Part shown: positions 1 through 64,000 of the stretch, piece by piece
Position numbering within the stretch: position 1 is the stretch's first letter
Layout of the letters: each line of letters starts with the position of its first letter
From: Bacteroidota bacterium
GTDB taxonomy: Bacteria; Bacteroidota; Bacteroidia; Sphingobacteriales; Sphingobacteriaceae
Reading direction: 5' to 3'
Assembly (NCBI GenBank): GCA_013289045.1
Contig: JABDAU010000002.1
Location: 28,493 to 92,492 of the forward strand
DNA: 64,000 bases
Made by a program: the position numbers and the translations under genes
The notes under the pieces: model-generated
What the model saw: the letters and a program-made list of their open reading frames with translations, nothing else
The model's database searches: none
What the model was told of the DNA's origin: nothing

Positions 1-2
1 GT

Positions 3-143
3 TTTGAAGAAACAAATCCAAACGCAATAATTCATCACGGAATTGAGCTGTATGGGCCGCAATGTGAGAATTGCGATAAACCATATCGAACTCCGCAAGC
101 TTCATTCTGTGCAGCATGTGGTCATAAAAGAGCAGCGATATAA
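3..143 (+). CDS. 3' end of a hypothetical protein with a C-terminal zinc-ribbon-like motif (partial, runs off window)
   Basis: Manual translation of frame 3: FEETNPNAIIHHGIELYGPQCENCDKPYRTPQASFCAACGHKRAAI*, with two CxxC pairs; stop TAA 141-143. Confidence 0.65.
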   Translation, partial: FEETNPNAIIHHGIELYGPQCENCDKPYRTPQASFCAACGHKRAAI

Positions 144-151
144 CCCATTCA

Positions 152-245
152 GTCGTCCCGAACTTGTTTCGGGATCCCACGAACAGGCGGGTCGCATACA
201 TAGCGTAATACCGCATGTGAGGTGCCGAAACAAGTTCGGCATGAC
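152..245. repeat. REP/MITE-like inverted-repeat element (GTCRTSCCGAACTTGTTTCGG family)
   Basis: 21-bp arms 152-172 and 225-245 are reverse complements at 19/21; each arm is itself a small hairpin; lies between convergent genes. Confidence 0.8.
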
Positions 246-253
246 GTCATTTG

Positions 254-1133
254 TTAGATTTTCACCCCCAATAACCACCGCCAGGCCCATCGTGTCGCGC
301 CGTTAAAGCCGTTCCAGCTACTCACAAACTCTACCAGATCTCCAAGGCATTTCTCTGCAAATTTTTGTTTGAAGTTGTTGTAAGCCAGTTTGTAAACCTG
401 TTCCGTGTTTTCTATGCCAATACGGTTGAAAATTTCCTTCTTCACATACATTGTCCGCAGGAAATAGATATTCAGTACAATGGAGAGACTATATAAGGTG
501 CGTTTGATATATCCAGCCTTCGCAGAAAAATCCTTTAGTAAAGCTTTGGTAAATACGATATGCCGGCCTTCCTCTATACTATGCAGATCGAACATTTTAC
601 GTAGTACTGGGTAAACCTGGCTGTTCTTTCGGGCATAGTTGCCATAAACATCGGTCACCATTTCAATAGATACGCTGCCCATAAAAAGGAAGTCAGCCGG
701 CAGGTATTTATTGCTGAAATTGCCGATGAACTTGTGCATCCTGGTTTGCGGCAATGGTTTACCGCCAATTCTCGCAATAGCCTGCGTAAACATTTCCTGG
801 TGGCGCAATTCTTCGATCAGCTCGCGTATCAAAAATTTGTGCTCAACACTATCCGGTGGAATAACCAGCATCCTGCGCGACATGAACAGGCAAAACAAAT
901 TTTCCCCCCCAGCCATACGAATAGATCACCTGCACCAGTTCATGCCGGCCGAGATCCAATTTTTGAGCAGTGGTGAGCGTATCATAAACCGGCAGGCCTT
1001 GCAGCGACGTTAGTAGCTCTGGCAGGAAAATTTCATCCGCCTTCGGGTCTTCCTGCCAGGGGATGTAGGTTTCAGGCAGTAAAGGATGCTCTTTGCTGAT
1101 GCGGATGAGGCGCTCAATTTCCTGTTCGTTCAT
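254..1133 (-). pseudogene. AurF-like diiron oxygenase (ferritin-like), split by a +1 frameshift in a G7 run
   Basis: ORFs 849..1133 and 254..916 join into one protein (...YSYGWG|ENLFCLFM...) if one G is removed from the tract at 904-910; diiron ExxH motifs EELRH and EEGRH present. Confidence 0.8.
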
Positions 1134-1202
1134 ATAAATGCGTAGAGACGCAAAATTTTGCGTCTCTACAAGGTAACGTTAAAAACCAGCAAATGGTTGT
1201 TG

Positions 1203-3350
1203 TTATTGAATCAATCCGCGGTTTTTTTCCATTGGCTTGATATCCGGCGCATGCCCCCTGAAATCGCTGAACATTTTGTTGTAGTCGATAGTATTGCCGC
1301 GCGACAGGATCATATCCCTGAAACGCTGTCCGTTGGCGCGGGTAAGTCCGCCGTTTTCTGTGAACCAGGAGTACGCATCATCATCCAGCATTTCTGTCCA
1401 GGCGTAGGCATAATAACCTGCTGCATAGCCATTCGCCCAGATGTGCAGAAAATAGCTTGAGCGGTAACGCGGCGGTACTTGCGGCAGGTTAATGCTTTTC
1501 TTGGCTAATGCGGTAGCTTCTAATTTATCGACGTCTTGCAACGGCGCGTCACCAGGTAATTCATGCCATTGCATATCCATTACATCGCAGGCCAGCGCTT
1601 CGGTAAGTGCGTAGCCCTGGTTAAATGTGGCGGCTTTTTTGATCTTGTCTATCAATTCCTGCGGTATTACTGCACCGGTTTTATAGTGTACGGCATAATG
1701 TTTCAGCACCTGTGGGTATAATGCCCAATGCTCGTTAAACTGCGATGGGAACTCCACAAAATCGCGGGCCACATTTGTGCCTGATAAGCTTGGATATTGC
1801 TGGCTGGCAAATAACCCATGCAAACCATGCCCAAATTCATGGAACATGGTGGTAACATCTTCAAAGCTGATCAACGCAGGCTGACCGGGAGCCGGTTTAG
1901 TGAAATTGCAAATGTTGTAAATAACAGGTTTCAAACCTAGCAGTTTTGATTGGTTAACGATATTACTCATCCATGCGCCGCCGCTTTTGTTGTCGCGTTT
2001 CCAGTAGTCACAGTAAAAGAGGCCAAGTTCGCTGCCGTCTTTGTCATACACCGTAAAAACACGCACATCCGGCTGGTAAACAGGGACGTCGTGGCGCTCT
2101 TTAAAGGTCAAGCCGTATAACTGGTTGGCGGCATAAAAGACACCGTTCTTTAATACGCTGTCAATCTCGAAATAAGGTTTCACATCATCATCATTCAAAT
2201 CGTATTTCGCTTTGCGTACTTTTTCTGAATAATAGTTCCAGTCCCATGGTTGTAGCTGAAAACCGCCTTTTTCCTGGTTTATTACTGCCTGTATATCGGC
2301 GGCTTCTTCTTTAGCTTTTGCAGTAGCCGCAGGAATCAGCTTGTTTAGGAAATCATCCACAGCCTCAGGCGTTTTAGCCATTTGGTCGCGCAGGCGCCAG
2401 TCGGAATAATTCCTGAAACCGAGCAGTTTTGCCTTTTGCGCACGTACCCACGCAATGCGGGCGATTATTTTACGGGTATCGTTTGAACCACCTTTTTCCG
2501 TACGGTTAAAAGATGCTTCAAATAACTTTTGGCGTGTATCGCGATTGGTTAGCGACTGCAATGCAGGCTGCTGCGTTGTGTTTTTAAGCGAAAGTAACCA
2601 TTGGCCATCATGGCCTGCCGCTTTTGCATTAGCTGCGGCTGCCTGGATATCGCCATCGGATAATCCGGCAAGTTGCGCTTTGTTGGTGATCAGCAAACCG
2701 CCTGCTTTGCCGGCAGCCAGCAGCATATTGGTATATTTCGCACCCAATGAAGCTTCTTCCTGGTTATATTTCTTTAATGTATCCCTGTTGCTTTCTGAAA
2801 GGTTTGCACCGGCCAGTGTAAACTCCTGGTAGTAATATTCTAAAAGCCGGACTGACTCAGCATCCAAATTCAATTTATCCTTTTGCTGATAAAGGGTTTT
2901 AACCTTATTGAATAGTTTGGAATTAAGATATATAGCGTCTTGTATACTTGTCAGTTTTGGCGCAATATCTTCCTGCAATTTTTCGAGCGTAGGATTGGTA
3001 TTAGCCCCTGAGACAAGGCTGAATGCACCATTCACACGGTTGAGCAACTGCCCGCATTTTTCAAGCGCAACAAGCGTGTTTTCAAATGTGGGGGCATCGG
3101 TGTTGTTGGCTACTTTGTCAATTTCGGCAAACTCCTGTTTTATACCTTCTTCAAAAGCCGGTCGGTAATCGGCATCCTTTATTTTGTCGAAAGCAGGCGC
3201 GCCGAAAGGCAATGTGCTTTGAGCTAATAATGGATTCGAGGCGGTATCGGCTGTTTTTTCGCCGCCTTTGTTGGGGTTGTTGCACGAGGTTGTCATGATC
3301 GCTATCGCCGCCAGAGGCAACGTAAAGTGAAACCAATTTCGTTGTTTCAT
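1203..3350 (-). CDS. dcp: M3 family metallopeptidase (peptidyl-dipeptidase Dcp-like), lipoprotein
   Basis: HEFGH zinc motif, DFVEFPSQ, GYAAGYYAY; lipobox TTSC. Confidence 0.93.
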   Translation of the reverse strand: MKQRNWFHFTLPLAAIAIMTTSCNNPNKGGEKTADTASNPLLAQSTLPFGAPAFDKIKDADYRPAFEEGIKQEFAEIDKVANNTDAPTFENTLVALEKCGQLLNRVNGAFSLVSGANTNPTLEKLQEDIAPKLTSIQDAIYLNSKLFNKVKTLYQQKDKLNLDAESVRLLEYYYQEFTLAGANLSESNRDTLKKYNQEEASLGAKYTNMLLAAGKAGGLLITNKAQLAGLSDGDIQAAAANAKAAGHDGQWLLSLKNTTQQPALQSLTNRDTRQKLFEASFNRTEKGGSNDTRKIIARIAWVRAQKAKLLGFRNYSDWRLRDQMAKTPEAVDDFLNKLIPAATAKAKEEAADIQAVINQEKGGFQLQPWDWNYYSEKVRKAKYDLNDDDVKPYFEIDSVLKNGVFYAANQLYGLTFKERHDVPVYQPDVRVFTVYDKDGSELGLFYCDYWKRDNKSGGAWMSNIVNQSKLLGLKPVIYNICNFTKPAPGQPALISFEDVTTMFHEFGHGLHGLFASQQYPSLSGTNVARDFVEFPSQFNEHWALYPQVLKHYAVHYKTGAVIPQELIDKIKKAATFNQGYALTEALACDVMDMQWHELPGDAPLQDVDKLEATALAKKSINLPQVPPRYRSSYFLHIWANGYAAGYYAYAWTEMLDDDAYSWFTENGGLTRANGQRFRDMILSRGNTIDYNKMFSDFRGHAPDIKPMEKNRGLIQ

Positions 3351-3427
3351 AATGTCAGGTTTAAAATGATAGGGGTGAAATTACTAAAATCGTATATATT
3401 GCGGTGTATTTTACGCGTTTAGTACTA

Positions 3428-4372
3428 ATGAATTTTATAAAAGCCTATAAATGGCTGCATCTGCTGCTTTTACTATTCGTTTTATTTAGTTTTTCGTGCC
3501 ACCGGCATATTCCAAAGCCGCCGCCACCGCCAAAACCGCATCCTATATCGTTCAATTCTATACTTAATATACCCTTTCTTGAAGTTAAACGCAGGCTGAA
3601 ATCCGGTCTGTCGTTTGATAACCAGGGTTTTGAGGCCGAGCCATTTTATCGCATTACTTTCCTTGGTAAAGATTCAGCGCGGATATTAAACCCGATGGAC
3701 GGGCACTATTATAATTTCTTCATTTTCAGGGAAACAGATTCTATCTTTAACGTTGCGCGTTCCTATTTCAAAATGATACAGATGAGTCGCGACAGCATAA
3801 AATTCCAGGTGATGCAAGTGGAAAGTGATACCCTGCATTTGAAGCGCTCACTGGTTTACATGACCTTCTACTCTAAAAACTATCTGCAAAACGTGTTGCA
3901 TACCACAGCTGAAGCATTAGGGAAGCCCGATCACCGCGACACGATGTTCATCCTCCGTAAATCGGAGTTAGCCAACAGGATACCCGACAGCGCTTTTGCT
4001 GCTCGTGAACCGGCAACGATAAAAAGCATCAACCCGCTTGCAAAAGTTGAAGTAACCGAGGTAAAGGCAGATGTGATGAATAATTTCGACGCATCCGATG
4101 CTTACATGAACCCTGAATTTACGATCACTATCAATAAGGCGTATGAGAATTTCAGCTATTCATTCTGGGCATTTGTTGATGAAAAGGGAAAGTTGTCGTA
4201 TGATCATACTGATGAAATGGTAGAACCGGAATTTAAAGTATACACGGATAAAACCATAAAAGCAATTATCGACGGCTACCTTAGCTTTTATTTAAAAATT
4301 ACGCCCGGAAGTACGCTGGGTATAAAGCATACCAGCCGTATTATGCTGAATGTGATGGGGCGGAAAGGATAA
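3428..4372 (+). CDS. Hypothetical lipoprotein with polyproline linker and possible TonB-C-like C-terminus
   Basis: Long ORF, lipobox FSFSC followed by PKPPPPPKP; start placed at second Met. Confidence 0.7.
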   Translation: MNFIKAYKWLHLLLLLFVLFSFSCHRHIPKPPPPPKPHPISFNSILNIPFLEVKRRLKSGLSFDNQGFEAEPFYRITFLGKDSARILNPMDGHYYNFFIFRETDSIFNVARSYFKMIQMSRDSIKFQVMQVESDTLHLKRSLVYMTFYSKNYLQNVLHTTAEALGKPDHRDTMFILRKSELANRIPDSAFAAREPATIKSINPLAKVEVTEVKADVMNNFDASDAYMNPEFTITINKAYENFSYSFWAFVDEKGKLSYDHTDEMVEPEFKVYTDKTIKAIIDGYLSFYLKITPGSTLGIKHTSRIMLNVMGRKG

Positions 4373-4455
4373 TAAATAATAATCTACGTGGATTATTATT
4401 TACTCCTTTTAAGCGTTATAATTTTCATTATTTATTTTATTCGGCATTCTATTTG

Positions 4456-4468
4456 CTAAAAATATTAG
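4456..4468. promoter_or_regulatory. CTAA-N5-TTAG palindromic operator, directly upstream of -7 element TATTTTTG (4469-4476)
   Basis: Sequence CTAA-AAATA-TTAG upstream of a DNA-repair operon; same motif at 21135. Confidence 0.65.
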
Positions 4469-4482
4469 TATTTTTGGTTGAT

Positions 4483-5739
4483 ATGAATGCGGACAAGGTA
4501 ACGGAAAAGCTGAATATACTGGCGGATGCTGCCAAGTATGATGTGTCATGTGCTTCGAGTGGGAGCAAGCGACAAAATCATAATAAGGGACTGGGCAATG
4601 CGAGCAATGGCATTTGCCACAGTTATACCGAAGATGGGCGATGCGTTTCGCTGCTAAAAATATTGCTGACCAATCATTGCATTTTTGATTGCGCCTATTG
4701 CGTCTCGCGCAAAAGCAATGATATAAAACGTGCGGCCTTCACTGTGCAGGAAGTGGTGGATCTGACCATCAATTTTTATCGTCGCAATTATATTGAGGGG
4801 CTATTCCTGAGCTCCGGCATATTTAAGAATGCCGATTACACCATGGAGCGCCTGGTGCTGATAGCCAAAAAGCTGCGCACAGAGCATAATTTTAACGGCT
4901 ATATACATTTGAAATCCATCCCCGGCGCAAGTGACGAGTTGATGCGAGAAGCCGGCCTGTATGCCGACCGCCTGAGCGTAAACCTTGAAATGCCTACCGA
5001 AGAAGGCCTGAAACTATTGGCGCCAGACAAGAACCGACAGGATATGATAGACCCGATGAACTTCCTTAAAAAAGAGATCATTCAAAATACAGAAGAAAAG
5101 AAGCTGTTTAAAAAAGCGCCTATGTTTGCCCCGGCAGGACAAAGTACGCAGGTAATTATCGGTGCTACACAGGAGGATGACCAACAGATATTGTACATGG
5201 CCAACCATTTTTACCGCAACTATAATTTAAAGCGGGTTTATTATTCGGGTTATGTGCCGGTACTGTCTGATAGCCGCTTACCTGCATTGAATACTACTGT
5301 ACCCATGGTGCGCGAGAATCGCCTTTACCAGGCCGATTGGCTGATGCGCTTTTATGGCTTTAAAGTGAATGAGATAGTCGATAGCCGGCAGCCATTGCTC
5401 GACCTGGACATCGACCCAAAGCTTAGCTGGGCCATTCGCAATATGCAGGCATTTCCTATTGATATCAATAAGGCCGATCTGCAAATGATATTGCGTGTAC
5501 CGGGCATAGGAGTGGAGTCGGCAAATAAGATCGTTAAGGCACGCAATTTTGCAAAGTTGGGATGGGATCAACTGAAAAAGATAGGTGTGGCCATTAACCG
5601 CGCTCGTTATTTTATCACCTGTAAAAGCACGGATTTTGAACGTCGCGACCTGACAGGCACGAAAATAAAGCAATTCATTTTAGCCGAATCGCACAGTAAA
5701 TATTTGAAGAATACGCAAACGCAATTAAGCATGTTCTGA
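4483..5739 (+). CDS. Putative DNA modification/repair radical SAM protein (TIGR03916-type)
   Basis: AAKYDVSCASSG N-terminus, CxxxCxxC (CIFDCAYC), C-terminal HhH LRVPGIG. Confidence 0.93.
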   Translation: MNADKVTEKLNILADAAKYDVSCASSGSKRQNHNKGLGNASNGICHSYTEDGRCVSLLKILLTNHCIFDCAYCVSRKSNDIKRAAFTVQEVVDLTINFYRRNYIEGLFLSSGIFKNADYTMERLVLIAKKLRTEHNFNGYIHLKSIPGASDELMREAGLYADRLSVNLEMPTEEGLKLLAPDKNRQDMIDPMNFLKKEIIQNTEEKKLFKKAPMFAPAGQSTQVIIGATQEDDQQILYMANHFYRNYNLKRVYYSGYVPVLSDSRLPALNTTVPMVRENRLYQADWLMRFYGFKVNEIVDSRQPLLDLDIDPKLSWAIRNMQAFPIDINKADLQMILRVPGIGVESANKIVKARNFAKLGWDQLKKIGVAINRARYFITCKSTDFERRDLTGTKIKQFILAESHSKYLKNTQTQLSMF

Positions 5740-5795
5740 AGATAAGGAGTGAATGAGCGATTAATGCATATTTAATTTTACACTCATTAAAAAAA

Positions 5796-6554
5796 ATGAC
5801 ACGTTTATTCTACGACGGCACATTTGAAGGTTTGCTGACAACTGTATTTGAAATATACGAGCACAGACTTGCCCACACCAAGCTGGAAAAAGGGGAATGC
5901 TATACCAGCGCTATGTTTGAGGATAAGATAAAAGTGATCACCGACGAAACGCGTGCAGCAAGGGTGTTGAAAGGTTTACAGCAGAAACTCTCGCCCGATG
6001 GCATACAGCGATTGTACATAGCCCATATGGCCGAGTTGGATAAGGAAGATGATACCCTTATAGGATTTATTCGTTATGCATTTGATTCGTTAATGAACAT
6101 TGAGGAGGATTTTGGGAATAAATATGTATTGCGTGTGTCGGAGATAGTGGGTTTTATGCGGCGGGAGAAGCATAGGATGGAAGCCTTCGTACGTTTTCAA
6201 AAACTGAAGGATGGAAGTTTTTACGCTGCTATAAAACCGGATTTTAATGTGCTGCCATTGCTTAACCGCCATTTTAAAAGCCGCTATGCCGACCAGAAAT
6301 GGATCATCTATGATATTAAACGCAGCTATGGCCTGTATTACGACCTGCACGATACGCAATTTATCTCGATGGAATTTTCATCCATTAACAAACCCGATAA
6401 AGTGATCGCGGCTTATACCGAGGATGAGGGCGTTTATCAAAATCTTTGGAAAAACTATTTTAACAGTACGAACATCCCCGCAAGGAAAAATACCAAACTG
6501 CATGTGCGGCATATTCCTAAACGTTATTGGAAACATTTGCCTGAGAAGATATAA
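5796..6554 (+). CDS. DUF4130 / TIGR03915-type putative DNA repair protein
   Basis: YDGTFEGLLT start, HRMEAFVRF, RYADQKWIIYD, PKRYWKHLPE; usual partner of the upstream radical SAM gene. Confidence 0.92.
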   Translation: MTRLFYDGTFEGLLTTVFEIYEHRLAHTKLEKGECYTSAMFEDKIKVITDETRAARVLKGLQQKLSPDGIQRLYIAHMAELDKEDDTLIGFIRYAFDSLMNIEEDFGNKYVLRVSEIVGFMRREKHRMEAFVRFQKLKDGSFYAAIKPDFNVLPLLNRHFKSRYADQKWIIYDIKRSYGLYYDLHDTQFISMEFSSINKPDKVIAAYTEDEGVYQNLWKNYFNSTNIPARKNTKLHVRHIPKRYWKHLPEKI

Positions 6555-6556
6555 AG

Positions 6557-6660
6557 TCCGCAACCGCACATCAACTGTATCACTTCCGAACATTTTTGAA
6601 AGATAACTTGAATGTAATTTATTGATAATCAATAAATTATTCAAGTGGCACCAACTTGGT
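6557..6660 (+). promoter_or_regulatory. sigma54-type promoter region with IHF site and putative upstream activator sites
   Basis: TGGCAC at 6646-6651 (GG-N10-GT), IHF consensus AATCAATAAATTA 6627-6639, TGT...ACA-like boxes 6557-6592. Confidence 0.5.
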
Positions 6661-6698
6661 GATCACTCTGGCGTATTTTTAACTTAAATCATCGCGCC

Positions 6699-9131
6699 AT
6701 GTTAAAAAACTACCTCAAGATCGCCTTAAGGCAACTGAAAAAACAAAAAATGTATACCGCTATTAAGGTTGGCGGCTTCGCCCTTGGTATTGCTGCCTGC
6801 TTGCTTATTGCTTTATATATCAGGTATGAAACCAGCTATGATCAGTCATATCCTAATGATAGCCGCATATACCGTATTGTAGGCGTAACGCATTATAACG
6901 GCAAGGTTGAGAAAGGTACCGATTTTCCGGCCCCTTTTGGCAAAGCCTTAAAAAACGACTACCCTGAGATAGAAAAATCAGGGCGTTTGATGCGTAATCA
7001 GCTATTTTATGGTGCGGGCAGCAATGAATTCAGGCCGGCAGGCAAGATGCAGAATACCTATGAAACCGGTTTTGTTTATGCCGACCAGGAAATACTGGAC
7101 ATTTTTGGCTATCCCGCTGTTTACGGTAACGTTAAAGGGGCTTTGTTGGAGCCACATAGCATGGTCATTTCCAAGCGCAAGGCAGATAAATATTTCCCGG
7201 GCCAAAACCCTGTTGGCAAAGTGATTTACCTGAACGATGTGAAGAATACGCCATATAAAATAACTGCTGTAATAGAAAATATACCTGAAAACGAGCACCT
7301 GCGGGATTGTGACTTTTTTATATCGTTGGCAGGCCGCGTTTTTGGCGATGAAGAAACAAACTGGAACGATTATAATTACGATAGCTACGTTTTACTGCAT
7401 GCAGGTACCAATGTAAAGCAGTTTGAAAAGAAAATGAGCGAAGGTATGTTAAAGCGCTATTTTTTGCCGACAATGGAAAAAGCCGGTATGTCTAACGCTG
7501 CCGAGGTGGTAAAAAACGCCAGTTTGACGTTACAACCGGTAAGAGATATCAACCTGAAATCATACGATGTTGACGACGGCTTTGGTAATGGCGATATTCG
7601 CTTTGTTTGGCTGTTTGGCGCCATTGCGATCTTTATATTAGTTATCGCCTGCATCAATTTCATCAACCTTTCAACCGCGAAATCGGCCAATCGTGCCAAG
7701 GAAGTAGGCTTGCGTAAAGTGGTAGGCTCTGGTCGCGGTTTGTTGATCAATCAATTCCTTGTAGAATCGATCGTATATAGTTTAGTGTCGTTTATTATCG
7801 GCATTTTGCTTGCCTGCCTGGCATTGCCGTATTTCGATCAGCTTGCCGGCAAACACCTCACCATGCTTTTCGGCGAATGGTGGTTCATACCGTCCATGCT
7901 TGGCGCGGCAATTATAATTGGAATTGCAGCAGGTTTGTATCCGGCTTTTTATTTGTCGTCATTCAAACCGGTAGAGGTGCTTAAAGGTGCGATAAGTAAT
8001 GGCAGCAAGAGCTCATTTCTACGCAACGGTTTGGTGGTGTTCCAGTTCACTACTTCTGTCATCCTGGTTATTGGTACTATTGTTATTTATAACCAGATGC
8101 AGTTTATCCTGAACCGCAAACTTGGGTTCAATAAAGATCAGCTGGTAATGATACAGGGCACCAATACCCTTAAAGATAAGCAGGTAAAAGACTTTAAAAC
8201 TGAATTGCAGAAGCTGGCGGCCATAAAAAGCGTTTCTGTCAGCGATTACCTGCCGGTAAACGGCACAAAGCGTAACGGCAATACTTTCTTTAAAGAAGGG
8301 AGGGATAAAATAGACGCCGGCGTTGGCGGCCAAATGTGGCAAATAGATAACGATTATATCCAAACCCTTGGACTTAAACTGATTGCCGGCCGAAATTTTA
8401 CACCGGGCATATCCTCAGATTCCACAGGTGTGATCATTAACGAGACCATGGCCAAAAAGCTTAACCTGAAAGACCCGGTAGGGAAGCGAATATCCAACGG
8501 AGATCTTCATTATGTTGTTGGTGTGGTGCAGGATTTCAACTTCGAGACAATGAAGCAGGAAATACAGCCTATCGCATTACATTGGGGCTGGAGCCCGTCG
8601 ATAGTTACTGTAAAGATCGGCTCTTCAGATATAAAGAACACGCTTGCAGCTATTACCGCAACCTGGAAACAATTCTCAAACGACCAGCCAATTCGTTATA
8701 CCTTCATGGATCAGGAATTCCAGTTAATGTATACTGATGTACAGCGTACAGCCACCATTTTTACCTGTTTTGCAGTGTTGGCTATTATCATCGGTTGCTT
8801 AGGCTTATTTGCACTGTCGGCGTTTATGGCAGAGCAACGCAGCAAGGAGATAGGTATACGCAAAGTGCTGGGCGCTACAGTGAGCAGCATTACAACATTA
8901 TTATCGGTTGATTTTATAAAGCTGGTATGTATTGCAATTGTTATAGCATCGCCAATTGCCTGGTGGGCAATGAACAAATGGCTGCAGGATTTTGCTTACC
9001 GCATCCCTATCCAATGGTGGATGTTTGTGGTTGCAGGATTATTTGCAGTGATGATCGCCTTGCTTACGGTAAGCTTCCAGTCGATAAAAGCGGCATTGGT
9101 GAACCCCGTAAAGAGCCTTCGCTCAGATTAA
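6699..9131 (+). CDS. MacB/FtsX-family ABC transporter permease
   Basis: MLKNYLKIALR start, IACINFINL...RAKEVGLRKVVG, EIGIRKVLGA, NPVKSLRSD end; duplicated MacB_PCD+FtsX architecture. Confidence 0.93.
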   Translation: MLKNYLKIALRQLKKQKMYTAIKVGGFALGIAACLLIALYIRYETSYDQSYPNDSRIYRIVGVTHYNGKVEKGTDFPAPFGKALKNDYPEIEKSGRLMRNQLFYGAGSNEFRPAGKMQNTYETGFVYADQEILDIFGYPAVYGNVKGALLEPHSMVISKRKADKYFPGQNPVGKVIYLNDVKNTPYKITAVIENIPENEHLRDCDFFISLAGRVFGDEETNWNDYNYDSYVLLHAGTNVKQFEKKMSEGMLKRYFLPTMEKAGMSNAAEVVKNASLTLQPVRDINLKSYDVDDGFGNGDIRFVWLFGAIAIFILVIACINFINLSTAKSANRAKEVGLRKVVGSGRGLLINQFLVESIVYSLVSFIIGILLACLALPYFDQLAGKHLTMLFGEWWFIPSMLGAAIIIGIAAGLYPAFYLSSFKPVEVLKGAISNGSKSSFLRNGLVVFQFTTSVILVIGTIVIYNQMQFILNRKLGFNKDQLVMIQGTNTLKDKQVKDFKTELQKLAAIKSVSVSDYLPVNGTKRNGNTFFKEGRDKIDAGVGGQMWQIDNDYIQTLGLKLIAGRNFTPGISSDSTGVIINETMAKKLNLKDPVGKRISNGDLHYVVGVVQDFNFETMKQEIQPIALHWGWSPSIVTVKIGSSDIKNTLAAITATWKQFSNDQPIRYTFMDQEFQLMYTDVQRTATIFTCFAVLAIIIGCLGLFALSAFMAEQRSKEIGIRKVLGATVSSITTLLSVDFIKLVCIAIVIASPIAWWAMNKWLQDFAYRIPIQWWMFVVAGLFAVMIALLTVSFQSIKAALVNPVKSLRSD

Positions 9132-9390
9132 GCTATGGCTCTCGAAGAGCGCCTGAAGAGTGAATAATTATGATTTTTTAATCAAAATTTAACGCTGTTT
9201 TAAGATAAGTTTTTTGAGGGAAAAGTGATTTTAAGAATTTTTTGAAATAAAAAAACCTGATGATCTGCCTGGTGATGTGAATAAGGGAATTTGTGGATAT
9301 GTTGAAGAACGCAGGAAAGAAACGGAGAAGTCGGCTATCAGTTAGTGTAATAGCAAGGTTTATAACCTTTAACTAATTGTTAGGAACATG

Positions 9391-9444
9391 TTAATAAAAA
9401 ATAAAAAAAACTCTTGACAAATGTGCTTCATCGCACTATCTTAG
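9391..9444 (+). promoter_or_regulatory. Strong promoter: A-rich UP element, TTGACA (9414-9419), 17-bp spacer, TATCTTAG (9437-9444)
   Basis: Fits both the sigma70 -35/-10 spacing and the Bacteroidota -33/-7 (TTG...TAnnTTTG-like) layout; no CDS follows on the + strand. Confidence 0.7.
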
Positions 9445-9449
9445 AAATA

Positions 9450-9943
9450 TCAAGAACGACGTACTTTGACAGGCCTTACAGGAACAACAGGAAAGTGAAT
9501 CGGGGAAATCTTCGGACGAACTAAAGATCACGATACTGCCTGAGTTACACCGGATAGAAGAAGAAAGCTGCAAGCAGCGACGCAAGTCGAAAGGCTGCAC
9601 ACCACAGAACGGCGCAAGCCGGGACGGACGGTAAAAGATCACGCAGCGCAGAACGGAGCACGCAAGTGAAACCAATGCAGTCGGCGCAAGCCGAAGCGAA
9701 ACGATGACTTCAGCTCGTTTGGTGAGCATAACTAAAATAAGGCATTGCGCTGGTTACCGTAAACTACGGAAGAAAGTAACACACACAGCGTAACAGGTGC
9801 TTCAATTACCCGGATCCCGCAAGGGGGATGACGAAACAGCCCGGTCGGATACACAAAACTTGATTGTTCCCTGGCGACTACGGTCGGCATGGGCGCAGAA
9901 AACGGAAGTTCAAATCGAAAGAGGCGGCTTCCGTTTTCGTTTT
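9450..9943 (+). ncRNA. Candidate large structured non-coding RNA (~490 nt), family unrecognised
   Basis: Own promoter and terminator; 5' CAGGAACAA-CAGG pairs with 3' CTTG-A-TTGTTCCCTG; GCAA tetraloop hairpins at 9582, 9614, 9662, 9686, 9819; UUCG at 9511 and UACG at 9879; nested helices; purine-rich; no credible ORF. Confidence 0.75.
9898..9943 (+). terminator. Intrinsic terminator closing the ncRNA (may also serve the convergent GNAT gene)
   Basis: GAAAACGGAAG ... CTTCCGTTTTC 11-bp stem followed by GTTTT. Confidence 0.75.
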
Positions 9944-9998
9944 ATATGGTTTTCGAGATTGCACCGAATTTGTTTGGGCTTGCACCGATTACTATCAA

Positions 9999-10514
9999 TC
10001 AAGAAGCGCGCAATTGAAACAGAGCAGCAGGAGCGTTGTGATAATGATCGGGTAAACCTGTAGTGTCTTTCAGACCAAATATCCCCAAAAAGTCGAAACC
10101 TGCATTGGTGTAATGTTCTATCAGTTTTGTGTTGTTGCCGATAGTATCCAGCCTCACATAATCCAAATTATGCTGTAAAGCATATTCTTTTGCCCACTTA
10201 ACGATTATAGCTACAAAGTTTTGTCCGCGGAAATCGGGGTTTGTAGCGATGCGATGAATGTATATAGCAGCGTCCTTGTTTCTTTCTTCCCAGATCTGCT
10301 CATCGCTGAAAGTTGTGGCCCAAACGCAGGCAACCTTTCCCTCAATTAATAATTTCCATTGGCGGTTTTCGGCAATTTCTGTTTCAACAAGCTCAGGCGC
10401 AAATTCCGGCCAAACCACTACGGTTTGCTTTTGCCGCTGGTAATCAGATGCCAGGCGGTATAGTCTGAATATTTCGGGTATATCATTAATAGTGCTGTTT
10501 TCTATTTGCGGCAT
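9999..10514 (-). CDS. GNAT family N-acetyltransferase
   Basis: YIHRIATNPDFRGQN motif A, VRLDT, LIEHYTNAGF. Confidence 0.9.
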   Translation of the reverse strand: MPQIENSTINDIPEIFRLYRLASDYQRQKQTVVVWPEFAPELVETEIAENRQWKLLIEGKVACVWATTFSDEQIWEERNKDAAIYIHRIATNPDFRGQNFVAIIVKWAKEYALQHNLDYVRLDTIGNNTKLIEHYTNAGFDFLGIFGLKDTTGLPDHYHNAPAALFQLRAS

Positions 10515-10630
10515 ATCGGGTGGTTTTAATGCAAAGATAGAAACCGGCAGTTACGCACAAAACCCGTTTCTTGCTGTTTATTACGCGTTATGGTCATTAA
10601 TCTTGCGTTATAATTATTAAATTGCGCCCT

Positions 10631-11983
10631 ATGCAAAAGGATGGTAAAAGCAAAACCGACAGTAAAAAAAAGATATTCGTTTTAGATACTTCGGTTATCC
10701 TGTATGATCATAACGCCTTTGAAAACTTCCAGGAGCATGATGTGGCCATACCCATACAGGTGCTGGAGGAACTGGATAACATGAAAAGCGGGAATGACAC
10801 CCGCAATTTCGAAGCTCGAAGCTTTATCCGCCTGATGGATGACATCTCGCGTAAAAACCTTATGGATCAATGGCAGCCGCTCAATGGCAAAAGCAAGGGC
10901 AGCTTTAAGGTGATCATCGATACCAAAAACATTGCCGCTGATGCACAGGCTGTTTTCGGGTCTGAAAAGATCGACCATCGTATATTGAATGCTGCATTGG
11001 TCTTACAGGAAGAAAACCCGGATAAAAAGGTTGTATTGGTATCGAAAGATATCTGTCTTCGTCTTAAAGCCAAATCGCTAAGTCTGCATGCTGAGGATTA
11101 TGAAACCGGCAAAATAAAGAATGTAGATGAGCTGTACACCGGGAAAACCGTATTGAACAAAGTTACCGACAAACTGATCACCCAGCTTAATAAACATAAC
11201 TCCCTGCCGGTTGATACGGTAGATCTGCAGGCGCGTACTCACAACCATTTTTATATCCTTAACGGGAAAAATAAATCTATCCCGGCATTTTATAATTCGC
11301 AGTCTGCACTGTTGGAAAAAGTTACCGAGCAGCCTGTTTTTAATATCCAGCCGCGCAATATGGAACAATCATTTGCCATACATGCCTTGCTGCACCCGGA
11401 TATTAAGCTGGTGACCATACAAGGCAACGCCGGTACAGGCAAAACGTTGTTGGCATTAGCGGGAGCATTGGAGCAACGCCGCAATTTCAGGCAGATCTTT
11501 GTTACCCGCCCGATCGTGCCGCTGAGTAATAAAGACATCGGCTTTTTACCCGGCGACATAAAATCAAAGATCGACCCATACATGGCCCCGATATGGGATA
11601 ACCTGAAATTTATCAAAGACCAGTTTGCAGATGACGACAAAATGCAGAGCAAACTGGATGAATTGGTCACCAACGATAAAATCTCCATCACACCGCTGGC
11701 GTTTATCCGCGGGCGTACGCTGAGCAAGATCTTCTTTATTGTAGATGAAGCGCAAAACCTGACGCCGCATGAGATCAAAACCATTATTTCGCGTGCGGGG
11801 GAGAATAGCAAATTCGTATTTACGGGGGATATTTACCAGATAGATACGCCATACCTTGATGCGGAAAGTAACGGGCTGAGTTATTTGATTGATAAAGCCA
11901 AAGATCATCCTTTGTATGCGCATATTACGCTGCAAAAGGGGGAAAGGAGTGAATTGGCTAATTTGGCGACGGAGTTGTTATAA
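10631..11983 (+). CDS. PIN-domain + PhoH ATPase fusion (PhoH2/YlaK type)
   Basis: FVLDTSVIL PIN start, DHRIL, Walker A GNAGTGKT, IRGRTL, DEAQN. Confidence 0.93.
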   Translation: MQKDGKSKTDSKKKIFVLDTSVILYDHNAFENFQEHDVAIPIQVLEELDNMKSGNDTRNFEARSFIRLMDDISRKNLMDQWQPLNGKSKGSFKVIIDTKNIAADAQAVFGSEKIDHRILNAALVLQEENPDKKVVLVSKDICLRLKAKSLSLHAEDYETGKIKNVDELYTGKTVLNKVTDKLITQLNKHNSLPVDTVDLQARTHNHFYILNGKNKSIPAFYNSQSALLEKVTEQPVFNIQPRNMEQSFAIHALLHPDIKLVTIQGNAGTGKTLLALAGALEQRRNFRQIFVTRPIVPLSNKDIGFLPGDIKSKIDPYMAPIWDNLKFIKDQFADDDKMQSKLDELVTNDKISITPLAFIRGRTLSKIFFIVDEAQNLTPHEIKTIISRAGENSKFVFTGDIYQIDTPYLDAESNGLSYLIDKAKDHPLYAHITLQKGERSELANLATELL

Positions 11984-11990
11984 TTGCGTT

Positions 11991-12770
11991 ATGAGAAACC
12001 TTGTCCTGACAATTATATTTATTGCTTCTGCCCAAACGTTAAACGCACAATCTACCGGCAAGCAATCTGACGATTTAAAAGGTCGTGTAAAACAAGTCAC
12101 TGAATATGTTTTCATGAGCAAAAACAATCAAAAAGATATTGATACTGCAACTGCACAAACCAAGGAAATAGACACATTAAATATGGCTGGTTTTTTCCTG
12201 AAAAAACAGAAGTATGGCTTGGATGGGTTTTTAATGGACAGCAATATTTATCACTACTTAAGTGATACTTTAACTACTGCAGATCAATATGATAGTAAGG
12301 GCAAATTGATGCTAACGTATTCATATAAATATAATAGCAAAAATCAATTGGTTGAATATGATATGCCATTTCCGTATATGAAAACTAATGGGGCCATAAT
12401 ATTTTCATATCTATACAACACAGAAGGCAAAACCATTAAGACGGTTCAATATAACACGGTGTCAAACAAGATAATAATGATTGATTCAGCAATTTACACC
12501 CATGCCCCACAGATGATCGAACATCATAATTATTTTACCCCCAATTCAATGGAGAAAATGTTAATTTATTGTGATGCTTCTCATCGTGTTATAAAAACAG
12601 AAACTTATGATCAATCAGGAAGTGTGGTTGATGAGCAGTCGATCACTTATGCCGACATCGATAAAAATGGTAATTGGTTATCAAAGATTATCGAAAAGAA
12701 AGGCCACAACAGAATACAGGGGAGTTACTCAAATAAAATAGCTATTAAAAGAGAAATAACATACTACTAA
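11991..12770 (+). CDS. Secreted hypothetical protein, YD-repeat-like beta-rich
   Basis: Signal peptide MRNLVLTIIFIASAQTLNA; LKGRVKQV, YDSKGKL, DKNGNWL, REITYY end. Confidence 0.75.
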   Translation: MRNLVLTIIFIASAQTLNAQSTGKQSDDLKGRVKQVTEYVFMSKNNQKDIDTATAQTKEIDTLNMAGFFLKKQKYGLDGFLMDSNIYHYLSDTLTTADQYDSKGKLMLTYSYKYNSKNQLVEYDMPFPYMKTNGAIIFSYLYNTEGKTIKTVQYNTVSNKIIMIDSAIYTHAPQMIEHHNYFTPNSMEKMLIYCDASHRVIKTETYDQSGSVVDEQSITYADIDKNGNWLSKIIEKKGHNRIQGSYSNKIAIKREITYY

Positions 12771-12786
12771 ATATTCAGTCTGATTT

Positions 12787-14925
12787 CTACACCAAAACAT
12801 TCTCCGTCACCCTTGCAATATCAGCCGAAATCTTGTTAATAAAGCCTAACTGATCGCCAAGCAGGTTATTGTCAGGCACCAGTTCAGGCATCTTGTTGCT
12901 CACCTCAACCTTGCTCATTTTTTCGGAACTAAGGTCAACTTTAACATTCCCTAATTTATTACCGACATCATTCAAAATAGCGAGACTCCTCTTGATGGAT
13001 TTTGTGATCTCGGGCTTGGAACCATGCACAGTCTTACCCATCAACTCAGCAGCCACGGTGGCTACGTAGGAAGTAAGAATATGATTGAGCACCACAAACT
13101 TGTGGATCTCCTTAACGTTTTTTTGCTTGCTCTTTGGTTCGGATGTCATGCGCTCAAATGCTGCTGACAGGTTGCCTGATTTTACGAACACATCTTTTCG
13201 CGCCAGTTTATACTCGGTAATATCAACCGTGCGCCCTGAAAGGCTATCGGCTATTTTGAGCATATAGTTCATGTTGGCGCATATCACGTCTTTCATGTTC
13301 TCGCGTATCAGCTCAAACTCCCACGATGGGAATATGAGGTAACTGGCAATAAAAGCAATAACCGAACCTATAATGGTATCGCTGATACGTTCCTCAACAA
13401 TATTATTTACGCCTAAAAAGCTGAAAAGTAATAAGATATAAGGCGTCATAAATATCACGCTTACTACGTAATTCAGCCTTAAAAAACTGTAACATCCCAG
13501 CATAAAGAACACTAATAAGCCAAATTCAACATCCCTGTTGTGCAATAACAACAATAGGCCAATACCGATGATACCGCCACAAACCGTGCCGATCAAACGC
13601 TGATAATTGCGCTGTTTGGAAAGGCTGAAGCCCGGTTTAAGGATCACGATAATGGTAAGCAAGATCCAATAGCTGTGATGCCCCTGTGAGATGGTTTTAG
13701 CGAAAATAAATCCTATCAAACACACAAAACTTACCCTTAAAGCGTGTTTGAATGCTGCCGAGCTGAACGATAAGTTATCGATGAAAATATGAAAGGCGTA
13801 ATCCTGGTGTGTAACGAATTTGGAGTATTCAATCTTGCGCCGGTTCTCAAATAACAACCTTGCCGAATCAGAATGATAATAGTAGTAAATGCTGGCGATC
13901 TTCTGGTTCATATCGCGCAGGTTTACCAATATCTTCTTTAACACCAGGTTGCTGGTTTCTTTATCGTCAACAGCTATCTTGTCAATTTTAGCTTTGAGAT
14001 CTTCCAGCTCAGGCATGAAGTTTACCGGGGCTTTATATTTTGAATTGGAAAGAACGATGAATGCAGCATTATCCACCTCATCGGCCATCTGTTCAATGAT
14101 CTTGGCTATCTCATCCAATATGCCGGTGTCTTTAAATTTTTCGTGGATGTAGCTGTAATCATAGTGTGTAGCCATGATATTCTCATACATGTCCACCAAA
14201 TCCACAAACGTGAGCACCAGGATGCGGCTTGCACTGGTTGATTCACGCACCAGCAACCGGCTCTTGAACAGCATTTCGCGCACCAGGTCCTGGCTTTGGT
14301 TTACACGGATCTGCTGCAATACCAGTTTGCGGTAATTCTCGTCTATATCGGCCCCTGATTTATAAAAATCAGCTTTAATGCGCAGGAATTTAGCTACCTC
14401 TGCAATGCTCTCACCCAGGGTTTGTTGCGCAGCGCGATAGGGGCGGATACCAAAGAATACCAGGCTAAAGATCATGTACCAAACACCACCGGCCAGTATG
14501 ATGGCGCTTTGGGTAACTATCTGGTCGGGTTTTACAGCCTTGTCCATCATCAGGATCATCACCAGCAAAGCGCCGGTACCTATTGATGCTGCGCGATTAC
14601 CATAAACTGTGAACATGGAAAATAAAAAGGAGAATATAACTACTTCGGCGCCAAGCGTGTATACATTAAGCCTCGCAAAACCCGTAATAACAGCCGAAAT
14701 AAATACACACAGGTTACATAAAGCCATAGCATTACGCTTATGCGCCAAAGGCCCTGGTGTGTCAACCGCGCTTATGCACAATGCGCCGAGCGAGAGGCTG
14801 ATACCTATATCAAACTTACCTAACTCCGCTAAAATAAGGGATGGGAGCAACACGCCAATAGTGATGCGTATGCCGTCGGAAAAATACTGGCTGTAAAAAA
14901 AACTTTTTACTTCCCTGATTTGCAT
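12787..14925 (-). CDS. FUSC family membrane protein (YccS/YhfK type)
   Basis: Two hydrophobic blocks; YWILLTIIVILKP...RLIGTVCG FUSC motif. Confidence 0.9.
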   Translation of the reverse strand: MQIREVKSFFYSQYFSDGIRITIGVLLPSLILAELGKFDIGISLSLGALCISAVDTPGPLAHKRNAMALCNLCVFISAVITGFARLNVYTLGAEVVIFSFLFSMFTVYGNRAASIGTGALLVMILMMDKAVKPDQIVTQSAIILAGGVWYMIFSLVFFGIRPYRAAQQTLGESIAEVAKFLRIKADFYKSGADIDENYRKLVLQQIRVNQSQDLVREMLFKSRLLVRESTSASRILVLTFVDLVDMYENIMATHYDYSYIHEKFKDTGILDEIAKIIEQMADEVDNAAFIVLSNSKYKAPVNFMPELEDLKAKIDKIAVDDKETSNLVLKKILVNLRDMNQKIASIYYYYHSDSARLLFENRRKIEYSKFVTHQDYAFHIFIDNLSFSSAAFKHALRVSFVCLIGFIFAKTISQGHHSYWILLTIIVILKPGFSLSKQRNYQRLIGTVCGGIIGIGLLLLLHNRDVEFGLLVFFMLGCYSFLRLNYVVSVIFMTPYILLLFSFLGVNNIVEERISDTIIGSVIAFIASYLIFPSWEFELIRENMKDVICANMNYMLKIADSLSGRTVDITEYKLARKDVFVKSGNLSAAFERMTSEPKSKQKNVKEIHKFVVLNHILTSYVATVAAELMGKTVHGSKPEITKSIKRSLAILNDVGNKLGNVKVDLSSEKMSKVEVSNKMPELVPDNNLLGDQLGFINKISADIARVTENVLV

Positions 14926-15127
14926 TGTGTTGGGTTAAAATTGTTGTGCAAATTTAAAAAATATAACTACAAGGTGCTTTTATAATCAATATATCATTTT
15001 AAACTCTCAATGTTTAATAAATGTTCAATAATATACAGATTTCTCAATTTAGATAACTAAATTCACGCCTTTAACAACGACCTCATTTATTGCACCGGAG
15101 TTTTAAACGAATTCACACGTCACTACT

Positions 15128-17716
15128 ATGTCCTACGCGTTAAAACTCAGCCAGCGCGAAACAACTTTTAACCAGGAAGTTGTCGCCCGTTTTGAGTTAT
15201 ACAACAGTTTATTTCAAACCCTGCCATTTTACCAGGTAAAAGATACCGGTATTTTATTGCCGTTCTTCAGCTCGCATTGCGAAAAGGGCGCTTTGGAGCA
15301 GTTATCGCCGACCGAGATCATTGAATCATTTTTCGAAAAGTATGTGCCGGGTATCGATCACCGCGAGCAGATCAACCGTTTGTTCCGGTTTATCCAGTAC
15401 ATCGAACGGCAGGTGGTTTTGTTTGACGCCATAGAGGATTCATCCTTCAGCAAAATAGGCAGGCCGGATGACTCCGGCTCATTGCAAAGCCTATTACAGC
15501 AGGCGGTACTGAGCGACCAGGTACGAAATGACATCAGCAAAAAATTAAAAGAATCGTCGTTGCGATTAGTGCTTACCGCGCATCCTACCCAATTTTATCC
15601 GGGTTCGGTACTGGGTATTATGACAGATCTGATCGAATCGCTGAAGATCAACGACATTAATAATATCGACGTTTTACTACAACAATTGGGTAAAACTCCT
15701 TTCTTCAATAAAACTTCGCCAACGCCTGTTGATGAGGCAGTTAGCCTGGTTTGGTTTTTGGAGAACATTTTTTATCACGCCATGTCGGGCATCCAGAGTA
15801 AATTGGAAGAAGAATTTGATGTTGATCTTGCCGATACGCACCAGATCCTTGAACTGGGCTTTTGGCCGGGCGGCGACAGGGATGGCAATCCGAACGTAAC
15901 AACAGATACTACCCGTGATGTTGCCAAATTATTAAGGCAAATTATTTTTCGCTGTTATTACCGCGACTTTAGGGTAGTTAAACGCCGAATAACATTTCGC
16001 GGCTTCGGTACACTGATCACCGATCTGGAGCAATTGTTTTATGATAACGCATTCAATCCTGTAGATAATGCTGTCGACCTTCAGGGACAGATATTGGATA
16101 TGCTGCAATCAGTACGCAATACGCTGATCAGCAATCATGATAACCTATTCATTGATGTAGTTGAAGACCTGATCCGTAAAGTAAAACTATTCGGCTGTTA
16201 CTTTGCTACGCTCGATATACGACAGGATAGCCGCGTGCTGCGTAATGTATTTGACTTTGTAGTGCAGCAGCCCGGTATTTATGTAGGCATTGCCAAAGGT
16301 TATGATAAATTAGACGAAGCGGGAAAACTTAAAAGCCTGACGTTTAATGAAGCAGATTTCAAGTGCCCGGACAATGCCGATCCGCTGATAAAAGATACGC
16401 TGAACACTATCCGGTTGGTTCAGGACATTCAAAAAGCGAATGGCCAGAAAGCCTGCCAACGATGCATCATCAGCAACTGCCAGCAGGCTTCTGATATTCT
16501 ACAGCTTATCGACCTGTTTTTATGGAGCGGATGGAAGAAAGATAAATTAACCATCGATTTTATGCCGCTGTTTGAAACAGTGAATGACCTGCAGCATGCG
16601 GCAGGAGTGATGGAAAGCCTGTACAAGCATTCTTTCTATAAAGAGCACCTAAAGAACCGAGGCAATAAACAAACGATCATGCTCGGCTTTTCGGATAGCA
16701 CCAAGGATGGTGGTTACCTGATGGCTAACTGGTCTATTTATAACGCCAAGGTTGAACTAACCGCTATGGCGCGCAAATATGGTATTGAGCTTGCGTTTTT
16801 TGATGGCAGGGGTGGCCCACCGGCACGCGGCGGTGGTAAAACGCACCGTTTTTATGCGTCGATGGGCGATGAGATTGCAAATGAGAACATCCAATTAACT
16901 ATACAGGGGCAAACTATTAGCTCTCAATACGGCTCAATCGAAACCGCGCGTTTCAATATGGAGCAATTGATAAATGCCGGCGTTATTTCGGCGCTTTATC
17001 CAAATAAAAACGACCATCTGAGCGACGGCAATAAAAAGTTGATAGCTGATATGGCCAACAATAGCTATGATATGTTCATGAACCTGCGCACACATCCTTT
17101 GTTTGTGGAGTATCTTGAAAAGTTCAGCCCTTTAAAACTACTGTCCCGTATCAATATCAGCAGTCGACCAACAAAGAGAAATGCTGATGCCCAGCTTAAA
17201 CTGGAAGATCTGCGCGCTATTAGCTTTGTTACCTCATGGAGCCAGCTGAAGCAGAATATACCGGGTTTTTATGGTGTGGGCACTTCGCTTAAAAAGATGC
17301 AGGAAGCAGGTAAATGGGAAGAAATTAAACAGTTATACCATACTTCCGGTTTCTTTAAAACGATGCTGGACAACTGCATGATGTCTATGTCGAAGTCGAA
17401 TTTTAATGTTACGGCTTACTTAAAAGAGGACAAGAAGTTCGGAGAATTTTGGAAGGTGATGAAGAACGAGTATGAGCTTACCAAAGCCATGCTGATAGAA
17501 CTAACAGACAGCAAAGCGCTGATGGACGAATACCCGGTTGAGCGCCGTTCAATAGCTGTACGCGAAAGGATAGTATTGCCATTGGTGATCGTGCAGCATT
17601 ATGCACTGCAGTGCCTTAACAATAAACAAAGTGATAAGGAACTAACCGAGATATACGACAAGCTGATCATACGCACAGTGTATGGTATTGTGAATGCGGG
17701 ACGTAATTTGGCGTAG
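15128..17716 (+). CDS. ppc: Phosphoenolpyruvate carboxylase
   Basis: VLTAHPT, GGDRDGNP, MLGFSDSTKDGG, GRGG, LRAI motifs. Confidence 0.97.
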   Translation: MSYALKLSQRETTFNQEVVARFELYNSLFQTLPFYQVKDTGILLPFFSSHCEKGALEQLSPTEIIESFFEKYVPGIDHREQINRLFRFIQYIERQVVLFDAIEDSSFSKIGRPDDSGSLQSLLQQAVLSDQVRNDISKKLKESSLRLVLTAHPTQFYPGSVLGIMTDLIESLKINDINNIDVLLQQLGKTPFFNKTSPTPVDEAVSLVWFLENIFYHAMSGIQSKLEEEFDVDLADTHQILELGFWPGGDRDGNPNVTTDTTRDVAKLLRQIIFRCYYRDFRVVKRRITFRGFGTLITDLEQLFYDNAFNPVDNAVDLQGQILDMLQSVRNTLISNHDNLFIDVVEDLIRKVKLFGCYFATLDIRQDSRVLRNVFDFVVQQPGIYVGIAKGYDKLDEAGKLKSLTFNEADFKCPDNADPLIKDTLNTIRLVQDIQKANGQKACQRCIISNCQQASDILQLIDLFLWSGWKKDKLTIDFMPLFETVNDLQHAAGVMESLYKHSFYKEHLKNRGNKQTIMLGFSDSTKDGGYLMANWSIYNAKVELTAMARKYGIELAFFDGRGGPPARGGGKTHRFYASMGDEIANENIQLTIQGQTISSQYGSIETARFNMEQLINAGVISALYPNKNDHLSDGNKKLIADMANNSYDMFMNLRTHPLFVEYLEKFSPLKLLSRINISSRPTKRNADAQLKLEDLRAISFVTSWSQLKQNIPGFYGVGTSLKKMQEAGKWEEIKQLYHTSGFFKTMLDNCMMSMSKSNFNVTAYLKEDKKFGEFWKVMKNEYELTKAMLIELTDSKALMDEYPVERRSIAVRERIVLPLVIVQHYALQCLNNKQSDKELTEIYDKLIIRTVYGIVNAGRNLA

Positions 17717-17779
17717 GGGGAACCAGGATTGAACGGATTTAATAGATTTTCAAGATATGAGAATAGCTTGAGAAGAACT

Positions 17780-17849
17780 GACGTCATTTAAAGAAATACC
17801 GTTCCATTGAACGGTTAACGCAGAGATGGCTTCGTTCCTCGCCATGACG
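17780..17849 (-). repeat. Half copy of the CGTCATGGCGAGGAACGAAGCC REP-like element
   Basis: Reverse complement aligns over ~70 nt with 31307-31376. Confidence 0.8.
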
Positions 17850-17986
17850 CGATAAGGTTAAACTTCCGACTTTCGGACTTTTCCCGCAAAAATATTTTGG
17901 CTTGTTGTATAAATTGATTTGTTTTGCAATAATTATTAAGCCACATGGTTTGATGATCGGTATATAGATAACCTTAACAATAAAAA

Positions 17987-18517
17987 ATGAAAAAACTGAT
18001 CTACCCGGTGTTGGGATTAGCGATTGCCCTTTCGGTGCAATCATGTGATAACTGGAAAGCAAAATATTTAAACGAGAAATCGCTGGTTGATGAGCCTGGC
18101 ATGGAATTTTTGAAGGGAAGCGTTGAAGGCGGTATGACTGAAATTGCTGCGTCTAAACTTGCTGTAGCTAATTCAACAAACCCGGAGGTAGTTGAGTTTG
18201 CCAAAATGATGATCACCGATCACTCAAAGGCCAATCATGCATTGGACTCGATAAAATTCGACCAGTATGTAACCGGCAAAGACACCATAAGCGATGAGCA
18301 CCAGGTAATTCTCGATAGCCTCGCCACCAAAAAAGGCGCTGATTTTGATAAAGCTTATATTGCTATGATGGTGAAAGATCATGAAGGTGCGGTAGATCTG
18401 TTTACTGAAGCAAGCACTGATAAAAACAGCCACATTCATTATTTTGCTGAAAATACATTGCCAACTATAAAAGAACATTTGGAGAAGGCAGAAGAGCTGC
18501 AAAAATCTTTAAAATAA
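17987..18517 (+). CDS. DUF4142 domain lipoprotein (ferritin-like)
   Basis: Lipobox VQSC; EFAKMMITDH, FDKAYIAMMVKDH, LPTIKEHL. Confidence 0.9.
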   Translation: MKKLIYPVLGLAIALSVQSCDNWKAKYLNEKSLVDEPGMEFLKGSVEGGMTEIAASKLAVANSTNPEVVEFAKMMITDHSKANHALDSIKFDQYVTGKDTISDEHQVILDSLATKKGADFDKAYIAMMVKDHEGAVDLFTEASTDKNSHIHYFAENTLPTIKEHLEKAEELQKSLK

Positions 18518-18537
18518 GCTATTATTTTAATTAATAT

Positions 18538-18574
18538 AAATAGCGATGGGCGAGGGCTCATCGCTATTTTTTTT
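18538..18574 (+). terminator. Intrinsic terminator
   Basis: AAATAGCGATG...CATCGCTATTT stem followed by T-run. Confidence 0.8.
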
Positions 18575-18658
18575 GCTTTACGGGCGTGATACTTAAGGGT
18601 TTATTTATGATAAAACATAAATATTATTTTATATTTACAAATAATATAAGCCCTTATT

Positions 18659-19930
18659 ATGATTGTAAAATGCCGTAGCCTTATCCTGGCCTGCCTTATC
18701 TGCACAGGTTTATTTAGTTGTAACAAACATTCAGAGCATAATACCACGCTGCAAAATGTTGGTGTCGGCGCCCTCAGTGGTAGTTTTTATGTAGATGTAG
18801 ATGATTCCATTATAATGTGGAATGCGAAAACGGGCGTAAAAGTTTGGGATGTTAAAGATGATTATGGTTACGGCTCTTATTTAAACCCGATGGTATATGA
18901 TGCCGGCACTGTGTACACAGGTGGATCGGCCGGTATTAAAGGCTATAATGCACAAACCGGCGCCGGAGTTTGGGAGGCCAGTTTCTATGATCCCAGTGTA
19001 GGCGATGGATCAGATTACCGTATACCTGCATTTATTAATGATAGCCTGGCATTGGTAACCTCGTCTACAGGCGTATACATTGGCGGCTCGCAATTATATT
19101 GCTACAATAAACTGACCGGCAGCAGAAAATGGCAAACACAGATCGATAGCAATATCAATGGCTTTGCTGAATTTAATCCTATCCCGCTTAACGTTAATAA
19201 TAAACTGGTGGTAGTTGTTAAGGAATGGAGCAGTAATTTCAAAATTTGCTGTTACGACCCTTTAACGGGTAAACAGTTGTGGCAAACTGATTGGAACCCT
19301 TACGTTTCGCCACTGCTTAAAACAAGCGCCGGTAACGTATATAGCCTCCAGGCGGCCACAGTGTGGGAATACAGCGGGAACGACGGTTCGATGGTATGGC
19401 AAACCACGATGGACGTTACGCCCGGCTCGGAATACACTAACTCGTTTTTTGATGATAAATACGTGTATATAAATCGTATTAATCCCGATAAAACTTATAC
19501 AATGTTTGTACTGAACAAGTTCACCGGTGTAGTTATCAGCAAAACACCTATACCTTTAGGGCCAAAAGGCCAGGCGCATTTAACCTGCCATTATCAGAAT
19601 GGTGTGCTGTATGTTTCAGATTATAATAACAACACTTCGGATTATGACGCTACGCTTTACGCTTATACCTTCCCGGGTATGCAGCTTAAATGGTCGTATA
19701 ATTTTACCTCGGTTTCAACGCCGCCGAACCCGCCGGTTATAACAGATCAATATGTTGTTTTCCCGGGATCACTGGATAAAACCTTAAGCAAAACAAATCC
19801 AACCGGCGAAATGATCTTCCTGGATCTTAATGGCAAACTGGTTAACACCGTCAGATTTCCCGGTACAAACACCAGTAAATTTGTGTATGTAGATGATAAG
19901 GGAACTGCCTACGCACCCGACTTGTATTGA
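18659..19930 (+). CDS. PQQ-binding-like beta-propeller lipoprotein
   Basis: Lipobox LFSC; repeated (N/D)xxTGxxxW blades. Confidence 0.85.
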   Translation: MIVKCRSLILACLICTGLFSCNKHSEHNTTLQNVGVGALSGSFYVDVDDSIIMWNAKTGVKVWDVKDDYGYGSYLNPMVYDAGTVYTGGSAGIKGYNAQTGAGVWEASFYDPSVGDGSDYRIPAFINDSLALVTSSTGVYIGGSQLYCYNKLTGSRKWQTQIDSNINGFAEFNPIPLNVNNKLVVVVKEWSSNFKICCYDPLTGKQLWQTDWNPYVSPLLKTSAGNVYSLQAATVWEYSGNDGSMVWQTTMDVTPGSEYTNSFFDDKYVYINRINPDKTYTMFVLNKFTGVVISKTPIPLGPKGQAHLTCHYQNGVLYVSDYNNNTSDYDATLYAYTFPGMQLKWSYNFTSVSTPPNPPVITDQYVVFPGSLDKTLSKTNPTGEMIFLDLNGKLVNTVRFPGTNTSKFVYVDDKGTAYAPDLY

Positions 19931-21133
19931 TCAAAACAGTTTCAATTGCGGCTCTTGCTTAGGCCTGGCCCAACCTTTAACGGTACGGCCGCCATATTTC
20001 CACGAGTTTTCGCGTTCCTGCTCTATTACCTTTTCAAAGTTGGCATTTGGGATAAAGTCTTTTTCTGCCGCCTGCGCTATATTGGTCAGCCGCTTGATGG
20101 CTTCGTTCTTTTCGTTATTGCCTAATTTGGCTTTGTAAACAGCAGTTTGCAATACGCCGATGGTTTCGTCATAAACTTTCGTCGGTACCGGGAATGGATG
20201 CCCATCCTTGCCGCCATGTGCAAAAGAAAAGCGGGCAGGGTCTTTAAACCGGCTTGGTGTACCGTGGATCACCTCGCTTACCAATGCCAGCGATTGCAGC
20301 GTACGCGGGCCTAATCCCTGTAATAACAACAAGTCTTCAAAATCTTTAGGCTGTTTCTCCTGCGCCAGCCAAAGAATAGCGCCGAGGCGTTTCAAATCTA
20401 AATCCTCAGCCCGTACATCATGATGGGACGGAAGAACCAGTTTGCTGATCTCCTTCAGCATATATTCAGGCTTTTCGGAAGCGATCTGCATAACGCCATT
20501 TCGGGAGCTATCCGCCTGTTTATCGGTCATGTTCAGGATGTAGCCGGTATTTTTACCATAAATGGAAGTATGCGGATCATTAACAAACGAGGTCAACGAT
20601 TCTGAGTGCCAGTGATAACGCCGCGCTGTGCCGGTGGCATCGCTCATGCCTTGCTGTATCACCGTCCATTTGCCGGTATCGCTCACGATAAAACTGTGCA
20701 GGTATAATTGAAAGCCATCCTGGATAGCCGTATTATCCACTTTGGCCGCCAACTTGCTGCATCTTACCAGGTAATTGCCGTCAAGACCGGTACGCTCGCC
20801 AATGCGCAGTAATTCTTCCGGCGTTTTACGCGAATGATTACCCTTGCCCCCGCAGATATAGATCCCCAACTCTTTACTATGCGGATTTACCGAGCGTTTT
20901 AACGCCCCTAAAACAGATGTAGTAATGCCTGATGAATGCCAGTCCATACCCATTACGGCACCCATACTTTGAAACCAGAACGGATCGCTCAGGCGACGAA
21001 GCAAGTCATCCTTACCATAATCAACCAGGATGTTCTCCACAATGGCAAGCCCTAGCTTTGCCATGCGCTCGGCAAGCCAAACGGGAACAAAACCACCATG
21101 CAACGGCAGATCGGCACTTCCGGAACGCTTCAT
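19931..21133 (-). CDS. DUF763 domain-containing protein
   Basis: ADLPLHGG, DPFWFQS.G...GMDWHSSG, FAHGGKDGHPFPV; HhH-like LQGLGPRT. Confidence 0.92.
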   Translation of the reverse strand: MKRSGSADLPLHGGFVPVWLAERMAKLGLAIVENILVDYGKDDLLRRLSDPFWFQSMGAVMGMDWHSSGITTSVLGALKRSVNPHSKELGIYICGGKGNHSRKTPEELLRIGERTGLDGNYLVRCSKLAAKVDNTAIQDGFQLYLHSFIVSDTGKWTVIQQGMSDATGTARRYHWHSESLTSFVNDPHTSIYGKNTGYILNMTDKQADSSRNGVMQIASEKPEYMLKEISKLVLPSHHDVRAEDLDLKRLGAILWLAQEKQPKDFEDLLLLQGLGPRTLQSLALVSEVIHGTPSRFKDPARFSFAHGGKDGHPFPVPTKVYDETIGVLQTAVYKAKLGNNEKNEAIKRLTNIAQAAEKDFIPNANFEKVIEQERENSWKYGGRTVKGWARPKQEPQLKLF

Positions 21134-21134
21134 G

Positions 21135-21147
21135 CTAACAAATTTAG
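21135..21147. promoter_or_regulatory. CTAA-N5-TTAG operator overlapping the -7 element of the DUF763 gene
   Basis: TGCTAA-CAAAT-TTAGCA; minus strand reads TAAATTTG (-7) 5 nt before the ATG. Confidence 0.7.
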
Positions 21148-21233
21148 CAAAAAATATCGACAAAAAAAGAGCGACACAAAATTTGCATCGCTCAGTATTT
21201 TTTATGGATAGAAAAATTATTTAGCCTCGTGTA

Positions 21234-21653
21234 TTAATTATTATGCGTGCTGTTTTTATTGATCCTGTCAAAAGTGGTACTCAATATACCAACGCCGATA
21301 TAAATAAGCGGCGAGATCAAAAACTCGAACAGGGTATTTGCAACATTGCGCATCTGGAAGGAGAGCTCGCCAAATATCCAATCGTAAGCACCCAACAACA
21401 ATAGCAAAGCAATGATCACGATATGAACGAGATGCCATATGAACATCATCCATTCGGCTGTATATTTTCTCAATGCAAATGTTCCGGTAAGATAAATGGT
21501 AAGGATGGCTGCAAATTTACCTATGTGGCGCACTTTACGCGGGATATCCTGGTAATAGCCAACATCAACCAGGTATAGGTTATATAGCGAGTAGATCACC
21601 ACTATCACTATAAACCCTATCCAATAGATCTGCCTATTGCTCAGTTTGCGCAT
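21234..21653 (-). CDS. Small 4-TM membrane protein, exosortase-associated
   Basis: Four hydrophobic segments; overlaps the exosortase 3' end by 20 nt; ends in FLISP+TM. Confidence 0.75.
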   Translation of the reverse strand: MRKLSNRQIYWIGFIVIVVIYSLYNLYLVDVGYYQDIPRKVRHIGKFAAILTIYLTGTFALRKYTAEWMMFIWHLVHIVIIALLLLLGAYDWIFGELSFQMRNVANTLFEFLISPLIYIGVGILSTTFDRINKNSTHNN

Positions 21654-22233
21654 GTGCGAGATTAAGCTTTTTTGAGAAGATGAGCCACAATGCGATGATG
21701 AGGCCGTAAACTATGAAGGTAAGCACATAATGGTGTGCGAAATCGGTATACTTTGGGTAGTAGATTTTGATATAGGCCACGCCGGCACAGCGGATCACAT
21801 TCGCTACATAAATCAGTATTGCGCCAATAATACTGAATATCCATTTGCGCTTATGGGCAGCAGGCATACAAACGATAAATCCAATATAAAGTACCATGAG
21901 CTCGAGCCCGTTACAGCTATCCTCAATGGATACGATATTATTACCCCGATAGTAAACGTTTTCGAGCGGTGCAGGGGCCGGGCCGTTATCGGTAGGGACA
22001 TTGCCAATTTCGCTTTTATCAATAAAATCGTGCGAGTGTGTACCGGTATTTAAAATCCATATTGTGCCCATTGCTACAGAATAGCTAAGGGGCTTATCCA
22101 ATACACGCGTAGGCAGCAAAACAATAAGATAAAGTAATTTCCAGATCACAAGAATGGCAACAGCACGCAAAACAAATTGCCTCACTGCAACCGGCACTTG
22201 ATTCCATCGACTTAAATAAATATTTTTCTGCAA
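21634..22233 (-). CDS. Exosortase/archaeosortase family transpeptidase (XrtX/XrtY-like)
   Basis: Catalytic Cys (IEDSCNG), Arg (ANVIRC), His (DFAHHY) in a multi-TM protein. Confidence 0.9.
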   Translation of the reverse strand: MQKNIYLSRWNQVPVAVRQFVLRAVAILVIWKLLYLIVLLPTRVLDKPLSYSVAMGTIWILNTGTHSHDFIDKSEIGNVPTDNGPAPAPLENVYYRGNNIVSIEDSCNGLELMVLYIGFIVCMPAAHKRKWIFSIIGAILIYVANVIRCAGVAYIKIYYPKYTDFAHHYVLTFIVYGLIIALWLIFSKKLNLAHAQTEQ

Positions 22234-22293
22234 GGTTTACTTATACGATAGCAAAAGTAATAATATACACAAACTTAAACTAAAGGATACCAT

Positions 22294-22325
22294 AAAAAAA
22301 GGAGCCCCATCACAAGCTCCTTTTT
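22294..22325 (-). terminator. Intrinsic terminator after the sorting-signal gene
   Basis: AAAAAGGAGC...GCTCCTTTTT inverted repeat flanked by A/T runs. Confidence 0.75.
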
Positions 22326-22382
22326 CATTTTTACTAAACCTTATAATTTGCCTTTCAGCAGGAGTAAGTACGTATTGATAAT

Positions 22383-22712
22383 TTATGATGCCATTACTGG
22401 CTTTAACGATTTGAATTTTTTAATGGTAACAATACCAATTACCATACCTGCGATAAACAGGAATACAATACCATTATTTATTGGCAAATTGGTGCTTGAG
22501 GTAGCAGGCGCATTATCAGAGGTCTTGCCACCATTGTTAGCAGGGCCGTTATTATGATTGTTGTTACTGTAGTTATCGTTGTTGGAAGTATTATTTCCCG
22601 GGCCGACTGAATAGTCCTGGTCATGTGCCCAGTTTTCGGCTTTTGCTGTAGAAACATTAAATAAAGCTACTGCAATTAAAATGATCGTAAATAAATAAAG
22701 CTTCTTTTTCAT
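22383..22712 (-). CDS. Small secreted Asn-rich protein with PID/PEP-CTERM-like sorting signal
   Basis: N-terminal signal peptide; C-terminal LPINNG + TM + KKFK. Confidence 0.8.
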   Translation of the reverse strand: MKKKLYLFTIILIAVALFNVSTAKAENWAHDQDYSVGPGNNTSNNDNYSNNNHNNGPANNGGKTSDNAPATSSTNLPINNGIVFLFIAGMVIGIVTIKKFKSLKPVMAS

Positions 22713-22735
22713 CTCTTGTTTATTACAATTCGTTA

Positions 22736-22753
22736 TGCAACTATTATACCCAA
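22736..22753 (-). promoter_or_regulatory. sigma54-type -24/-12 promoter
   Basis: Minus strand TTGGGTATAATAGTTGCA = GG-N10-GC; upstream IR TTCCCCAA-T-TTGTGGAA at 22867-22883. Confidence 0.55.
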
Positions 22754-22947
22754 TGTATTTTATATCAGGTTTGTTACAAACATTGCCTGTTTTTAGCTGT
22801 ATACAGCGATTTTAGGTAATGCTGGGAAGACTGAAGGTAAAGAACATGTTTCATCTGTGGTTATAATTCCCCAATTTGTGGAATCCTGTATAGGCTTTAT
22901 GCGTTTCTCTGAAATTTCGTATTTGTTAAATGCATTTTAGCTTCGCA

Positions 22948-25284
22948 TTATTCATGCGAAGGCCCCTTTAATTCATCAATTGCAACCGGCGGCTGTAACA
23001 CATCATGATCCTTTTCAATAACCATAGTTTTAAGTACGCTGAAACTTGCCGTTTGCCTTATATCACGTGATGACGCACCTGCTTTTAGTAAATACTTGCC
23101 GGAATCAGTTATCCATTCAGATTTATCTGTATGATAGGAAGCCAGGTCGGCCGTGTTAATGGTGAAGGTAAGTGTTTGCGTTTCGCCCGGTTGCAAGAGC
23201 CTGGTTTTGCCAAATGCTTTCAATTCCTGTAAAGGTTTGTCGATGGATTTATCAGGAGCAGTAACATATACCTGCACTACTTCTTTGCCTGCCACAGTTC
23301 CGGTGTTTTTTACAGTTACGGTAGCAGTAAGCGTTTTATTTAATACAGGCGAGCTTAATTTAAGGCCGCTAATACTAAAGTTGCTGTACGATAAGCCATA
23401 ACCAAACTCGTACATCGGTTTTATTTTAAAACTATCGTAATAACGATAGCCCACATAAATACCTTCCTGGTAAGTAACCTCTTTAGGATTGCCGGCCGGG
23501 GTACCGGGGAAGTTTTTGGCAGATGGTACATCTTCATAATGCGAGGGGAAGGTTGTTGCCAGTTTGCCTGACGGATCTATCTTGCCGCTTAATACATCGG
23601 TAATTGCGTTACCGGCTTCTTCGCCGGGCTGCCATGCCAAAAGGATGGCATCTGCATTATCCTGCCAGTCGTTCATGTCGATAACACCGCCGATATTGAG
23701 CACTATCACTACTTTTTTACCTTTGGCATGGAAATCATCGGCTATTTGTTTGATCTCCTGTTTTTCAGAAGGAAGCAAATTGTAATTGGTCTCGAGGTTA
23801 CGGTCCGAGCCTTCACCCGCATTGCGGCCTATGGTAATGAGGGCCATATCACAATCTGCAGCTTTCTGCGCAATAACATCGCTGCCGGCAATCATTTCCG
23901 GAATTGGCGCCGGCCAATGTCCTTTTGGCGTAGCCGCTTTTATTTTGGCTGCGGTGTCTTTTACAAATTTTGTGTAAGTGTTTTGCAGATCGGCATCGGG
24001 CGAATAACCTGCATTTGCTAAGCCTTGTGCTATAGAAATTACATAAGCCTTATTCACATCGCCGCTGCCTGTACCGCCGGCTATGGTAAAGTAGGATGCA
24101 TTTCCAAAAGCAGCAATCTTTTTCACAGATGCATTAATTGGTAAGGTCTTTTGTTCATTCTTTAATAATATCATTCCTTCGGTTGCTGCTTTGCGCGATA
24201 CTTCGGCATGCGCTTTCAGGTCGGGCTTGTTAGAGTAGGCATATTTTTTGAACGATGGCGATTTGAGGATGATGTTAAGGATGCGTTCTACATTCAAATC
24301 CAATTGCTTCATGCTGATGGAATCGTGTTTTACGGCCGAAATGATTGCCTGTGTTTGGTCGGGCCTGCCGGGCTCAATAAGGTCATTGCCCGCATTCATT
24401 TCCGCTGTCCAGTCGTGGCCGCCTCCCCAGTCGGTCATTACAAATCCTTTAAAACCCCATTCGTCGCGCAGGATGGTAGTGATCAGGTCGCGGCGTTCGG
24501 CAGTATAGGTGCCGTTTACCTTATTATATGACGACATTACCGTCCATGGTTGTGACGCAGCAATAGCAATCCGAAAGTTTTTCAGGTAAAGCTCGCGCAA
24601 GGCACGTTCGCTGATAAATTCGTTGATGCCCGTACGGTTGCTCTCCTGGTTATTGGCTGCAAAGTGCTTTATGGAAGTACCAACGCCATTTGATTGAATG
24701 CCATTAATGAATGCCCCGGCCATTGTGCCCGCTACTAAAGGATCTTCCGAATAATACTCGAAATTACGCCCGTTGAGCGGGTTGCGATGGATATTTACAC
24801 CCGGCGCCAACAAAATGTCGATACCATATTCCTTTACCTCGTTACCAAACGCCTGGCCCACGGTTTCAACAACAGAAGGATCCCAGGTTGAGGCCAGTAA
24901 AGTACCAACCGGGAACGCCGTTGCATAATAGGTATGCGTACTATCGCCACGACGGATAGGCTGAATGCGAACGCCTGCAGGGCCGTCACTCAAAACCATA
25001 GACGGTATTCCTAAACGGGGTATAGGCGCAGTATTGCCCGCAGCACCCGGAACTTTTACCTCGGTTTGGCCGATCATTGCACCACCCGGCATATTGCCTT
25101 GTGTGCGGCGGTGACTAAGGCCGACCACCAGCGTGGCTTTTTCCTCAAGCGTCATGGCGGCAACCACTTTTTTTATAGGGTCACGGCCGAGTTGCGGCGT
25201 AGTATCGGTTTTGGATTGTGCGGATGCGGAAAATGCAGCCGAAAGCAGCAATACTGCGGCCAGCAGATTATGTTTAGCGTTCAT
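22948..25284 (-). CDS. Glycoside hydrolase family 3 beta-glucosidase, secreted
   Basis: SDGPAG, GRNFEYYSEDP, KHFAAN, VMTDW nucleophile, FGYGLSY, Fn3-like C-terminus. Confidence 0.95.
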   Translation of the reverse strand: MNAKHNLLAAVLLLSAAFSASAQSKTDTTPQLGRDPIKKVVAAMTLEEKATLVVGLSHRRTQGNMPGGAMIGQTEVKVPGAAGNTAPIPRLGIPSMVLSDGPAGVRIQPIRRGDSTHTYYATAFPVGTLLASTWDPSVVETVGQAFGNEVKEYGIDILLAPGVNIHRNPLNGRNFEYYSEDPLVAGTMAGAFINGIQSNGVGTSIKHFAANNQESNRTGINEFISERALRELYLKNFRIAIAASQPWTVMSSYNKVNGTYTAERRDLITTILRDEWGFKGFVMTDWGGGHDWTAEMNAGNDLIEPGRPDQTQAIISAVKHDSISMKQLDLNVERILNIILKSPSFKKYAYSNKPDLKAHAEVSRKAATEGMILLKNEQKTLPINASVKKIAAFGNASYFTIAGGTGSGDVNKAYVISIAQGLANAGYSPDADLQNTYTKFVKDTAAKIKAATPKGHWPAPIPEMIAGSDVIAQKAADCDMALITIGRNAGEGSDRNLETNYNLLPSEKQEIKQIADDFHAKGKKVVIVLNIGGVIDMNDWQDNADAILLAWQPGEEAGNAITDVLSGKIDPSGKLATTFPSHYEDVPSAKNFPGTPAGNPKEVTYQEGIYVGYRYYDSFKIKPMYEFGYGLSYSNFSISGLKLSSPVLNKTLTATVTVKNTGTVAGKEVVQVYVTAPDKSIDKPLQELKAFGKTRLLQPGETQTLTFTINTADLASYHTDKSEWITDSGKYLLKAGASSRDIRQTASFSVLKTMVIEKDHDVLQPPVAIDELKGPSHE

Positions 25285-25380
25285 GTATGGTGGATATGCA
25301 GGTGTAATTTATGAACGCTAAATGTAAGGTTTATATAAAAATTGTTACAACCATAATTGTAACAATTGTTATGCAAAAGT

Positions 25381-25800
25381 TTAGCATTCAGGCGCGCTGT
25401 AATGGTTGATCACATCATCGGGGATCATCACGCCCTTACCTGTTTTCAAATCTATCATCACAAACTCAAACCAGCCATCGCAGCAGGTTTTATTGGTGGC
25501 CCTGCTGGTTATCTCGAAATTTACCCGGCATTTTTTCTCGTCGATGGTTTCAATCCCGGTTTTTACAACGAAATATTCACTCATTTTTAGCGCCCGCTTA
25601 TAGTCCATATAAACGGTGCGTACCAACCATCCAAAACCGCGGTCTAAAAATTTATCCATCCCCAAACCATAACAGCGTTCCATTTGGTCGTAACGTGCGG
25701 CAAGTACGTAGTCGAAATACCTGCTATTGTGCACGTGGTTGAACATGTCGATATCATCAGGGCGCACACGGAGCTCGGTTTTGTAAGTAGGGTATTCCAT
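25381..25800 (-). CDS. Acyl-CoA thioesterase (4HBT/YbgC hot-dog fold)
   Basis: DIDMFNHVHNSRY motif. Confidence 0.9.
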   Translation of the reverse strand: MEYPTYKTELRVRPDDIDMFNHVHNSRYFDYVLAARYDQMERCYGLGMDKFLDRGFGWLVRTVYMDYKRALKMSEYFVVKTGIETIDEKKCRVNFEITSRATNKTCCDGWFEFVMIDLKTGKGVMIPDDVINHYSAPEC

Positions 25801-25924
25801 TTATTTAACTGTGATAGTGGATGCTGTTATAATTTGTTAATTTGTTGCACGCAGTTTTTACAAAAGTATACTTAATAATATAAACAGCCGTTTTTTGTTT
25901 TTAATACCTTACAACTTAGATCTT

Positions 25925-28165
25925 ATGAGAAAAATAACCCTTTTGCTGTTTGTTACAGTCATATTCAGCTGTAACAGCGGATTTACCCAAATACATTTTA
26001 ATGGTGACCTGGAGAAGATCGATCCGTTAACTCATATGCCTGTTGGTTGGAATTATGGAAGGGGCGCTGCCAGCGCTTATGATTTTAAGCTGGATAGTGT
26101 AGTAACGCAACAGGGTAAATATTCAGTTTCAATTACAAGGAAGAACGATAGTGCAGGATTTGCCAGTATCATGTTTTATACACCGACGCGCTTTAAAGGC
26201 AAGGAAATAGAATTACGTGGTTATTTAAAAACGGAAGATGTAAGTAAAGGTTTCGCCGGGTTGTGGATGAGGATAGACGGCACATCGGCCTTTAATAATA
26301 TGCAGGGCCAAAACCTGCACGGTACAAACGACTGGAAGGAATACAGTATAAAATTACCTTATGATAGTGAGCATGCCATAAATGTAAATGCAGGCGTGTT
26401 ATTGGTAGGCCCGGGCAAAATATGGCTTGACAATTTGCAGCTGCTGATAGACGGAAAGCCTATAGACATCGCATCCACAGTTCCTATAATATTAACTAAG
26501 GCCGAACAGGATACTGCCTTTAGCAAAGCTTCGCCCGTAAAAAGCATTGTTTTAAACGATCAGCAACTAACTAACCTTCGCTTATTATGCCAGGTATGGG
26601 GCTTTATAAAATACCATCACCCCGAAGTTGCAAAGGGTAATTTTAATATGGATGCCGAATTGTTTAGGGTAATGCCTGCTGTATTGAAAGCTACGAATAA
26701 TACCGAATTAAGCGCAGCGCTTGAACATTGGGTAGATAAATTTGGCGTACCTGCTGCCTGCAGCAACTGCAAACTGCCAAAAGATGATATTGCCGCAACG
26801 CCTGATTACGGCCAGCTGTTCACGCGCCAGGTATTAAGCCCGTCACTTACAGGTAAGCTGAAATATATTTTGGATAATGATAATATCAGCAAAAGCTATT
26901 ATATCGATATGGCACAAGGCGTGGGTAACCCGATCTTTCAGCATGAGCTCGCTTACTCTAAAATGATCTATCCGGATGCTGGCTACAGGCTGCTGTGCCT
27001 GTTCAGGTATTGGAATATGATACAGTATTTTTATCCTTACAAACACCTGATAGGCGAGGACTGGAATACCATACTCCCCAAATACATCCCCAAATTTGTT
27101 GACGATGCCAATGCCCAGGCCTATACCTTGACCACGCTCGAAATGATCAGCAACATACACGACACACATGCCAATATCTGGAGTATGATACCTGAATTGG
27201 AACGCTATCGTGGTATTTACGCGCCGCCGGTACAGGCAAAATTTATAGAAGACAAACTGGTGGTGACAGGCTATTATGCTGATACGCTTGGCATTAAGGA
27301 TAAACTAAAAGTAGGGGATGTTATACTTTCAATAAACGGGCAACCTGTGGACGCACTGGTTAAAAAATATCTTCCTGTTACCGCGGCATCAAATTACTCT
27401 ACTCAATTGCGCGATATGCCGCATATGTATTTGCTGCGCGGCGATAGCCGGACTTTTAAATTATCCATCGATCATTTAGGCGAAAAGAAAGATGTAGAAG
27501 TGGAAGGTATCAGCAATTCAGCTATTAACTACGGACTCGATTTTAACCCTGCGCCAAAATCGCCGGGCTATTACCTGATCGATGACGGGAAGATCGGCTA
27601 CCTGTTTCCCGGCAGGTACCACAACAGCGATCTGCCTGCAATTAAAGAACTGTTTAAAAACACAAGAGGCATTATTGTAGATATGCGCTGTTATCCTAGC
27701 GAATTTATGCCATTCACTTTCGTCCCTTATATAAAAACCGGCGATGCCCCTTTTGTGAAATTTACCACCGGCAGTATTAACCACCCGGGCTATTTTACCA
27801 CAACGCCATTATTAAAGGATAATGGCGAAGGCACTTATAAAGGCAAAGTAATAGTGATAGTGAACCCCATAACCCAAAGCCAGGCGGAATATACCACTAT
27901 GGCGTTCCAGAGTTCGCCAAATGTTACGGTGATCGGCGGTACTACCGCTGGTGCGGATGGTAATGTATCGCAAATTGTACTGCCGGGTAATATCAATACG
28001 TTGATATCCGGGATTGATGTGTTGTACCCCGATGGTACTGAAACACAGCGTAAAGGTGTAAAAGTAAATATTGAGGTAAAACCGACAATACGAGGGGTAC
28101 GGGATGGCAAGGATGAGCAGCTGGATAAAGCAAGGGAAATGATTTTGGGGAGTAAGATTGAATAA
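25925..28165 (+). CDS. S41 family peptidase with N-terminal CBM-like and PDZ domains
   Basis: WGFIKYHHP, LKVGDVILSING (PDZ), IVDMRCYP, TQSQAE, TAGADGN. Confidence 0.9.
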   Translation: MRKITLLLFVTVIFSCNSGFTQIHFNGDLEKIDPLTHMPVGWNYGRGAASAYDFKLDSVVTQQGKYSVSITRKNDSAGFASIMFYTPTRFKGKEIELRGYLKTEDVSKGFAGLWMRIDGTSAFNNMQGQNLHGTNDWKEYSIKLPYDSEHAINVNAGVLLVGPGKIWLDNLQLLIDGKPIDIASTVPIILTKAEQDTAFSKASPVKSIVLNDQQLTNLRLLCQVWGFIKYHHPEVAKGNFNMDAELFRVMPAVLKATNNTELSAALEHWVDKFGVPAACSNCKLPKDDIAATPDYGQLFTRQVLSPSLTGKLKYILDNDNISKSYYIDMAQGVGNPIFQHELAYSKMIYPDAGYRLLCLFRYWNMIQYFYPYKHLIGEDWNTILPKYIPKFVDDANAQAYTLTTLEMISNIHDTHANIWSMIPELERYRGIYAPPVQAKFIEDKLVVTGYYADTLGIKDKLKVGDVILSINGQPVDALVKKYLPVTAASNYSTQLRDMPHMYLLRGDSRTFKLSIDHLGEKKDVEVEGISNSAINYGLDFNPAPKSPGYYLIDDGKIGYLFPGRYHNSDLPAIKELFKNTRGIIVDMRCYPSEFMPFTFVPYIKTGDAPFVKFTTGSINHPGYFTTTPLLKDNGEGTYKGKVIVIVNPITQSQAEYTTMAFQSSPNVTVIGGTTAGADGNVSQIVLPGNINTLISGIDVLYPDGTETQRKGVKVNIEVKPTIRGVRDGKDEQLDKAREMILGSKIE

Positions 28166-28310
28166 TATTAGATCATAGTATGCCGCTGCATTTCTATCAA
28201 CCATGATCCATCAACTATTATCTATTCACCCCTTGCACATTCCACAAATTAGCATTACCTTTGCACCCACAATTAACAAGAATTATTAACGCTTTAGTAT
28301 TATTCACAGA

Positions 28311-28589
28311 ATGTATTTAAGTAAAGAATGGAAATCAGAGATTTTCGAAACACATGGTAAAGGTGCCACCGATACCGGCTCTCCGGAAGCACAGGTAGCT
28401 TTATTTACCAATCGTATCGCTCACTTAACCGGGCACTTAAAGAAAAACAAACACGATTTTTCAACCCAGTTGTCGCTTCAAAAATTAGTAGGTAAACGCC
28501 GCGGATTGCTGGCCTACCTCTATAAAAAAGACATCAACAGGTACCGTGCCATTATAAAGGCCTTACAGCTAAGGGATATCATTAAGTAA
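28311..28589 (+). CDS. rpsO: 30S ribosomal protein S15
   Basis: DTGSPEAQVAL, LVGKRRGLLAYL; -7 promoter TACCTTTG at 28256. Confidence 0.98.
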   Translation: MYLSKEWKSEIFETHGKGATDTGSPEAQVALFTNRIAHLTGHLKKNKHDFSTQLSLQKLVGKRRGLLAYLYKKDINRYRAIIKALQLRDIIK

Positions 28590-28721
28590 TTCCCTGGTGA
28601 AATTTTTAAAAAGCCGTCTCAACTATTAGGGGATGGCTTTTTTACTTTTGGAAACAATTTTTTTCACACATATAAAATCCGGTGCGACCCAAAGATGAAA
28701 GCGCACCACAACACAAACAAG

Positions 28722-30851
28722 ATGAATGTAATTAAAAAAGTAATCGATTTAGGTGACGGCCGCACCATTGAGATCGAAACTGGTAAACTGGCCAAACAAG
28801 CTGATGGATCGGTAGTAATAAAAATGGGTGATACCATGTTATTGGCTACTGTAGTATCAAGCAAAGAAGCTAAAGAGGGCGTTGATTTTTTACCGCTTTC
28901 TGTTGATTACCAGGAAAAATACGCTGCAACAGGCCGTATCCCGGGTGGTTTTTTACGCCGCGAGGCACGTCTGTCAGACTACGAGGTATTGATCTCGCGT
29001 TTGGTCGACCGCGCATTGCGCCCAATGTTCCCTGAAGATTATCATGCTGATACACAGGTTATGATAACTTTAATATCAGCCGACAAAGACATCATGCCTG
29101 ATTGCTTAGCAGGTTTAGCTGCATCGGCAGCATTATCTGTTTCTGATATTCCATTTAATGGCCCTATATCAGAAGTTCGCGTAGCTAAAGTTGATGGTAA
29201 GTTAGTGATCAACCCTACTTTAAGCCAGTTAGCCAATTCAACTTTAGAATTTATAGTTGCAGGCAGCGAGCACGACATTAACATGGTTGAAGGTGAAAGT
29301 GCCGAGATACAGGAAGCTGAACTTGTTGAAGCTATAAAATTTGCACACGAGGCTATTAAAGTACAATGCTTTATACAAAAACAGCTAACTGCTGAAGTTG
29401 GTAAAACCGAGAAACGTGTTTACAGTCACGAGCATAGCAATGATGAGCTGGAGAAAGCTATTTATGCTGCTACTTATGATAAAGTTTACGCTATAGCTGC
29501 CGAAGCTTCTGCTAAAGAAGAACGTAGCGCTAAATTTAAGGCTGTGCGTGACGAATACATCGAAACTTTAGGCGAGATAGATGATGTTACCAAATTTCTG
29601 GCTAAAAAATACTATCACGATGTGGAGTATGATGCCATCCGTAATTTAGTATTAGACGAAGGTAAACGCCTTGATGGCCGTACCACTACGCAGATCCGCC
29701 CGATATGGAGCGAAGTAGGTTATTTACCTGCTGCTCACGGTTCGGCAATATTTACACGTGGCGAAACACAATCATTAACCACCGTTACCTTAGGCGCTAA
29801 GGATGATGAGCAGATGATTGACGGAGCGTTTATCAATGGTTACCAAAAATTCCTTTTACACTACAACTTCCCTGGTTTCTCAACCGGCGAGGTTCGCCCT
29901 AACAGGGGTGCCGGCCGTCGTGAGATCGGTCACGGTAACCTGGCTATGCGTTCATTGAAACGCGTATTGCCATCAGAAGATGAGAATCCATATGTTATCC
30001 GTGTGGTTTCTGATATCCTGGAATCAAATGGTTCATCATCAATGGCAACTGTTTGCGCCGGTACTTTGGCGCTGATGGATGCCGGCGTGAAGATCAGCAA
30101 CCCGGTATCAGGTATTGCAATGGGATTGATCACCAACGAAATGGGTACTAAATATGCCATTCTTTCGGATATATTAGGCGACGAAGACCACTTAGGTGAT
30201 ATGGACTTTAAAGTGACAGGTACTAAAAACGGTATTGTTGCTGTACAAATGGACTTGAAAATAAATGGCTTATCGTATGAGGTATTAACCAATGCGTTAA
30301 ACCAGGCTAAAGAAGGCCGTTTACATATCCTTGGCGAGATGGCTAAAACTATCTCAGGGCCGCGTGAGGATTACAAACCACATGCTCCACGCATTATCAC
30401 CCTTAAAATCGATAAAGAATTTATCGGTGCGGTTATCGGGCCCGGTGGCAAGATCATTCAGGAAATGCAACGCGAAACAGGTGCAACCATCAACATCGAA
30501 GAAGTTGGCAACCAGGGCGTAGTACAGATATTTGCCGATAACAAAGAAGCTATCGACAAAGCTGTTTCACGTATCCGTGCTATCGCTGCAAGGCCTGAAG
30601 TAGGCGAGGTCTACGAAGGTAAAGTGAAATCGATCATGCCGTTTGGTGCATTTATCGAGATCATGCCGGGTAAAGATGGCTTGTTGCACATTTCAGAGAT
30701 CGACCACAAACGATTCGAATCAATGGATGGTATCTTCCAGATCGGCGACGAAGTGCGTGTGAAATTGCTGGATATCGACAAGCAAGGCAAGTTTAAACTT
30801 TCACGCAAGGCATTATTGCCAAGGCCTGAAAAAACTGACGCGCCACAGTAA
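28722..30851 (+). CDS. pnp: Polyribonucleotide nucleotidyltransferase (PNPase)
   Basis: [39 protein letters not shown] and S1 domains; follows rpsO. Confidence 0.98.
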
Positions 30852-31002
30852 TAAGAATTTCTATAAGAAATATTTTTAAGCCCTCCTTGTGAGGGCTTTT
30901 CTTTTTTTTCATATTTTTTTCATAATTTTAAAACAAAAACCAAATGTTGCTATTTCTATCTACAGAATAGTTGCATACATGCCGAATCCGCTATTGAAAA
31001 CA

Positions 31003-31272
31003 ATGTCTACAAATGGAGATCCCTTGGATTTCCTCGATGATAGTCCGCAGGGGATAGGTGGTAATCCGCAAACCGACCTCATTCGCAAGCTATTATACGA
31101 GATCATGAGGGTTAAGGAATTAATAAAATACTACGACTCTATCCCCAATGGAGGCGGTAAACTCGGCTCCTCTATCCTCAGCGAGCTGGTATCAGAAGCA
31201 TATTCATCATTAGTTAATTATGATACTGTGTTGATGAAGAAATACTACGATTTATTGCAGAATTGCGATTAG
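31003..31272 (+). CDS. Small helical hypothetical protein
   Basis: 89-aa ORF after the pnp terminator; start uncertain (30979 or 31003). Confidence 0.6.
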   Translation: MSTNGDPLDFLDDSPQGIGGNPQTDLIRKLLYEIMRVKELIKYYDSIPNGGGKLGSSILSELVSEAYSSLVNYDTVLMKKYYDLLQNCD

Positions 31273-31306
31273 GGTATTTTTGAGTCCGGAAATATTTAAA
31301 CAACGA

Positions 31307-31440
31307 CGTCATGGCGAGGAACGAAGCCACCTCTGCGTTATCCATTCAACTAAACGATATTATCTTAAGTAACGTCATTTAATAAAATTTTACTACGTTG
31401 ATTTGCATGTGCAGAGATGGCTTCGTTCCTCGCCATGACG
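31307..31440. repeat. REP-doublet/MITE-like element with 30-bp terminal inverted repeats
   Basis: Arms 31307-31336 and 31411-31440 match 29/30. Confidence 0.85.
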
Positions 31441-31528
31441 GTCATGAAGCTACCTTAACATTTCTTACACAATACTTAACAATAATCCCGCTGATTTTTT
31501 ATTGTTTAGTGTTATCAATTAAACACTT

Positions 31529-32647
31529 ATGAATAGCCGCCGTCAATTTCTGCAAAAACTGGGTATATCAGCTTTAGCATTACAATTTGCTCCAAAGGTA
31601 TGGGCATCTCCAGCCGCCAAAAACATAAAAGTAAGCGATGGCAAAGTATTGCGTGTAGCCATAATGGGTCTCGGCAGTTATGGCACACGTGTAGCTGAAG
31701 CCATGCAAAGCTGTACCCGCGCTAAATTGGTCGGTTTGATTAGCGGCACACCTTCGAAGATCAAAGCCTGGCAAAGCAAATACGGTATCGCCGATAAAAA
31801 TTGCTATAACTACGAAAACTTCGACCAGATAAAAAATAACCCGGATATAGACGCGGTATATGTAATCACCCCAAATGCGCTACATCATGATGAAGTGATC
31901 CGTGTGGCAAAAGCCGGTAAGCATGTGATCTGTGAAAAGCCGATGGCTATAAACCCGCAGGAAGCGCAGGAAATGATAGACGCCTGCAATAAAGCCGGTG
32001 TGAAGCTGCTGGTTGGCTACCGCATGCATTTTGAGCCGCATACGCTGGAAGTGATCAGGATGCGCAAAGCCGGAGAACTGGGTAAGATCAGGTTTTTCCA
32101 GGGATTGAGCGGTTTTACCATGGGCGGCGATCCTAACCAATGGCGGCTAAATAAGGCGCTTTCGGGTGGCGGGTCGATGATGGATATCGGTATCTATTCA
32201 GTGAATGGCTCGAGATATATGGTGGGAGAAGATCCTACCTGGGTCACCGCGCAGGAAACCAAAACCGATACGGTAAAATTCAAAGAAGGTATAGACGAGA
32301 CCATCCAGTTCCAGATGGGATTCCCGAGCGGCGTGGTGGCCTCGTGCCTGTCCACCTACAATATGAACAGCCTCGACCGTTTTTTCCTCGATGGCGAAAA
32401 AGGCTATGCTGAAATGTATCCCGCAACAAACTACGGCCCTATACAAGGCCGCACTAATAAAGGCGAGCTTAATCAACCCATAACCATCCACCAGGCAGTG
32501 CAGATGGACGAAATGGCCGCGATCATCTTCGATGGCAAACAGCCTGAAGTACCCGTAGATGGCTACGAGGCTTTAAAAGATCTAAAGATAGTTGCTGCGA
32601 TATATGAAGCGGCGAGAACAGGGAAGAAGGTGGAGATTGCAATATAG
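31529..32647 (+). CDS. Gfo/Idh/MocA oxidoreductase (GFOR-like) with Tat signal
   Basis: SRRQFL Tat motif, GLGSYG, CEKPMA, GGGSMMDIGIY. Confidence 0.93.
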   Translation: MNSRRQFLQKLGISALALQFAPKVWASPAAKNIKVSDGKVLRVAIMGLGSYGTRVAEAMQSCTRAKLVGLISGTPSKIKAWQSKYGIADKNCYNYENFDQIKNNPDIDAVYVITPNALHHDEVIRVAKAGKHVICEKPMAINPQEAQEMIDACNKAGVKLLVGYRMHFEPHTLEVIRMRKAGELGKIRFFQGLSGFTMGGDPNQWRLNKALSGGGSMMDIGIYSVNGSRYMVGEDPTWVTAQETKTDTVKFKEGIDETIQFQMGFPSGVVASCLSTYNMNSLDRFFLDGEKGYAEMYPATNYGPIQGRTNKGELNQPITIHQAVQMDEMAAIIFDGKQPEVPVDGYEALKDLKIVAAIYEAARTGKKVEIAI

Positions 32648-32677
32648 TCCGAAAGACCGAAAGCACAATCAACCATT

Positions 32678-32776
32678 AACTTACGAAGTTTTTAAAACTT
32701 CGTAAGTTTGGCGTATCAAATAGATGGTCGAATCTCCGTGTTAAAAACTTACGAAATTTTTAAAATTTCGTAAGTT
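32678..32776. repeat. Doublet of 31-bp palindromes (AACTTACGAARTTTT-T-AAAAYTTCGTAAGTT), REP-like
   Basis: Perfect 15-bp-arm palindromes at 32678-32708 and 32746-32776. Confidence 0.85.
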
Positions 32777-32916
32777 AATATCAGTATGAAAAGCTTGGTA
32801 AGATATAATTACAGGCATTTACTTTTTTTTAGATCACGGAAATCTTTTAATCCGTTTAATCCTGGTTGAGAACTTTTTCTTGCACCCAACGCAACTAATA
32901 TCCTATATTTGACGGC

Positions 32917-33585
32917 ATGAGCCACCTAGTAGCACCATCCATATTAGCTGCCGATTTTGCCAATTTGCAGCGGGATGTTGAGATGCTGAACAAAAGCGAA
33001 GCAGACTGGCTGCATGTGGACATTATGGATGGCATGTTCGTGCCAAACCTATCTTTCGGCCTGCCGGTAGTAAAAGCCATCAAGAAGCACGCGCTGAAGC
33101 CGCTTGACGTTCACCTGATGATCGTCGATCCGGATCGTTACCTGAAAGATTTTCGTGACGCAGGCGCAGACAGGATAACGGTACATTACGAAGTATGCCC
33201 GAATCTCCATCGTACTATCCAGGTAATAAAAGAGCTGGGTTGCAAAGCTTGCGTGGCCATTAATCCGCATACGCCTGTGCTGGTGTTGGAAGATATTATC
33301 GCCGACCTGGATATGGTGTTGATCATGTCGGTAAATCCGGGCTTTGGCGGCCAAAAGTTCATCCAGAATACTTACAAGAAATTCAACGACCTCAATAAAC
33401 TCAGATCTCAATACAACCCTCAGCTGCTTGCAGAAGTTGATGGTGGTGTGGACATTGGTAACGCAGCAAAACTTTACGCTGCCGGCGCTAATGTTCTGGT
33501 AGCAGGAAACGCCGTTTTCTCAGCGCCCGATCCTACACAATATATTACTGAGTTGAAGCACGCGGTAACGGTCTCGCAGGCCTGA
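32917..33585 (+). CDS. rpe: Ribulose-phosphate 3-epimerase
   Basis: APSILAADF, HVDIMDG, MSVNPGFGGQ, EVDGG. Confidence 0.97.
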   Translation: MSHLVAPSILAADFANLQRDVEMLNKSEADWLHVDIMDGMFVPNLSFGLPVVKAIKKHALKPLDVHLMIVDPDRYLKDFRDAGADRITVHYEVCPNLHRTIQVIKELGCKACVAINPHTPVLVLEDIIADLDMVLIMSVNPGFGGQKFIQNTYKKFNDLNKLRSQYNPQLLAEVDGGVDIGNAAKLYAAGANVLVAGNAVFSAPDPTQYITELKHAVTVSQA

Positions 33586-33764
33586 TCACAATTAATCATT
33601 TTAGCTGGCTGTAATTAGCAGGGCAAAATTGTCCTATGTTAATTAATTGCACATTAATTGAAAAAAAAGCAAATAAAATCTATATAATTTATCAAATTAA
33701 CTAACTTCGGCGCATCTAAATATGAAGTTGTTAACGAGATATTTAGCTATAAATCACAAATAAA

Positions 33765-34832
33765 ATGAAACATAATTTTGGTGCCGGACCAGGCATTTTA
33801 CCTCACGAGGTTTTCAAACAGGCAGCAGCCGGTGTGTTAGATTTTAACGGGACAGGTTTATCTATCCTCGAGATCTCGCACCGTTCGCCGGAGTTTGAAG
33901 GTGTGCTGGACGAGGCTGTGAAATTGGTAAAGGAACTGCTCGAAGTTCCGGAAGGTTACTCTGTATTGTTTTTACAAGGCGGCGCAAGCATGCAGTTTGC
34001 CATGGTGCCTTATAACCTGCTGCCGGATGGTGGTAAAGCTGCATACCTTGAGTCGGGTGTGTGGGCTAACAAGGCTTTAAAAGAAGCGAAATATTTTGGC
34101 GAGGTTGAAATTGCCGCTACTTCAAAAGAAAGCAATTTTACTTACATCCCTAAGGATTTTACTATCCCTGCGGATGCGGCCTATTTCCATATCACATCAA
34201 ATAATACCATTTACGGTACGCAACTGCAGAAGTTTTTCCCGTCGCCGATACCGGTTGTTGCAGATATGTCGTCAGATATTTTCAGCCGCAAGATCAATGT
34301 TGCCGATTTTGGTTTGATCTATGCCGGTGCGCAAAAAAATATGGGCCCTGCGGGCGCTACATTGGTGATTGTTAAGGATGAGATATTGGGCAAATCAGGT
34401 CGCAAAATACCTGCTATGCTCAACTACCAAACGCAGATAGAAGGTGGTTCAATGTATAATACCCCGCCCGTATTCGCTATTTATGTGTGCATGCTTACGC
34501 TTAACTGGCTGAAATCAAAAGGCGGCGTTGCTGAGATAGAAAAAGAAAACGATGCCAAGGCGAGGGTTCTTTACGAAGAAATTGAACGCAACCCGATATT
34601 CAAACCTGTTGCTGCAACGGAAGACCGCTCAAAAATGAATGTTTGCTTCGTGGTAAACAATCCTGAGCATGAAAAACCATTCCTGAAATTGGCCGAAGAA
34701 AAAGGCATAGTTGGCATAAAAGGCCACAGGAGCGTAGGCGGTTTCAGGGCATCTATTTACAACGCATTGCCTATAACCAGCGTTTACGTACTGATTGATG
34801 CAATGCAGGAATTTGCGGAGAAAAATAAATAA
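33765..34832 (+). CDS. serC: Phosphoserine aminotransferase
   Basis: NFGAGP, SHRS, YAGAQKN, NTPP, GHRSVGG. Confidence 0.97.
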
Positions 34833-34837
34833 GTTTT

Positions 34838-34919
34838 AGAGATTAGAGACTGGAGATCAGAGATTAGGTAAGACCCAATCCTGAAGCTACTAATCTCTAA
34901 TCTCCAGTCTCTAATCTCT
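34838..34919. repeat. Inverted pair of (AGAGATT)-type heptamer tandem arrays
   Basis: 30-nt arms 34838-34867 and 34890-34919 match 29/30. Confidence 0.85.
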
Positions 34920-34928
34920 TTTATAAAA

Positions 34929-35879
34929 ATGAAAATATTAGCTAACGACGGTATCGACCCTATAGGCAAAAAAATGCTTGAAGATGCCGGTTTTATTGTA
35001 GATACAACCAATATACCGCAGGATGAATTACCTGTGAAATTGCAGGCTTACGATGCCATTACCGTGCGCAGCGCAACTAAAGTGCGTAAAGCTTTGATCG
35101 ACGCTTGTCCTAATCTTAAGCTGGTAGGTCGCGGCGGCGTGGGTGTGGATAACATCGACGTGGATTATGCCAAAGAAAAAGGATTAGCTGTTTATAATAC
35201 ACCTGCTTCATCCTCATTATCAGTTGCCGAACTGGTTTTCGCGCAGTTATTCGGCTGTGTTCGTTTCCTGCCTGACAGTAACCGTAAAATGCCGGTTGAG
35301 GGCAACGCCAGGTTTAACGACCTGAAAAAAGCTTATGCCAAAGGTGTTGAGCTGCGTGGCAAGACTTTAGGTATCGTTGGTTTTGGCCGTATCGGCCGCG
35401 AGGTGGCTAAGATCGCTATAGGTGTGGGTATGGATGTGCTGGCCTATGACCTGAATCCATTTAATCCTGAACTGGAGCTTACTTTAGGCGGTGGCATTAA
35501 AGTAAAAGCAACTGTTAAATCGGCTTCGCTGGAAGAGATCATCAAAACTGCTGATTTCATTACCCTGCATACGCCATTTGTTGACAAAGCGCTGATCGGC
35601 GCCGAGGAACTGGCGCAGATGAAAAAAGGCGTTGGCCTGGTAAACATCTCACGCGGTGGTTTAATAGACGAACTGGCTTTAGTAGATGCATTAAACAGCG
35701 GACAGGTATCCTTTGCGGCATTGGACGTATTTGATAATGAGCCAACACCTCGTGAAGAGATTCTTACACATCCCAAAATATCGCTAACGCCGCACATCGG
35801 CGCTGCTACGAACGAAGCGCAGGAGCGGATAGGGGTTGAGCTGGCAAGTTTGATCATCGATCACTTTAAGGCGAACTGA
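34929..35879 (+). CDS. serA: D-3-phosphoglycerate dehydrogenase (short form, no ACT domain)
   Basis: RGGVGVDNID, GIVGFGRIG, TPHIGAAT; follows serC. Confidence 0.9.
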   Translation: MKILANDGIDPIGKKMLEDAGFIVDTTNIPQDELPVKLQAYDAITVRSATKVRKALIDACPNLKLVGRGGVGVDNIDVDYAKEKGLAVYNTPASSSLSVAELVFAQLFGCVRFLPDSNRKMPVEGNARFNDLKKAYAKGVELRGKTLGIVGFGRIGREVAKIAIGVGMDVLAYDLNPFNPELELTLGGGIKVKATVKSASLEEIIKTADFITLHTPFVDKALIGAEELAQMKKGVGLVNISRGGLIDELALVDALNSGQVSFAALDVFDNEPTPREEILTHPKISLTPHIGAATNEAQERIGVELASLIIDHFKAN

Positions 35880-35907
35880 TTTTACGTCAGCTTTAGTGGA
35901 AATATAG

Positions 35908-35942
35908 AATGCTTCTCTGCGTAAACGGAGAAGCATTTTTTT
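35908..35942 (+). terminator. Intrinsic terminator
   Basis: AATGCTTCTC...GAGAAGCATT followed by T-run. Confidence 0.75.
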
Positions 35943-35964
35943 GTAGGGTCTTCACAATCAATTG

Positions 35965-37359
35965 CTACAATATATATGTCACACCCTTTTCGGGTATCAC
36001 CACATGATAACCTTCAAACTCCAGGTCATTGGCAAATGCCTGCATGCTTTCCGCCTCACCATGTACCAGGAACACTTTTTTAAGCTTTGACTGATCCTGG
36101 TTCCTGACGATTCCCATCAGATCGTCATGATCGCCGTGGGCGCTAAGCACGTCGGTTTGTTTAATAGTGGCGTACACGGAAAGATCGCGGTCTTTTATAT
36201 GTACGATAGGGTCGCCGCGTAACAAACGGTGTCCCAGTGTCCCTTTTGCACAATAGCCGATGAACAGGATGGTGCAGTAGTAATTTTGGATGTTATAAAA
36301 AAGGTGATCCTGGATACGGCCGCCTTCCAGCATGCCCGCTGATGATATGATAATACACGGCTCCCAATAATTGGAAACCTGCCGGCTGTCCTTCAATGTC
36401 TCTACATAGGTGAGGTTATCAAACTCGAATTCATCACCCTGGCGGCGATAAAACTCCTGCGCTTCCTCGTTTACCATGTTATGGTATTTACGAAAGATCT
36501 CAGTCGCCATACTGGCCATTGGGCTATCCACAAAAACCTTTACAGGGGGTAGCAACTTGCTGGTGAATATCTTATTCAAAGCGAAAACCAGCGACTGCGT
36601 ACGGCCGATGCTAAATGCCGGAATGATCAACCGGCCCTGTTCTTTAATACAGCATTTTTCTATCACTTCAACCAGCGTTTCCTCTACAGATTTGCCCCGG
36701 GTATGATTTCTGCCGCCATAGGTAGATTCCGTTACCAGGAAATCGACCTGCGGCAATGGTTCCGGATCATTTAAAACAGGATAATTTTTACGGCCGATAT
36801 CGCCGGTAAAGGCAATAGATTTTTGAACGCCGTTCTCATTTATTTTGAATACTGCAGCCGCTGCACCTAATAAGTGGCCAACAGGCACAAATGTCAATTC
36901 AATATCGCCGTTAATGCGGAAAGGTTTATTAAATCCGATAGTTACAAAACGCTCAACCGTATCCATCACATGCTTGTGAAGGTATAAGGGTTGGTTACTG
37001 CCGCTACCGTATTTATTTTTGCTGTGTTTGTTGCGCTTTTGAGTCTTGTTCATAAAGATGCTCACCGAGTCGAGCATCAACAGTTCAGAAAGATCGGCAG
37101 TAGGTGGGGTACAAAGGATCTGTCCGTCAAAACCCATACGGATAAGCGTGGGCAGATTACCGGAATGATCGATATGCGCGTGTGTTAGCACCACCACATC
37201 TATATCGGTAGGGTCAAAAGGAAAATTCTCGTTTGATTGTATGCTGCGTTCCTTCTCATAATCCAACCCGCAGTCTATCAGTATTTTGTATTGGTCAACC
37301 TCAAGCAAATGCATACTCCCGGTTACCTGACGGGCCGCCCCGTGTATAGTCAATTTCAT
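35965..37359 (-). CDS. MBL-fold beta-CASP ribonuclease (Ysh1-like)
   Basis: THAHIDHSG, GHLLG, ESTYG, SAHGD, LVHGE. Confidence 0.93.
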   Translation of the reverse strand: MKLTIHGAARQVTGSMHLLEVDQYKILIDCGLDYEKERSIQSNENFPFDPTDIDVVVLTHAHIDHSGNLPTLIRMGFDGQILCTPPTADLSELLMLDSVSIFMNKTQKRNKHSKNKYGSGSNQPLYLHKHVMDTVERFVTIGFNKPFRINGDIELTFVPVGHLLGAAAAVFKINENGVQKSIAFTGDIGRKNYPVLNDPEPLPQVDFLVTESTYGGRNHTRGKSVEETLVEVIEKCCIKEQGRLIIPAFSIGRTQSLVFALNKIFTSKLLPPVKVFVDSPMASMATEIFRKYHNMVNEEAQEFYRRQGDEFEFDNLTYVETLKDSRQVSNYWEPCIIISSAGMLEGGRIQDHLFYNIQNYYCTILFIGYCAKGTLGHRLLRGDPIVHIKDRDLSVYATIKQTDVLSAHGDHDDLMGIVRNQDQSKLKKVFLVHGEAESMQAFANDLEFEGYHVVIPEKGVTYIL

Positions 37360-37369
37360 CTTAATCAGA

Positions 37370-37467
37370 AGCCCCCCGGCCCCCTGAAGGGGGAGTAATT
37401 AAATTTGTTCGCAGTTCAAGGCGCCGATGAACTGTTTAAGTTTCCCCTTTAGGGGGGTTAGGGGGCT
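37370..37467. repeat. G/C-run REP-like inverted element (CCCCCTRAAGGGG family)
   Basis: AGCCCCCCGGCCCCCTGAAGGGGGAG ... TTCCCCTTTAGGGGGGTTAGGGGGCT. Confidence 0.75.
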
Positions 37468-37987
37468 ACTTATTCTTTTTAACAAATATCCTCCTCAGCA
37501 GGAAGAGTATTACTACAATTAATCCAACAATGATAATCATTGCCGTTTGCGCCTTCTTTTGGCGTTCCTGTTCGGCTATCTCGGCGTCATGTTGCAGCTT
37601 TTGGTTTTGCATGCGCAGTTTATTGATCTCGCCCATAAAACCAATATTGCTGCTGTCGGCCTGTGTGGAGCGTACCTCAACCTGTTTTTGCTGAAAGGTA
37701 CGGTAATCTAAAAGCACCTTTAATTGCTGTAAGATATCATCATCAGTCTTTACAATATTCATCAAAATATCATTCGAGTTGCGGATATCTTTTTTGGTTT
37801 GCAGGCCAAAAATGCCGGTGTGCATGTTAAGGCTCTGGTCGTACTCGCCAAATTTTTGCCGGCGCATGTCCAGCATGCCGTTTATCTTTTTGCGCTGTAA
37901 TTGATAGGCAAGCGAATCGGTGTTTGCCTGTGCGAAAACATTTATAGTGCAAAGTATAAATAAAGCAAGTAGTAATCTCTTTTTCAT
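37466..37987 (-). CDS. Hypothetical protein: signal peptide, coiled coil, C-terminal TM anchor
   Basis: MKKRLLLAL signal peptide; C-terminal hydrophobic helix followed by basic tail. Confidence 0.8.
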   Translation of the reverse strand: MKKRLLLALFILCTINVFAQANTDSLAYQLQRKKINGMLDMRRQKFGEYDQSLNMHTGIFGLQTKKDIRNSNDILMNIVKTDDDILQQLKVLLDYRTFQQKQVEVRSTQADSSNIGFMGEINKLRMQNQKLQHDAEIAEQERQKKAQTAMIIIVGLIVVILFLLRRIFVKKNK

Positions 37988-37991
37988 GTTG

Positions 37992-38771
37992 TTATCCTTC
38001 AAAATCAAGCATCACGCTGTCGCCTATATTCAGGCCAAGCAGTCCGCTTGCGTTACCTTTATTGATGGCAATTTCAAGGTGGTCGCTTATGCCGAACAGG
38101 CATAGTTTTTCGCCTTCAGGCACCTCGTTGTAATGCCAGCTCAGGTTGTTTATTGTTTCATTTCGCTTAAAATACAAAATAAAACGACGACCGCGCTGCA
38201 CATTGTTAAAAAACTCTTTTGTGATATTGGTGATCACGTTCTGGAACGAATCGATATAGATAACCGAGCCTTTGATCTGGTTCCTGTCTATCACCGGCTG
38301 CAGGTTCATTTTTTTCTGTATATCGCTCACCGGGATGCCTATCTGAGTGAGTTTGCCGCCCTCCGCCAAATGGCATGCCGCACGCACAAAAATATCCGCC
38401 AATGGGAAATGCAGAAACTTCAGGTCCTGCATAATAGTTATTTCCACCACCTCATCCGGCTCGGCATTAAACATTAATGAAAAGATGCCGTTATCGGCCC
38501 CAACGAAATAGTGATTGCGGTACCTGATAGCGAGGTATTTGGTAGAATTATTGAACACCGTATCGATACCGATGAGATGCACCGTGGCATCGGGGAAATA
38601 ATGAAAACTATTTTTTAAAATGAATGCTGCTTGTTGTACATTGAACGGCGAAATACTATTGGTAATATCGACCACATTAACCGTGGGCAGCAGCTTAAAA
38701 ATGCTGCCCTTGAGCGCCGCAAGGTATATGTCCTTGTCGCCCAAATCGGTAGTTAATGTTATTATTGCCAT
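37992..38771 (-). CDS. SAM hydroxide adenosyltransferase / chlorinase-fluorinase family (DUF62)
   Basis: IITLTTDLG, FVGADNG, YIDSFQNVITN, LEIAINKG. Confidence 0.9.
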   Translation of the reverse strand: MAIITLTTDLGDKDIYLAALKGSIFKLLPTVNVVDITNSISPFNVQQAAFILKNSFHYFPDATVHLIGIDTVFNNSTKYLAIRYRNHYFVGADNGIFSLMFNAEPDEVVEITIMQDLKFLHFPLADIFVRAACHLAEGGKLTQIGIPVSDIQKKMNLQPVIDRNQIKGSVIYIDSFQNVITNITKEFFNNVQRGRRFILYFKRNETINNLSWHYNEVPEGEKLCLFGISDHLEIAINKGNASGLLGLNIGDSVMLDFEG

Positions 38772-38874
38772 TAATATTTCAAAAATTTATTGCTAACCTT
38801 GTGCAAAGCAAAGTAAGCTGCAAATATTAAATTTTTAATTCATAAAAATCCGCAACTAACAAAATCAATTTCGT

Positions 38875-39831
38875 TTGAACGAACTTAAATTATCCATTGA
38901 AAACATAAACCCGGCAGTGCTTTGGGGGCCAAATAATGAGCATTTCGAGATCATTAAGAAGCAATATCCAAAGCTAAAAATTGTGGCCCGGGGGAATGAT
39001 GTGAAAGTGTTGGGCGATGACCAGGAACTCCATATTTTCCAGGAAAGGTTTAACCACCTGGTAAACCACGTAGAAAAATTCGATAGCCTGAATATTACCG
39101 ATATTGAGCGCATATTGGGCGCTAAGGCATCCCTGACTCCCATAGCTGACCCTGCAAGCGATAAAACCACGGGTGAGGTGATCGTATTCGGCCCGAACGG
39201 TATTATGGTGAAGGCACGTACAGCTAACCAGCGCAGGATGGTGGATACCATTTTAAAAAATGACATTCTTTTTGCGATAGGTCCGGCAGGTACCGGTAAA
39301 ACTTATACTGCAGTTGCGCTTGCTGTTCGTGCATTGAAGAATAAAGAGATCAAACGAATTATTCTTACCCGCCCGGCTGTTGAAGCAGGGGAGAACCTCG
39401 GCTTTTTGCCCGGCGACCTGAAGGAAAAGATCGACCCATACCTGCGCCCGTTATACGATGCGCTGGATGACATGATCCCTGCTGAAAAGCTTAAGCTATA
39501 CCTGGAGAACAGGACGATAGAAATAGCCCCGCTGGCCTTTATGCGCGGCCGTACGCTGGATAACTGCTTTGTGATATTGGATGAGGCGCAAAACGCTACC
39601 GACATGCAATTGAAGATGTTCCTGACCCGTATGGGCCCATCGGCAAAATTCATCGTTACCGGCGACGTAACGCAAATAGATTTGCCTAAAAAACAGCAAT
39701 CAGGCCTGCATACGGCATTAAGGATTTTAACAGACATAAAAGGAATTGACATTATATATCTCACGGGCGAAGACGTGGTAAGACATAAGCTTGTACGGAA
39801 GATTTTGGCCGCTTACGGGGATATACAATAG
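38875..39831 (+). CDS. phoH: PhoH-like ATPase (YbeZ type)
   Basis: GPAGTGKT, RPAVEAGE.LGFLPG, DEAQN, DVVRH; TTG start. Confidence 0.95.
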   Translation: MNELKLSIENINPAVLWGPNNEHFEIIKKQYPKLKIVARGNDVKVLGDDQELHIFQERFNHLVNHVEKFDSLNITDIERILGAKASLTPIADPASDKTTGEVIVFGPNGIMVKARTANQRRMVDTILKNDILFAIGPAGTGKTYTAVALAVRALKNKEIKRIILTRPAVEAGENLGFLPGDLKEKIDPYLRPLYDALDDMIPAEKLKLYLENRTIEIAPLAFMRGRTLDNCFVILDEAQNATDMQLKMFLTRMGPSAKFIVTGDVTQIDLPKKQQSGLHTALRILTDIKGIDIIYLTGEDVVRHKLVRKILAAYGDIQ

Positions 39832-39842
39832 GTTTTAGAGAA

Positions 39843-39911
39843 TAGAGATTGGAGATTAGAGATTAGTAAAACTATGATCGGGAGCTCCTAATCTCTGATC
39901 TCCAATCTCTA
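39843..39911. repeat. Inverted pair of (AGAGATT)-type heptamer arrays, second copy
   Basis: 24-nt arms match 23/24; same unit as 34838-34919. Confidence 0.85.
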
Positions 39912-39921
39912 ATTAACTAAC

Positions 39922-40866
39922 ATGAACGCAATAAAAGAAACACATTTCAATTTCCCGGGGCAAACGGGGTTTTATAAAGGCAAAGTACGCGACGTTTATA
40001 CCATTGGCAACAAATACCTGGCGATGGTGGTTACCGACCGGATCTCTGCATTTGATGTGGTGCTGCCGGAACCTATTCCTTACAAAGGGCAAGTGTTGAA
40101 CCAGATAGCAGCCGGATTTTTAAAAGCCACTGCCGATATCGTGCCTAACTGGGTAGTTTCTGTGCCCGATCCGAGTGTTACCATTGGTCGTATTTGCGAG
40201 CCTTTTAAAGTGGAGATGGTGATCCGCGGTTATATGGCAGGGCATGCAGCGCGTGAGTATGCGGCCGGCAGGCGCCAGATCTGCGGTGTAAGCGTACCGG
40301 ATGGATTAAAGGAAAATGATAAGCTCCCGGAGCCGATCATTACGCCGACAACCAAGGCAGCGGTAGGGCATGATGAAGACATTTCGCGCGAGCAGATATT
40401 GGAAAAAGGGATTGTGAGCGAGGAGGATTATGTGCAACTGGAAAAATATACCCGTGCATTATACCAGCGTGGTACTGAAATAGCTGCTGTGCGCGGCTTG
40501 ATACTGGTTGATACCAAATATGAATTTGGCAAAGCCGAGGGCAAGATCTACCTGATTGACGAGATCCACACGCCGGATTCATCCCGTTATTTTTATGCGG
40601 AAGGCTATGCAGAACGCCAGGCAAAAGGCGAACAGCAAAAGCAACTTTCAAAGGAGTTTGTGAGGAGATGGCTGATAGAGAATGGTTTCCAGGGAAAAGA
40701 CGGGCAGGTAGTGCCGGAAATGACGCCGGAGATAGTGCAGTCTATATCAGACCGCTACATCGAATTATATGAGAACATTACGGGCGAAACATTTGTTAAA
40801 TCTGACGAGAAAGATGTTTTAAAGCGTGTTGAAGTTGCAATTAATGCTGCTTTGGCTGCATTATGA
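39922..40866 (+). CDS. purC: SAICAR synthase
   Basis: [32 protein letters not shown]. Confidence 0.97.
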
Positions 40867-40913
40867 TTTGATTTGTAAATAAAGTTATATCTTAGCTAAA
40901 TATTTTTGAGGAA

Positions 40914-41291
40914 ATGAAATTTACGGTTGATAAACACGAGAAGTATATTTTAGTGAAGCTGAATGAATCAAAGCTAAATTCATTGGTTACCCCGCAGCTG
41001 AAATCTGAACTGATCATGATGAATACCGAAGGCCAGCGCAACATTGTGCTTGACCTTGCACAGGTAAAGTTTGCCGATTCATCGGGCTTGAGCAGCTTAT
41101 TGGTTGGTCACCGTTTATGTAAAAATGCCGGTGGTGTTTTTATTTTGGCTGGTTTGTGCGATTCGGTTTCACGCCTCATCAACATATCGCAACTGGATAA
41201 CGTTCTTTCCATCGTTCCTTCAACAGAAGAGGCTATAGACCTGATCTTTATGGAGGAAATAGAAAAAGAATTAAAAAAAGAAGCAAAATAG
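40914..41291 (+). CDS. STAS domain protein (anti-sigma factor antagonist)
   Basis: VLDLAQVKFADSSGL. Confidence 0.92.
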   Translation: MKFTVDKHEKYILVKLNESKLNSLVTPQLKSELIMMNTEGQRNIVLDLAQVKFADSSGLSSLLVGHRLCKNAGGVFILAGLCDSVSRLINISQLDNVLSIVPSTEEAIDLIFMEEIEKELKKEAK

Positions 41292-41312
41292 CTTTATGAT
41301 TGTTGTTTACCC

Positions 41313-42227
41313 ATGAGATTTGAGGTAACAATACTTGGCAGCAGCTCCGCTACGCCAATTTACAACCGAAACCCGAGCTCACAAGCACTTAACATCAACG
41401 ATCGTTTATACCTGATCGATTGCGGCGAAGGCACGCAACAACAGATGCTGCGCTTTGGTGTAAAGGCAAGCCGTATCGATAATATTTTCATCAGCCATTT
41501 GCATGGCGATCATTACCTGGGTCTTGTAGGTTTACTTTCATCGCTTCACCTCAACGGGCGTAAAAAAACATTGAACTTGTTTGGCCCTGCTTCGCTAAAA
41601 GAGATCATTGAGATACAATTAAAATATTCGGAAACCGACCTTCAATATAACATCAATTACGTTTTTACCGATCCGGAGAAACCGGTAGTGATCTTTGAAA
41701 ACCAGGATATCACGGTGGAAACAATTCCTTTAGAACATCGCATACCTACAACCGGTTTTCTTTTCAAACAGAAAAAGCGTAACCGTAAGTTGATAAAAGA
41801 AAAGATTGACGAACTGAATATACCGATAGAATATTTCACCGCTATAAAAAAAGGTAACGATTATACCACGAATGATGGCACGGTTTATAAAAACGATGTG
41901 TTAACCACTGCGCCCGAAGCTCCTAAAAGCTACGCTTACTGCTCGGACACGATTTATACCGAACAGTATTTCAAGCAGATCAGTAATGTGGATCTGTTAT
42001 ATCATGAATCTACTTTTTTGAATGATATGCTGGACAGGGCACAAACTACTTTTCATACTACAGCATTGCAAGCCGGCCAGGTAGCATTACAAACAGGTGC
42101 TAAGAAGCTCGCATTAGGGCATTTCTCCGCACGTTATAAAACTTTGGATGATATCCTTGCCGAAGCGCAAAGTGTTTTCCCTGATAGTGAATTGGCTATT
42201 GAGGGGAAGACGTTTGTGATTGAATAG
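41313..42227 (+). CDS. rnz: Ribonuclease Z
   Basis: DCGEGTQ, HLHGDH, HEST, GHFSARY. Confidence 0.96.
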   Translation: MRFEVTILGSSSATPIYNRNPSSQALNINDRLYLIDCGEGTQQQMLRFGVKASRIDNIFISHLHGDHYLGLVGLLSSLHLNGRKKTLNLFGPASLKEIIEIQLKYSETDLQYNINYVFTDPEKPVVIFENQDITVETIPLEHRIPTTGFLFKQKKRNRKLIKEKIDELNIPIEYFTAIKKGNDYTTNDGTVYKNDVLTTAPEAPKSYAYCSDTIYTEQYFKQISNVDLLYHESTFLNDMLDRAQTTFHTTALQAGQVALQTGAKKLALGHFSARYKTLDDILAEAQSVFPDSELAIEGKTFVIE

Positions 42228-42303
42228 ACCATAGTCCATGGACGATAGACCATAGCAAGAACGTAATTATAGCTATCGACCATGGACAATGGTCTATCGA
42301 CTA
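42225..42303. repeat. Inverted pair of (ATAGWCC/ATGGAC)-type heptamer arrays between convergent genes
   Basis: TAGACCATAGTCCATGGACGATAGACCATAG ... CTATCGACCATGGACAATGGTCTATCGACTA. Confidence 0.7.
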
Positions 42304-42305
42304 AA

Positions 42306-43253
42306 TTAATCCTTCTTCTTACCCCCAAATACCGAGAAGCTCACATATCTGCCTGGGTGTGCTTTCAGATCGATAAATAAAGCATTCAGATTAGCCGTAG
42401 CATCAGCAAGATTTTTATAGACGGTTTTATCGTTGATGAGCATGCCTAATGAGCCATTACCGCTGTTTATCTTATCAACAGTAGCCTGTAAGCCTGCTAC
42501 GGCCTGGTTGGCGTTATCAAGCGTTTGTTTGATGTTAGCGTTGGCAAGGTCATTACTTACTTTTTCAAAATTAGTTGCTATCCCGTTAAGGTGGGCAGTG
42601 CTTACTTTCAGGTTACCCGATACGTCTTCTGCGTTGGTCATGATGCCGTTGATGTGCTCACTTTGTGAACCTACCAGTGCATCTATCTTTTTTGTTGTGC
42701 CTTCCAATGTTTCAAGTGAGTTGGCTATGCTGCTAAAGCTCCTGTCCACATTTCTTTGAAAATTGGGGTTCATGATCTTGTTGATCGCCGCCAGTGACGA
42801 ATCCAGCTTGGTGATCAGGTGCTCGGCCTTGGTTTGGATAGGCTGAAGGCTTTCCGCAAGGCTGCCCTGTATGTCCGCCTGTAAAGTATCCTTGCTTTGC
42901 GCCAGCACTTTACTGTTACCATACTCAAAACGAATGGCCTTGCCGCCCAGCAGATCGGTACTTACCAGTTTTGCATTGGTGTTTGAAGGCACATTATATT
43001 GATGGTTAATAGTAAACTCAACTACAGTGCGTCCGTCAGGACGCAATTTCATGTCGGAAACACGTCCGATCTGGAAACCATTCACCAATACAGGTTTTGA
43101 AACCGTAAGGCCGTCGACGCTATTATAAATAGCATAAAATTTATTCTCGCGGGAGAAAAGGTCGCTTCCGCTTAAAAAGCTGTAGCCTAATATTAATACT
43201 GCTATCCCTACAGCCGTTAAAATGCCGACTTTGGTTTCGTTTGATATTTTCAT
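42306..43253 (-). CDS. MlaD/MCE family protein
   Basis: ETKVG+TM, GLTVSKPVLVNGFQIGRV MCE motif, GSLGMLIND helical tail. Confidence 0.93.
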   Translation of the reverse strand: MKISNETKVGILTAVGIAVLILGYSFLSGSDLFSRENKFYAIYNSVDGLTVSKPVLVNGFQIGRVSDMKLRPDGRTVVEFTINHQYNVPSNTNAKLVSTDLLGGKAIRFEYGNSKVLAQSKDTLQADIQGSLAESLQPIQTKAEHLITKLDSSLAAINKIMNPNFQRNVDRSFSSIANSLETLEGTTKKIDALVGSQSEHINGIMTNAEDVSGNLKVSTAHLNGIATNFEKVSNDLANANIKQTLDNANQAVAGLQATVDKINSGNGSLGMLINDKTVYKNLADATANLNALFIDLKAHPGRYVSFSVFGGKKKD

Positions 43254-43406
43254 AGAGTAAGATATGGGATGTAATGCATGAGATACGGATCAATCCACCT
43301 TCCCATAACTATAACACGCCCTGTGTTGTTTGTTTTTTTATTTAAGCCAGGTGTGGGCTCATTTCTCCACATATCCCATCCGCACACTCCCACATCAGTA
43401 ACCCGT

Positions 43407-44288
43407 TTATTCCGAAGCATCCTCTACTTCGGTCTTGTAGTTTTCTATAGCGCGTATAATTGATGCTACTATCTCATCCTGTCCACTGTCCGAATTCAAA
43501 TAAGCTTCATCATCCGGATTATTGATAAACCCTGTTTCAACCAGAACTGCCGGCATAGCTACATGGCAAAGCACCAGAACGCCTTGCTCGATCACACCAT
43601 CACTGTGCCTGCCATCATGCTGCACAAATTCGTCGTTGATCAGGTCGGCCAAATGTATGCTTTGTTTGCGATATTTGTCTTTGATTGAATTCATAGCGAT
43701 TACCGCTGCCGGGTCGTTAGGGTCAAAGCCCTGGTTATCGTTCTGGCCCAAATCTTCACCCAATATATTTTGCTTTATTGCATTTTCTTCTTCTCTTGTG
43801 CGGTGGAAACCATAAACAAGCAGCAACACGCCTTTGCCTGAGCGGTCGGGTACATGTATGCGCCTGCCGTGTTCATGTACCACCTTGTCGGGCAATGAAT
43901 TACAATGGATCGAGATAAAAAGGTCGCCATTGTTCTCATTGGCAATCTGCGCACGTTTTTCCCATGCAACATCGTCATCCGTGCTGCGGGTTAAAACACA
44001 ACGCACATTCTGCATACTTTTTTCTATTTCCTTCTGCAATTTAAGTGCGATAGCCAGCGTTACATTTCTTTCAAAAGAATAAGACCCTGAAGCACCATGC
44101 GAAAAATGACCAACTGTACCCGACGGAGCGCCACCATGGCCCGCATCCACGATTATAGTTTTAATTCTATAGCCGGATGGGGAGGAGTCTCTTCTTGCGG
44201 AATCAACTGATGGAGAAGAAAATACGGAAAATGAGATCAGAAGCGGGGTTAAACTGCAAATCAATCTTCTCAATATTTTATTTTTCAT
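43407..44288 (-). CDS. N-acetylmuramoyl-L-alanine amidase (Amidase_3)
   Basis: VDAGHGG, FISIHCN, PAVLVETGF. Confidence 0.95.
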   Translation of the reverse strand: MKNKILRRLICSLTPLLISFSVFSSPSVDSARRDSSPSGYRIKTIIVDAGHGGAPSGTVGHFSHGASGSYSFERNVTLAIALKLQKEIEKSMQNVRCVLTRSTDDDVAWEKRAQIANENNGDLFISIHCNSLPDKVVHEHGRRIHVPDRSGKGVLLLVYGFHRTREEENAIKQNILGEDLGQNDNQGFDPNDPAAVIAMNSIKDKYRKQSIHLADLINDEFVQHDGRHSDGVIEQGVLVLCHVAMPAVLVETGFINNPDDEAYLNSDSGQDEIVASIIRAIENYKTEVEDASE

Positions 44289-44317
44289 TATGTTTGAACG
44301 CTGATAAATACTGTTAA

Positions 44318-47161
44318 TTGTATCTGCAAAAATACTATTCGAAATCGATTTTGAAATCCATTGGCCTGTTTTTTCTGCTTGAATTATTTCTGACAGTAAA
44401 TGTTATGGCTGCTTATAAAAATAGCAAAAATAACAATACACGGCCACTTGTTGATACGATCATCAAACTTGATTCAGTCCGGGATAAAAAACTTCTGAGA
44501 ATAAAAACGCCAGCCAGGACAAATCAGCCCGGAAACGTACAGTTTAATGGTGCGGATACTGTTATAAAACTTGATTCGGCCGGGAATAAAATAAAGAAAC
44601 CTGCTACCGCATCTGCCAAAAAAGATACGACAAAAAAAGGCAACTCAAACGAACTCTCTTCCGAAGTAAAAGCCACTGCTAACGACTCGACAATTTTTGA
44701 TAAAGTGCACGATATTATGTACTTATACGGACAGGCGCGTGTAACGTACGAGGATGTGGAGATGGATGCCGACTACATCCGGGTAGACAAACGTAAGCAT
44801 GTGATATTTGCCAGCGGCAGAATAGACCCGCTAACGCACCGCTACATTGGGCGGCCGATAACAAAGCAATCAAAAGACAAGCCGGTGGAGTGCGACTCGC
44901 TGTTGTTTGATTATAAAACTAAAAAAGGTAAGATCTATAACCCGGCATCACAGCAGGATGGTAATTATATATCGGGCGGGCAGGTGAAAAAACTGAATGA
45001 TGATGAGGCGGCATACCGCAACGTGTTGTTCAGTACCTGTAGCAAGCCTTTCCCTGAAACAGACTTTGGTATTGTGATAACAAAGGGCATCGGTGAGAAA
45101 AAACGCATCATTTCGGGGCCTGCTTATTTGGAAATTGAGGGTGTGCCATTACCGCTGGCCATCCCTTTTGGTTTCTTCCCTAAGCCCGATACCAAAACAT
45201 CAGGTGTAATATTGCCGACTTTTGGCGAGGATTCAAAGCTTGGATTTTATATTAAAGGCCTGGGATATTATATAGCATTGAATGACTATATGGACCTGAC
45301 TACTACCGGTACGCTTTATTCAAAAGGATCGTACGAGTTAAATGAGACGATACATTACCTGGACAGGTATAAATATTCGGGTACGCTTTCGTTAAGCTAT
45401 GGCTCACATAATTACGGCCTTGAAGGCGATCCGCCGCAAAAAGACTTTAACATTACCTGGTCGCATACGCAAAATCCTAATTCAAGCCCCGGAAGTACGT
45501 TCAGTGCATCGGTAAATGCCGGTACATCATCATTTTACCAGAACAATCCGGCTTCGGCAAGCTATAGCCTGCAAACACTTACTCAAAATAACTTAAGCTC
45601 CAGCATTTCATACGGCAAAGTATGGGAAGGAACGCCATTTAACTTAACCGTGAGCTTGGCGCATAGCCAGGACCTTACCAATAAAACCGTAACGCTGAAT
45701 TTGCCTACGTTTAACTTCAACATGTCTACTATCAGCCCGTTCGATTCGAAAGACAGGGTCGGACCGCAAAAATGGTATCAGAAAATTACCGTTGGGTATA
45801 GCTTGCAGGGCACCAATAATATTAATGCTGTTCCGGAGGATGAACTGTTTAAAGGCAGCACGTTGTTTAAACGGATGCAAAATGGTTTGGAGCACACTAT
45901 TCCTATCGGCTTTAATCAAACCATTGCCAAATACTTTCAGTTTTCGGCCAGCGCCAATTACAATGAGTGGTGGTATTTTCAGCACATTCATGAATCGTAC
46001 AATCGTGATAACCCTCTCGGCCCTGATGTGCCACAGATTGACACCCTTGGTGGTTTTAAAAGGGCTGGGGCATACAGCCTGAGCGCAGGCATGTCGACAA
46101 AAGTTTATGGTACCATGGCATTTAAAAACGGTAGTTTAGAGGCCATAAGGGAGGTGATGACGCCATCCATATCTTTACAATACAAGCCCGATTTTTCTGA
46201 CCCCGGCTTTGGATACTATCAAAATATTGTAAGTAATGCTACGATACCTTACCCTGTAAATGCTTCGGTTTACTCTATATTTCAGAATTCGGTTTATGGT
46301 GGCCCCTCGGCGGGTAAACAAGCCGGATTGAGTTTTAGTATTGATAATACCATAGAAGGAAAAGTACGGCCAAAAGCTACCGACACCTCTACACAGTCCA
46401 AGCACATAAAGATCCTTGACGGGTTAAGCTTTTCAACTTTCTATAACTTCGCTGCAGATTCATTTAAGCTATCACCGGTCACCTTTTCTGGTCACACGGC
46501 AATCCTTCATCAAAAAATTAATATCAGTTTCAGCGGTACGCTCAATCCTTATGTAGAACATGTAACCGACTCCATATCCGCCGGAAAAATTACGCCGGTT
46601 GTGCACGAACTGAATAAATTTACCTGGCAAAATGGTGCGTTCCCCAGCCTGCAGCAATTTTCACTTTCTATGAGCGGCAGTTTGAACTCACAAACTTTCA
46701 ATAAGCAGCAGAATACGCAGAACAGAAACCCGAACAATACCATGCAAAATATGACGCCAGAGCAGGAGCAGAAACTGGCGTTGTTAAATACTGACCCATC
46801 GGCGTATGTTGATTTTAATATTCCATGGGATATTTCTTTCAATTATAGCTTTACCTATAATAACAATTACACCAGCACGGTCACAACCAATACCATGATG
46901 ATCAGCGGCGATCTCAGGTTAACGCCTAAATGGATCATTCAATACTCAACCAACTATGACCTTAAGGCGCACGGATTTAGCAGCGCTACTTCATTTTCTA
47001 TATACCGCGACCTGCATTGCTGGGACCTTTCTATACAATGGCTGCCATTTGGTTATTATAAATCGTACAACGTAACGCTCCGGGTAAAATCAACTATTTT
47101 ACAGGATTTAAAGCTGAGCAAGCGTAGCGATTACACAAGTAATGCGTATTTTGGCCAGTAA
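44318..47161 (+). CDS. lptD: Putative LPS-assembly outer-membrane protein LptD (start uncertain)
   Basis: OstA-like N-domain, PLAIPFGFFP, YRDLHCW C-terminal barrel motif. Confidence 0.88.
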   Translation: MYLQKYYSKSILKSIGLFFLLELFLTVNVMAAYKNSKNNNTRPLVDTIIKLDSVRDKKLLRIKTPARTNQPGNVQFNGADTVIKLDSAGNKIKKPATASAKKDTTKKGNSNELSSEVKATANDSTIFDKVHDIMYLYGQARVTYEDVEMDADYIRVDKRKHVIFASGRIDPLTHRYIGRPITKQSKDKPVECDSLLFDYKTKKGKIYNPASQQDGNYISGGQVKKLNDDEAAYRNVLFSTCSKPFPETDFGIVITKGIGEKKRIISGPAYLEIEGVPLPLAIPFGFFPKPDTKTSGVILPTFGEDSKLGFYIKGLGYYIALNDYMDLTTTGTLYSKGSYELNETIHYLDRYKYSGTLSLSYGSHNYGLEGDPPQKDFNITWSHTQNPNSSPGSTFSASVNAGTSSFYQNNPASASYSLQTLTQNNLSSSISYGKVWEGTPFNLTVSLAHSQDLTNKTVTLNLPTFNFNMSTISPFDSKDRVGPQKWYQKITVGYSLQGTNNINAVPEDELFKGSTLFKRMQNGLEHTIPIGFNQTIAKYFQFSASANYNEWWYFQHIHESYNRDNPLGPDVPQIDTLGGFKRAGAYSLSAGMSTKVYGTMAFKNGSLEAIREVMTPSISLQYKPDFSDPGFGYYQNIVSNATIPYPVNASVYSIFQNSVYGGPSAGKQAGLSFSIDNTIEGKVRPKATDTSTQSKHIKILDGLSFSTFYNFAADSFKLSPVTFSGHTAILHQKINISFSGTLNPYVEHVTDSISAGKITPVVHELNKFTWQNGAFPSLQQFSLSMSGSLNSQTFNKQQNTQNRNPNNTMQNMTPEQEQKLALLNTDPSAYVDFNIPWDISFNYSFTYNNNYTSTVTTNTMMISGDLRLTPKWIIQYSTNYDLKAHGFSSATSFSIYRDLHCWDLSIQWLPFGYYKSYNVTLRVKSTILQDLKLSKRSDYTSNAYFGQ

Positions 47162-47163
47162 TT

Positions 47164-48420
47164 ATGCTTGCAGAAATTATTACTATTGGCGATGAGATCC
47201 TCATCGGCCAGATCGTTGATACCAACTCCGCTTTTATTGCACAGCAGCTCAATGCAATAGGCATCCGTGTAAAACAGATCTCATCTGTATCTGATGATAA
47301 GGGACATATCCTTACCGCTTTGGCTGAGGCTAAAAACCGGGCGGATGTGATCCTGATCACCGGTGGATTAGGCCCTACAAAGGATGATATCACCAAGAAA
47401 ACCTTAGCTGAATATTTTGATGTAGGATTAATTGAAAATAAAGATGCCTTAGCCAATGTAGAGGCGATATTTTTACGCCTGCGCGGAACGCTCACTAACA
47501 TGCTGGATGTAAACAAACAACAAGCATTGGTGCCTGAGAATTGTGAGGTGATACTGAATAAGAATGGCACTGCGCCGGGTATGTGGTTCAATGTGGATGG
47601 TAAGATCTATATGTCGATGCCGGGCGTGCCGCACGAGATGATGTATATGATGGAGGATAGCGTTATCCCAAAACTAAAAGCTACCTTAAAGCTGCCGGTC
47701 ATCATTCACAAAACCATACTAACCGCTGGTGAAGGGGAGTCCTATCTTGCCCAAAAAATAGAGGATATAGAAGATTCATTGCCATCCCATATCAAACTTG
47801 CTTACTTACCAAAACTGGGGCAGGTACGTTTGCGCCTGAGCGGATATGGTGAGGACGCAATCACGCTAAAACAGGAAATTGATACATTCGCAGCCCGGAT
47901 TGTGGAGCGTGTAGGCAACGCAGTGATCGCTCAGGAAGATATCCCGCTGGAGAAAGCTATATTGAATAAAATGGGAGCTAACGGTCTTACGCTTTCTGTA
48001 GCCGAAAGCTGTACAGGCGGATATATCTCGCATCTGTTTACCCAGCACCCGGGAGCTTCAAAGGTATTTCTGGGTGGCGGCGTTACCTACGCAAATGAAT
48101 TAAAGGAAGAATTGCTTGGCGTGAAATCGGCTACCATATCACAATATGGCGCTGTAAGCGGCGAGACCGTTACCGAGATGGTAGAAGGCGCCGTTAAGCA
48201 CTTCAAATCTGATTATGCTATTGCCGTAACAGGCATTGCCGGCCCCGATGGCGGTACCGAAGATAAGCCTGTAGGAACGGTATGGATCGGGGTGTCAAAC
48301 GGCGGAAAAACGCAAATAAAGAAATTCACATTCGGCAATAAGCGTGTGCAAAACATCGAAAGAAGCGCTATTTCAGCACTTTCCATGTTGAATACTTTAC
48401 TTGGGGAAAACATAAAATAG
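47164..48420 (+). CDS. cinA: Competence/damage-inducible protein A (MoCF + PncC)
   Basis: IGDEILIGQIVDTN, GGLGPTKDD, AESCTGG, TGIAGP. Confidence 0.95.
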   Translation: MLAEIITIGDEILIGQIVDTNSAFIAQQLNAIGIRVKQISSVSDDKGHILTALAEAKNRADVILITGGLGPTKDDITKKTLAEYFDVGLIENKDALANVEAIFLRLRGTLTNMLDVNKQQALVPENCEVILNKNGTAPGMWFNVDGKIYMSMPGVPHEMMYMMEDSVIPKLKATLKLPVIIHKTILTAGEGESYLAQKIEDIEDSLPSHIKLAYLPKLGQVRLRLSGYGEDAITLKQEIDTFAARIVERVGNAVIAQEDIPLEKAILNKMGANGLTLSVAESCTGGYISHLFTQHPGASKVFLGGGVTYANELKEELLGVKSATISQYGAVSGETVTEMVEGAVKHFKSDYAIAVTGIAGPDGGTEDKPVGTVWIGVSNGGKTQIKKFTFGNKRVQNIERSAISALSMLNTLLGENIK

Positions 48421-48467
48421 AAATTGTTATAATTATTTTTGACCAAGACTAACTATACAATTTTTAT

Positions 48468-50030
48468 ATGGCCAAATATCAACTGTTATTGCCAAAGATG
48501 GGGGAAAGTGTTGCAGAGGCAACCATCATTAAATGGTTAAAAAAACCAGGTGATTTTGTGCAGGCAGATGAAGCTGTATTAGAAATAGCAACCGATAAGG
48601 TTGATTCGGAAGTGCCATCGCCTGTTTCAGGCCGTCTTTCCGAGCAGCTTTGCAAGGTAGATGATATTGTGCAGGTAGGCGCGGTTATAGCAACACTGGA
48701 GACTGCCGATGCATCTCAGCCTGCTACTCCGCCAATGCCACAGCCCGCACCGGCTCCCATTCAACAGCCTGTGGCTGCGCCAACTCCACCGGTGGTACAA
48801 ACGCCTCTTCCTGCACCTGAACCGCCAAAACCGGTTATACCTGAGGTTAAAGCGCCGGAACCCGTATATACGCCACCACCGATACCTGGTACGGAATTAT
48901 TGAGAGATACTCCAAAACCGCAGCCGGTTGTAAGTGACAGCGTAAGATTTTATTCGCCATTGGTACGCAGCATTGCCGCCCAGGAAGGTATCGGCGCTTC
49001 TGAACTCGATAAAATACAAGGTACAGGCGCTGATGGCCGTTTGACCAAAGACGACCTGTTATATTATATACGCAATAAGCAAAACGGGAGGGCAACAGAA
49101 AGTGTTGTGGAAACACCGCCTGCAGCACCGGCATACGCTGAAACTCCGGCCCCGGCAGCAGTTTCGGAACCGGCATTTACATCGCCTGCATCTTCAGAGG
49201 AGCCCATATTTACACCTTCTACGCCAAAACCCACCCCGGCAGCAGAGCCGCAGCCTGAACAAAAGGCCCCGCAAGCTCCTGCTGCACCAAAACCATCATC
49301 TAATGGTACATCAGTATCAGGCGGTGACGAGATCATAGAGATGGACCGCATGCGCAAGCTCATCGCCGAACATATGGTTTACAGCAAGCATACATCGCCG
49401 CACGTTACATCGTTTGTTGAGGCAGATGTGACCAACCTGGTGCTGTGGCGCGAAAGAATAAAAGGTAGCTTTGAGAAACGCGAAGGCGAGAAGATCACAT
49501 TCACCCCAATATTTGTTGAAGCTGTTGTGAAAGCGCTGAAAGATTACCCGATGGTGAATGTATCAGTTAATGGTACGCAGATCACTAAAAAGAAGGATAT
49601 CAATATCAGCATGGCAACTGCATTGCCAAATGGTAACCTGATCGTTCCGGTAATTAAAAAAGCCGATGAATTGAACCTGGTTGGCTTATCCAAGGCAGTT
49701 AATGACCTTGCCAAACGCGCACGCGGCGGCAAGTTATTACCCGACGATGTTAGGGATGGTACGTTTACCATAACCAACGTCGGCTCGTTCGGGAATGTAA
49801 TGGGTACGCCGATCATCAATCAGCCACAAGTTGCAATTTTAGCTGTAGGTGCTATTAAAAAGAAACCAGCAGTTATTGAAACCAAAGAAGGAGATATGAT
49901 CGCTATTCGCCACATGATGTTCCTGTCGCTGTCATACGACCACAGGGTGGTTGACGGTGCGCTGGGTGGATCATTTGTACGCAGGGTTGCTGATTATTTA
50001 GAAAACTGGGACCCGGAAAGAGCGGTGTAA
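48468..50030 (+). CDS. Dihydrolipoamide acyltransferase E2 of a 2-oxoacid dehydrogenase complex
   Basis: Lipoyl ATDKV, E3-binding GTGADGRLTKDD, Pro/Ala linkers, DHRVVDG. Confidence 0.95.
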   Translation: MAKYQLLLPKMGESVAEATIIKWLKKPGDFVQADEAVLEIATDKVDSEVPSPVSGRLSEQLCKVDDIVQVGAVIATLETADASQPATPPMPQPAPAPIQQPVAAPTPPVVQTPLPAPEPPKPVIPEVKAPEPVYTPPPIPGTELLRDTPKPQPVVSDSVRFYSPLVRSIAAQEGIGASELDKIQGTGADGRLTKDDLLYYIRNKQNGRATESVVETPPAAPAYAETPAPAAVSEPAFTSPASSEEPIFTPSTPKPTPAAEPQPEQKAPQAPAAPKPSSNGTSVSGGDEIIEMDRMRKLIAEHMVYSKHTSPHVTSFVEADVTNLVLWRERIKGSFEKREGEKITFTPIFVEAVVKALKDYPMVNVSVNGTQITKKKDINISMATALPNGNLIVPVIKKADELNLVGLSKAVNDLAKRARGGKLLPDDVRDGTFTITNVGSFGNVMGTPIINQPQVAILAVGAIKKKPAVIETKEGDMIAIRHMMFLSLSYDHRVVDGALGGSFVRRVADYLENWDPERAV

Positions 50031-50069
50031 AAGAATGATGATTTGAGAATATTTTCATAAATTTGATAA

Positions 50070-50270
50070 ATGACAACGCTTACAATTGAATTGACCAGCG
50101 ATAAGGCGCTAAAATTACTTCAGGATCTGGAGGAATTACAAATCATCCGCGTTGTAAAAAAAACTTCCCAACTTTCTCAATTGCGTAAGCAGATCAAAAC
50201 AAAAATGTCTGGACCGGCAATCGATCAGCAGCTTAATCAACTACGTGAGGAATGGCAGAGAGATATTTGA
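50070..50270 (+). CDS. Putative VapB-like antitoxin
   Basis: 66 aa, ends QLREEW; overlaps the start of the downstream PIN gene. Confidence 0.75.
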   Translation: MTTLTIELTSDKALKLLQDLEELQIIRVVKKTSQLSQLRKQIKTKMSGPAIDQQLNQLREEWQRDI

Positions 50271-50653
50271 TAGATACTTCTGCCGTTATCAAATATTTGA
50301 ACGCAACATTCTCCGCCGATGCGTTGCAATGGTTGGACGAACTTATTGATCAAGAAAGCCTTATTTCTTTCATATCAGAGATTGAATTGTAGGTTTGGAA
50401 TCCTCTTGATCCGTAGGATTTGGAGATTTATCGACAGTTCGTTTCAAGTTCGTATGTATTTGGTATTGATGACAGGATAATTGCAGAAACAATACGAATT
50501 CGCAAACAATACCGCATTAAATTACCGGATGCGCTGATTACTGCCACTGTATTTGTTCATGATTTGACGCTTGTTGCGGATAACGATAAAGATTACCGCA
50601 AAATACCGGACTTGAAATATATTAATCCGACAAGACTTGACGAATTCGTCTAA
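50252..50653 (+). pseudogene. VapC/PIN toxin interrupted by two in-frame TAG codons
   Basis: MAERYLIDTSAVIKYL...ISEIEL*VWNPLDP*DLEIY...KLPDALITATV...DNDKDY; TAG at 50390 and 50414. Confidence 0.85.
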
Positions 50654-50702
50654 GATAACTTTATAAACATCCTGGAGGCTATCAACCCCAATAAATAAAC
50701 AT

Positions 50703-50729
50703 AAAAAAGGCTCCCTAAAGAGCCTTTTT
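50703..50729. terminator. Bidirectional intrinsic terminator
   Basis: AAAAAGGCTC...GAGCCTTTTT between convergent genes. Confidence 0.75.
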
Positions 50730-50754
50730 CTTTTTAGCAGTTAAAACTTCCTTA

Positions 50755-51990
50755 TCAAAAAACTTCAGCTGCTTCTTTTCGTGCCGTAGCTAAGCTGACC
50801 CCTGTTAGCTGATCGGCAAAGGCGATGAACGCCCTTTGATCAAATATACGCTGTTGATTATCGATCAGATTTTGCAGATTTATTTTTCCGATAATAAATT
50901 TATAGCTGTCGGAATAATAGCGCTCATGGATGTGCTCAAATTGCAGGGCCTCTAACAAATCGTCATCCTCGTAACGCAAATAAACATTCAGCTCAATGTT
51001 ATTGGTAAAATGAAGGTCTTTTTTTGATTTTGCCTTTTTGTACTCGTAAGCGTAATTGTAGCGCAAAGCCGCGATATCAGACAAAACCGCCGAACCCGTA
51101 GGATGGCCGCCCGCTCCCTTGCCAAAAAAGAATTGCTGATCGGCAAAAGCAGCCTGTACAGTTACGCCGTTGTATTCATATTCAACGTTGTACAAAAACT
51201 CGTCCTGGTTAACAAATTTTGGTAACACGAACATGGCCACATGGCGATCATCCAGCTCTTTGGCAACCGGCACCAGCTTTATTTTCAAACCTTTTTCGCG
51301 TGCGTACTGTAAGTCGCTTGCGGCCAGGTTTTGTATACCGATGTTAATGACGTCTTCCGGCTTTACGATTACGCCATATGCATGCGCAGCGGCAATGATC
51401 AGCTTGTATTTAGCGTCGAAGCCGCCAACGTCGCTGGTTGGATCAGTTTCGGCGAAACCTAATTCCTGTGCCTGGAGCAATGCAGTATCGTAATCAAGGT
51501 TCTCTAAAAAGCCTTTTGAAAGAACATAGTTTGACGAGCCATTGAATATACCGCTGATTGAATGCAGCAACTCGTTATCATAATATTCTTCCAAATTGCG
51601 AATGATTGGAATACTGCCGCAAACCGATCCCTCGTACAATAAGGAAGTACCGTATTTATTCTGCAATTCGATCAGCTCATCCAGATAGGTAGCGATCATC
51701 TTTTTACTGGCAGAAACCACGTTTTTACCAGTGCTCAATGCCCGCGACACGATCTCAAACGCCGCTTCGGTATCATTAATAAGCTCAACAATGGTGTTGA
51801 TCTCCGGATTGTTCAATATTTCATCGCGATCAGTCGTAAAGATCTCAGCCGGAAGCGACCGTTTCTTTTCCGGGTTTTTTATCGCTATTTTCTTTATCTC
51901 AAGGTTGAGGTTTTTGGTTTTAATAATGTCGTACAATCCCTGTCCGACTACGCCAAAACCAAATAAACCTATGTTTAACTTTTTGCTCAT
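50755..51990 (-). CDS. hom: Homoserine dehydrogenase
   Basis: GFGVVG, YEGSVCGSIP, GFAETDPTSDVGG, GKGAGG. Confidence 0.93.
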   Translation of the reverse strand: MSKKLNIGLFGFGVVGQGLYDIIKTKNLNLEIKKIAIKNPEKKRSLPAEIFTTDRDEILNNPEINTIVELINDTEAAFEIVSRALSTGKNVVSASKKMIATYLDELIELQNKYGTSLLYEGSVCGSIPIIRNLEEYYDNELLHSISGIFNGSSNYVLSKGFLENLDYDTALLQAQELGFAETDPTSDVGGFDAKYKLIIAAAHAYGVIVKPEDVINIGIQNLAASDLQYAREKGLKIKLVPVAKELDDRHVAMFVLPKFVNQDEFLYNVEYEYNGVTVQAAFADQQFFFGKGAGGHPTGSAVLSDIAALRYNYAYEYKKAKSKKDLHFTNNIELNVYLRYEDDDLLEALQFEHIHERYYSDSYKFIIGKINLQNLIDNQQRIFDQRAFIAFADQLTGVSLATARKEAAEVF

Positions 51991-53042
51991 GCTGTTCTTT
52001 GCAGTTCTATGATCTTTCCCTTAACGTCAGTTTTAAAGAAAGAAGTGATAATATTTGTGAGTGCCTGTGTTTCAATTAAAAATCCGTCATGCCCATAAAA
52101 CGAGTCGAACTCGGAAAAGGCTGCCTTGGGTATGTGCCTGAATAAATATTGCTGCTCCTCAACCGGGAACAACACATCAGATTTAATGCCAATTACCAAT
52201 GTGCTCGCCTTGATCTTGCTCAGCGCTTTTTCAACCCCATGGCGGTCGCGACCAACGTTATGCGAATCCATCGCCTTGCTTAAATACCAGTAACTGTAAG
52301 CGTTAAAGCGTTTTACCAGCTTTTCGCCCTGGTAATTCTGGTAGGAGGATGCGCGGTGATCGTCGCTGATATCGTCATCATCATCCTGCTGGCTAACCGT
52401 GTAAGTTTTATAACCGCGATAGGATAGGAGCGCTATACTTCGCGCAGCTTTCAACCCTTTTTGTCCGCCATCCGGCGAATTGGAATAAAATGTACGGTCG
52501 GTGCTTAATGCTAAACGCTGCGATTCGTTAAACGCAATACCCCACGGCGAATGACGCGCGTTAGTCGCGATAAGAATGAGGTTTTTGATACGCTCAGGTT
52601 CGATGATCGCCCATTCTACAGCCTGCTGGCCGCCTAATGATCCCCCGATAAGGATTTGAATATCATTAATGCCTAATTCATCAGCAAGAAGTTGGTGCGC
52701 ATGCACAATATCCCTTACATTATATTGCGGATATGCCAGGTAATACGGTTGCCCGGTTATTGGGTTAATGCTCAATGGATTGGTTGTGCCATATGGCGAG
52801 CCTAAAATATTGGCACAAACAATAAAATATTCGTCAGGGTTGAAGTAGTCGTTTTCGCCAAACAGGCCCTTCCACCAGTCCATAACATCCGAGTTTGCGG
52901 TGAGGGCGTGGCATACCCATACCACATTATCCCGGGTTTTATTCAAAGTTCCATAAGTGTGGTAGCCTATCTCAAGCTGCCTTAATTTTTGGCCGGATTC
53001 TAATTCGAAAGCGCCGGTAGATCTAAAAACTTGCGTACTCAT
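51987..53042 (-). CDS. metX: Homoserine O-acetyltransferase
   Basis: CHALTA, GGSLGG, DVLFP, GHDGFL. Confidence 0.95.
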   Translation of the reverse strand: MSTQVFRSTGAFELESGQKLRQLEIGYHTYGTLNKTRDNVVWVCHALTANSDVMDWWKGLFGENDYFNPDEYFIVCANILGSPYGTTNPLSINPITGQPYYLAYPQYNVRDIVHAHQLLADELGINDIQILIGGSLGGQQAVEWAIIEPERIKNLILIATNARHSPWGIAFNESQRLALSTDRTFYSNSPDGGQKGLKAARSIALLSYRGYKTYTVSQQDDDDDISDDHRASSYQNYQGEKLVKRFNAYSYWYLSKAMDSHNVGRDRHGVEKALSKIKASTLVIGIKSDVLFPVEEQQYLFRHIPKAAFSEFDSFYGHDGFLIETQALTNIITSFFKTDVKGKIIELQRTA

Positions 53043-53137
53043 TTTTGCGTTTTGTCGTCGCAGCTGCAGCCACTTTTAGGAGTAGCTGCAAACCGTAACG
53101 GCACTATTATCACTAAACTAAAAAAACTAACATTTAA

Positions 53138-54559
<1,422 letters not shown>

Positions 54560-54592
54560 TCAGAAAAAGAAAGGGAATAGCGTGTTTCTGTC

Positions 54593-54709
54593 TTAACAAC
54601 AGCAGCAACACATACAAATACAGTTATTGGAGTAACTGTGTGCAACAAATGACGAACCTCTTAGAGGCTGTTCAGGATGGTTTTGGAAAATACTTTTTAA
54701 ACTTTTCAT
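54593..54709 (-). CDS. Putative Cys/Met-rich leader peptide (38 aa)
   Basis: Manual translation MKSLKSIFQNHPEQPLRGSSFVAHSYSNNCICMCCCCC*; lies between riboswitch and metY. Confidence 0.7.
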   Translation of the reverse strand: MKSLKSIFQNHPEQPLRGSSFVAHSYSNNCICMCCCCC

Positions 54710-54719
54710 GGTTTTAAAA

Positions 54720-54826
54720 TTTATAGTCCCCGGGATATTTACCGGGACAGGAATTGGCACCTTCTCTGTCCTTCAGAGGGTTGCCAGCGGGTCAGTGAGC
54801 CTGATCTCTCGCCGCTTCTTTATAAA
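54720..54826 (-). ncRNA. SAM-I (S-box) class riboswitch
   Basis: Minus strand TTATA-AAGAAGCGG-CGAGAGA-TCAGGCTC-ACTGA-CCCGC-TGGCAACC...GGTGCCAATTCC...TATAA upstream of metY-metX-hom; -7 promoter TATATTTG at 54881-54888. Confidence 0.92.
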
Positions 54827-55083
54827 TCAAAACCTTTGTGAGAGGTAATGATCGATTGGTATCGCGACCAAATAATGTTGCAAATATAGCGTGGTGAGAA
54901 ATGATTTTCCAAATTTTATTTTTCTTTTTGGGCGGAAGGTAAAAGGCAAGAGTTAAAAGGCGAAGGGTAAAAGGTAAAATCAAGCCCGAACTTGTCGCAA
55001 ATTGCCTGTAAAAATGTCCGGTTTGCACCTGTCGGAATAATAAGTTTAATTATAAATTTATTCTGTTAAAATATATCAGCCAT

Positions 55084-55602
55084 ATGTCCACAAAGAAAAT
55101 ATTACTGGCGCAATTTGATTTTCATAACGCTTTGTTTCATAACGTATTATCGGATATTACTGAAGAGGAAGCGAATACCGGTATTGCCGGCATGAATACC
55201 ATCAAGTGGCTTGCCGGGCATACCTTGTGGGATTTAGGCAGCTACGCAAATATTTGCGGGGTAAAGATCGTGTTTCCATGGTTCGGGCATTTTTATTCAA
55301 AGGAAGCGGCCACGCCGGAAGACCTTGCCGGACCTACGACTCCGTTACCAACCATCCAGATGATCATAGCGAATTGGGATGAAACCGTGCCGGTATTAAG
55401 GCAAGGTTTAGAAAAACTGACTGATGCTGAACTTGATCAGATAGTAAACGTTCCTCATCCATTATCTTCATTTAACAACACCCTTGCTGGCTGGTGGGCT
55501 TATACCAATGACCATCATGCTTATAATATCGGGCAGATAAGCGTTTTGCGGAAAGCATTTGGAAAAAGCGGGATGAGCTATTCGATAAAGGTGAAGGGCT
55601 AA
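55084..55602 (+). CDS. DinB/DUF664 family protein
   Basis: NTIKWLAGH...HHAYNIGQI four-helix DinB pattern. Confidence 0.85.
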   Translation: MSTKKILLAQFDFHNALFHNVLSDITEEEANTGIAGMNTIKWLAGHTLWDLGSYANICGVKIVFPWFGHFYSKEAATPEDLAGPTTPLPTIQMIIANWDETVPVLRQGLEKLTDAELDQIVNVPHPLSSFNNTLAGWWAYTNDHHAYNIGQISVLRKAFGKSGMSYSIKVKG

Positions 55603-55633
55603 AACCATAGACAACAATAAAAAATAAAACTAT

Positions 55634-56203
55634 ATGAGAAAAATAATTTCATTTATGCACATTTCGCTTGACGGTTTTGTAGCAGGCCCGAACGGAGAAA
55701 TGAACTGGATTAAAGTTGATGAAGAAATTTTTGATCACATCGGAAAGCGGATAAGCGAAACCAACGCTGCATTATATGGACGGGTAACTTATGAGATGAT
55801 GGAAGGATACTGGCCCACCGCAGGAGATGAACCGGATGCGAGCAAGCACGACATTGAACATTCAAAGTGGTATAAAAAGGCGCACAAGATTGTTTTATCA
55901 AAAACAATGAACGAAGCGGGTTTGACCAACACAACAATTATTAACGATAATGTTGCTGACAAGATAAATGAAATAAAACAACAGGAAGGTCCGGAAATAC
56001 TGCTTTTTGGCAGCCCTACAGCAACACACTCGCTTATTCAGCAGAATTTAATTGATGGCTACTGGCTATTTGTTAATCCAGTTGTTCTTGGGCAAGGCAT
56101 TCCATTATTCGTCGATATCAAAGACAAAATAAAGCTAAAATTATTGACTACCCGGCAATTTACTTCCGGTGTAACTGAGCTTAGTTACGTAGTGGACAAA
56201 TAA
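55634..56203 (+). CDS. Dihydrofolate reductase-like (RibD C-terminal) protein
   Basis: ISLDGFVAGP, GRVTYE, PVVLGQGIPLF. Confidence 0.92.
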   Translation: MRKIISFMHISLDGFVAGPNGEMNWIKVDEEIFDHIGKRISETNAALYGRVTYEMMEGYWPTAGDEPDASKHDIEHSKWYKKAHKIVLSKTMNEAGLTNTTIINDNVADKINEIKQQEGPEILLFGSPTATHSLIQQNLIDGYWLFVNPVVLGQGIPLFVDIKDKIKLKLLTTRQFTSGVTELSYVVDK

Positions 56204-56225
56204 TAACGAACCACTGTTCCAATAT

Positions 56226-56259
56226 AAAAATGTCCAGTTAAACATAACTGGACATTTTT
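56226..56259. terminator. Bidirectional intrinsic terminator
   Basis: AAAAATGTCCAGTTA-AACA-TAACTGGACATTTTT. Confidence 0.85.
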
Positions 56260-56288
56260 AATAATGCCTGAAGGTTTAATTCATTTCA

Positions 56289-57020
56289 TTATGCTAACAC
56301 ACCGCCGCCGTCAACCACAACACACTGCCCTGTGCTATAAGTTTGTTTAATAAGATACAGGTAAGTTTGCGCGATCTCTTCAGGCGATGCTACATGTTTT
56401 ACCGGCAGGCTTTCTCCGGCACTTTTGAACATCGCTTCGCGGTCTGCCTCGGGAATATTTCCCCAAAGATCGGTCTTTACAAAGCCGGGCATTACGCAGT
56501 TTACACGCAAAGGCGCCAGTTCAACGGCTAATGCGCGGGTTAGGCCTTCCATCATAGTGCAAATGCTCGCAGCTATTACCCAGCCTTTCATTGGGCGAAA
56601 GCCGCCCGAACCGCTGGTAAGTGTTACCGATCCGCCGGCATTTATTTTTGCTGAACCATGTTTTACAGCAGCAAGCGCGCTCCAGTAACGCAGGTTAAAA
56701 AATTGACGGGATTTGTCAAGATCAATTTTGTCCAAATCTGACACTACCAGGTTTTCACCTGCGGTATAAACAAGATGATCGAATTGACCGATTTTGTCAA
56801 AAAAGTTTTTGATATTTTCTTCGCTGCTCAAATCAACAGCAAATCCCTTACTTCCCTGCGGTAATTGCTCCAAAGCGCTATTTATCCGCTGCTGATTGCT
56901 TGATGCAATAATTACCGATGCGCCTTCAGTTGCTGCCGCTTTTGCAGTTGCCAGGCCAATACCGGCGCTTCCGCCTAATACCACAACCGTTTTGTTTGCC
57001 AATGTTTTAATGTCATTCAT
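56289..57020 (-). CDS. SDR family oxidoreductase (atypical; lacks canonical YxxxK)
   Basis: GGSAGIG Rossmann motif, RALAVELAPLRVNCVMPG. Confidence 0.9.
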   Translation of the reverse strand: MNDIKTLANKTVVVLGGSAGIGLATAKAAATEGASVIIASSNQQRINSALEQLPQGSKGFAVDLSSEENIKNFFDKIGQFDHLVYTAGENLVVSDLDKIDLDKSRQFFNLRYWSALAAVKHGSAKINAGGSVTLTSGSGGFRPMKGWVIAASICTMMEGLTRALAVELAPLRVNCVMPGFVKTDLWGNIPEADREAMFKSAGESLPVKHVASPEEIAQTYLYLIKQTYSTGQCVVVDGGGVLA

Positions 57021-57144
57021 GATGATAAATTTTATGGCACAAAGTTGCAGCAGCGAATTATGTATCCACTGAACAAATGGTAAAAAAGGACCGCTGATTT
57101 TTTGATGAAATGATTTCGCTGATTAAACGAAAATAATCTTTCGA

Positions 57145-57232
57145 TTTAACCACAGAGAATTCAGAGAGAAAAAAACACAGCGTAAAAACCTCTGTGTTCT
57201 CTGTGTAAATCTCAGTGTGCTCTGTGGTTAAA
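57145..57232. repeat. TTTAACCACAGAG inverted-repeat element
   Basis: 13-bp perfect terminal IR with internal CACAG/CTCTGTG units. Confidence 0.75.
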
Positions 57233-57258
57233 AAATGTGGCGATGTTAATCACCCGTT

Positions 57259-57831
57259 TTATTTTATTGCCCTGCGGATACGGCTTAGCGATTGCGGCGT
57301 AATTTCCAGGTAGGAGGCGATATCATTGAGCGAAACCCGGTTAGCAACATTCGGCTGTTGTTGTAAAAAATGTTTATATCGGGTGGTGGCATCTTCACCC
57401 AAATAGGTCGACATAATGGCGATCTTTTTGAGCAGCGCCTGATGCATAATGCCATTCAGCAGCGTTTTAAAATAGGGGACTTCGTTGTCAATGTTATCCA
57501 ATATTCTATGAGTGAAAACGATCATTTCTGCATCACATGCTGCAATAATGGATTCGGTAGCCGGCGTATTATTTTGAAAACTGTACAGGATGGTGCATAA
57601 GCGATTTTCGGGAATAAAAAACCGGATAACCGTATCGCTTTTGCTGTTCACACCGATGATCTTCAGAATCCCGCTGGTAATAAAATAAATTTCGCGGGCG
57701 TATTGGCCGGCTTCTATCAGCACTTCGCCTTCTTTTACCTGCCGGGTTTGAAGATGCCGGCTGATCTTTTTGGCATCTTCAGGCGGAATAGGCCGGGTTT
57801 CTTCTAAAAAATCAATAAATGGATTGTACAT
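57259..57831 (-). CDS. Crp/Fnr family transcriptional regulator
   Basis: cNMP-binding domain and IASYLEITPQSLSRIR HTH. Confidence 0.93.
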   Translation of the reverse strand: MYNPFIDFLEETRPIPPEDAKKISRHLQTRQVKEGEVLIEAGQYAREIYFITSGILKIIGVNSKSDTVIRFFIPENRLCTILYSFQNNTPATESIIAACDAEMIVFTHRILDNIDNEVPYFKTLLNGIMHQALLKKIAIMSTYLGEDATTRYKHFLQQQPNVANRVSLNDIASYLEITPQSLSRIRRAIK

Positions 57832-57861
57832 AGATGAAAGTAAAATACTAATCTCCAATCT

Positions 57862-58977
57862 CTACCGCATAGCCTGCTCCATATCAGCGATCAGGTCATC
57901 GATATGCTCCAAACCGACAGATATGCGCAGCAGGTTAAGCGGCGTTTTAGTATCCGGGCCTTCAACTGAGGCACGGTGTTCTATCAAACTTTCCACGCCG
58001 CCTAAACTGGTTGCCTGGGTGAATATCTTTAAACTGTTGACCACTTTTTTCGCCTCTGTTTCACCGCCCTTAAAGCAAACCGAAAGCATTCCGCCAAAGC
58101 CCTTCATTTGCTGTTTAGCTATAGCGTGACCAGGATGGTCCGGCAAACCGGGATAAAGCACTTTTTCTACCGATGGCTGCTTTTGCAACCATTCGGCCAA
58201 TAGCTGTGCATTTTTAACATGCCCTGCCACCCGGTAGGGCAAAGTTTTAATACTGCGGGCAAGGTAATAGCAATCCATAGGCGAAGGAATAGCGCCGCCC
58301 TGTTCCTGTACCTGGCGGATCTTTGTCCACCATTCATCTTTTACAGGCGTAACGAGCGCGCCACCGGTAAGGTCGCTATGGCCGCCGAAATATTTGGTTG
58401 AGGAATGCATTACAATGTCTGCGCCTAAAGCCAATGGCTGCTGCAGCACAGGCGTAGCGAAAGTATTATCGCAGGCAACTTTTATATTGTGCGCTTTTGC
58501 AGTTAAAATGACTTTTTTAATGTCGGTTACCTTTAACAGCGGGTTAGATGGGGTTTCTATCCATATCAATCCCGTATTTGGTTTGATATGTTTTTGGAGC
58601 AGGTCGTTATTGTCAATATCAATAAAATCAAATTCCAAAATTCCTGCGAACAGGTTTTTAAGCTGGTTGCGCAGACCATGGTACATATCGTCAGGCAAAA
58701 TAATATGTGTGCCGGGTTTCAATGATTGAAATACAGCCATGCCCGCAGCGTTGCCTGATGAAAACGCAGCAGCATCAATACCGCCTTCCAGTTTGGCCAG
58801 TACATTTTCCAGTTGGCTACGGTTAGGATTTGCCGCCCGGCCATAAATATAACCTGCCGGAAAGCTGCCATCTGTAGCACGCTCGAACGTGGTTGAAAGT
58901 GTGATCGGTTGTATTACGGCGCCGGTTGCTTCATCAGTTTTATTGCCGGCGTGGATAGCGATGGTTTCAATTTTCAT
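57862..58977 (-). CDS. Cystathionine gamma-synthase/lyase family PLP enzyme
   Basis: YGRAANP, IETPSNP, DNTFATP, HSSTKYFGGH, SLGGVESL. Confidence 0.93.
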   Translation of the reverse strand: MKIETIAIHAGNKTDEATGAVIQPITLSTTFERATDGSFPAGYIYGRAANPNRSQLENVLAKLEGGIDAAAFSSGNAAGMAVFQSLKPGTHIILPDDMYHGLRNQLKNLFAGILEFDFIDIDNNDLLQKHIKPNTGLIWIETPSNPLLKVTDIKKVILTAKAHNIKVACDNTFATPVLQQPLALGADIVMHSSTKYFGGHSDLTGGALVTPVKDEWWTKIRQVQEQGGAIPSPMDCYYLARSIKTLPYRVAGHVKNAQLLAEWLQKQPSVEKVLYPGLPDHPGHAIAKQQMKGFGGMLSVCFKGGETEAKKVVNSLKIFTQATSLGGVESLIEHRASVEGPDTKTPLNLLRISVGLEHIDDLIADMEQAMR

Positions 58978-59103
58978 AGAAAATGTTTAGTAACGCCGGT
59001 AAAATTACAGATTGCCCGCATATTTCACTACAGGCTACCTATCTTCTTTTATTCCCGGTAAAACAATCACATTTTAATTTACCTTTAAAACTTATTTTAA
59101 ATT

Positions 59104-61644
59104 GTGTCAAAAAATACCAATACATCTTCCGAACAGCTTTTTCAACCCCAATTTGCGGTGGCTGCCATTGGAGCTTCTGCCGGCGGACTGGAGGCCATTA
59201 AGCTTTTCCTCCAGGCGCTTCCCTCAAAATCGGGCATAGCCTATATATTCGTACAGCACCTTAGCCCGACACATGTGAGCATACTACCCGAGTTATTGGA
59301 AAAAGTGTCTTCCATACCTGTGGTCACGATTACCGACGGTATTAAAATTCAGCCGGATCATTTTTATGTCAGTCCGGAAAATGTGGTTGTAAAAGTTGTA
59401 AATGATACGCTCAGGGTAGAATTACTTCAAAAAAAGCAACCTAAATCAAATTCTATAGATGTGCTGTTTACCTCGCTGGGGTTGGTTTACGAAAGTTACG
59501 CCGCGGGTATTGTGCTTTCAGGCGCAATGAGCGATGGTACGATGGGTTTGCAAACGATTAAATCTTATGGCGGTATCACTTTTGCACAGGATGAGGCTTC
59601 GGCAGCATTTGATGGAATGCCCAGGAGCGCCTTCGAAAGCGGCGTGGTGGATTTTGTACTGCCGCCGGATGAGATCGCCAGGCATCTGGTCACTATCAAT
59701 CATCCGTTCAAAGAAGCACCCGACTCGAAAAACGAAGACATCGATATTTTCAAACAGATCCTCACGGTATTGCGTGTTCGTCGCGGGGTTGATTTTCAAT
59801 ATTATAAATCCAATACGTTAAAGCGCCGCATCCTCCGCCGCATGGCGCTTAATAAGATCGATAAACCGTCAGACTATCTTTACCGCCTGCGTGAAAGTAA
59901 GCCTGAGCAGGATGCGCTTTACAATGATATGCTGATCTCGGTAACGCAATTCTTTCGCGATCCGCAGACTTTCAGCACGTTATGCAATGATATTTTTCCG
60001 GCATTGATCAGGCAAAAATCGGCCAATAACGAGCCTTTGCGTATTTGGATAGCCGGATGCGCAACAGGTGAAGAGGCTTATTCCATGGCCATTTGCCTGC
60101 AGGAATACCTCGGCGACAAAGCCTCGACCATGAAGATACAGATCTTTGCCACAGATATTTCGGAAACAGCCATCAGCAAGGCGCGGGCAGGGCTTTACCG
60201 GCAAAGCGACCTGGAAGGTTTGAGTCATTCGCGTGTATCACAATTTTTTAACAAGGTCGACGGGCATTTCCAGGTAAGCAAATCCATTCGCGATATGTGC
60301 GTATTTGCCAGCCATAATTTGCTCAAAGACCCGCCGTTTTCCCGAATCGACCTCGTCAGTTGCCGGAATGTATTGATTTACCTTGAGCCTGTATTGCAAA
60401 AACGCGCGCTCAACACTTTTCACTATGCGTTGAACGAATCGGGCTATTTGCTACTGGGAAAGTCAGAAAGCATTGCCGGCCTTACCGATATTTATAGTAC
60501 TTACAGGCCTGCAGAGAAAATATACCAGTGTAAGGGCCCTGTTGGGCGTTTTATGAATGTGGCCTCTACCAGCAAGGAGCAAAGTTTCCGGGATATTGAC
60601 CGGGGCAGCTCTGGCGACGATGCCAAACGCGATATTTATAAAGTGGCCGACGAGATAATGCTGGCCAAATTTGTGCCGCCGGGTGTGCTGGTAAATGATA
60701 AATTCGATATCATCCAGTTCCGTGGCGCTACCGATAACTGGCTGGGGCAGCCGCAGGGCAAACCCAGCTTTAATGTGTTAAAGATCGCCCGTAACGGCCT
60801 GGCCTTCGAGTTGCGTAACTTATTACAACAAGCAAAGAAGACCAACCAGCCTGCGCGCAAGTACGGTGTTTTTTACGAGCATAACGAGCTGCAGCATTTT
60901 TTAAACCTGGAGGTGGTCCCGGTAATTGAGCAGGATGAACAATACTTTTTGATCGTTTTCCAGGCGGCATCGTCTTCGGGTTTGCAAACTGCAATGTTTG
61001 AAGCGAACAGAAAGGTGGAAGATATTACCTATAATGAGTCGGAGATCCGAATTGAGCAATTGGAGCGGGAACTCATCCAGTCGCGGGCTGATATGCGCGT
61101 GGTAAGCGAAGAACAGGAAACGGCCAACGAAGAGCTGCAAAGCGCCAATGAGGAGCTGCTCTCCAGCAGCGAAGAGCTCCAAAGCTTAAATGAGGAGCTT
61201 GAAACCTCCCGCGAAGAATTGCAGAGCACCAACGAGGAGATCATCGTCATTAACAACGAACTGGTCGACCGTAATAATCAGTTGAATTCAGCCCGGCTTT
61301 ACTCAGAAAGCATTATCAATACCATCCGCGGCCCGCTGCTTATTTTGGATAAGCAGCTGCGTATCATGCGCGCCACCCGAAGCTTTTATAAAAAATTCCA
61401 AGTGACGGAGCAGGATACTGAGGCGCATTATATTTACGAAATAGGCAACCGGCAATGGGATATCCCGGAATTAAAAACGCTGTTGGAAAATATACTGCCC
61501 AGGCGCCAGGAAGTTAACGATTTCAAGGTAAGTTATGATTTTCCGTACATCGGGCATCGTACCATGCTGATCAATGCCTGCCAGTTAAAGGATCAGCAGG
61601 ATCAGATACTTTTGTCTATCGAAGATGTTACCGGTATTGAGTAA
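59104..61644 (+). CDS. CheB-CheR fusion with PAS and coiled-coil domains, no kinase domain
   Basis: GASAGG/QHL/DG CheB triad, AGCATGEEAYS and CRNVLIY CheR motifs, EELQSANEEL coil, terminal PAS. Confidence 0.92.
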   Translation: MSKNTNTSSEQLFQPQFAVAAIGASAGGLEAIKLFLQALPSKSGIAYIFVQHLSPTHVSILPELLEKVSSIPVVTITDGIKIQPDHFYVSPENVVVKVVNDTLRVELLQKKQPKSNSIDVLFTSLGLVYESYAAGIVLSGAMSDGTMGLQTIKSYGGITFAQDEASAAFDGMPRSAFESGVVDFVLPPDEIARHLVTINHPFKEAPDSKNEDIDIFKQILTVLRVRRGVDFQYYKSNTLKRRILRRMALNKIDKPSDYLYRLRESKPEQDALYNDMLISVTQFFRDPQTFSTLCNDIFPALIRQKSANNEPLRIWIAGCATGEEAYSMAICLQEYLGDKASTMKIQIFATDISETAISKARAGLYRQSDLEGLSHSRVSQFFNKVDGHFQVSKSIRDMCVFASHNLLKDPPFSRIDLVSCRNVLIYLEPVLQKRALNTFHYALNESGYLLLGKSESIAGLTDIYSTYRPAEKIYQCKGPVGRFMNVASTSKEQSFRDIDRGSSGDDAKRDIYKVADEIMLAKFVPPGVLVNDKFDIIQFRGATDNWLGQPQGKPSFNVLKIARNGLAFELRNLLQQAKKTNQPARKYGVFYEHNELQHFLNLEVVPVIEQDEQYFLIVFQAASSSGLQTAMFEANRKVEDITYNESEIRIEQLERELIQSRADMRVVSEEQETANEELQSANEELLSSSEELQSLNEELETSREELQSTNEEIIVINNELVDRNNQLNSARLYSESIINTIRGPLLILDKQLRIMRATRSFYKKFQVTEQDTEAHYIYEIGNRQWDIPELKTLLENILPRRQEVNDFKVSYDFPYIGHRTMLINACQLKDQQDQILLSIEDVTGIE

Positions 61645-61717
61645 TTATAAAAAAGACTGTACCCGTTAATACCGCTTTATTTGTATACCTTACAATGATT
61701 AATTAAAAACCAATATT

Positions 61718-62083
61718 ATGTCTGGTGTTAACAAAGTCATGCTTATCGGACACATGGGCAAAGATCCTGAGTTAAGGGTTTTAAATAATAATGTTTCAGT
61801 TGTGAGTTTTCCGCTGGCTACCACAGAATTTTTAAATAAAGGCGGCGTACGGACCGAACAAACCGAATGGCACAATATTGTAATGTGGAGGGGATTAGCG
61901 GAATCTGCCGCCAAATTACTGAAAAAAGGCCAGCTCATCTATATTGAAGGCAAATGCAAGACACGCGCATTTGAGGATAAAGATGGCGTGCACCGCTATA
62001 TAACCGAAGTGGTTGCTGAAATATTTACCTTATTGGGCAGGGCAAGCGATTTTGAAATGGCGGAGAGTCATCAGGGCGAATAA
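61718..62083 (+). CDS. ssb: Single-stranded DNA-binding protein (short, no acidic DDxPF tail)
   Basis: VNKVMLIG, TEWHNIV, KGQLIYIEG. Confidence 0.92.
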   Translation: MSGVNKVMLIGHMGKDPELRVLNNNVSVVSFPLATTEFLNKGGVRTEQTEWHNIVMWRGLAESAAKLLKKGQLIYIEGKCKTRAFEDKDGVHRYITEVVAEIFTLLGRASDFEMAESHQGE

Positions 62084-62198
62084 TGAGATTGTAAACCTAG
62101 GCTCGTTTCCGGAGTTCAAACTTTCCATGTTTAAACATCTATCAGATATTACGCCTCAATTACATTAACATTTGCTATTTTTGCGCAAAGATTTTTTA

Positions 62199-63392
62199 AT
62201 GGAGGCCGAACGCAATTTACAACTACTGCTGCAGGATGAGGCTTTGCCCGCTGATCTGAAACACATTGCAGAAAAAGTACTCAATAGCGAACGCATTACC
62301 TTTGACGAAGGGGTGCTGCTTTTTGAGAAAGGTGAGCTGGGTTATTTAGGCGTGCTCGCCAATTATATCCGCGAAAAAAAACACGGCGACAATACCTATT
62401 TCAACCGCAATTTTCATATAGAGCCAACCAACCTTTGCGTGTACGACTGCAAATTCTGCTCGTACTCAAGGCTGATCAAACAGCGCTCGGAAGGCTGGGA
62501 GTATACCATGCAGGATATGCTGGATATTGTATATAAATATGATAACGAGCCGGTTACCGAAGTGCATATTGTAGGCGGTGTATTGCCGCAGTATGATGTT
62601 CGTTTTTATATGGAGCTGTTCAGCAAGATCAAAGCGCATCGCCCTGAATTGCACGTGAAGGCATTAACGCCGGTTGAATACCATTACATTTTCAAAAAGG
62701 CCAAAATAGATTATGCTACAGGCATGAAAATGATGATGGATGCCGGTTTGGAGTCGATACCAGGCGGTGGTGCGGAGATATTCCACCCGGAGATCCGTGA
62801 GCAGATAGCAAAAGATAAATGTACTGCCGACCAATGGATCGCCATCCACGAGGAATGGCATAAGCTGGGCGGCCGCTCAAATGCAACCATGCTTTACGGG
62901 CATATCGAGCAGTTCTGGCACAGGGTAGACCATATGGACAGACTGCGCAACCTGCAGGACAGGACCGGCGGTTTCCAAACCTTTATTCCGTTGAAATTCA
63001 GGAATAAAGACAACCAGATGTCGCATGTGCCGGAGACGACCGTTGTTGAAGACTTGCGGAATTACGCTATCGCGAGGATCTACCTGGATAATTTTGATCA
63101 CATCAAAGCTTATTGGGCAATGATCAGCCGTACTACGGCACAGCTATCCCTTAATTTTGGTGTGGATGATATCGACGGTACGCTGGATGATACTACGAAG
63201 ATCTATTCGATGGCGGGTGCAGAAGAGCAGCACCCGGGGATGAGCACAAAGCAACTGGTAGAGCTGATAAAACAAGTAGGCAGGCACCCGATAGAAAGGG
63301 ATACGCTGTACAATGTGGTTACGGATTATAATAATTACGAATTCCCGGATGAGCCGAAGCCATCGTTTTATAAGCTGCCGGTAATTAACTAG
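62199..63392 (+). CDS. mqnE: Aminofutalosine synthase (radical SAM, futalosine menaquinone pathway)
   Basis: TNLCVYDCKFC, PGGGAEIF, TMLYGHIE, HIKAYW. Confidence 0.9.
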   Translation: MEAERNLQLLLQDEALPADLKHIAEKVLNSERITFDEGVLLFEKGELGYLGVLANYIREKKHGDNTYFNRNFHIEPTNLCVYDCKFCSYSRLIKQRSEGWEYTMQDMLDIVYKYDNEPVTEVHIVGGVLPQYDVRFYMELFSKIKAHRPELHVKALTPVEYHYIFKKAKIDYATGMKMMMDAGLESIPGGGAEIFHPEIREQIAKDKCTADQWIAIHEEWHKLGGRSNATMLYGHIEQFWHRVDHMDRLRNLQDRTGGFQTFIPLKFRNKDNQMSHVPETTVVEDLRNYAIARIYLDNFDHIKAYWAMISRTTAQLSLNFGVDDIDGTLDDTTKIYSMAGAEEQHPGMSTKQLVELIKQVGRHPIERDTLYNVVTDYNNYEFPDEPKPSFYKLPVIN

Positions 63393-63527
63393 TTTATTGG
63401 CTCACTGGTTCATTAGTTCATTGGTGAGCTTCGATAAGTATTAGTTCGATAAGATATTAAAGACATAACTATAACAAGTGTTCGTCGATCAGTACCAATG
63501 AACGAATGAACAAATGAACGAATGAAC
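63392..63527. repeat. Inverted pair of (TTCATTGG/AATGAACR) octamer arrays
   Basis: Left 63392-63425, right 63494-63527; last unit contains the ATG of the next gene. Confidence 0.75.
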
Positions 63528-64000
63528 CCAATTCAAAAAACGCTATACATCGTCCGCCACGGACAGACTGATCTGAATAAACAAGGTATTGTACAGGGCC
63601 GGGGCATGAATACCGACCTGAATGACGAGGGCCGCAGTCAGGCCCGCCAGTTTTTTGAGGCATATAAAAATGTGCCGTTCGATAAGATCTACATTTCCGA
63701 GCTGAAGCGCACACAGCAAAGTATACAGCAATTTATTGACCTCGGCACCCCGTTTGAAAAGCTGGCCGGGCTTGATGAACTGGCGTGGGGAGTTTTGGAA
63801 GGACAAGCCAGTTCACCAGAAACCAAAAACGCATTTATGAAACTGGTTCGGGATTGGGTGAGCGGCAACCTTGATGCTGCCATTGCTGAGGGTGAGAGCC
63901 CCAACCAGGTGATGGCGAGGCAGAAGGAAGCGATAAATATCATATTAAGTCACCCTGAAGAAGAGACGGTATTGATTTGCATGCATGGCCGGGCGATGCG
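63522..64000 (+). CDS. Histidine phosphatase (phosphoglycerate mutase-like) family protein, partial
   Basis: MNPIQKTLYIVRHGQTD (RHG), SELKRT, ...ICMHGRAM at window edge; not in ORF track because there is no stop. Confidence 0.9.
   Translation, partial: MNPIQKTLYIVRHGQTDLNKQGIVQGRGMNTDLNDEGRSQARQFFEAYKNVPFDKIYISELKRTQQSIQQFIDLGTPFEKLAGLDELAWGVLEGQASSPETKNAFMKLVRDWVSGNLDAAIAEGESPNQVMARQKEAINIILSHPEEETVLICMHGRAM

What the first reader, a model, noticed from the sequence alone, without database searches (positions are those of the whole stretch)
9450..9943. Candidate previously undescribed ~490-nt highly structured ncRNA with its own promoter and terminator
Seen: an ~870-bp gap between convergent genes carries a self-contained + strand unit. 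A promoter (TTGACA-17-TATCTTAG) is followed by a purine-rich body with an unusual density of stable RNA tetraloops: CGAC-GCAA-GTCG (9578), CGGC-GCAA-GCCG (9610), CAC-GCAA-GTG (9659), TCGGC-GCAA-GCCGA (9681), CCC-GCAA-GGG (9816), TC-TTCG-GA (9509) and CGAC-TACG-GTCG (9875). Longer nested helices: GCTGC 9567/GCAGC 9643 enclosing GCAGC 9574/GCTGC 9594; CGCTG-GTTAC 9748/GTAAC..CAGCG 9776-9790; AAACGA/TCGTTT 9699-9720. The ends pair (CAGGAACAA-CAGG-AAA-GTGAATC 9479-9501 with GATACAC-AAAA-CTTG-A-TTGTTCCCTG 9848-9873) and a terminator follows. GNRA/UNCG loops read correctly only on the + strand, which argues for RNA-level selection rather than DNA palindromes. Established: this is the architecture of large bacterial ncRNAs such as OLE, GOLLD, ROOL and RNase P. 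I see none of the signatures of tmRNA, RNase P, 6S, SRP or group I/II introns. Inference: a new large ncRNA class (scaffold, ribozyme or protein sponge) of Sphingobacteriaceae.
Basis: partly seen in the sequence, partly recalled or inferred. Interest (0 to 1): 0.92.

Follow-up and report, generated by a model that had tools for sequence, protein, structure and literature searches.

The report
Abundant structured RNA partnered with PhoH2
The flagged gap holds a real, very highly expressed, about 495-base folded non-coding RNA gene of Mucilaginibacter. Across its bacterial family this RNA is gained, lost and positioned together with the poorly understood RNA helicase/nuclease PhoH2, so it is probably that enzyme's RNA partner; a preprint of October 2026 very probably already reports the same RNA family.

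Summary
Window 9449-9945 (+) is an independent RNA gene with its own promoter (TTGACA 9414-9419; -7 box 9437-9444) and terminator (9898-9945).

- **Real and structured:** It carries 9 GNRA/UNCG-capped hairpins on the + strand, against 1 on the - strand and 1.3±1.1 in shuffles. On 52 homologues, 49 of 87 pairs show compensatory changes. There is no conserved ORF and no Rfam hit.
- **Expressed:** Four soil or wood metatranscriptomes cover only 9449-9936, at depths up to 1e5, with nothing on the flanking genes.
The proposed end-pairing (9479-9501 with 9848-9873) is not conserved. The real closing helix is 9449-9454 with 9859-9864. The RNA is also not previously undescribed.
- **Link to PhoH2:** The family spans Sphingobacteriaceae and tracks the PIN-PhoH helicase/nuclease PhoH2. 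In 151 genomes, 50 have both, 3 have PhoH2 only, 1 has the RNA only and 97 have neither. The two usually lie within about 1 kb, in tandem or, in three genera, divergent. That argues against a cis-leader.
- **Prior reports:** bioRxiv 10.64898/2026.10.21.760802 reports a PhoH2-associated RNA in Pedobacter, very probably this family. This scan had also noted PhoH2-adjacent RNAs in other genomes.

Function is untested. I favour a trans-acting RNA partner or inhibitor of PhoH2.

The parts
9414..9444 (+). Promoter: -33-type TTGACA (9414-9419), 17-nt spacer, Bacteroidota-type -7 box TATCTTAG (9437-9444)
   Evidence: Homologues keep a -7-like box (CTATCTTAG, CTACCTTAG or GATATTGA) at the same distance before AUCAAG. 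That it acts as a promoter is inferred.
9449..9945 (+). The ncRNA gene, about 495 nt. The start is predicted from the -7 box; the end lies in the U tract after the terminator.
   Evidence: Model R1 matches 9449-9549 (94.9 bits) and model R2 matches 9839-9939 (81.3 bits); each finds a single copy in the window. Metatranscriptome contigs cover 9449-9936 only. No Rfam family matches.
9449..9454 (+). P1 5' strand, AUCAAG. It pairs with 9859-9864 (CUUGAU) and closes the whole fold.
   Evidence: 98.7% of cells are paired in 52 sequences. Across genera it changes to AUCAAU/AUUGAU and AUCAAA/UUUGAU.
9461..9470 (+). GUA (9461-9463) pairs with UAC (9850-9852). UUGAC (9466-9470) pairs with GUCGG (9844-9848).
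   Evidence: Helices 2 and 3 are 98% and 91% paired. Most of their columns are invariant or change by wobble only, so covariation tests them weakly.
9473..9477 (+). P3 5' strand, GCCUU. It pairs with AAGGC (9739-9743) and encloses the 5' domain and variable region 1.
   Evidence: Helix 4: 93.7% paired; 3 of 5 pairs show compensatory change.
9479..9542 (+). Conserved 5' domain: a long hairpin closed by CAGG (9479-9482) with CCUG (9539-9542). Inside are UGAAUC/GAUCA, GG/CU and a UUCG-capped tip (loop 9511-9514).
   Evidence: Helices 5-10 all show compensatory changes. Alignment A2.
9546..9729 (+). Variable region 1: a 184-nt lineage-specific insertion holding four GCAA-capped hairpins (loops at 9582, 9614, 9662 and 9686).
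   Evidence: Short-form homologues have one GNRA hairpin here. RNA contigs from three studies join 9545 to 9730. Linked double changes in RNA contigs keep pairs 9681:9694 and 9655:9673. Relatives L007 and L080 have 4-5 tandem 31-nt hairpin units at this place.
9748..9790 (+). Central domain: CGCUG (9748-9752) with CAGCG (9786-9790), and GUUAC (9753-9757) with GUAAC (9776-9780), around the conserved UACGGAR motif (9765-9771).
   Evidence: Helices 12 and 13: 5 of 5 and 4 of 4 pairs show compensatory change. UACGGAG is nearly invariant.
9816..9825 (+). Conserved GNRA hairpin, CCC-GCAA-GGG.
   Evidence: Helix 17: 4 of 4 pairs show compensatory change; 94% paired.
9850..9864 (+). Motif UACACAAAACUUGAU, invariant in the genus. 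It holds the 3' strands of P1 and of the GUA/UAC helix.
   Evidence: invariant columns.
9866..9896 (+). 3' hairpin with a UACG loop (9879-9882). Its core stem is CGAC (9875-9878) with GUCG (9883-9886).
   Evidence: Helix 18: 9 of 10 pairs show compensatory change.
9898..9945 (+). Intrinsic terminator: an 11-bp stem (9898-9908 with 9928-9938), a conserved apical AAUCGAAAGA element, then a U tract.
   Evidence: The sequence is conserved across genera (A4).
9999..10514 (-). GNAT acetyltransferase gene lying between the RNA and PhoH2 in this genome only. It is not part of the module.
   Evidence: Pfam Acetyltransf_1. It is absent from this position in 56 of 109 homologous loci, where PhoH2 starts a median of 69 nt after the RNA.
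10631..11983 (+). PhoH2 gene (PIN_4 nuclease plus PhoH ATPase/helicase), the RNA's conserved genomic partner.
   Evidence: Pfam PIN_4 6e-34 and PhoH 4e-50. NCBIfam NF053827 'RNA 5'-3' helicase PhoH2' 3e-78, full length but below its equivalog cut-off.

Best explanation
Window 9449-9945 (+) encodes a stable, very abundant, independently transcribed structured ncRNA of about 495 nt.

Architecture. The 5' and 3' ends pair in a closing helix. Inside lie a conserved 5' hairpin domain, a variable array of GNRA-capped hairpins, and a central domain with a UACGGAG motif. A UACG-capped hairpin and a sequence-conserved terminator hairpin follow the closing helix.

Family. It belongs to a Sphingobacteriaceae-wide RNA family that forms a two-gene module with PhoH2, a PIN RNase fused to a PhoH 5'-3' RNA helicase.

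Favoured mechanism (inferred, not shown). The RNA acts in trans as the dedicated RNA partner of the PhoH2 hexamer. Most likely it binds PhoH2 and holds its helicase/nuclease in check, or sets its specificity. This is the role proposed for the small protein PhoAT, which is encoded at the equivalent upstream position in mycobacteria. Both ends of the RNA are base-paired, which would leave no 5' single-stranded tail for a 5'-3' helicase to load on. The variable array of GNRA hairpins would offer repeated contact sites.

What is shown: the RNA gene is real, its structure covaries, it is expressed, and it is genetically coupled to PhoH2. What is inferred: physical binding and its direction (inhibitor, cofactor or substrate).
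For: Real structured RNA.
- No Rfam hit.
- 88.8% of cells paired, and 49 of 87 pairs with compensatory change on 52 sequences. None of 500 shuffles reaches this, and slid controls give 22-35 pairs.
- Strand-specific excess of GNRA/UNCG hairpins.
- No conserved ORF.

Expression.
- 24 metatranscriptome runs from 19 studies hold parts of it.
- In 4 runs that were laid, contigs cover only 9449-9936 at summed depths of 1e1 to 1e5, with none on 8900-9448 (apart from trace depth, at most 1.3, at 8900-9021 in run X1) or on 9937-10700.

Coupling to PhoH2.
- In one draw of 151 Sphingobacteriaceae genomes, PhoH2 is in 53 and the RNA's 3' domain (model R2) in 51.
- 50 genomes have both, 3 have PhoH2 only, 1 has the RNA only and 97 have neither. 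By genus: 15 with both, 1 with PhoH2 only, 21 with neither.
- About 43 of the 50 have the two within about 1 kb.
- Of 109 distinct complete elements, mostly Mucilaginibacter, 56 have PhoH2 starting within 300 nt on the same strand, with a median gap of 69 nt.
- In three genera (g20, g21, g37; 14 genomes) the RNA gene is divergent from PhoH2 yet still adjacent. Adjacency therefore survives inversion.
- One to three tandem RNA paralogues, each with its own promoter and terminator, precede a single PhoH2.

Literature.
- Mycobacterial PhoH2 is co-transcribed with the upstream gene phoAT. Its product binds PhoH2 and is likened to the antitoxin VapB. PhoH2 is an ATP-dependent RNA helicase and RNase (PMC7390352).
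- A PhoH2-associated RNA in Pedobacter has RNA-seq support (10.64898/2026.10.21.760802).
Against: - No binding, genetic or biochemical data exist for this RNA.
- Adjacent genes are lost together by a single deletion, and kin are not independent, so the co-occurrence overstates functional coupling.
- In a minority of genomes the RNA and PhoH2 are far apart or on different contigs: G151, G078, G085 (22 kb), G165 and G163 (about 4 kb).
- 8 of 109 elements have no PhoH2 in at least 1.5 kb downstream.
- PhoH2 is in 106 of 151 Bacteroidia genomes, but this RNA family was detected with confidence only in Sphingobacteriaceae. PhoH2 therefore does not need this particular RNA.
- The very high abundance would also fit a housekeeping RNA.
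- Identity with the preprint's cluster could not be checked at sequence level.
Confidence: 0.6

Rival explanations
1. A PhoH2-independent abundant regulatory or housekeeping RNA, for example a 6S-like RNA or a sponge or scaffold for some other protein. On this reading its place next to phoH2 is inherited synteny without functional meaning.
For: Extreme abundance in metatranscriptomes. Rfam's 6S models find nothing in Mucilaginibacter, so a 6S equivalent is unaccounted for. Several genomes have the RNA far from PhoH2. The RNA has its own promoter and terminator.
Against: The RNA was not found in 100 of 151 genomes of the family, and its absence tracks absence of PhoH2 almost perfectly. A housekeeping RNA would not be expected to behave so. 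Adjacency is kept in two different orientations across at least 15 genera. The branched fold of 340-620 nt is unlike the 6S rod of about 185 nt. The 6S searches are uninformative: RF00013 did not ring in the Bacteroides thetaiotaomicron control genome either, and RF01685 (6S-Flavo) rang in none of the 14 control genomes.
Confidence: 0.2
2. The RNA is the specific substrate of PhoH2, or a precursor that PhoH2 or another RNase processes, rather than a regulator. The module's output would then be processed RNA fragments or controlled turnover of this RNA.
For: PhoH2 unwinds and degrades RNA (PMC7390352). In two studies, contigs join adapter sequence directly to 9464, 15 nt downstream of the predicted start, which hints at a processed 5' end. 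The 5' 21 nt are invariant.
Against: Contigs cannot establish RNA ends. The whole length 9449-9936 is covered at high depth. P1, which uses 9449-9454, covaries across genera, so the 5' segment is part of the fold.
Confidence: 0.12
3. A cis-acting leader or attenuator (riboswitch-like) of phoH2. The terminator at 9898-9945 would be a regulated stop, and the abundant RNA would be the terminated leader.
For: In most Mucilaginibacter loci the RNA lies on the same strand, a median of 69 nt before phoH2. Terminated leaders can be abundant.
Against: In this window an opposite-strand GNAT gene lies between the RNA and phoH2. In 14 genomes of three genera the RNA is divergent from phoH2. Tandem paralogues each carry their own promoter and terminator. 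A -7-like box lies just before the phoH2 start in the window and in relatives. The terminator stem is sequence-conserved, and no alternative anti-terminator pairing emerged from the consensus fold.
Confidence: 0.05

Closest known systems
PhoH2-associated structured RNA candidate, COMPASS cluster #1,412,455 (bioRxiv 10.64898/2026.10.21.760802, 22 Oct 2026)
   Same: A multistem RNA without Rfam annotation that recurs next to PIN_4-PhoH genes. It is enriched in Bacteroidota and expressed in Pedobacter mucosus, a member of Sphingobacteriaceae. Its 357-nt motif compares with 331-355 nt for the short form found here. I found homologues upstream of PhoH2 in the large genus g41, which I infer to be Pedobacter.
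   Different: The preprint's text gives no sequence, so identity is inferred (I put it at about 85%). The window's copy is a 495-nt expanded form carrying a 184-nt hairpin-array insertion. This report adds the near-perfect phyletic co-occurrence, the divergent arrangement, the size classes, the tandem paralogues, the metatranscriptome abundance and a corrected helix map.
PhoAT-PhoH2 of mycobacteria (Andrews and Arcus; PMC7390352)
   Same: A small gene directly upstream of phoH2 whose product interacts with PhoH2 and is proposed to restrain its PIN nuclease. The position is the same and the partner enzyme family is the same.
   Different: PhoAT is a small protein co-transcribed with phoH2. Here the upstream gene is a non-coding RNA of 340-620 nt with its own promoter and terminator.
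Type III toxin-antitoxin systems (ToxIN, AbiEi-like RNA antitoxins)
   Same: An abundant RNA encoded just upstream of an RNase gene and followed by a terminator, proposed to neutralise the protein by direct binding.
   Different: ToxI-type antitoxins are tandem repeats of about 36 nt cleaved by the toxin into units that form closed heteromeric assemblies. This RNA is a single branched fold, the window has no tandem repeat, and the partner is a PIN-helicase, not ToxN/AbiQ.
Large ornate bacterial ncRNAs of unknown function (OLE, GOLLD, ROOL, raiA, HEARO)
   Same: Size of 350-600 nt, many covarying helices, GNRA tetraloops, high expression, and an unknown biochemical role.
   Different: No Rfam model of any of them matches. 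The taxonomic range differs (Sphingobacteriaceae) and so does the gene association (PhoH2).

Membership tests
PhoH2-associated RNA of Sphingobacteriaceae (as defined here by models R1/R2; probably COMPASS cluster #1,412,455) | Conserved 5' domain (AUCAAGAACGACGUACUUUGA... plus the CAGG/CCUG hairpin) | tested here: met
   R1 scores 94.9 bits at 9449-9549. The 5' sequence (ATCAAGAACGACGTAC.TTGA, with one variable position) is invariant in the 15 rows of A1, which include the window.
PhoH2-associated RNA of Sphingobacteriaceae (as defined here by models R1/R2; probably COMPASS cluster #1,412,455) | Conserved 3' domain (CUUGAU, a UACG hairpin, and a sequence-conserved terminator) | tested here: met
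   R2 scores 81.3 bits at 9839-9939.
PhoH2-associated RNA of Sphingobacteriaceae (as defined here by models R1/R2; probably COMPASS cluster #1,412,455) | Genomic association with a PIN_4-PhoH gene | tested here: met
   PhoH2 at 10631-11983 starts 686 nt after the RNA end, with one inserted opposite-strand gene between. The association is direct in most relatives.
PhoH2-associated RNA of Sphingobacteriaceae (as defined here by models R1/R2; probably COMPASS cluster #1,412,455) | Match to the preprint's own alignment or covariance model for cluster #1,412,455 | not testable with these tools
   The preprint text holds no sequence and no supplements are held.
Any Rfam 15 family (RNase P, tmRNA, 6S, SRP, OLE, GOLLD, ROOL, HEARO, raiA, RAGATH-8, group I/II introns and others) | Score at or above the family's gathering threshold | tested here: not met
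   no hit in the region; the best match is RAGATH-8 at 15.1 bits against a threshold of 86.7; it lies at 9298-9473, mostly upstream of the RNA; eight homologous loci give no hit at E<=0.01. ARAGORN finds none. RNase P RNA is found elsewhere in 4 related genomes.
Type III TA antitoxin RNA | Tandem direct repeats of about 34-36 nt upstream of a ToxN/AbiQ-type endoRNase | tested here: not met
   TRF finds no repeat in 9400-9960. The partner is PIN-PhoH. The PADLOC scan gives only weak P-loop-level hits.
Cis-regulatory leader / riboswitch | Same strand, contiguous with the regulated ORF, and no independent existence | tested here: not met
   An opposite-strand gene lies between the RNA and phoH2 in the window. 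The arrangement is divergent in 14 genomes.
6S RNA | A rod of about 185 nt with a central bubble; a match to RF00013 or RF01685 | tested here: not met
   The fold is branched and 340-620 nt long. No 6S model matches. Note that RF00013 did not ring in the Bacteroides control and RF01685 rang in none of the 14 control genomes.

The most novel reading that the evidence does not exclude
The RNA and PhoH2 form a previously uncharacterised ribonucleoprotein. A large ornate RNA would gate or direct a hexameric PIN-nuclease/5'-3' helicase. It could act as an RNA 'antitoxin' of a new kind, or as a specificity subunit. Lineage-specific hairpin arrays would tune multivalent binding. This would give the widespread PhoH2 family its first physiological ligand. 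It may extend to a Bacteroidia-wide superfamily of related RNAs (L202-L207).
Probability: 0.35. Interest if true: 0.8.

Novelty: new member of a known kind. Interest (0 to 1): 0.6.

Why it matters
PhoH2 (PIN plus PhoH) is conserved across bacteria and archaea, and it is in 106 of 151 Bacteroidia genomes sampled here. Its biological role is still described as poorly characterised (PMC7390352). An abundant, covarying RNA that is gained, lost and positioned with PhoH2 gives a concrete, testable candidate ligand or regulator. Large ornate bacterial ncRNAs are rare, and none of those named here for comparison (OLE, GOLLD, ROOL, raiA) has a known biochemical role. This family has a clear protein suspect and culturable hosts (Mucilaginibacter, Pedobacter). 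Its depth in soil metatranscriptomes also means that it is a sizeable unannotated component of such data sets.

Tried and rejected
- Rfam at gathering and at permissive E-values, on the window and on eight homologous loci: nothing. The weak RAGATH-8 match (15 bits) lies mostly upstream of the RNA, and I treat it as chance between purine-rich sequences.
- ARAGORN: no tRNA or tmRNA.
- 6S models RF00013 and RF01685 on five Mucilaginibacter genomes: no hit. This is uninformative: RF00013 did not ring in the Bacteroides control, and RF01685 rang in none of the 14 control genomes.
- AAACGA/UCGUUU (9699-9720): variants at 9719 and 9720 in RNA contigs are not compensated, so it is unsupported.
- Coding potential: the longest + strand ORFs are 0-56 codons at inconsistent positions.
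- A second or degenerate copy in 9131-9410: R1 and R2 find only one copy in the window and one in the genome.
- Tandem periodicity of the window's insertion: none by TRF.
- PADLOC: PhoH2 is not a catalogued defence protein; only weak helicase-level hits.
- RNA ends from metatranscriptomes: all runs were contigs, so ends, strand and level cannot be established. The 9464 adapter junction is only a hint.
- Sequence-level comparison with the preprint's cluster: not possible.
- The genome contigs pattern scan returned some chance matches outside Bacteroidota. About 70 are expected for 17 specified bases in 596 Gb. I ignored them.
Full report
**1. What is in the sequence**

- TTGACA lies at 9414-9419. 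A 17-nt spacer follows, then TATCTTAG at 9437-9444. This resembles the Bacteroidota -7 box TAnnTTTG (own knowledge).
- An 11-bp stem (9898-9908 with 9928-9938) followed by a U tract ends the unit.
- Hairpins of at least 3 bp capped by GNRA or UNCG number 9 on the + strand and 1 on the - strand. In 2000 dinucleotide shuffles the mean is 1.34 ± 1.13 and the maximum is 6.
- The + strand folds better than its shuffles (z = -2.85). The - strand does not (z = -0.72).
- ARAGORN finds nothing.
- Rfam 15 finds nothing at gathering thresholds. At permissive thresholds it gives only noise.

**2. Homologues and structure**

*Distribution in the genus.* The element is single-copy in its own genome, which is 63% complete. 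BLASTN finds its 5' roughly 110 nt and 3' roughly 100 nt in 22 of 24 genomes of the same genus and in none of 16 other families. Record titles from an exact-pattern scan name the genus as Mucilaginibacter.

*Size classes.* The middle of the element varies in length. Among 110 distinct copies the lengths fall into these classes:

| Length (nt) | Copies |
|---|---|
| 331-355 | 56 |
| 384-394 | 12 |
| 420-428 | 2 |
| 489-523 | 10 (includes the window's copy) |
| 578-622 | 30 |

*Covariation.* I aligned 52 non-redundant short forms (A3) and folded the alignment with RNAalifold.

- The fold has 87 pairs in 20 helices, and 88.8% of cells are paired.
- 49 pairs show a change on both sides.
- None of 500 column shuffles reaches any of the five measures.
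- Sliding the 3' partners by ±1-3 columns drops paired cells to 32-46% and compensated pairs to 22-35.

*No coding signal.* No ORF is conserved. The longest + strand ORFs are 0-56 codons and sit at inconsistent positions.

**3. Helix map in window coordinates**

| Element | Coordinates |
|---|---|
| P1 (closing helix) | AUCAAG 9449-9454 with CUUGAU 9859-9864 |
| Short helix | GUA 9461-9463 with UAC 9850-9852 |
| Short helix | UUGAC 9466-9470 with GUCGG 9844-9848 |
| P3 | GCCUU 9473-9477 with AAGGC 9739-9743 |
| 5' domain | 9479-9542, closed by CAGG with CCUG, tipped by UUCG |
| Variable region 1 | 9546-9729 |
| Central domain | 9748-9790, around UACGGAA (9765-9771) |
| GCAA hairpin | 9816-9825 |
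| UACG hairpin | 9866-9896 |
| Terminator | 9898-9945 |

- P1 is invariant within the genus. Across genera it changes in a compensatory way, to AUCAAU/AUUGAU and AUCAAA/UUUGAU.
It conflicts with the covarying CAGG/CCUG helix and with the 3' hairpin, and I reject it.

**4. The window-specific insertion**

- Stretch 9546-9729 is absent from short forms, which carry a single GNRA hairpin at that place.
- RNA contigs from three studies join 9545 directly to 9730. These contigs are relatives with the short form.
- In two Mucilaginibacter relatives the same site holds 4-5 tandem 31-nt units, each a GNRA-capped hairpin.
- The window's four GCAA hairpins have diverged, and TRF detects no period there.
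- Near-identical variants in RNA contigs carry linked double changes. These keep 9681:9694 (U-A to C-G) and 9655:9673 (G-C to A-U), and they create 9658:9669 (C-G). This supports those hairpins.
- AAACGA/UCGUUU gained no support.

**5. Expression**

- Parts of the stretch occur in 24 metatranscriptomic runs from 19 studies, covering soil, wood decay, rhizosphere, litter and fresh water.
- I laid four runs from four studies on window 8900-10700. All laid contigs fall between 9449 and 9936, apart from trace depth (at most 1.3) at 8900-9021 in run X1.
- Summed word depths range from tens (X5) to about 1e5 (X3).
- The rest of the flanks, 9022-9448 and 9937-10700, have no cover in any run.
- Several contigs match the window with 0-1 differences over 88-283 nt.
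- Because these are contigs, they show presence in RNA libraries and a sharp contrast with the flanks. They do not show strand, ends or level.
- In two studies a contig joins Illumina adapter sequence directly to 9464. This is a weak hint of a 5' end 15 nt inside the predicted transcript, and it stays unexplained.

**6. The decisive context: PhoH2**

*Within Mucilaginibacter.*

- In most Mucilaginibacter loci the RNA lies between a radical-SAM/DUF4130 operon and a PIN_4 + PhoH gene on the same strand.
- Of 109 distinct complete elements, 56 have PhoH2 starting within 300 nt after the RNA (median gap 69 nt). A further 17 have it within 301-1500 nt, 5 further away, and 8 have none in at least 1.5 kb. 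The remaining 23 have too little DNA to tell.
- In the window the same gene is at 10631-11983. NCBIfam names it 'RNA 5'-3' helicase PhoH2' at 3e-78, full length. The GNAT gene is inserted between the RNA and PhoH2.

*Across the family.*

- A covariance model of the 5' domain (R1) found weaker homologues in other genera of the family. These again lie directly before PhoH2.
- A model of the 3' domain (R2), built from several genera, and the PhoH2 protein were each searched in the same draw of 151 Sphingobacteriaceae genomes. PhoH2 is in 53 and the RNA in 51.
- 50 genomes have both, and 97 have neither.
- 3 have PhoH2 only. G071 has a divergent RNA-like element upstream, G177 is very fragmented, and G057 has none within 1.2 kb.
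- 1 has the RNA only: G132, which is 81% complete.
- By genus, 15 have both, 1 has PhoH2 only and 21 have neither.
- About 43 of the 50 have the two genes within about 1 kb.

*Two orientations.* In three genera (14 genomes) the RNA gene points away from PhoH2, with back-to-back promoters. The adjacency therefore survives inversion.

*Tandem paralogues.* Many genomes carry 2-3 tandem RNA paralogues before a single PhoH2 gene. Each paralogue has its own promoter and terminator.

*Caveats.* Kin are not independent, and adjacent genes are lost together. The counts therefore overstate independence. Even so, the pattern across more than 35 genera and two orientations is strong evidence for a module.

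**7. Beyond the family**

- PhoH2 is common in the class: 106 of 151 Bacteroidia genomes.
- R2 gives only weak hits in four other families.
- Those loci hold purine-rich RNAs dense in GNRA hairpins. They share a 5' motif (GUCAAGUGAGRGAUAAAAGG), a CUUGA 3' strand and a similar terminator.
- One of them (G307) is divergent-adjacent to PhoH2. Two (G323, G374) are on contigs other than the one carrying PhoH2.
- A wider superfamily is possible but not shown. None of these loci matches Rfam.

**8. Literature and earlier notes**

- Its top cluster, #1,412,455, is a multistem RNA without known-family annotation. It has 326 loci, 148 of them adjacent to PhoH2 and 228 within 5 kb.
- The cluster has a 357-nt motif, RNA-seq coverage in Pedobacter mucosus Q8-18, and sits in a Bacteroidota-enriched PhoH2 subtree. 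The preprint describes other RNA architectures beside other PhoH2 lineages.
- Pedobacter mucosus belongs to Sphingobacteriaceae.
- The taxon, position, length and lack of annotation all match. I judge it about 85% likely that this is the same family, but the text gives no sequence to test.
- This scan had already noted PhoH2-adjacent structured RNAs in other genomes (e1-947673, e1-2388732 and others). I treat these as leads, not evidence.
- For mycobacteria, PMC7390352 states that PhoH2 is an ATP-dependent RNA helicase fused to a PIN RNase. [quoted passage not shown]

**9. Mechanism**

*Shown:*

- An independent, structured and abundant RNA gene.
- Genetic coupling of that gene to PhoH2.

*Inferred:*

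- The RNA acts in trans on PhoH2.
- I favour a binding partner that restrains or directs the enzyme, an RNA counterpart of PhoAT. Both RNA ends are base-paired, so a 5'-3' helicase would find no 5' tail to load on. The RNA greatly outnumbers any phoH2 transcript in the RNA libraries. The variable hairpin arrays would suit multivalent contact with a hexamer.

*Rivals:*

- The cis-leader reading is largely excluded by the divergent arrangement, the intervening opposite-strand gene in this window, the tandem self-contained paralogues, and a -7-like box directly before the phoH2 start.
- A PhoH2-independent housekeeping RNA is disfavoured by its absence from two thirds of the family in step with PhoH2.
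- A substrate or precursor role remains open.

**10. Verdict**

- The interpretation 'new large ncRNA class' is right in kind. It is no longer unpublished, it missed the PhoH2 link, and one proposed helix is wrong.
- Function remains unknown and is now directly testable.

**Unpublished genomes.** G002 supplies one row (L004) in alignments A1-A3 and one of the 22 matches. G365 is one of the 106 PhoH2-positive genomes. No claim depends on either.

Noticed in passing
window 54718-54828 (-): SAM-I riboswitch (RF00162), 77.1 bits. It is the only Rfam gathering-level hit in the window.
   Followed up: no
window 9464: In two metatranscriptome runs from different studies, a contig joins Illumina adapter sequence directly to 9464. 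That is 15 nt inside the predicted transcript. It may be a processed 5' end or an RT stop.
   Followed up: partly
window 9999-10514 (-): A GNAT acetyltransferase gene sits between the RNA and PhoH2 in this genome. It is weakly similar to streptothricin acetyltransferases Sat4 and Sat2, far below their cut-offs. Most relatives lack it at this place.
   Followed up: partly
L202-L207 (G323, G374, G309, G307; other Bacteroidia families): Purine-rich RNAs dense in GNRA hairpins, with 5' GUCAAGUGAGRGAUAAAAGG, a pairing CUUGA near the 3' end, and a terminator like this family's. G307 has two near-identical copies, one divergent-adjacent to PhoH2. No Rfam match.
   Followed up: partly
L080:4886-5041; L007: Variable region 1 of two Mucilaginibacter homologues is a tandem array of 31-nt units (5 and 4 copies). 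Each unit is a GNRA-capped hairpin, so this region of the RNA grows by module duplication.
   Followed up: partly
L075, L103, L159, L099, L051, L059 (Mucilaginibacter loci with two RNA copies): Where two copies lie in tandem, the copy nearer PhoH2 is a distinct paralogue. It has a different promoter context (TTTGCAGA...GATATTGA) and altered 5' and 3' 'invariant' motifs that still pair.
   Followed up: partly
window 9461-9471: Another first-stage note reads this stretch as a boxA-like element. In the covariation-supported fold, 9461-9470 pairs with 9844-9852 and lies in the invariant 5' segment of the RNA.
   Followed up: partly
window 10600-10633: A -7-like box (TAAATTGC) lies a few bases before the PhoH2 ATG at 10631. 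Relatives have TAATTTAG at the same place. This suggests that phoH2 has its own promoter and a near-leaderless mRNA.
   Followed up: no
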